This document shows positions 1 to 64,000 of a stretch of DNA of 64,000 bases, in pieces (position 1 is the stretch's first letter; every line of letters begins with the position of its first letter). The translations under genes and the position numbers were made by a program. Under the pieces are notes generated by a model. It was not told where the DNA came from. It saw only the letters and a program-made list of their open reading frames with translations, and made no database searches. The stretch is taken from assembly GCF_036321535.1 (NCBI RefSeq), contig NC_087444.1:68572001-68636000 (forward strand), read 5' to 3'. Origin of the DNA: Camelus dromedarius (taxonomy: Eukaryota).

Positions 1-399
1 GATCTTCCCTGGCATTCTGAGGAGACACCATAGCATTATGGCTGAGTTCAAGTCCCAACTTTTCTAGGACTTGGTGTGTAACTTCCCTCCCCTCCGAGCC
101 TGAGTTTCCTCATCTGTACAATGAGGATGGCAGTATCTGCCGTGTAGGATTGTTGTAAAGATTCCCTGAGTATATCCTCACTTCCCAAGTGTTTGAGCCT
201 GACTCACTAGGGCACTGTTCAAATCACAGATGTCCCAGCCCATGGAATCAGAACCTCCAAGGCAGGACCCTAAGAATCTGAAATTTTAACAATCAGTTAA
301 CAGCAAAAAAATGCTGTTATTGAGTACTAACTGCATACCCCAAGCATTAGTCACTTTATTTGAAGCTCATTCTCTGAGTCCTCACAATATCCCTAAATG

Positions 400-495
400 G
401 CAAGTGAGGATGGCTTTTAATCTCCACTTTAGAGATGAGGAAACTGAGGCACAGAGAGGACAAGGGACTCACTTGCCCAGTCACACAGGTGGGAA
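400..495. mobile_element. MIR fragment
   Basis: Core agatgaggaaactgaggcacagagagg...acttgcccagtcacacag. Many similar MIR/L2 relics occur across the window and are not listed individually. Confidence 0.7.
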
Positions 496-2335
496 GGAGC
501 AGAGCTGGGGCTCATCCACGCAGCCAAGCCTGAGTCTCCACTTACTTGAGTGTCTGTCCTGTGTCAGGCACTGTTCTTGCCACTGGGAGAGCACAACAGA
601 GAACAATTCCTTGCCCACTTAAGACTTGCAGCCCTGTGCTCCCAAGGCCCTAGGTAGTTGATTAATTAGCTGGGTAAAAGAGCAAGGCCTGGCTCAACGT
701 TAGTAGCTGGCTTCTGTTCAGTTATTGGGTGTTTACCACGTCACACACCAGGGCCCGGGCCCAGTCGGGCTCTGCAGCCTGGACCTGCTCCACTGCAGCC
801 TCCGGAGGTCAGGGCTGAGGCTGGCCCTCCCCGCCTCCACCCCTAGCTGCACATTCCCAGACACCCCCAGCTGCACATTCCCAGCTGAAGGAAAGTTCCC
901 AGCCCAGCCTGGGCTCCCAGCGGCGCCGGAATTCCCGGTATTTAAGGAGGCGGCCGGGAGGGAGAAGGGGACTGTCTACTCCAAGGCCTGGAGTGAGAAG
1001 GCGAGGCAAGCCCCCTCGGACTCTCCGGATGTGTCCCAGCTGTGCCTCGGGGAGGGAGCCAGAAGCCTCCATAAGGGGGTCTCTGGACCCTGTGGGAAAA
1101 CCATGGGCACTCATTTTGCCTCAACCCCTCCCCCTGGTCCCTGCCCTTAAATTCCATTCCTCCCGCCAGCCAGCCCGACTCCTACCTCTGCTTCATGGCC
1201 CCAGTTCCAACGCCTCCTCAGGAAGACGTTTCTGGCTGCTCTACCACAGCCTGCCTTTTGTAAGCTTGGTCTTTAGAGCTACAGTTAAGACAGGCTTGGA
1301 AAGGGTAAGTAAGGGCGGCTGCCCACTGCCGCCTTTGGGACACTTCTGCCCTCCTTGGGATGTTTGGGTTAATGCCAGCCAACCTCATTTAACCCGAGTT
1401 AACTCCAGCTCCAGTGCAAAACTTGGTGTGGTGGTTATTTTGCCACCAGGCTGAACTTTCTCCCCCGCTAACAAGAAGCCTCACGGGACTATTAAGTCCG
1501 ACAGTGCTTAGCCTGGCATCTTGTTAGAGCCCAGTCAACCCACTCTCCATCTGTAAGCACTTTATCTGTAGGCATTCCCTGTACATCAGTGCCTCCCGTG
1601 GAACCTTCCTTGACCACAGCAACATCCTCATCTGTGCAGCCCCTACACGTGCCTACTCTATCAGGTAGGGCAGATACACACAATGGGCAGTGAATCAGTA
1701 AACCGTAAGTTCCTTCTTTTATAAAGAAAATTGGTGAAACTCCCTTGATCAACATTCGAGTGTGTAATGAAGTTCCTGTTGGCATTCCCAGCATGGGGAG
1801 TAGTGTGGAACCTACCCCACTGGGGGGCAGATGGCTGTGTCCAGGGTGGGTGCAAAGGCTGGTATGGGACACACAGACGCCTCCCCCCGCCCGCGTCACT
1901 CGACTGATGCTCACTAGCTTCCTATAAAAATGAGGAAAGAAACTGAAGGCAACGTGATCCACAAGCAATACTTCACTCCCCTATACATATACGAGCGCCA
2001 TCCCACAGAACTTTCTTCCACGATGGAAATGCTCTATCATCTGCACAGTCCAGTGGTAGCAACTGAGAGCCTGCTATATGTCAGCTCTTACCACATGGCA
2101 GACACAACAAATAAGCCCGTCCTCAGGCCCATAAGGACAGTTACCACCCTGACCATAACTGGGACCTGCTTTAAGGAGGCCATGGGGGCAGGTGGTTTTC
2201 CCAGGAGTTACTATTGATATCCTGAAGGTGAAACCAGTCAGGGGGTATCATCCACAAGGGGCTTACAGCCCTCCCACCCCCACAGCTCTCAGTCCTATCT
2301 ACACTACAGGTTGGGATTAAGAAAACTTCCTTTCT

Positions 2336-2468
2336 GGGGGGAGGGTATGGCCCAAGTGGTAGAGTGTGTGCTTAGCAAGCATGAGGTCCTGGGTTCAATT
2401 CCCAGTAACTCCACTTAAAAAAATATAAAGATAAACCTAATTATCCCACCAAAAAAAACTTTAAAAAA
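2336..2468 (+). mobile_element. tRNA-Ala-derived camelid SINE (Vic-1 type)
   Basis: tRNA-like head GGGGAGGGTATGGCCCAAGTGGTAGAG...GGTTCAATTCC, A-rich tail, 13-bp TSD AAGAAAACTTCCT at 2319-2331 and 2469-2481. Confidence 0.85.
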
Positions 2469-2895
2469 AAGAAAACTTCCTCTCCCAACATTGGCACGGA
2501 TGGCCCTTAGCTGCTGACTTCAGACTCCAGGCAGTTCTCCTCACTCTGTGTTAAAGATTATTCTCTCACACATTTCCCCTGCTCTTCTCTGCATGTCATT
2601 AAAATAGCAACAAAAGGACTGAAAGGAAAAAAAAAGACAAACCACAAGGATACCCCACATGACCAATGGCAAGCCCCTATCCCCTATTCCCTCACACTGG
2701 ACTCTACTGGAGACACAGGGAAACAGACCAGGTCTGCTCCCACCTATCTACCCTAACTCCAGAGTCACAGCTTCTAGAAAGGCTCAAAACCCAGACTAGC
2801 AGTGAGCTGGGGTAGTTTCTTGCACTCCTTTTAGCCAAAGACACACCACACAAGACCACAGCATAGCCCTTGAAACCTTTAATCACACAACCATC

Positions 2896-2901
2896 TTTAT
2901 T
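2896..2901 (-). terminator. RPS16 polyadenylation signal AATAAA
   Basis: TTTATT on the + strand, about 30 nt past the RPS16 stop codon. Confidence 0.85.
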
Positions 2902-2932
2902 ATAAAGGTGAACCCGGATCTTCACGATGGGC

Positions 2933-5276
<2,344 letters not shown>

Positions 5277-5310
5277 TTACTCCACAGCTCCTCACCGCGC
5301 GGCGCCGCAA

Positions 5311-5490
5311 CCGGAAAAGGAAAGCACAGAAGCCACCCCGTCTGCTTTTCAGGGTCTGCGCAGGCGCGTTGTGCGCAGCGTCGCGACAGGAAGGAGCTTT
5401 ACGGCTTGTGGGCGGAACTTTGGATTGGCGGCGGGAAGGTGGAGCCCAGGAGCGGAAGGGGCGTGACGTGGGCGTGGAGGGGGCGGGGCC
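5311..5490 (-). promoter_or_regulatory. RPS16 5'TOP initiator and CpG-island promoter
   Basis: The minus strand reads CTTTCCTTTTCCGG (oligopyrimidine start, 5324-5311). Upstream are ETS-like GCGGAAG (~5452), TGACGT (5464-5469) and a GC box GGGGCGGGG (~5480). Confidence 0.85.
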
Positions 5491-7323
5491 TGGAGAGTGT
5501 TGGGTAGGGCCCGAGAACGGTGACAACAAGCTGGTCTTCATATCCTTGGTCCTCATTGGTCACCTCCAGTTCTTATTTGCATTTGGGCTCTTTAATTATA
5601 TGCCTCCGCTCCCAATCCCAAGCGAGTCGCTCCTTTTTCTAAAGATCCAGTCTTACCGTCTCATCAACGGCAATCTTCCTCCCCAAATCCTCCTCCATCA
5701 GAATCATCCCTCCAGAACCCACAGCAAGAAATCTGGCAGAATTCAGAATATCCCTACCTCCTAGAGCCCACCTCTTCGAGTCTTCCCACAGAATCCTTTT
5801 TCACTTAGAGCCCCCTCCACCAGAATCTAGCTTTCACGAGAATTTCCTTACTTTTAGAGTCTCCGCCTCCCAGAATTCTTCTCTGGGAAGCCCACTCCCA
5901 AATCCCCCACCTCAGAGCCCTCACCCTAGACTCCCTCTTTCCTGAATCCCCCTTCACTCGGGGTCCTCCCCCCTATAATTTTCCCCAGAATCTTTCCTCA
6001 GGACCCACGGCCCCCAGAATCCTCCTCTTTCAGAATCTCCCTCTCCCCTCAATCCACTTTTCCCAGAACTGCTCCCCTAGAATCCCCTTGCAGAAAATCC
6101 TCATCCTTTTCAGAGCCCCCTCTCTCAAAATCTACCTTTCCCAAGAATTTTCTGCCCTTCAGTCTCCTCTCCCCAGAAAGTGTCTTCCCTGAAATTCGTC
6201 TCCCTACTAGAATCCCTCATTCCTTGGAAACCCTTCCTCTAAACCCCCCTTTTAAGGGTCCATATCCTAGGACCCCTCTTTCTCCAGAGTCCCCCAAATC
6301 ACCCTCCTCTCTAGGCCCCTCCCTACAGAATTCTCTATCCCCAGGAACCTCAGGATTGGGTAGCCCTCAAGCTCCCCGCCACTCAGGATGCTTCCTTCCC
6401 AGCCAAGAGCTTCCTCTCAGGGCTGCAGGGAGACCTGTTTGTCTGGCAGCACTGGGTCTGGGGTCCAAGGTTCAAAGAGGTGTATTGGTTCACCTATGCC
6501 TGGAGGGCGGAGACAGGGTGGAGATTGGTGGACAGGTCTGGGTCCAGAGGAGGATCCTCCAGCTCAGAGTCCAGCTCCAAAAGGGTGAGAGGGAAAGGGG
6601 CGAGGGGCAGGGGAGGGAGGAAGGTAGCATCCAGAGGCTGACCTAGAGGGACACACAGACAGATACCCAGCACAGGAGAGAGACAGGCACACATGGAGGA
6701 GAAGGCAAAGACAGGGCCAATGGAGAAGAGGAGAAAGAAGAGAGACACTGGGTCAGACAGAGATGGAGCCAGAAAACACAGGTGACCGAGATTCAGAGGC
6801 AGAGAGGCCAACCCTCAGAGAAAGAGAAGACAGACAGGTACAGGCAGGCACTAAGATTCCAAGACACTTGAGACAGAAATGGAAGTAGAAAGAGCAGAGA
6901 CTCCCAAATATGCACCTGCAGACACAGAGAAAGTGTAACACTGGCATTTTCCAATGAGAAGACAGGCCACAGAAGCACACACTCTCACACACTTTGTATT
7001 GCCTTATGGGCCTGTTTAGGGGGCAGAAGAAGCTTCTAAACTCACCAGTCTTTCCAGGCTGATCCTCACAGCCTTGCTAAGTCTGGTATCTTGGAGGGGG
7101 GAGAGGGTCTGGGAGCCCTCTGACCTTGGCCCTCGCTACTCTAGGGTCACCGTCTCCCCCAGCCTCCTGGAGTCAATTTCCTGCATATCTGTGGATTGAG
7201 TAGAGCTGGGAGGCAGTTCCCCTTACCCACTTCAGCCTTCCAACTTGCTCCCTCTCTCTGTACCTCTTGTTTCCAGGACCCCGGGCCAGAACCAGAGAAA
7301 ATCTGGGGGTGGACAGTGTGCCC

Positions 7324-8552
7324 ATGTGGCCTCTCCGAACCATCCTCCTGCTGGTGCCACCCTTGGGGAGCCTGGGACCACCCCTCTGCCCACGGGAGTG
7401 TTTCTACTTCCTCATTGCCATCATGAAGATGCTGGTGAGGAGGGAGGGAAGAGCCAGCAGACAGGGGCAGGCTAGTTGAGGGAGTGGGATGGGGGGCACA
7501 TTCAAGAAAGGGTCAGGCTCTCCCCTTCCAAGGTCTGATTTTCCTCCCTACCCCACAATTGAAGGGGAACAAAAATGATGGCACTCTCTACACCCTAGAT
7601 GATCTCTCGGTGAGTATTTCATTAGCTCCTTACTGAAGTTGAAAGTTTAGGAAGAATCCACTAGGCTTAGAACATGTACATGTTGAGAACAGGATGCAGG
7701 CGGGCTGATGTTCTGACTGGCTGGTCCCTGACCCACCCCTAGCCTTGACAGATATAATTTATTCACTGCTGTCTCCAACACCTCAAACAGTGACTGGCAC
7801 ATAATAACAACAAAGGGTGATGATGATTACAGCTATACTGAAATAGTGCTCACTCTGTGCCATGTTCTGGTCTAAATGCTTTAAGTGTATTAGCTTACTG
7901 ACTCTTTACACTGACCCTATGAGGTAAATAGAACCGTCATGTATGGATGTGAAGGTTGTACACTGCACAAGGGTCCCACATCTACAAGGACAGTATTCTC
8001 ATCATTTCCATCACATCTATACTTGTCAACTTCTGGCAGATGGCAATAAAGTACCTTGTTTTAACAAAATCAGCACTTAGAAGTGTTTTAAGGAAGGAGT
8101 GTCTTTTTCTAACTCACACAGGAGCACTAGAGTCAGACTTGAAGGTGGGCATTATTAAGAGCTCCAATTTATAGATGGGGAAACTGATGCCCAGAGAGGC
8201 AAAGAGGCATGATCCAGGTCACAAGTCAGAAATTGTGAGGGTGAGGATTTGGGATCAGTCCCTTGCCCAAACATACCAGATCACTCTGTCCCCGTAGGTG
8301 TGTCCTGCTGAGACTCTAGGCTGCTTCTGGCTGGAGCTGTCTGTGACTGGGTTTGAAGAGGGCCCATCCGTGGGGACTGCCATGTTCCGGCTACAGCGCC
8401 TACTGGATGCCCTGGGGTCCCGGCTGTGGGTAACTGGCCAGGGCCCCTGTCCACCCTGTGAAGGACACCTGCAGAGACCTGTCCCTCTCTTTTTGGCCAA
8501 ACTCTTGGAGTTATTACAGGGGGCTTGTGCTCGGCATCTGCCCTCAGCATGA
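7324..8552 (+). CDS. IL15L: Interleukin-15-like cytokine (IL-2/IL-15/IL-15L family), intact, 3 coding exons, 136 aa
   Basis: Exons 7324-7434 (37 codons, hydrophobic signal-peptide-like start), 7565-7609 (GNKNDGTLYTLDDLS) and 8298-8552 (VCPAETLGCFWLELSVTGFEE...CPPCE...FLAKLLELLQGACARHLPSA*). All are phase 0 and GT-AG. Motifs align with IL-15 DATLYT / CKVTAMKCFLLELQVISLE / CKECE / FLQSFVHIVQ. Its position next to SUPT5H fits the reported IL-15L locus. Confidence 0.93.
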
Positions 8553-9029
8553 GACTGGGAGGACACAGACTCTCTGGTACTCCTGGAGAGGCTGAGTGGA
8601 GAGATGGAGAGGAGACCTGGTCTCCAGCCCCAGCTCCCAACCTAAGCCTTCTCCTCCTAGGCCAGAGGACCCCACCTGGAGCCTCAGGAACCAGGAGAAG
8701 AGGAGAGAAGGAGGAAAAAAAAAAGGGTGAGACCTGAAGCCTGAAGTCTCCAACCTACTGGGGCAGAGGGTTGGATAAATTGCCCCCACCTGCCCTCATT
8801 GTTCTCCGTCTTTTTCAGATACTCCCTCCTCTCTCCTCTTCCAGGAAGGGACAAAGCATTGCACATGTGTCTCTAACCTCATCCCCATCCCTTGAGGACA
8901 GGGAGATTCTTGTGGCTCACATCCCTGGCTGCAAATAATCACCACTTGGAGAATGTTTAAGTAATGCTGATGGCCAAGCCCCAGTCCAGATAATTTGATA
9001 ATTGGTCTCTGGTGGATCCTGAATATCTA

Positions 9030-9430
9030 TATTTTTAAAGTCAACTTTATTGGGGAATAATTTACATACAGTAAAAGGCACCCATTTGAAGTGTACATTT
9101 CAACAAATTCTGACAAATGTATCATACTCTACCACATTTACATCACCTCAAAGCATCCCTTTATGCCTTTTCCCAGTCAATGTCCATCTCTAGTCCTAGA
9201 CACCCACTAATCTGCTTTTTGCTTGTATAGATTAGTTTTGCCTGTTCTAGAATTTCATATGAATGGAATATGCTAGTGTCTAGCTTCTTTCACTCAGCTA
9301 ATGTTTTTGAGATTCATTCATGTGTGTATCAATAGTTTGTTACTATTCCATCACATGTATGTACTGCAACTTGTTTATTCCTTCTCCTCATGATGGACAT
9401 TGGGTTGTGTCCAGTTTGAGACTATTATGC
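9030..9430 (-). mobile_element. Old L1 3'-end fragment (L1M class) flanked by MER5-like pieces
   Basis: ttttgcctgttctagaatttcatatgaatggaat...gatggacattgggttgtgtccagttt is typical antisense L1 3'UTR. Confidence 0.6.
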
Positions 9431-10339
9431 ATCTCTCTCTCTTATCTTCTCAAATATTCTGATGTGCTGCCAGGTTGAGAGTTGAGAACCACTGCTATGC
9501 CAAAGAAGAGATCTCTGTGGAGAGAAAATGACGGTTCCCTCTCTTTCCTGGAGTAAATGCCTTCCTGCAGAAGTGTCAAGAGGCATTTTTATAGGGAATC
9601 CTGTTTTAAACAGCTGCTATTTAAAGGAACAAAGCTTGTAGAAGAGGAAACATTTCTATAGAGTACCAACCCCTTCCCTAATCTGTTTTGGCTTCAGTTT
9701 AGGGGTGGAAGGGAGAGTGTGTGCTTATGGAGAGATGAAGCTGTGGTGTATACTCATTCCCTGGTAGATGTGTTGTGAGCCTGCTGCCAGCCCAACAGCA
9801 CCACATTCCTCTGTAACTAACTAGGTGTCTTATTAAATTTCTTTAAATTGAACCCAGGTGTGTCAGTGCTTATGTGGGAAATTTTAGCAATGTGTTCTAA
9901 AAGCTTCTGATTTATTTTCCTCCATCAGGTTAATTTTCCATATTTCTCTCTCATGCCTGGTTCCCTTTGCCACCTCTCTGACAAATAATCACTAGTAAAC
10001 TCACATTTAAATCAATTTAGGGAGATTGCAATGGAAAACAAGGGTCACCCAAACTTGGGAGTAGTCTTGGGTCTACCACTTACCAATTACAGAGTTTCTT
10101 TTTCTGAATTTCGGGTTTCTCGTCTGCAGAACGGGGGTACCTACCTCCTACCAATGTGTCAGAGGGGCTGTAAGATAAAGTCTGAATTATTTGATTAGTG
10201 AAATGGACTAAATTCAAGCGCGAGTTTCTGGCTGGAAAAATCCGGTCCCAGAGTATTAAAACACTTTGCCCTTTTTCCGCATCTTCGACCCTCTCAAGAT
10301 GTCGACTCCACCCTCTACTTTAAGACAATTCTGCCACTC

Positions 10340-10497
10340 TCAAGATGGCGCCCTGACCGTGCATCCCGGGTACAAGCCCTTTAAGTCTCGCGATAGGCGG
10401 GGCTAATGGGGTAGGCTCTCGCGAGAGGTCACGTCAGTCCCAGCCAGGCGTCGTGTGAACAGCAGCTGGTACCGAAGGTGGAAGTGGAACCGGAGCG
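10340..10497 (+). promoter_or_regulatory. SUPT5H CpG-island promoter and non-coding exon 1
   Basis: YY1-like AAGATGGCG (10342-10350), TCTCGCGATA (10386-10395), palindrome TCTCGCGAGA (10417-10426), CACGTCA (10430-10436), and donor GCG|GTGAGG at 10497/10498. Confidence 0.75.
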
Positions 10498-10758
10498 GTG
10501 AGGGGGTGGGTTGGCCGCCGAGGTGACAGACCCGGGGGTCGCGGAGGGCCAAGGAGGTGTAGAGGCCGGCTTCGGGGATTCGGGAGGTATAGCAGGTGGC
10601 ATAGGAGGTCTCCTTTTGGGTTCACAGTTGCCATAACGAGGCTGCCGGAAGTGCGCCAAGTTTTTTTTTTTTTCTTTTCTCCTGGGGAACCGGAGGGGAA
10701 ACTAAGCCTCAGACGTTGGGGACGCGCTGAGGCCGCCGTCTTTTCTTGCGAGCAGAAG

Positions 10759-35110
<24,352 letters not shown>

Positions 35111-35367
35111 GGCAGGCAGGGTGGGTGGACTTTGGCAGATACCTGGCAGATAAAGAGTGTCCCTCCTTCCTCCTCTGGCCTTTGGCTCTGACACAGGATC
35201 TGGGGCCTGGAGCTGGGTTAGCCTGGTTGTTTAGGATTTCTTTATTTTGCTTTCTGGTTTCCTCTCTCCCTCCCTGATGTTCATGGGAATCAGAGTAGAG
35301 TCTGGGGGAGGGTTCCCACCTTGTTATACCCCTCCTTCCCCAGCTTGCTTTTGTGTTACGGTCTTTC

Positions 35368-35373
35368 AATAAA
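35368..35373 (+). terminator. SUPT5H polyadenylation signal AATAAA
   Basis: AATAAA about 260 nt after the stop codon, followed by GT-rich sequence. Confidence 0.8.
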
Positions 35374-36765
35374 AAGCTGTTTGGTCAAAAGTCCTGTGTA
35401 TATGTGTGTTCTGGTTTGTAAATGGGGTCATTTGCAGACCCCACTTACTTCCTTGCTGTGTGGTCTTAGGAATAACTGGGTCCTACCTAAGCCTCAGTTT
35501 CTCCATCTACAAACGATACTACCTACCCCAGAGAGCTCTTGAATGTATGAGAAGTCATTGGAAAGAAATTATTATTAGAGCCTGCATGTAACTGATAAAG
35601 TTACATCTTACTCATGCTTGGGTTAAGTGAAAGTTGGTCAGTATCCATCAGGAAACCTAAATTCCTCTTATGGTGCACGATTCAGCATTTGATGGTCCTT
35701 TCTCCTGAGCTGGCATAGCAGTGACACCAGAATTGCTTGTAGCTTGTCTTAACAGCCTGGTCGTCGAGGTCGGGAGCAGTGTAGAGAATGGAGCTAGTTA
35801 CCTGACTCTTCTTCACTTTCCTCATTTGATACTCACATGTCTTTTCACAAATGTAATTTAAAATTTATTAGAAAACAGTTCAAATTGTTCAAAAAGTTAC
35901 GATGCCAGGAACACTGAAGTCCCCACCACCCAGCTTAGGAACCACGTGTGTACCAGATAGGAAAGACCCACTTAGGCAGCACACAGTCCGTTCCCCTCCT
36001 GAGGTAACCCAACTCTGCATCCTGTGTCTTTTTGTCGAACTTCAAACTTTTATTACCTTGGTATTCATCCCTAAGCGTTGTCTGGTGATTCCATGTTTTT
36101 AAAATGTACATAAACAGTATCAGACTCTTCTTCCTTTCAAAATAATTTGAGGGGATTCATCAAGGCTCCTGTAGCCTCTAATTCATGAATTTTTCTCTCA
36201 ATACCCCAAGCCCACTAGACAGGGTGGCTGTTCCTTCGGTTGAGCCTCCACGAAACTGGCCTACTTTCCAGACCCTTTATAAGAAGTTCATGGGAAGAGG
36301 GGCAAAAAAGGGCGTGGAGAATGGGAAGGAAAACGGATTAGGCCTCCCGGCTGCACATGAAAAAGAGGGTTTGTGAGGGCGGCTTTCAGCTCGCTCCAGA
36401 CTTGTGGCTTTGAGCTTTTAAAACAAATCAAGAAGCCATTAGGTTCCTTCGTTAAGGACCTCAGCATGACCTCTGAGCAGTGGGTGTTCCGCCGCGTCCT
36501 GTAGCAGCGGCAGTGAAACGCCCTCTGGCCCTAGGGGGACATGATGCCGGCTGACTCGGTCTTGGTTAGTGAGCCCGCCTCAGCAGGAGGGCCACCTGAG
36601 GCAAGTGAACTAGCGGCACCGCGCCCGAGGCAGTACCCCCCGGGCCCTTTGTCTCTCTCGGGCTCCCGTCCACCCGCCCCTCCCCTGCACCCGCATTGGC
36701 CGCGGCCCCGGCCAGGGGCGGGGAGGAGGGAGCGAGTGGGCGGGGCCACATGGCGTCAGGGCAAG

Positions 36766-43751
<6,986 letters not shown>

Positions 43752-43834
43752 TCTCTGTGCCTCCTCAAACTCAATGCCTGAGTTATGGGCCCATGGCTCA
43801 GTGCTCCAGACCACAGCTTGAGCAACCACACGTC

Positions 43835-43840
43835 AATAAA
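43835..43840 (+). terminator. TIMM50 polyadenylation signal AATAAA
   Basis: AATAAA 84 nt after the stop codon. Confidence 0.75.
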
Positions 43841-46800
43841 GTCCATCCCAGACGCCACACTCCTGTGTCCGGAGAGTCTCCAGACGGGGGCATCGGGGTG
43901 AAGTGTGCGACTCTGGGCTCCTCGTCCCACGCTGGCTGATCAGCTGCTGAGCACAGAGTGGGTGCTCTGGTGGATCAGGGTTGGTTTTTAACCCTGTCCT
44001 GGGAATCTGAAAACCTGGGTAGGGCTCTGCCCCGGCCATGTGTTCCCATGTCCCATGTGATCTGCAAAAACACATCTCCCTCTTTGGCCCCAGGTTCCCC
44101 ATCTGTAGAAAAGAGGAGAGAGGACGGCACTTTGGGGTTTAAAGACGTAGCTGCCAGGCTGCTGAGCAAATATGTGAGGTGTGGGCTCCAGTGGAGCAGG
44201 GGTCACCCCATCTCAGCTTTGCCAGCTGTGGCTCCCTGGGAAGGTGGGCATACTTTTCAGCAGAAGACAGAAATGGAGATTTTTGTATTAAATCTGCCAG
44301 TTTTAAAATGTTGGCTCCTAAGTCAAGCAGACAGACCGTAGCAGCGCTCTGCAGTGGAGCTTTCCACGATGTTTACTCCATGTTCTATATCTGGGCTAAT
44401 ACAGCAGCCAGTGGCCACCTGGGGCCATGGAGTACTTGAAATGTGGTGAGGGTAACTGAGGGATGGACTTTTTAATTTTGTTTTATCTTTAACAAATATC
44501 TAAATAACTGCATGTGACTCTTGGCTCTTGCATTGGACAGCAACAGTTGGGTATTAAGAGTGTGAGTTCAGACTATTGAAGTTCAGATCCAAGCGCTACC
44601 ACTTCCTGGCCTGTGTGATCAAAAGCAAGTAGGCAAGTTCCTTCAGCCTTCAGTGCCTCAGTTTCCACATCTATAAAATAATAGTACCTACCTCGTAGGC
44701 TAGGCTTGAGGGCTGAGTGAGGCATCCTGTGTAGGCACTCACGTGGTAGTGCTGTGAATCTTGGGCAAGGCACCTTTCTGCCTCAGTTTCATCATCTCTA
44801 AAGTGGGCATTTCTGTCTTAGGAGTGTGGTTGTGACAAGTAAATGGAACAATTCAGATTCAGGCTGTTTGTATATTCAGTGGGGCTGGTTACCAGGCCAT
44901 ACTGTTTCTTCACAGACTGAAATACCCTGTACCATTTGGGCTGCATCTCCTCCCACTGTCCCAGCCTCTCCTGCTCCAGCCAGCGTTTAGTGCTAGTACC
45001 AGGTATATGTTTTAAACGACCTTTCCCTGGTATTTGTTATAATAAAATAATTAAAATGTATTTGAAACTGGGCCAGATTGAACCTCTAAACTAGATATTT
45101 TTAAAGGCTCACAGATGTCTACAAAGAAGAATTAAAATTTGGTACAGAAGTATACCATCTCTAATCCAAGAGAGAGTATCCCCATATTCTCTGGACTCCC
45201 TAGTTTGAGGACTGTCCACACATGGAGCATGGAAGGAGGATGTACGTTTGTCCATTTTCCCTGGACCCTGGGGGTTAAGGCTAGCACTCTGGCTGGCACA
45301 TGCTTCAGTGCCCAGTGAGTTCCCCCAGGCCTCTCCCCAACCTTGATGCTGGTTCAGGGATGGTGCTGTCAGGTCATGGCTGCTCAAAGCTGGAGGGCAA
45401 GAGGGGAAGAGAGAGTTTGATGTGCACAGGTGGCCTCTGAGACACTCTGCTTAGGCAACATGGCCTAGGATATTAGTATCAAATGCTGGGTGCTAGGGCT
45501 GCATCAGGGCATCATCCAGTGGGCAGGGCTGGGCAAGCGTTAAGGCATATCCCAGCAGAGGCTGAATTCTCAGATTGCCCTGTGACGTCTCAAGCATGTC
45601 AGTTTGCTCACTCATAGGAGATTAATAATAGTAATCTCATTCATTTGCCTACTCAACACATTTCCTAAGCACTGACTGCCAGGCCTCATTTTAGGCATGA
45701 GGGTGCCTCAGTCAGAAAATTCAGTAAAAAGCTCTGCCTTTGTGGGGCTGATGTTCTCATGGAGGAGACAGAAAATGATCCTATTTCTTGGGGTAAAATA
45801 AATGTGTAAAGTATGGTGAGGAGATGGAATGATTTGGGGTCCTGGGGTACTGTTTTAGATTGAATGAAACAGTCCGAGAAGGCCTCTTGGGAGGGTGTAT
45901 TTGAGCAGAGACCAGAATGAAATGAGGCAAGCTATGGGAATATCTGGGTGTGCCAGGCATGGTCACCTCAGGGCCTTTGCACTTGCTATCCCCTCTGCCA
46001 GGAATTCCCCCCCACCCCCAGGATCCATATGGCTCCCTCCCTCCACTCCTTTAGGTCTTTGCTCAAATGTTACCTCAGCATGGCTTTCTGTGGGCTCTAA
46101 GTTTGGCACATAAGGCGGGGAAAAGCCCTAAATAGCCAAAGATGCTTGGAAATCCATTAAAGTACACTTCACATACAGACATGAGAGAACTCAAATGAAA
46201 CACTGTCATGCCTGGCACAAACCTCAAGAAGACTGGCTATTTTTACAATCTTCAAAATTTTTGAAATATTTAAAATCTGGAATCTGTTACCTCCCCAGTT
46301 ACTATCCAGGGCAGGAATTTGTCTTCTCCCACAGCTTCTTATGGCTGTCCAAATTCCATTTGAATATCTCCTGTGATGAGAGGCTCACTCTGCCACCTAC
46401 CCTGGTACAGGGCCTAATTTGCCTCCTGGTAACTGTGGTCCATGAGGTCTGGCTCTATGCTTTGGGGCCACAGAACCTGTTTGAGTAGGGAGATGTGGAG
46501 GGAGGGCCTTAAGTGTCAACCTTAGAATCTTGGAGACCTTCTGAAGGCACTGGGAAGCCATGGAAGAGTCTATGTGCGAGAGGGGCAGGGTCAGATTTGT
46601 GCTTAGAAAGGCCTCATAGGCCTGGGTGGTCTGGGCTGGGATAGAGGAGTCACAGGGGGCAGTGGGGACTCAGAGAAGGTACCTGACACCCTTGGGGAGT
46701 GTTAGGAAAGGCCTTCTACAGAAGGTCAAATCTGAATGGTGAAAAGAGAATAAGAATATATCCAGGAGAGGGGAAACCAGTGCAAAGGCACCTGGGATGT

Positions 46801-47323
46801 TCTGCACAATTAACGGCAGCCCTCCCCTGCTCAAAACCCTCCCATGACTCCCGTCTTCAAGATTAAGAGAAGAAAACTGTTTAGATTGAGTTATTTCATT
46901 CATTAAAAAATTATTGAGCACTTACTGTATACCTAGCTCTGCTGGGCTGTGCTTTATTGATGACCTCCAAAAGAAAAATAAGTACTTACATAATTGAACC
47001 TGTGTTTTCCTCCATAGTTATTAGCCTTAAGTATTATTATTATTTTTTTAATTCTGGGGGGAAAAAAGTTTACTCTGTCTAAAAGGCTTTGCTCAGCACC
47101 TGGCACAGAGTAAATGATTGTGACCAGAGAGCTGGAACATCTGCTCCTAACTGGCTTTCCTTGCTGTGGTCCTGGAATACTAAGGGGCTTCTGGAGGGTG
47201 TGTGTTGGGGGGGGTTCCCCCTCCCCCATTCATCCTGGAGTGAGGGAGTGGGCCCCTGATATGTGAGGACAGAATTTCCTGCCCATTTGCTGCTCACACC
47301 TTCCGGAGGCCAAACGGGCAGCC

Positions 47324-47387
47324 CAGCTGCGGCCCACAGGGGGAGGGGCGCAGCCGCCCGGCAGATGGCGGCATTTACATACAGCTG
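47324..47387 (+). promoter_or_regulatory. DLL3 upstream proneural enhancer: E-box cluster with ASCL1/BRN composite motif
   Basis: CAGCTG at 47324-47329, CAGATG at 47362-47367, and ATTTACATACAGCTG at 47373-47387 (octamer-like half plus E-box). Confidence 0.75.
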
Positions 47388-47493
47388 GGAGCCCCCTCTG
47401 AGGCGGGGGCTTCTCGTCCTGGCGTCTGGTGCATCCTTGATGTGGGGTTTGGGAGGGTGGCTTTGTTTTGGGGTGGGGAACACACTTGAGCAG

Positions 47494-47495
47494 GC

Positions 47496-47544
<49 letters not shown>
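47494..47544. repeat. (GC)n-(CA)17 alternating purine-pyrimidine tract
   Basis: gcgcgtgcgcgcgcgc followed by CA x17 (47509-47542). Confidence 0.95.
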
Positions 47545-47545
<1 letters not shown>

Positions 47546-48254
47546 GTCCACAAAGAACACTGAATCTTCGTCTTATCTACATGGGGCTACATTCTTGGAC
47601 CTCCCACACCCAGTTTCCTTCACAAACATACCCTCAGTCACAACCTTGCACAGACCTTACCACACACACAGCCACCTAGAGGCACCTGCACAGAGCACAA
47701 AGTCACAAGTTCATACGACTACACACAGTGGCCCAGGAGCTCACATACAGTCATATACTTGCACAGCGAAGCATCCACACAGCCACACAATCTCAAAAAG
47801 TCACACAACCATGAAATCATGTACCCCTCCATTCTCCCATGCAGGTGCATGCTTACACACAGACACACACACACAGAATCTTAGAATTATTTACAACCTC
47901 ACAAAGAGGCTTAACCATACACAATTTCAGGCACACGTGGTGCCACACAATCTCACCTAGACACAAAATCAGTCATGTACACTCTCCAGTAGCTCTTTCT
48001 CACACCACACACACACACACACACACTCACAGAATTTTAAAACCATATCCAACCTCACATACAAGCTTAACCCCCAACCGCAAACTCCACCCTGTCCTCA
48101 GTCACACACAAAGTCACGCCCAGGCCCACAGACAAGATCATACACTCACTACATTGCCCTTGGCCACGACACGATTTCCCATTGCTCCAGCAGGCTCCCC
48201 TTCCCCTGCGACCTCCTCCCCTAGGGTCTCCTGGAACCGGGCCGCTGCCCGAAG

Positions 48255-48299
48255 GGGCGGAGCTGTCCTCTTAGATATAAGGCTCTGAGCCAGCAGCTG
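48255..48299 (+). promoter_or_regulatory. DLL3 core promoter (GC box, TATA, E-box)
   Basis: GGGGCGGAG near 48254, TATAAG at 48276-48281, CAGCTG at 48294-48299, ATG at 48325. Confidence 0.7.
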
Positions 48300-48324
48300 C
48301 GGCTCCCAAGACCTCCGAAAGGCC

Positions 48325-56026
<7,702 letters not shown>

Positions 56027-57401
56027 CCTGCCCCTTCTCTATCAGCACCTGGAGACAGAACCTGGATACTTTTGTATTCTCTGCTTCAGACACTTTGGAG
56101 TTCAAGCTGGAAGGGGTGACTGGGAGGATTTTACCATTGGAAGTTGTACATAATGGTTATTTATATCTTATCTTTTTCCTCTCACCATCTCTCCAGAGAC
56201 ATCTATAAAGGCTCTTATTTTGATCAACTTGGACTCATCAAGTTGAGTACTTTCTATGTGGTGTTGGTACTGAGGGGAGCAATTTGGTTTCCTGAGACAG
56301 GACTCTGATGCAGGGGTCAGAAACAATTCAAAGTGGTTTAAATAAACAAGAGAATTTATTAGTTCATAAAAATGAAAATCCTGTGGTAGGTGTAGCTTCC
56401 ACAGGGCTAGATTCAAGGGCTCAGTGTTGTTCTCCAGTTGTCTCTGGGTGACTTCGTATGTAGATGGACTTTCACTGGCGCTGGCTTGCTACATGACAAC
56501 TTGAACTAGTAGCCAGGCAGTATGGCTTATTTTGATTGGCGAGGCTTTGTCATTTGTCTAGTGTGTGGCAGGACTTAAGGTCAGCTTGTCTAAGTCACAT
56601 GGAATAATGAGCAAGGGAGTGTCCTTCCCTCTACCAAAAAACAGGTTTGTTACTAGACAGAAGTACTGGACTTAGTAGGCAAACAAACAGAACCAGTGAG
56701 AGTAGAAAGAACCTATTTCCAGGGGAATCTGAGGTGCAGAGAGTGGAGTAATTGCAGCAACTCCTTCGTAATGAGATGGAACAAATCTTAGTAAGATCTT
56801 GCAGAGAGGGGGTATTTTCTTAAATTTTGAGACTATTCTAAGACAGTTAATCACGCAGCTAATACTACTTCTATCACAGAAAATATAAAAAGCCTCCATC
56901 AGCCAATTTCCACCAGTCCTCTTTCCCCATATTTTCTAGCGGGGAGAAGGCTGGGACAGTGCCCACACATTTTTGGAAATGAGCAAAATCCTAGAAACTG
57001 AAGAAGAGAGAACAGAGAAAAAAGTAACAAATGGAATGTAGCAGCAAGTGATCAAATGAAGGGGTTCTTTGATTAGAACAGTAGCCAAGGGATCCACATA
57101 TTCTTTTAATTCAGTCAGCAGATACCATATATACCTATGTGTACAAATAAATAGCTATGTGTACAAAGTCTCCTTTCAGGTTTCACTATGTTGAATTTCT
57201 ATGTCATGAAGATTAAATATAGCATTAAAGAAAATGGGCATTAAAACAAAAGTAATATTTAAATTGAGGTTAAAGGCAGACATCAAAACCAGCCCATTAT
57301 TCCTTCTAAGACAACTTGATCTTCAGAGGCCAGTCTTTGCTGCCTTGAACAGAGTATGCAACCTGCCGAAAGAGCAGAGCTCAATTTAAAAGCAAAGATG
57401 G

Positions 57402-57495
57402 GGGGCTGGGGGCTAGCTCAGTGGTAGAGTGCATGCTTAGCATGCATGAGGTCCTGGATTCAATCCCCATCCCTCCACTTAAAAAAAAAAAAAAG
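57402..57495 (+). mobile_element. Vic-1-type SINE, short form (tRNA-like head plus poly(A))
   Basis: CTAGCTCAGTGGTAGAGTGCATGCTTAGCATGCATGAGGTCCTGGATTCAATCCCC followed by an A-tail; AAGATGGG on both flanks. Confidence 0.8.
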
Positions 57496-59597
57496 GAAGA
57501 TGGGAAGTTGTGTTATGCTCATGCTGGTTTTTTTTGATCAATGGCTGCTGAAGGCAGGCAGTTGCATCCCATGGATTCCCCCTTTGATGTACTTCCTGGT
57601 GTCAGTGATGTGTCACCTGTGGCAGAGTGTTGGCACCATCACCGTACACATCCATGAGTCATTCCAGGAATAGTACCGACTGGATGATCAGAGAGTGATG
57701 ACTGGAGTTCTCTGATTCACCACTGTAAGGGAAGAGTCCTGCACCCAAGTCAGCAGGCCCTTTAAAGTGCAGGCTGTGATCCATGGCTTTGCCTCACGGG
57801 ATGCTGCAGGCTGAGCCCAAGGTAGCAGCTGCTGGGGCAAGAAAAACCATCTCAGATGGTTAGCACTCACAGGGAAGGAAAGTTATTCTGGTCCATATCC
57901 CTTCCCTTTAAAGGTGAAAGGAAGCAGAGCCCCAGAGGACTAAAGTGGAAGGCATTCCCCAAATGGTCGTTTTTTTTTTTCTCTTTTGGCAGGGCTTTTA
58001 ATCTTTCAGGCCTAGACTTACTGCATTTACCACAATGACAGTAGTGAATAAAGTACCCTAAGTGATCACTCCAAAAAAGCAAAAAAAAAAAAAAAAAAAA
58101 AAAAAAAGACAAAAAATCAAAATGCCTCCAAATGCACAGAAATCAGACAGCCTTGGTTCAGATTTTGGTTCTGCTACTTACTCGGCCAAGTCACATCACC
58201 TCTCTGTGCCTTAATTTCCTTATCTGTAAAATGAGACTAGTAAAAGAACCTGCTTCAGAAGGTTATGAGTATTAGCTAAATTAATAAATACAAAGCATTT
58301 TATAACAGAGTCTGGCATATATTAGATGCTCACTAAATGTTTGTTCTCAATATTATGCTAAAAGAGGAAAGCCTATTTCAAGTTCATTTCACAGAGAAAC
58401 CAACTGAAGCCTAGAGAAGAGTAGAGACTTGCCTAGCATCACACAGGACATTCAGGGTCTTTCTTGATCCTCCTGGTATTTGGGACTCAGGCCCAAGATT
58501 TAGCACAGGAAGGTCTCTCAGGGGTCAGGAAGCACAGTGGGCCATGACCTCTCCTCTGCTCGAAATCTTCCATGAATCCAAATAGGTCTGGATCTGACCT
58601 AATAGCATGGGACCAATGTCAATATCCTGGTTTTGATAATGTACTGTGGTTACATAAGATGTTGTTATTGGGGAAAGCTGGGTGAAAGATACAAAAGAAT
58701 TTTCTATACTCTTCCCCAACTTCTTGCGAGTGTGAAAACTGTTTCAAAATAAAAAGATAAATATTTATTCAGTGCCTACTGTGTGCCAGGCCTTGTTTTA
58801 GGAGCTGGGGATTTAGCAGTGAACCAGACAGGTTCCCACCCTGGAGGAACTCACAGTGTGATAGAGTCCTTGGCAGAGGAGTTCTGTGTCAGGACCCTGA
58901 AGCCTGACAGCTTGTCTGAATCCTGGCTTTACTACAGCTTATCAGCTGTAGGCATATGTGTAGCACTTAGCACTGTATAAATGTAAAATCTGTTACTGTT
59001 GCTCATTATGATTTTTCTGCAGATCTCTCGGTTGTCCCCTCTTCTAAGAAGCCCTCCCTGATTGCCCCAGACTGGTTCTAGCACCTCTTCTGGGATCCCA
59101 CAGGCCCATGTGCTTCCTCACCACATCTCTGACCCCCGTGCCTGTGCTTCCTCCACCCTCACCCTGACCTCACTGGGCTGTCATTGTTTGGCGATTGGTA
59201 TATCTCCCGCACTGGACAGGGAGCCTGATCACTGGATGTGGGCTTGCCTGATCACTGCTCTGGCCCCAGAATCACCCAGCACAGGACTGAGCACATAGCA
59301 GGCACTCAGTAATCAGATATTGAACGCATGAATGTTAAGGACACTGGCAGTCTGTGTGTTCCTTACCCTGGAGGTGAGGATTAAGGGAATGGGAATTATC
59401 AGGCGGGATCTGGCGGTCCCGGCCCCATCCTGGCCCAAAGCAGTAGAACCTGCGCGCTGAATGGAACCCCATGTAACAGCGCTCCATTGTGGTCGCCTCC
59501 CATTTTAGAACCCTGCGCGGTTAAGGCTCTCCCTGCCCGAGGCAGGAGGGCCTGGCGGGATCCCAACCTGGGTATCTGGGGTCCGCCCCTGACCCCC

Positions 59598-62485
59598 ATG
59601 AACAACCAGGAGCGGGCCCCAGGCCCCACCCCGGCCCGGACCTTGCCTTCGGTCCGGGCCTCAGTTCCGGCCCGGGGTTCGACCGTGGTCAGAAACTCCA
59701 TCCCGGTCCGGACTCCGACTCTGGTCCGGACCTTGGCCCCGATCCGGACCCCAACTCCAGTCCGGACTCCAACTCCCGTCCGGACGCCAACTCTGGTCCG
59801 TACCCCGACCCCTGTCCGGACCCCGACTCCGGTTCGGATCCCAACACCGGTCTGGACCGCAACTCCAGTCCGTTCACCGACTCCGGTCAGGATCCCGACT
59901 CCGGCTGGGATCCCAACCCCGACCCCGTCTCGGATCCTGGTCCCTGCCTTGGAACCCCTCCCAAACTCCGGCCTATCTTCGGATCCGCCCCCAGAACCTG
60001 ATCCCCAGCTCACTTTGTCGCCTGATCAGGATCCTGCGCCGACCCTGAGGGTGAAGCCCATCCCATCGTTCACCAATGGCTTCGGTCCCACCCAAGAGCC
60101 CTTTCCTGCCCTTACTCCATTGGCCACCGATTTCCTGGGGTCCACCCTCGAGTCCAGCCCGAGGGCAGACCCATCGGCCACCAAGTTGATAGATTCCACT
60201 TCTGGACATAGCCTGGCGACGCCCATCCTTGGGACCATCCCGTTGGCCGTCACCTTACCGTTTTCTGCCAACACATTCGCCTCCACCAGCGAGAACATCC
60301 AAGTGGACAACAAGATCATGATTCGCGTGGTCTACTGGTCAGGGGCTGTCCCCACCCACAGCGGCTTCCTCCCCCGGGGCAAGGGCTGGAGGGGGTAGGC
60401 GCCACCTGCCGTTCTCTTTGGAACTAGCGATCTCTGGGTTCACTCGTTCACACTCCTGTGAACAGAGCCACCTGCTTTCCTCCCCTGTAGAGCAGAGGGC
60501 CCTGAGGGAGGACAAGGGGTGGGAGAACTTCAGAGGCTGGGTGTTCAGGGACAGTCTTTCTCAGGAGGTGGCGCTTAGGTTGCTACTTCTCAGTGAGGAG
60601 CCACTAAGAAGAGTGGAGAAGGGGGATCAGGTCGCCCCTGTGATGGGGGTGGGGGCGTGGGGGGTGGAGGGAGGGGGGAAAAGGGGAGGGGAACAGCCAG
60701 TGCAAAGGCCGAAGGAAGCTGGCTTTAGTCTGCATTCCTGGTCTCAGAGCTGAATCTTTGTGTCCCCACAACAGTAACAGCAGTGACCTTCCTTTGCTCT
60801 TACTGAGACCCAGGGCTGGATGTGGCCGGGGGAGGGGCATTGTCTTCTCTCTAATCCCTGTGCCTCTCTCCTGCTCTAGAAGGTTCCGGTTTTCTGTCTC
60901 TCCAACTCACAGCCGTTTTCCCTTTCCCTATGTGGTGTGTCTCTTTCCCCATCTCCCCACCCCACCCCCTTTCTCTGCCCATTTCCTCCTTTAAAATTTT
61001 TTTTTAAATTTTTTCCCTTCCAGTTTATTGAGATACAATTGACATACAACACTGTATATTTGAGGGGGATAATTAGGTTTATTTGTTTTAATGGAGGTAC
61101 TGGAGATTGAACCCAGGACCTCATGCATGCTAAGCATGCGCTCTACCACTGAGCTACACCGTCCTCCCCATCTCCTCCTTTCTATCTCTCTGACTCTGTG
61201 GATTCATTCATTGTTTTGTTTCTTCAACAACCATTTATTAAGTAAATCCCTGCTTATTCACTGCTGTGTCTCTGATGCTGGCCTTGTTCTCAGTATCAGA
61301 GACATAGCAGTGAATGAGACAGATCCCTGTGGCATGGACATTCTGGTGTGGAGGGGCAGGGATGGACAATAAACATGACAAATGGCAAATTATTTAGGAT
61401 CTTAGAAGGCAATCAGTGCTATGGATCAAAGGCATCTTGGGAGGGGTGTCACAGTTTTAGCTGGGGTAGTCAGGAAGTTTTCACTGAGGAGGTGATCTAT
61501 GAGCAAAGACTTGAAAGAGGGGAGAGGTGGAGCCTTGTGAATACCAAGGAAAGAGCATTCTGCATAGGGAATGGCCAGTGCAAAGGCCCTGGGGCAAAGC
61601 ATGCCTGGAACATTGGAAGAAGAGCTATGAAGTCCCTATGGCTGGACTAGAGTGGGCCGGGGTAGGGGGAAAGTGCGAGGAGATGGAGCAGAGAGGTGGT
61701 AGGGCCAGATCCTGTGGGGGCTTGTGGACCACAGGGAGGACTTTTTTTGCTGAGTGAGGTGGCGTCTTGGGAGGCTTTTGAGCAGGTGAGGGATGGGATT
61801 TGACTTAGGTGTTCACAGTGTCCCTCTGGTTGGGGAGATACTGAAGCAGTGTCTTCCCTCCATCTCTCTCTGCCTCCCTCCTCTTGCCCTTGACGTCCAG
61901 TGGCCTCTGAAGCTATGGCCTTAGGGTGAGTAGTTTTAACTTTGGAGGTGGGGGAGTGTGAACCATGAGGTCTGGAAGGAATTCCTATTTCCCTTCCCTC
62001 AAGACCTGTGACCCCATGACCCTTTGGTCCTCTGATCCTGTGACCACACGGTCCCATCTCCTCCCCACAGTACATCCTACTGAAAAAGAGCCTGGAGCAG
62101 CAATTTCCAAATTGTCTACTCTTTGTGAGTGCACTGGTGGCCCAGGGGAATGGGTTGGGTATTCAGGGCTGCAAGACCCCCAAAGGGGCTTTGAGGGGAG
62201 CTCTTAGCCTCTGCCAACGCCTAATATTCCCTCCCCAGGAGGAGGACGTATCTGCCCAGGCTACAGGGGAGTTTGAAGTGTTTGTGGACGGGAAACTGGT
62301 CCATTCAAAGAAGGTGATTCTAAACAAGGGTCCTGGACAAGAAGGGAGGGTGGTGTTCCAAGGCGTGGGAGACAGACACATTTGTGCTCTTTCCCCTCCG
62401 TGCCCAGAAAGGTGATGGCTTCGTGGATGAGACCAAGCTGCGGAAAATTGTGAGCCTTATCAATGAGGAGATCAAGAAAAGGTAG
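59598..62485 (+). CDS. SELENOV: Selenoprotein V (Rdx/thioredoxin-like fold, in-frame Sec UGA), 5 coding exons, 323 aa
   Basis: Exons: 59598-60337, 61901-61925, 62071-62124, 62239-62313, 62408-62485, totalling 972 nt. The Pro/Thr-rich repeat N-terminus is followed by IRVVYC-G-L-U-SYGLRY with TGA at 61908-61910, then [23 protein letters not shown] (SELENOW/V family). Confidence 0.96.
59706..59921 (+). repeat. Coding minisatellite, 12 x 18 bp (VRTPTP-type units) in SELENOV exon 1
   Basis: Units such as gtccggactccaactccc and gtccggaccccgactccg recur at an exact 18-nt period from 59706 to 59921. Confidence 0.92.
61059..61169 (-). mobile_element. Vic-1-type SINE in SELENOV intron 1
   Basis: Reverse-strand head GGAGATTGAACCCAGGACC...CTACCACTGAGCTACACC. 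Confidence 0.82.
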
Positions 62486-62924
62486 CAGGCAACTGGTGAG
62501 CTGGAGGTGAGGTCGGAGGGGTGGAGACCGGGCTGTGGGTGGGTGGGTGGATAGGAGGCAGGGCCCTGTGTTGGAGTCAAAGACACTCTAGCCCCAATCC
62601 TAGTGCAGCCAGTCCTCAGTGTTACAGTCAGGACAAGTCATCTACATCCTTTTAGGAACCTTGGCTTCCTCATCTATAAAATGGGGTTATTGAGATGATT
62701 TCATAAGATGCCTCTTATAAGGTAATAAATAGTGCATGGCTCAGAGTCGGGCACAGGGTACAACAGTGGTACATTTTTTCCAAAAGAGCTTTTGTCTTTT
62801 TCTTAGCTTTTAGTTGTGTGTGTGTTTTGTTTTATTTTGTTTTGTTTTTTTTGGTTGTAAAGCTGTAATGGCATGTGACTTTTCAACTTATAATTAAGTC
62901 GATTAAAATTAAGCACATTAAAAA

Positions 62925-63055
62925 NNNNNNNNNNNNNNNNNNNNNNNNNNNNNNNNNNNNNNNNNNNNNNNNNNNNNNNNNNNNNNNNNNNNNNNNNNNN
63001 NNNNNNNNNNNNNNNNNNNNNNNNNNNNNNNNNNNNNNNNNNNNNNNNNNNNNNN
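62925..63055. other. Assembly gap (131 N) downstream of the SELENOV stop codon
   Basis: Run of N. Confidence 0.99.
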
Positions 63056-63107
63056 AGATATTAAAGCATAGACACAATAATTTATTTGCCACTGATACTG
63101 GATTTTT

Positions 63108-63220
63108 TAATATATTTTTAATTTAATTATAATTTTTAATGAAAGTACTGGGGATTGAACCCAGGACCTTGTGCATGCTAAGCATGTGCTCTACGACTTT
63201 GAGGTATATCCTCTCCCCTT
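63108..63220 (-). mobile_element. Vic-1-type SINE
   Basis: Reverse-strand head; TSD ATACTGGATTTTT at 63095-63107 and 63225-63237. Confidence 0.83.
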
Positions 63221-64000
63221 CCCAATACTGGATTTTTAAAACCACTTACTACATAGGTATTTGTAGCTGCTACTAATTTAATACTTTGTCTGTTTCATAT
63301 CTACTTTACAGTTGTTTTCAACTTTATTGAGGTGTAAATTATGTGTAAGAAACAGTACATGTTTAAAGCATGTAAGTTGATGAGCTTTGACATACCAATA
63401 CACCCATGAAACCAGCGCAAAACCAAGATGATGAACATATCTGTCACCCCCCAAAGTTTCCTCAGCAATTTCTGTAATTTCTCCCACCCTCTCCCCTGTC
63501 CCAGGCCACCACTGACTTGCTTTCTGTCAGCATAGATTCATTTGCAATTTCTAGAATTTTATGTAAGTGGAGGCTGTAATTTTTTCAAACCTTTATGGTG
63601 GAAATTTTTAGACATAAATATTAGTTGGGAGACTCGTATGATAAACTCCATGTACGCATCATCCAGGTCTACTAGTATAGCTTTCTCTTCTCTCATTTCA
63701 TCTTCTCTCCTGCCCCCTTTTTTTTGCTCTGTCCTATTTTAAAGTATATTCCAGACCTCATGTTTTTCACCTGTATGCATCTCTAATAAATAAGTTTTTA
63801 AAAGAAATACAAGGCCATTTTTTACACCCAACAAAAATTTTAAAATGTCTTAATACAATCTAATACCCATCCTAGTGTCTCAAAAAGATCTTTTTACAGT
63901 TAGTTTGTTGAATCAGGACCCAGACAAGGTTCATATGTTATATTAGCTGTTTTTAAAGAATTATAAAGAGGATTTTTGGAATCCTTAGTATGTGCCAGGC

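Follow-up and report, generated by a model that had tools for sequence, protein, structure and literature searches.

The window that we analysed is a stretch of 64,000 nucleotides from the genome of Camelus dromedarius (GCA_036321535.1, CM070318.1), and the original prediction of a camelid-like genome was thus correct. Three coding exons of 111, 45 and 255 nt lie on its plus strand at positions 7324-7434, 7565-7609 and 8298-8552. They are flanked upstream by the coding region of RPS16 (2933-5338, minus strand, in divergent orientation), recognised from RPS16 peptide motifs in minus-strand frames, and downstream by that of SUPT5H (10519-35107, plus strand, the same strand as the three exons), recognised from peptide motifs, MSDSEDS onward, in plus-strand frames. 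At the identical NCBI locus, the neighbour on the RPS16 side was called with the Pfam domain Ribosomal_S9 and the one on the SUPT5H side with the Spt5_N, NGN and KOW domains, which confirmed the proposed location between RPS16 and SUPT5H. The placement and the strand are those published for the cytokine gene IL-15L, which is located from PLEKHG2/RPS16 to SUPT5H on the SUPT5H strand (PMC3894449); PLEKHG2 lies beyond the window.

Direct reading and scripted splicing both reproduced the three phase-0 exons and the 136-aa reading frame that had been predicted: the joined 411 nt encode 136 aa without an internal stop, and every junction is in phase 0. Exon 1 (7324-7434) starts with the ATG at 7324, ends at the donor CTG/gtgagg and encodes an N-terminus resembling a signal peptide, together with helix A; C22 and C26, the latter specific to camel, are in this exon. 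Intron 1 (7435-7564, plus strand, 130 nt, gt...aag) ends with the acceptor ...caattgaag/GGG, with an adenine at position -3. Exon 2 (7565-7609, 45 nt, GNKNDGTLYTLDDLS), whose donor is TCG/gtgagt, holds D42 and Y46, the equivalents of D22 and Y26 of IL-15. Intron 2 (7610-8297, plus strand, 688 nt, gtgagt...tag) leads to the acceptor ccccgtag/GTG of exon "3/4" (8298-8552, 255 nt including the TGA stop), which encodes helices B, C and D with C54, C61, C103, C106, C129, E65, E72, E107 and Q126. A fused exon 3/4 is a hallmark of tetrapod IL-15L (PMC3894449). The 111/45/255 plan recurs in hippo, rabbit, lynx and two bats, and that of sheep is 126/45/255; for the lynx, the wrong first exon of the gene model was replaced by the canonical exon found at the lynx locus.

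Comparison of the exon-2 acceptors showed that AAG, instead of the usual YAG, is present in camel alone, with tag or cag in all other species checked. This acceptor was missing from the description given by the original prediction. AAG acceptors are usable in splicing. A TAG is found inside exon 2 at 7596-7598, where other mammals have CAG, and it could conceivably be a putative competing acceptor. The start codon lies in a weak Kozak context (gtgcccATGt, with a C at -3 and a T at +4). The plus-strand segment before it (7277-7323), which follows an acceptor-like ttccag at 7270-7276, may belong to the first coding exon as its 5'-UTR, judging from the sequence only. This segment has no upstream ATG, and its in-frame codon at 7303-7305 is CTG. 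At the equivalent site, an additional start ATG is present in pig and sheep, as it is in cattle and horse (Dijkstra et al. 2013, Fig. S2, PMC3894449).

The spliced protein does not differ by a single letter from the RefSeq entry XP_064346052.1, the dromedary "uncharacterized protein LOC135322174", and the same protein is present without a name in the Bactrian camel (XP_010945534.1). The supposition that the gene was hidden and probably unannotated did not survive this comparison, since RefSeq lists the identical protein for two Camelus species and an alpaca copy is given in Fig. S2 of PMC3894449. Over the full length, identity was 92% to pig IL-15L, 86% to hippo, 82% to sheep and 82% to the rabbit IL-15L precursor, with orthologue E-values as low as 1e-65. 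Exon 3 used as a query found 25 IL-15L relatives, the best at an E-value of 4e-50, the E-values for the IL-15Ls compared above ranging from 8e-44 to 9e-40. A search of 1.84 billion proteins gave 40 matches, the full-length ones of which form an IL-15L-like family when aligned to the query, and a metagenome scan returned two host fragments only, both non-camelid.

The score against the Pfam IL15 model (PF02372), at 22.1 bits (E=1.8e-4), was under the gathering threshold of 28.5, and another dromedary ab initio gene model splices differently, as might be expected of a chance ORF or a gene-prediction artefact without any relation to cytokines. However, pig, sheep and rabbit IL-15L also fell under the cut-off (23 to 26 bits) and, because these bona fide IL-15Ls miss it too, we conclude that the Pfam IL15 model under-reaches the IL-15L subfamily. 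The RefSeq identity, the orthologue matches, the synteny, the exon plan and the fold described below agree with each other and rule out a chance ORF; the probability that we leave to an artefact is negligible. The homology that had been proposed is borne out, and the gene is almost certainly the dromedary orthologue of IL-15L, the third member of the IL-2/IL-15 family.

We modelled the protein with AF2 from a 27-sequence alignment, an earlier model from 12 close orthologues (pLDDT 49.5) having been discarded. The model (pLDDT 76.4, pTM 0.70) has helices at residues 24-37, 55-73, 75-95 and 114-131, and it predicts an up-up-down-down four-helix bundle with two short strands that is closest to IL-15. 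A Foldseek search of the PDB with this model placed IL-15 chains at all of ranks 1 to 9 (TM-scores normalised to the target, TMt, 0.75-0.82), and IL-21, IL-4 and IL-2 came next. The family profile compared with PDB sequences likewise found IL-15 (E=1e-13) ahead of IL-21. The expected four-helix architecture was therefore recovered as an IL-15-type model, for the bundle only.

An HMMER alignment to human IL-15 showed that the C54-x6-C61 and C103-x-x-C106 spacings are present. The six family cysteines C22, C54, C61, C103, C106 and C129, invariant or nearly so in the family, are all found in camel, where the substitution P26C brings in a seventh one, unpaired and four residues away from C22. In the same alignment, D42, Y46, E65, E72, E107 and Q126 are opposite D22, Y26, E46, E53, E89 and Q108 of IL-15, so the cysteine spacing, IL-15Ralpha-contact and Q108 equivalents of the original prediction hold. 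By this alignment, the IL-15Ralpha-contact equivalents D42, Y46, E65, E72 and E107 are kept. An ungapped extension of the alignment placed Y28 opposite D8 of IL-15; the helix-A contact to IL-2Rbeta indeed has no aspartate, as had been noticed, and this is common to the other mammalian IL-15Ls aligned rather than a feature of the camel, Y28 being kept in all placental IL-15Ls aligned. The positions aligned to D8, D61 and N65 of IL-15 are Y, T and R, respectively.

Following the idea of an IL-15Ralpha competitor in the original prediction, which is speculative, a ligand with these aligned residues might bind IL-15Ralpha without engaging IL-2Rbeta/gamma-c and would then be a competitor or decoy for IL-15 trans-presentation. 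Bovine IL-15L binds IL-15Ralpha (PMC3894449; PMC7658486), and no signalling activity was found for it in cattle, nor has any been found so far for any mammalian IL-15L (PMC7658486). However, these features are not camel-specific because they are common to the other placental IL-15Ls aligned, and Q126, at the position of the gamma-c contact, hardly varies (it is kept in at least 90% of family sequences). Furthermore, the trout IL-15L-IL-15Ralpha complex signals and drives type 2 cytokine expression (PMC7658486). We therefore consider a re-purposing of the camel protein as a competitor or decoy very unlikely.

We compared the camel gene with that of alpaca (vicPac1 scaffold 27695), the closest relative with a published sequence. 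This sequence comes from a 2x assembly; it was read from the PDF table of Fig. S2 (PMC3894449), where the start of exon 1 is blank for alpaca, pig and dolphin, and it was reconstructed by introducing 11 codon changes into the camel CDS. The reading frame is open in three camelids, namely dromedary and Bactrian camel, with an identical protein, and alpaca, where the open part runs from codon 24 to the TGA stop also used in camel. With no stop or frameshift in any of them, the ORF can be called intact, as predicted. Alpaca shares L110 and the loss of P26 with camel; it differs at eight amino acid positions (26, 36, 48, 63, 69, 81, 102 and 111) and three synonymous sites, and it keeps the TAG acceptor of exon 2 and P48, unlike camel. 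Over 339 nt, the nucleotide differences between the two were 10 nonsynonymous and 3 synonymous.

Relative to other mammalian IL-15Ls, the camel residues are R5, S16, C26, L48, W63, T69, M81 and L110. Two of the changes, I69T in helix B and P48L, are at positions that are hydrophobic or proline in nearly all IL-15Ls. Species-specific replacements at otherwise invariant sites numbered 6 in camel, 5 in sheep, 7 in rabbit and 6 in a bat, the genes of the last three being regarded as working. An exceptional decay of the camel gene, considered on account of its replacements, was rejected since the load is just as high in sheep, rabbit, a bat and a hedgehog-like species. A change in selection, or positive selection, instead of decay is another reading of the substitutions: C26, L48, W63, T69 and L110 (R26, Q63, F69, H102 and R111 in alpaca) would retune the protein, for example through a Cys26 disulfide dimer or an altered affinity for IL-15Ralpha, and make it a camelid-specific modulator of IL-15 trans-presentation. 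We regard this as very unlikely.

In the branch codon model, omega was 1.4 for the terminal branches of camel and alpaca (approximate 95% interval 0.44-6), the background value being 0.38. Its test against a single ratio gave p=0.029 (0.052 when one OCR-suspect codon was reverted), and it did not differ from 1. The omega of the camel branch alone was 0.94 (interval 0.21-7.5), which did not differ from the background, and that of the stem-camelid branch was 0.28. Frameshifts or stops with a dN/dS near 1 had been proposed as signs against a functional gene; a ratio near 1 was found on the camel and alpaca branches, a result that is fragile with 2x alpaca data, and no camelid stop or frameshift was found.

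The omega of the terminal branches is compatible with a recent loss of protein-level constraint in camelids, in which an intact gene would be drifting to a unitary pseudogene and any transcripts would be non-functional or non-coding. The excess of nonsynonymous differences between camel and alpaca, the AAG acceptor, the weak start context with a CTG in place of the upstream in-frame ATG, the unpaired C26 and the I69T substitution in helix B point the same way, as does the repeated independent loss of IL-15L in eutherians, including primates and rodents (PMC3894449). Moreover, the intact frame alone does not exclude such a loss because a 408-nt frame survives about 20 My of neutrality with, by a rough estimate, a one-in-three chance. 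On the other hand, the omega of 1.4 depends on a 2x alpaca assembly whose sequence was taken from a PDF table, omega on the camel branch by itself is not distinguishable from the background, and AAG acceptors can be used. In addition, there are zero stops or frameshifts across the three camelid species, and the replacement load is like that of sheep and rabbit, with coding transcripts reported in the 2013 paper (PMC3894449).

RNA-labelled sequencing runs with the IL-15L locus also contained intron words, and there was no exon-specific enrichment beyond about 2-fold, which would also fit a loss of constraint. In one RNA run, the segment 8298-8800 was represented by about 24 of its 46 words and the segment 7200-8297 by about 33 of its 117, of which the exons could account for an estimated 15 at most. 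Because intron sequence is present, this signal is ambiguous between pre-mRNA, DNA carry-over and intron retention. Three Logan contigs were left out, being intron-retaining or genomic and not spliced. No clean mature-mRNA signal was seen in the word shares of the RNA-labelled runs and RNA-derived contigs holding the IL-15L locus, and a spliced transcript encoding 136 aa was found in one other species and not in camel.

Retained function is favoured by the intact frame in camelids, the stem omega of 0.28, the conserved contact equivalents and the ordinary replacement load, and it is disfavoured by the omega of 1.4, the AAG acceptor, the weak Kozak context, the upstream CTG, C26, I69T and P48L. 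On balance, we lean slightly towards a camel IL-15L that still encodes a used protein, and a loss of constraint is a serious contender to which we give somewhat less than an even chance. Most likely, camel IL-15L is still protein-coding and under weak constraint. If expressed, it would be, as the homology with bovine IL-15L suggests, a secreted short-chain cytokine of low abundance that IL-15Ralpha stabilises and presents.

IL-15L is a poorly understood cytokine that was lost in human and mouse and kept in livestock. Our result on the camel gene is incremental rather than surprising: it corrects the annotation of LOC135322174 in dromedary and of the unnamed product in Bactrian camel to IL-15L, and it places Tylopoda among the lineages whose IL-15L frame is open. 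If constraint did become close to neutral once the camel and llama lineages had split, with the splice site weakened as well, camelids would possibly present IL-15L caught early in loss, and such a case could help to decide whether eutherian IL-15L still acts.

Comparison with other mammalian IL-15Ls (cattle NP_001288142, rabbit NP_001288189, pig, sheep and horse; PMC3894449) showed the same locus, three coding exons including the fused exon 3/4, 136 aa and 82-92% identity. The six cysteines, the D/Y/E/E/E IL-15Ralpha motif and the helix-D glutamine are as in camel, and the Kozak context of the consensus start codon is equally poor. Camel differs from them by an AAG rather than a YAG acceptor at exon 2 and by a CTG in place of the upstream in-frame ATG of pig, sheep, cattle and horse. 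The IL-15L pseudogene of human and rodents (IL-15L-psi) is found at the same locus upstream of SUPT5H, in keeping with the repeated loss of this gene by eutherian lineages; frameshifts, stops or deletions disrupt the gene in human and mouse, whereas the camel copy has none. IL-15 (PDB 2Z3Q, 4GS7 and 2PSM) is a paralogue at a different locus with about 21-25% identity to camel IL-15L, and it has the same fold as the predicted model (TMt 0.75-0.82, rmsd 1.7-3.4 Å). Both of its disulfide positions are matched in camel IL-15L, as are, by alignment, its contact residues for the IL-15Ralpha sushi domain, whereas its helix A and C contacts to IL-2Rbeta (D8, D61 and N65) are not conserved in IL-15L. 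Unlike IL-15, IL-15L has an extra C22-C129 pair, to which camel adds C26.

Reading and splicing of the window reproduced the three-exon, phase-0 frame of 136 codons that the original prediction had placed at 7277-8552. The start ATG is located at 7324 on the forward strand; exon 1 (7324-7434, 111 nt) is followed by gtgagg and exon 2 (7565-7609, 45 nt) by gtgagt, while exon 3 (8298-8552, 255 nt) has a normal tag acceptor and a TGA at its end. The start codon has a C at -3 and a T at +4, and positions 7303-7305 are CTG where the interleukin-15-like (IL-15L) genes of pig and sheep carry an in-frame upstream ATG (MG.. extension); this ATG is also present in cattle and horse and is said to give a better Kozak context (Fig. 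S2 of PMC3894449). The acceptor of exon 2 is AAG, with ccccacaattgaag running into the GGG of the exon and the bases before the exon at 7563-7564. A pyrimidine-rich CTCTCTACACCCTAG lies inside exon 2 at 7596-7598, 34 bases downstream of this acceptor; it could compete as an acceptor, and its use would leave an exon of 11 nt and shift the frame. The ab initio model of another dromedary assembly (KAB1274286.1) continues past the donor of exon 1, leaves out exon 2 and yields a truncated protein of 98 aa, so gene predictors disagree at this locus. Exon 3 is overlapped on the reverse strand (8255-8640) by a pair of ORFs, 103 and 119 aa long, and nothing indicated that they are more than by-products of a GC-rich coding exon.

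A search with exon 3 alone returned 25 proteins, the best of which (E=4e-50) was a RefSeq camel protein that matches the spliced window protein exactly. The others included the pig 'Interleukin 15-like protein' (92% identity over exon 3), the rabbit 'interleukin 15-like precursor' (85%) and proteins of sheep, hippo, cats, mouse lemur, bats and platypus. Full-length alignment of the camel protein showed identities of 92% with pig, 86% with hippo and 82% with both sheep and rabbit, and this comparison, proposed together with the IL-15L identification, upheld it. The gene had also been described as hidden and probably unannotated; this did not stand, since camel models are already in RefSeq without a name. 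It is held by two entries, XP_064346052.1, titled 'uncharacterized protein LOC135322174 [Camelus dromedarius]', and XP_010945534.1, titled 'unnamed protein product [Camelus bactrianus]'. Two camel species thus encode the same protein, from a gene that is annotated but nameless in each. The finding is the correct identification of a nameless member of a known family; the family and its locus are already published, as are its occurrence in Cetartiodactyla and an alpaca IL-15L sequence, and none of the papers in the library searched mentioned IL-15L together with camels.

The Pfam IL15 match of the camel protein (E=1.8e-4) was under the gathering score, as were those of pig, sheep and rabbit IL-15L. 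Against the PDB, a profile built from 27 IL-15L sequences gave IL-15 structures at E=1e-13, followed by IL-21 at 3e-8. The AlphaFold2 model made from the 27-sequence alignment (pLDDT 76.4, pTM 0.70) has the anticipated four helices (24-37, 55-73, 75-95 and 114-131) and two short strands, and its best nine Foldseek matches in the PDB were IL-15 chains, with target-normalised TM-scores of 0.75-0.82 and rmsd values as low as 1.7 A. HMMER alignment to human IL-15 placed D42, Y46, E65, E72 and E107 opposite D22, Y26, E46, E53 and E89, C54/C61 opposite C35/C42, C103/C106 opposite C85/C88, and Q126 opposite Q108, bearing out the IL-15Ralpha-contact, cysteine and glutamine residues that had been predicted. 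The predicted lack of a helix-A aspartate was seen on ungapped extension of this alignment, where Y28 is opposite the IL-2Rbeta contact D8; a tyrosine is found at this position in the other aligned placental IL-15Ls, so the missing aspartate is not specific to camels. Camel IL-15L is an intact gene for a protein of the IL-15 fold that keeps the IL-15Ralpha-contact motif.

The camel lineage carries replacements at sites invariant in seven other species (W5R, G16S, P26C, P48L, I69T and V81M), as well as R63W and P110L, the latter common to alpaca. P26C creates a seventh cysteine, near C22, and the threonine at position 69 stands where 26/26 other aligned IL-15L sequences have I, V, L or M. With 6 unique replacements at sites that otherwise do not vary, the camel does not stand out from sheep (5), rabbit (7), one bat (6) or a hedgehog-like transcript (7). 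Codons 24-136 of alpaca IL-15L (vicPac1), taken from its row in Fig. S2 of PMC3894449, form an open frame with the same stop as in camel, and the Bactrian protein is identical; the stops or frameshifts that could have contradicted the original prediction were thus not seen in these camelids. Over these codons, camel and alpaca differ at 11, with 10 nonsynonymous and 3 synonymous nucleotide differences.

Our own GY94/F3x4 branch model, on nine taxa and the accepted species tree, gave an omega of 0.40 for all branches (one ratio) and 0.28 for the camelid stem. On the camel and alpaca terminal branches omega was 1.40 with a background of 0.375 (LRT p=0.029 vs one ratio, rising to 0.052 when one alpaca codon with a possible OCR G/C confusion was reverted; p=0.59 vs omega=1; approximate 95% profile-likelihood interval 0.44-6), and on the camel branch alone it was 0.94 (p=0.26 vs one ratio; interval 0.21-7.5). 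In the proposed dN/dS check, the stem value was thus low and the crown value compatible with 1; relaxed constraint in crown camelids is suggested but not established. The crown omega would fit a camel gene drifting towards a pseudogene, a plausible if somewhat doubtful reading, against which stands a replacement count on par with those of sheep, rabbit, bat and the hedgehog-like transcript. By a rough estimate, a 408-nt frame evolving neutrally for about 20 My would stay intact in about 1 of 3 cases, so the intact frame alone cannot decide whether selection persists. We lean slightly towards a camel gene that still encodes a used protein.

In RNA-labelled sequencing runs, the shares of sequence words present were 0.52-0.56 of 8298-8800 and 0.33-0.35 of 7200-8800 for two runs (X4 and X5), and nearly the whole locus was present in two others (X1 and X2). 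The 5' part held more words than the exons were estimated to supply, so intron sequence is also present, and the word shares fit low-level unspliced RNA or DNA carry-over equally well as real mRNA. AATAAA was absent within 1.2 kb of the stop, and the first ATTAAA after it is at 9832. A Logan contig of a hedgehog-like species (SRR17481189, 167-577) holds a fully spliced 136-aa IL-15L transcript. Contigs of another species (SRR34021268/263/270) hold exon 3 with intron sequence ahead of it and therefore represent unspliced RNA or DNA. Mammalian IL-15L exon 3 was also found in metagenome contigs Ga0126362_10023372 (86% identity to camel) and ERZ1033891 NODE-8208 (74%), presumably host DNA in the samples. 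Low, ubiquitous expression of IL-15L has been reported for cattle and rabbit, along with numerous non-coding splice forms and, in human, an IL-15L-psi-SUPT5H hybrid cDNA (PMC3894449).

The 7.2-kb IL-15L locus of NCBI contig CM070318.1 (Camelus dromedarius GCA_036321535.1) is base-for-base identical to 4324-11552, and in that record the opposite-strand neighbour is a Ribosomal_S9 protein and the same-strand neighbour a 1087-aa protein with Spt5 NGN and KOW domains. Our own frame scan located the RPS16 coding sequence at 2933-5338 on the reverse strand and, on the forward strand, the SUPT5H coding region, which opens with an ATG at 10519 and has its stop at 35107. Runs of N occupy 23862-24001 (140 bases) and 62925-63055 (131 bases); the former adjoins a SUPT5H coding exon whose translation opens with X residues. 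Downstream of SUPT5H, a long open frame with EGF/hEGF-repeat domain matches (54508-55356, forward strand) is consistent with an exon of DLL3, which we take to follow SUPT5H in the human 19q13.2 gene order. A 303-aa open frame at 59487-60395 on the same strand encodes a short tandem peptide repeat, and its only match, a weak one to Pfam DUF963, looks like low complexity.

Judging from bovine and trout work, camel IL-15L would be poorly secreted alone, and would be stabilised by, and bound to, IL-15Ralpha (PMC3894449; PMC7658486). Trout IL-15L induces IL-4/IL-13-type responses, and mammalian IL-15L has had no activity detected so far (PMC3894449; PMC7658486); a re-purposed ligand or decoy in camel has a small residual probability. 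The published position of IL-15L is between PLEKHG2 and SUPT5H (PMC3894449); the gene directly upstream of it in the window is RPS16. Genes spliced from the genomic loci of hippo, sheep, rabbit, lynx and two bats have exons of 45 and 255 nt, as in camel, and an exon 1 of 111 nt except in sheep, where the upstream ATG extends it to 126 nt. The exon-2 acceptor is tag or cag in all six, as it is in about 20 mammals tabulated in Fig. S2 of PMC3894449, whereas aag is found in camel only.
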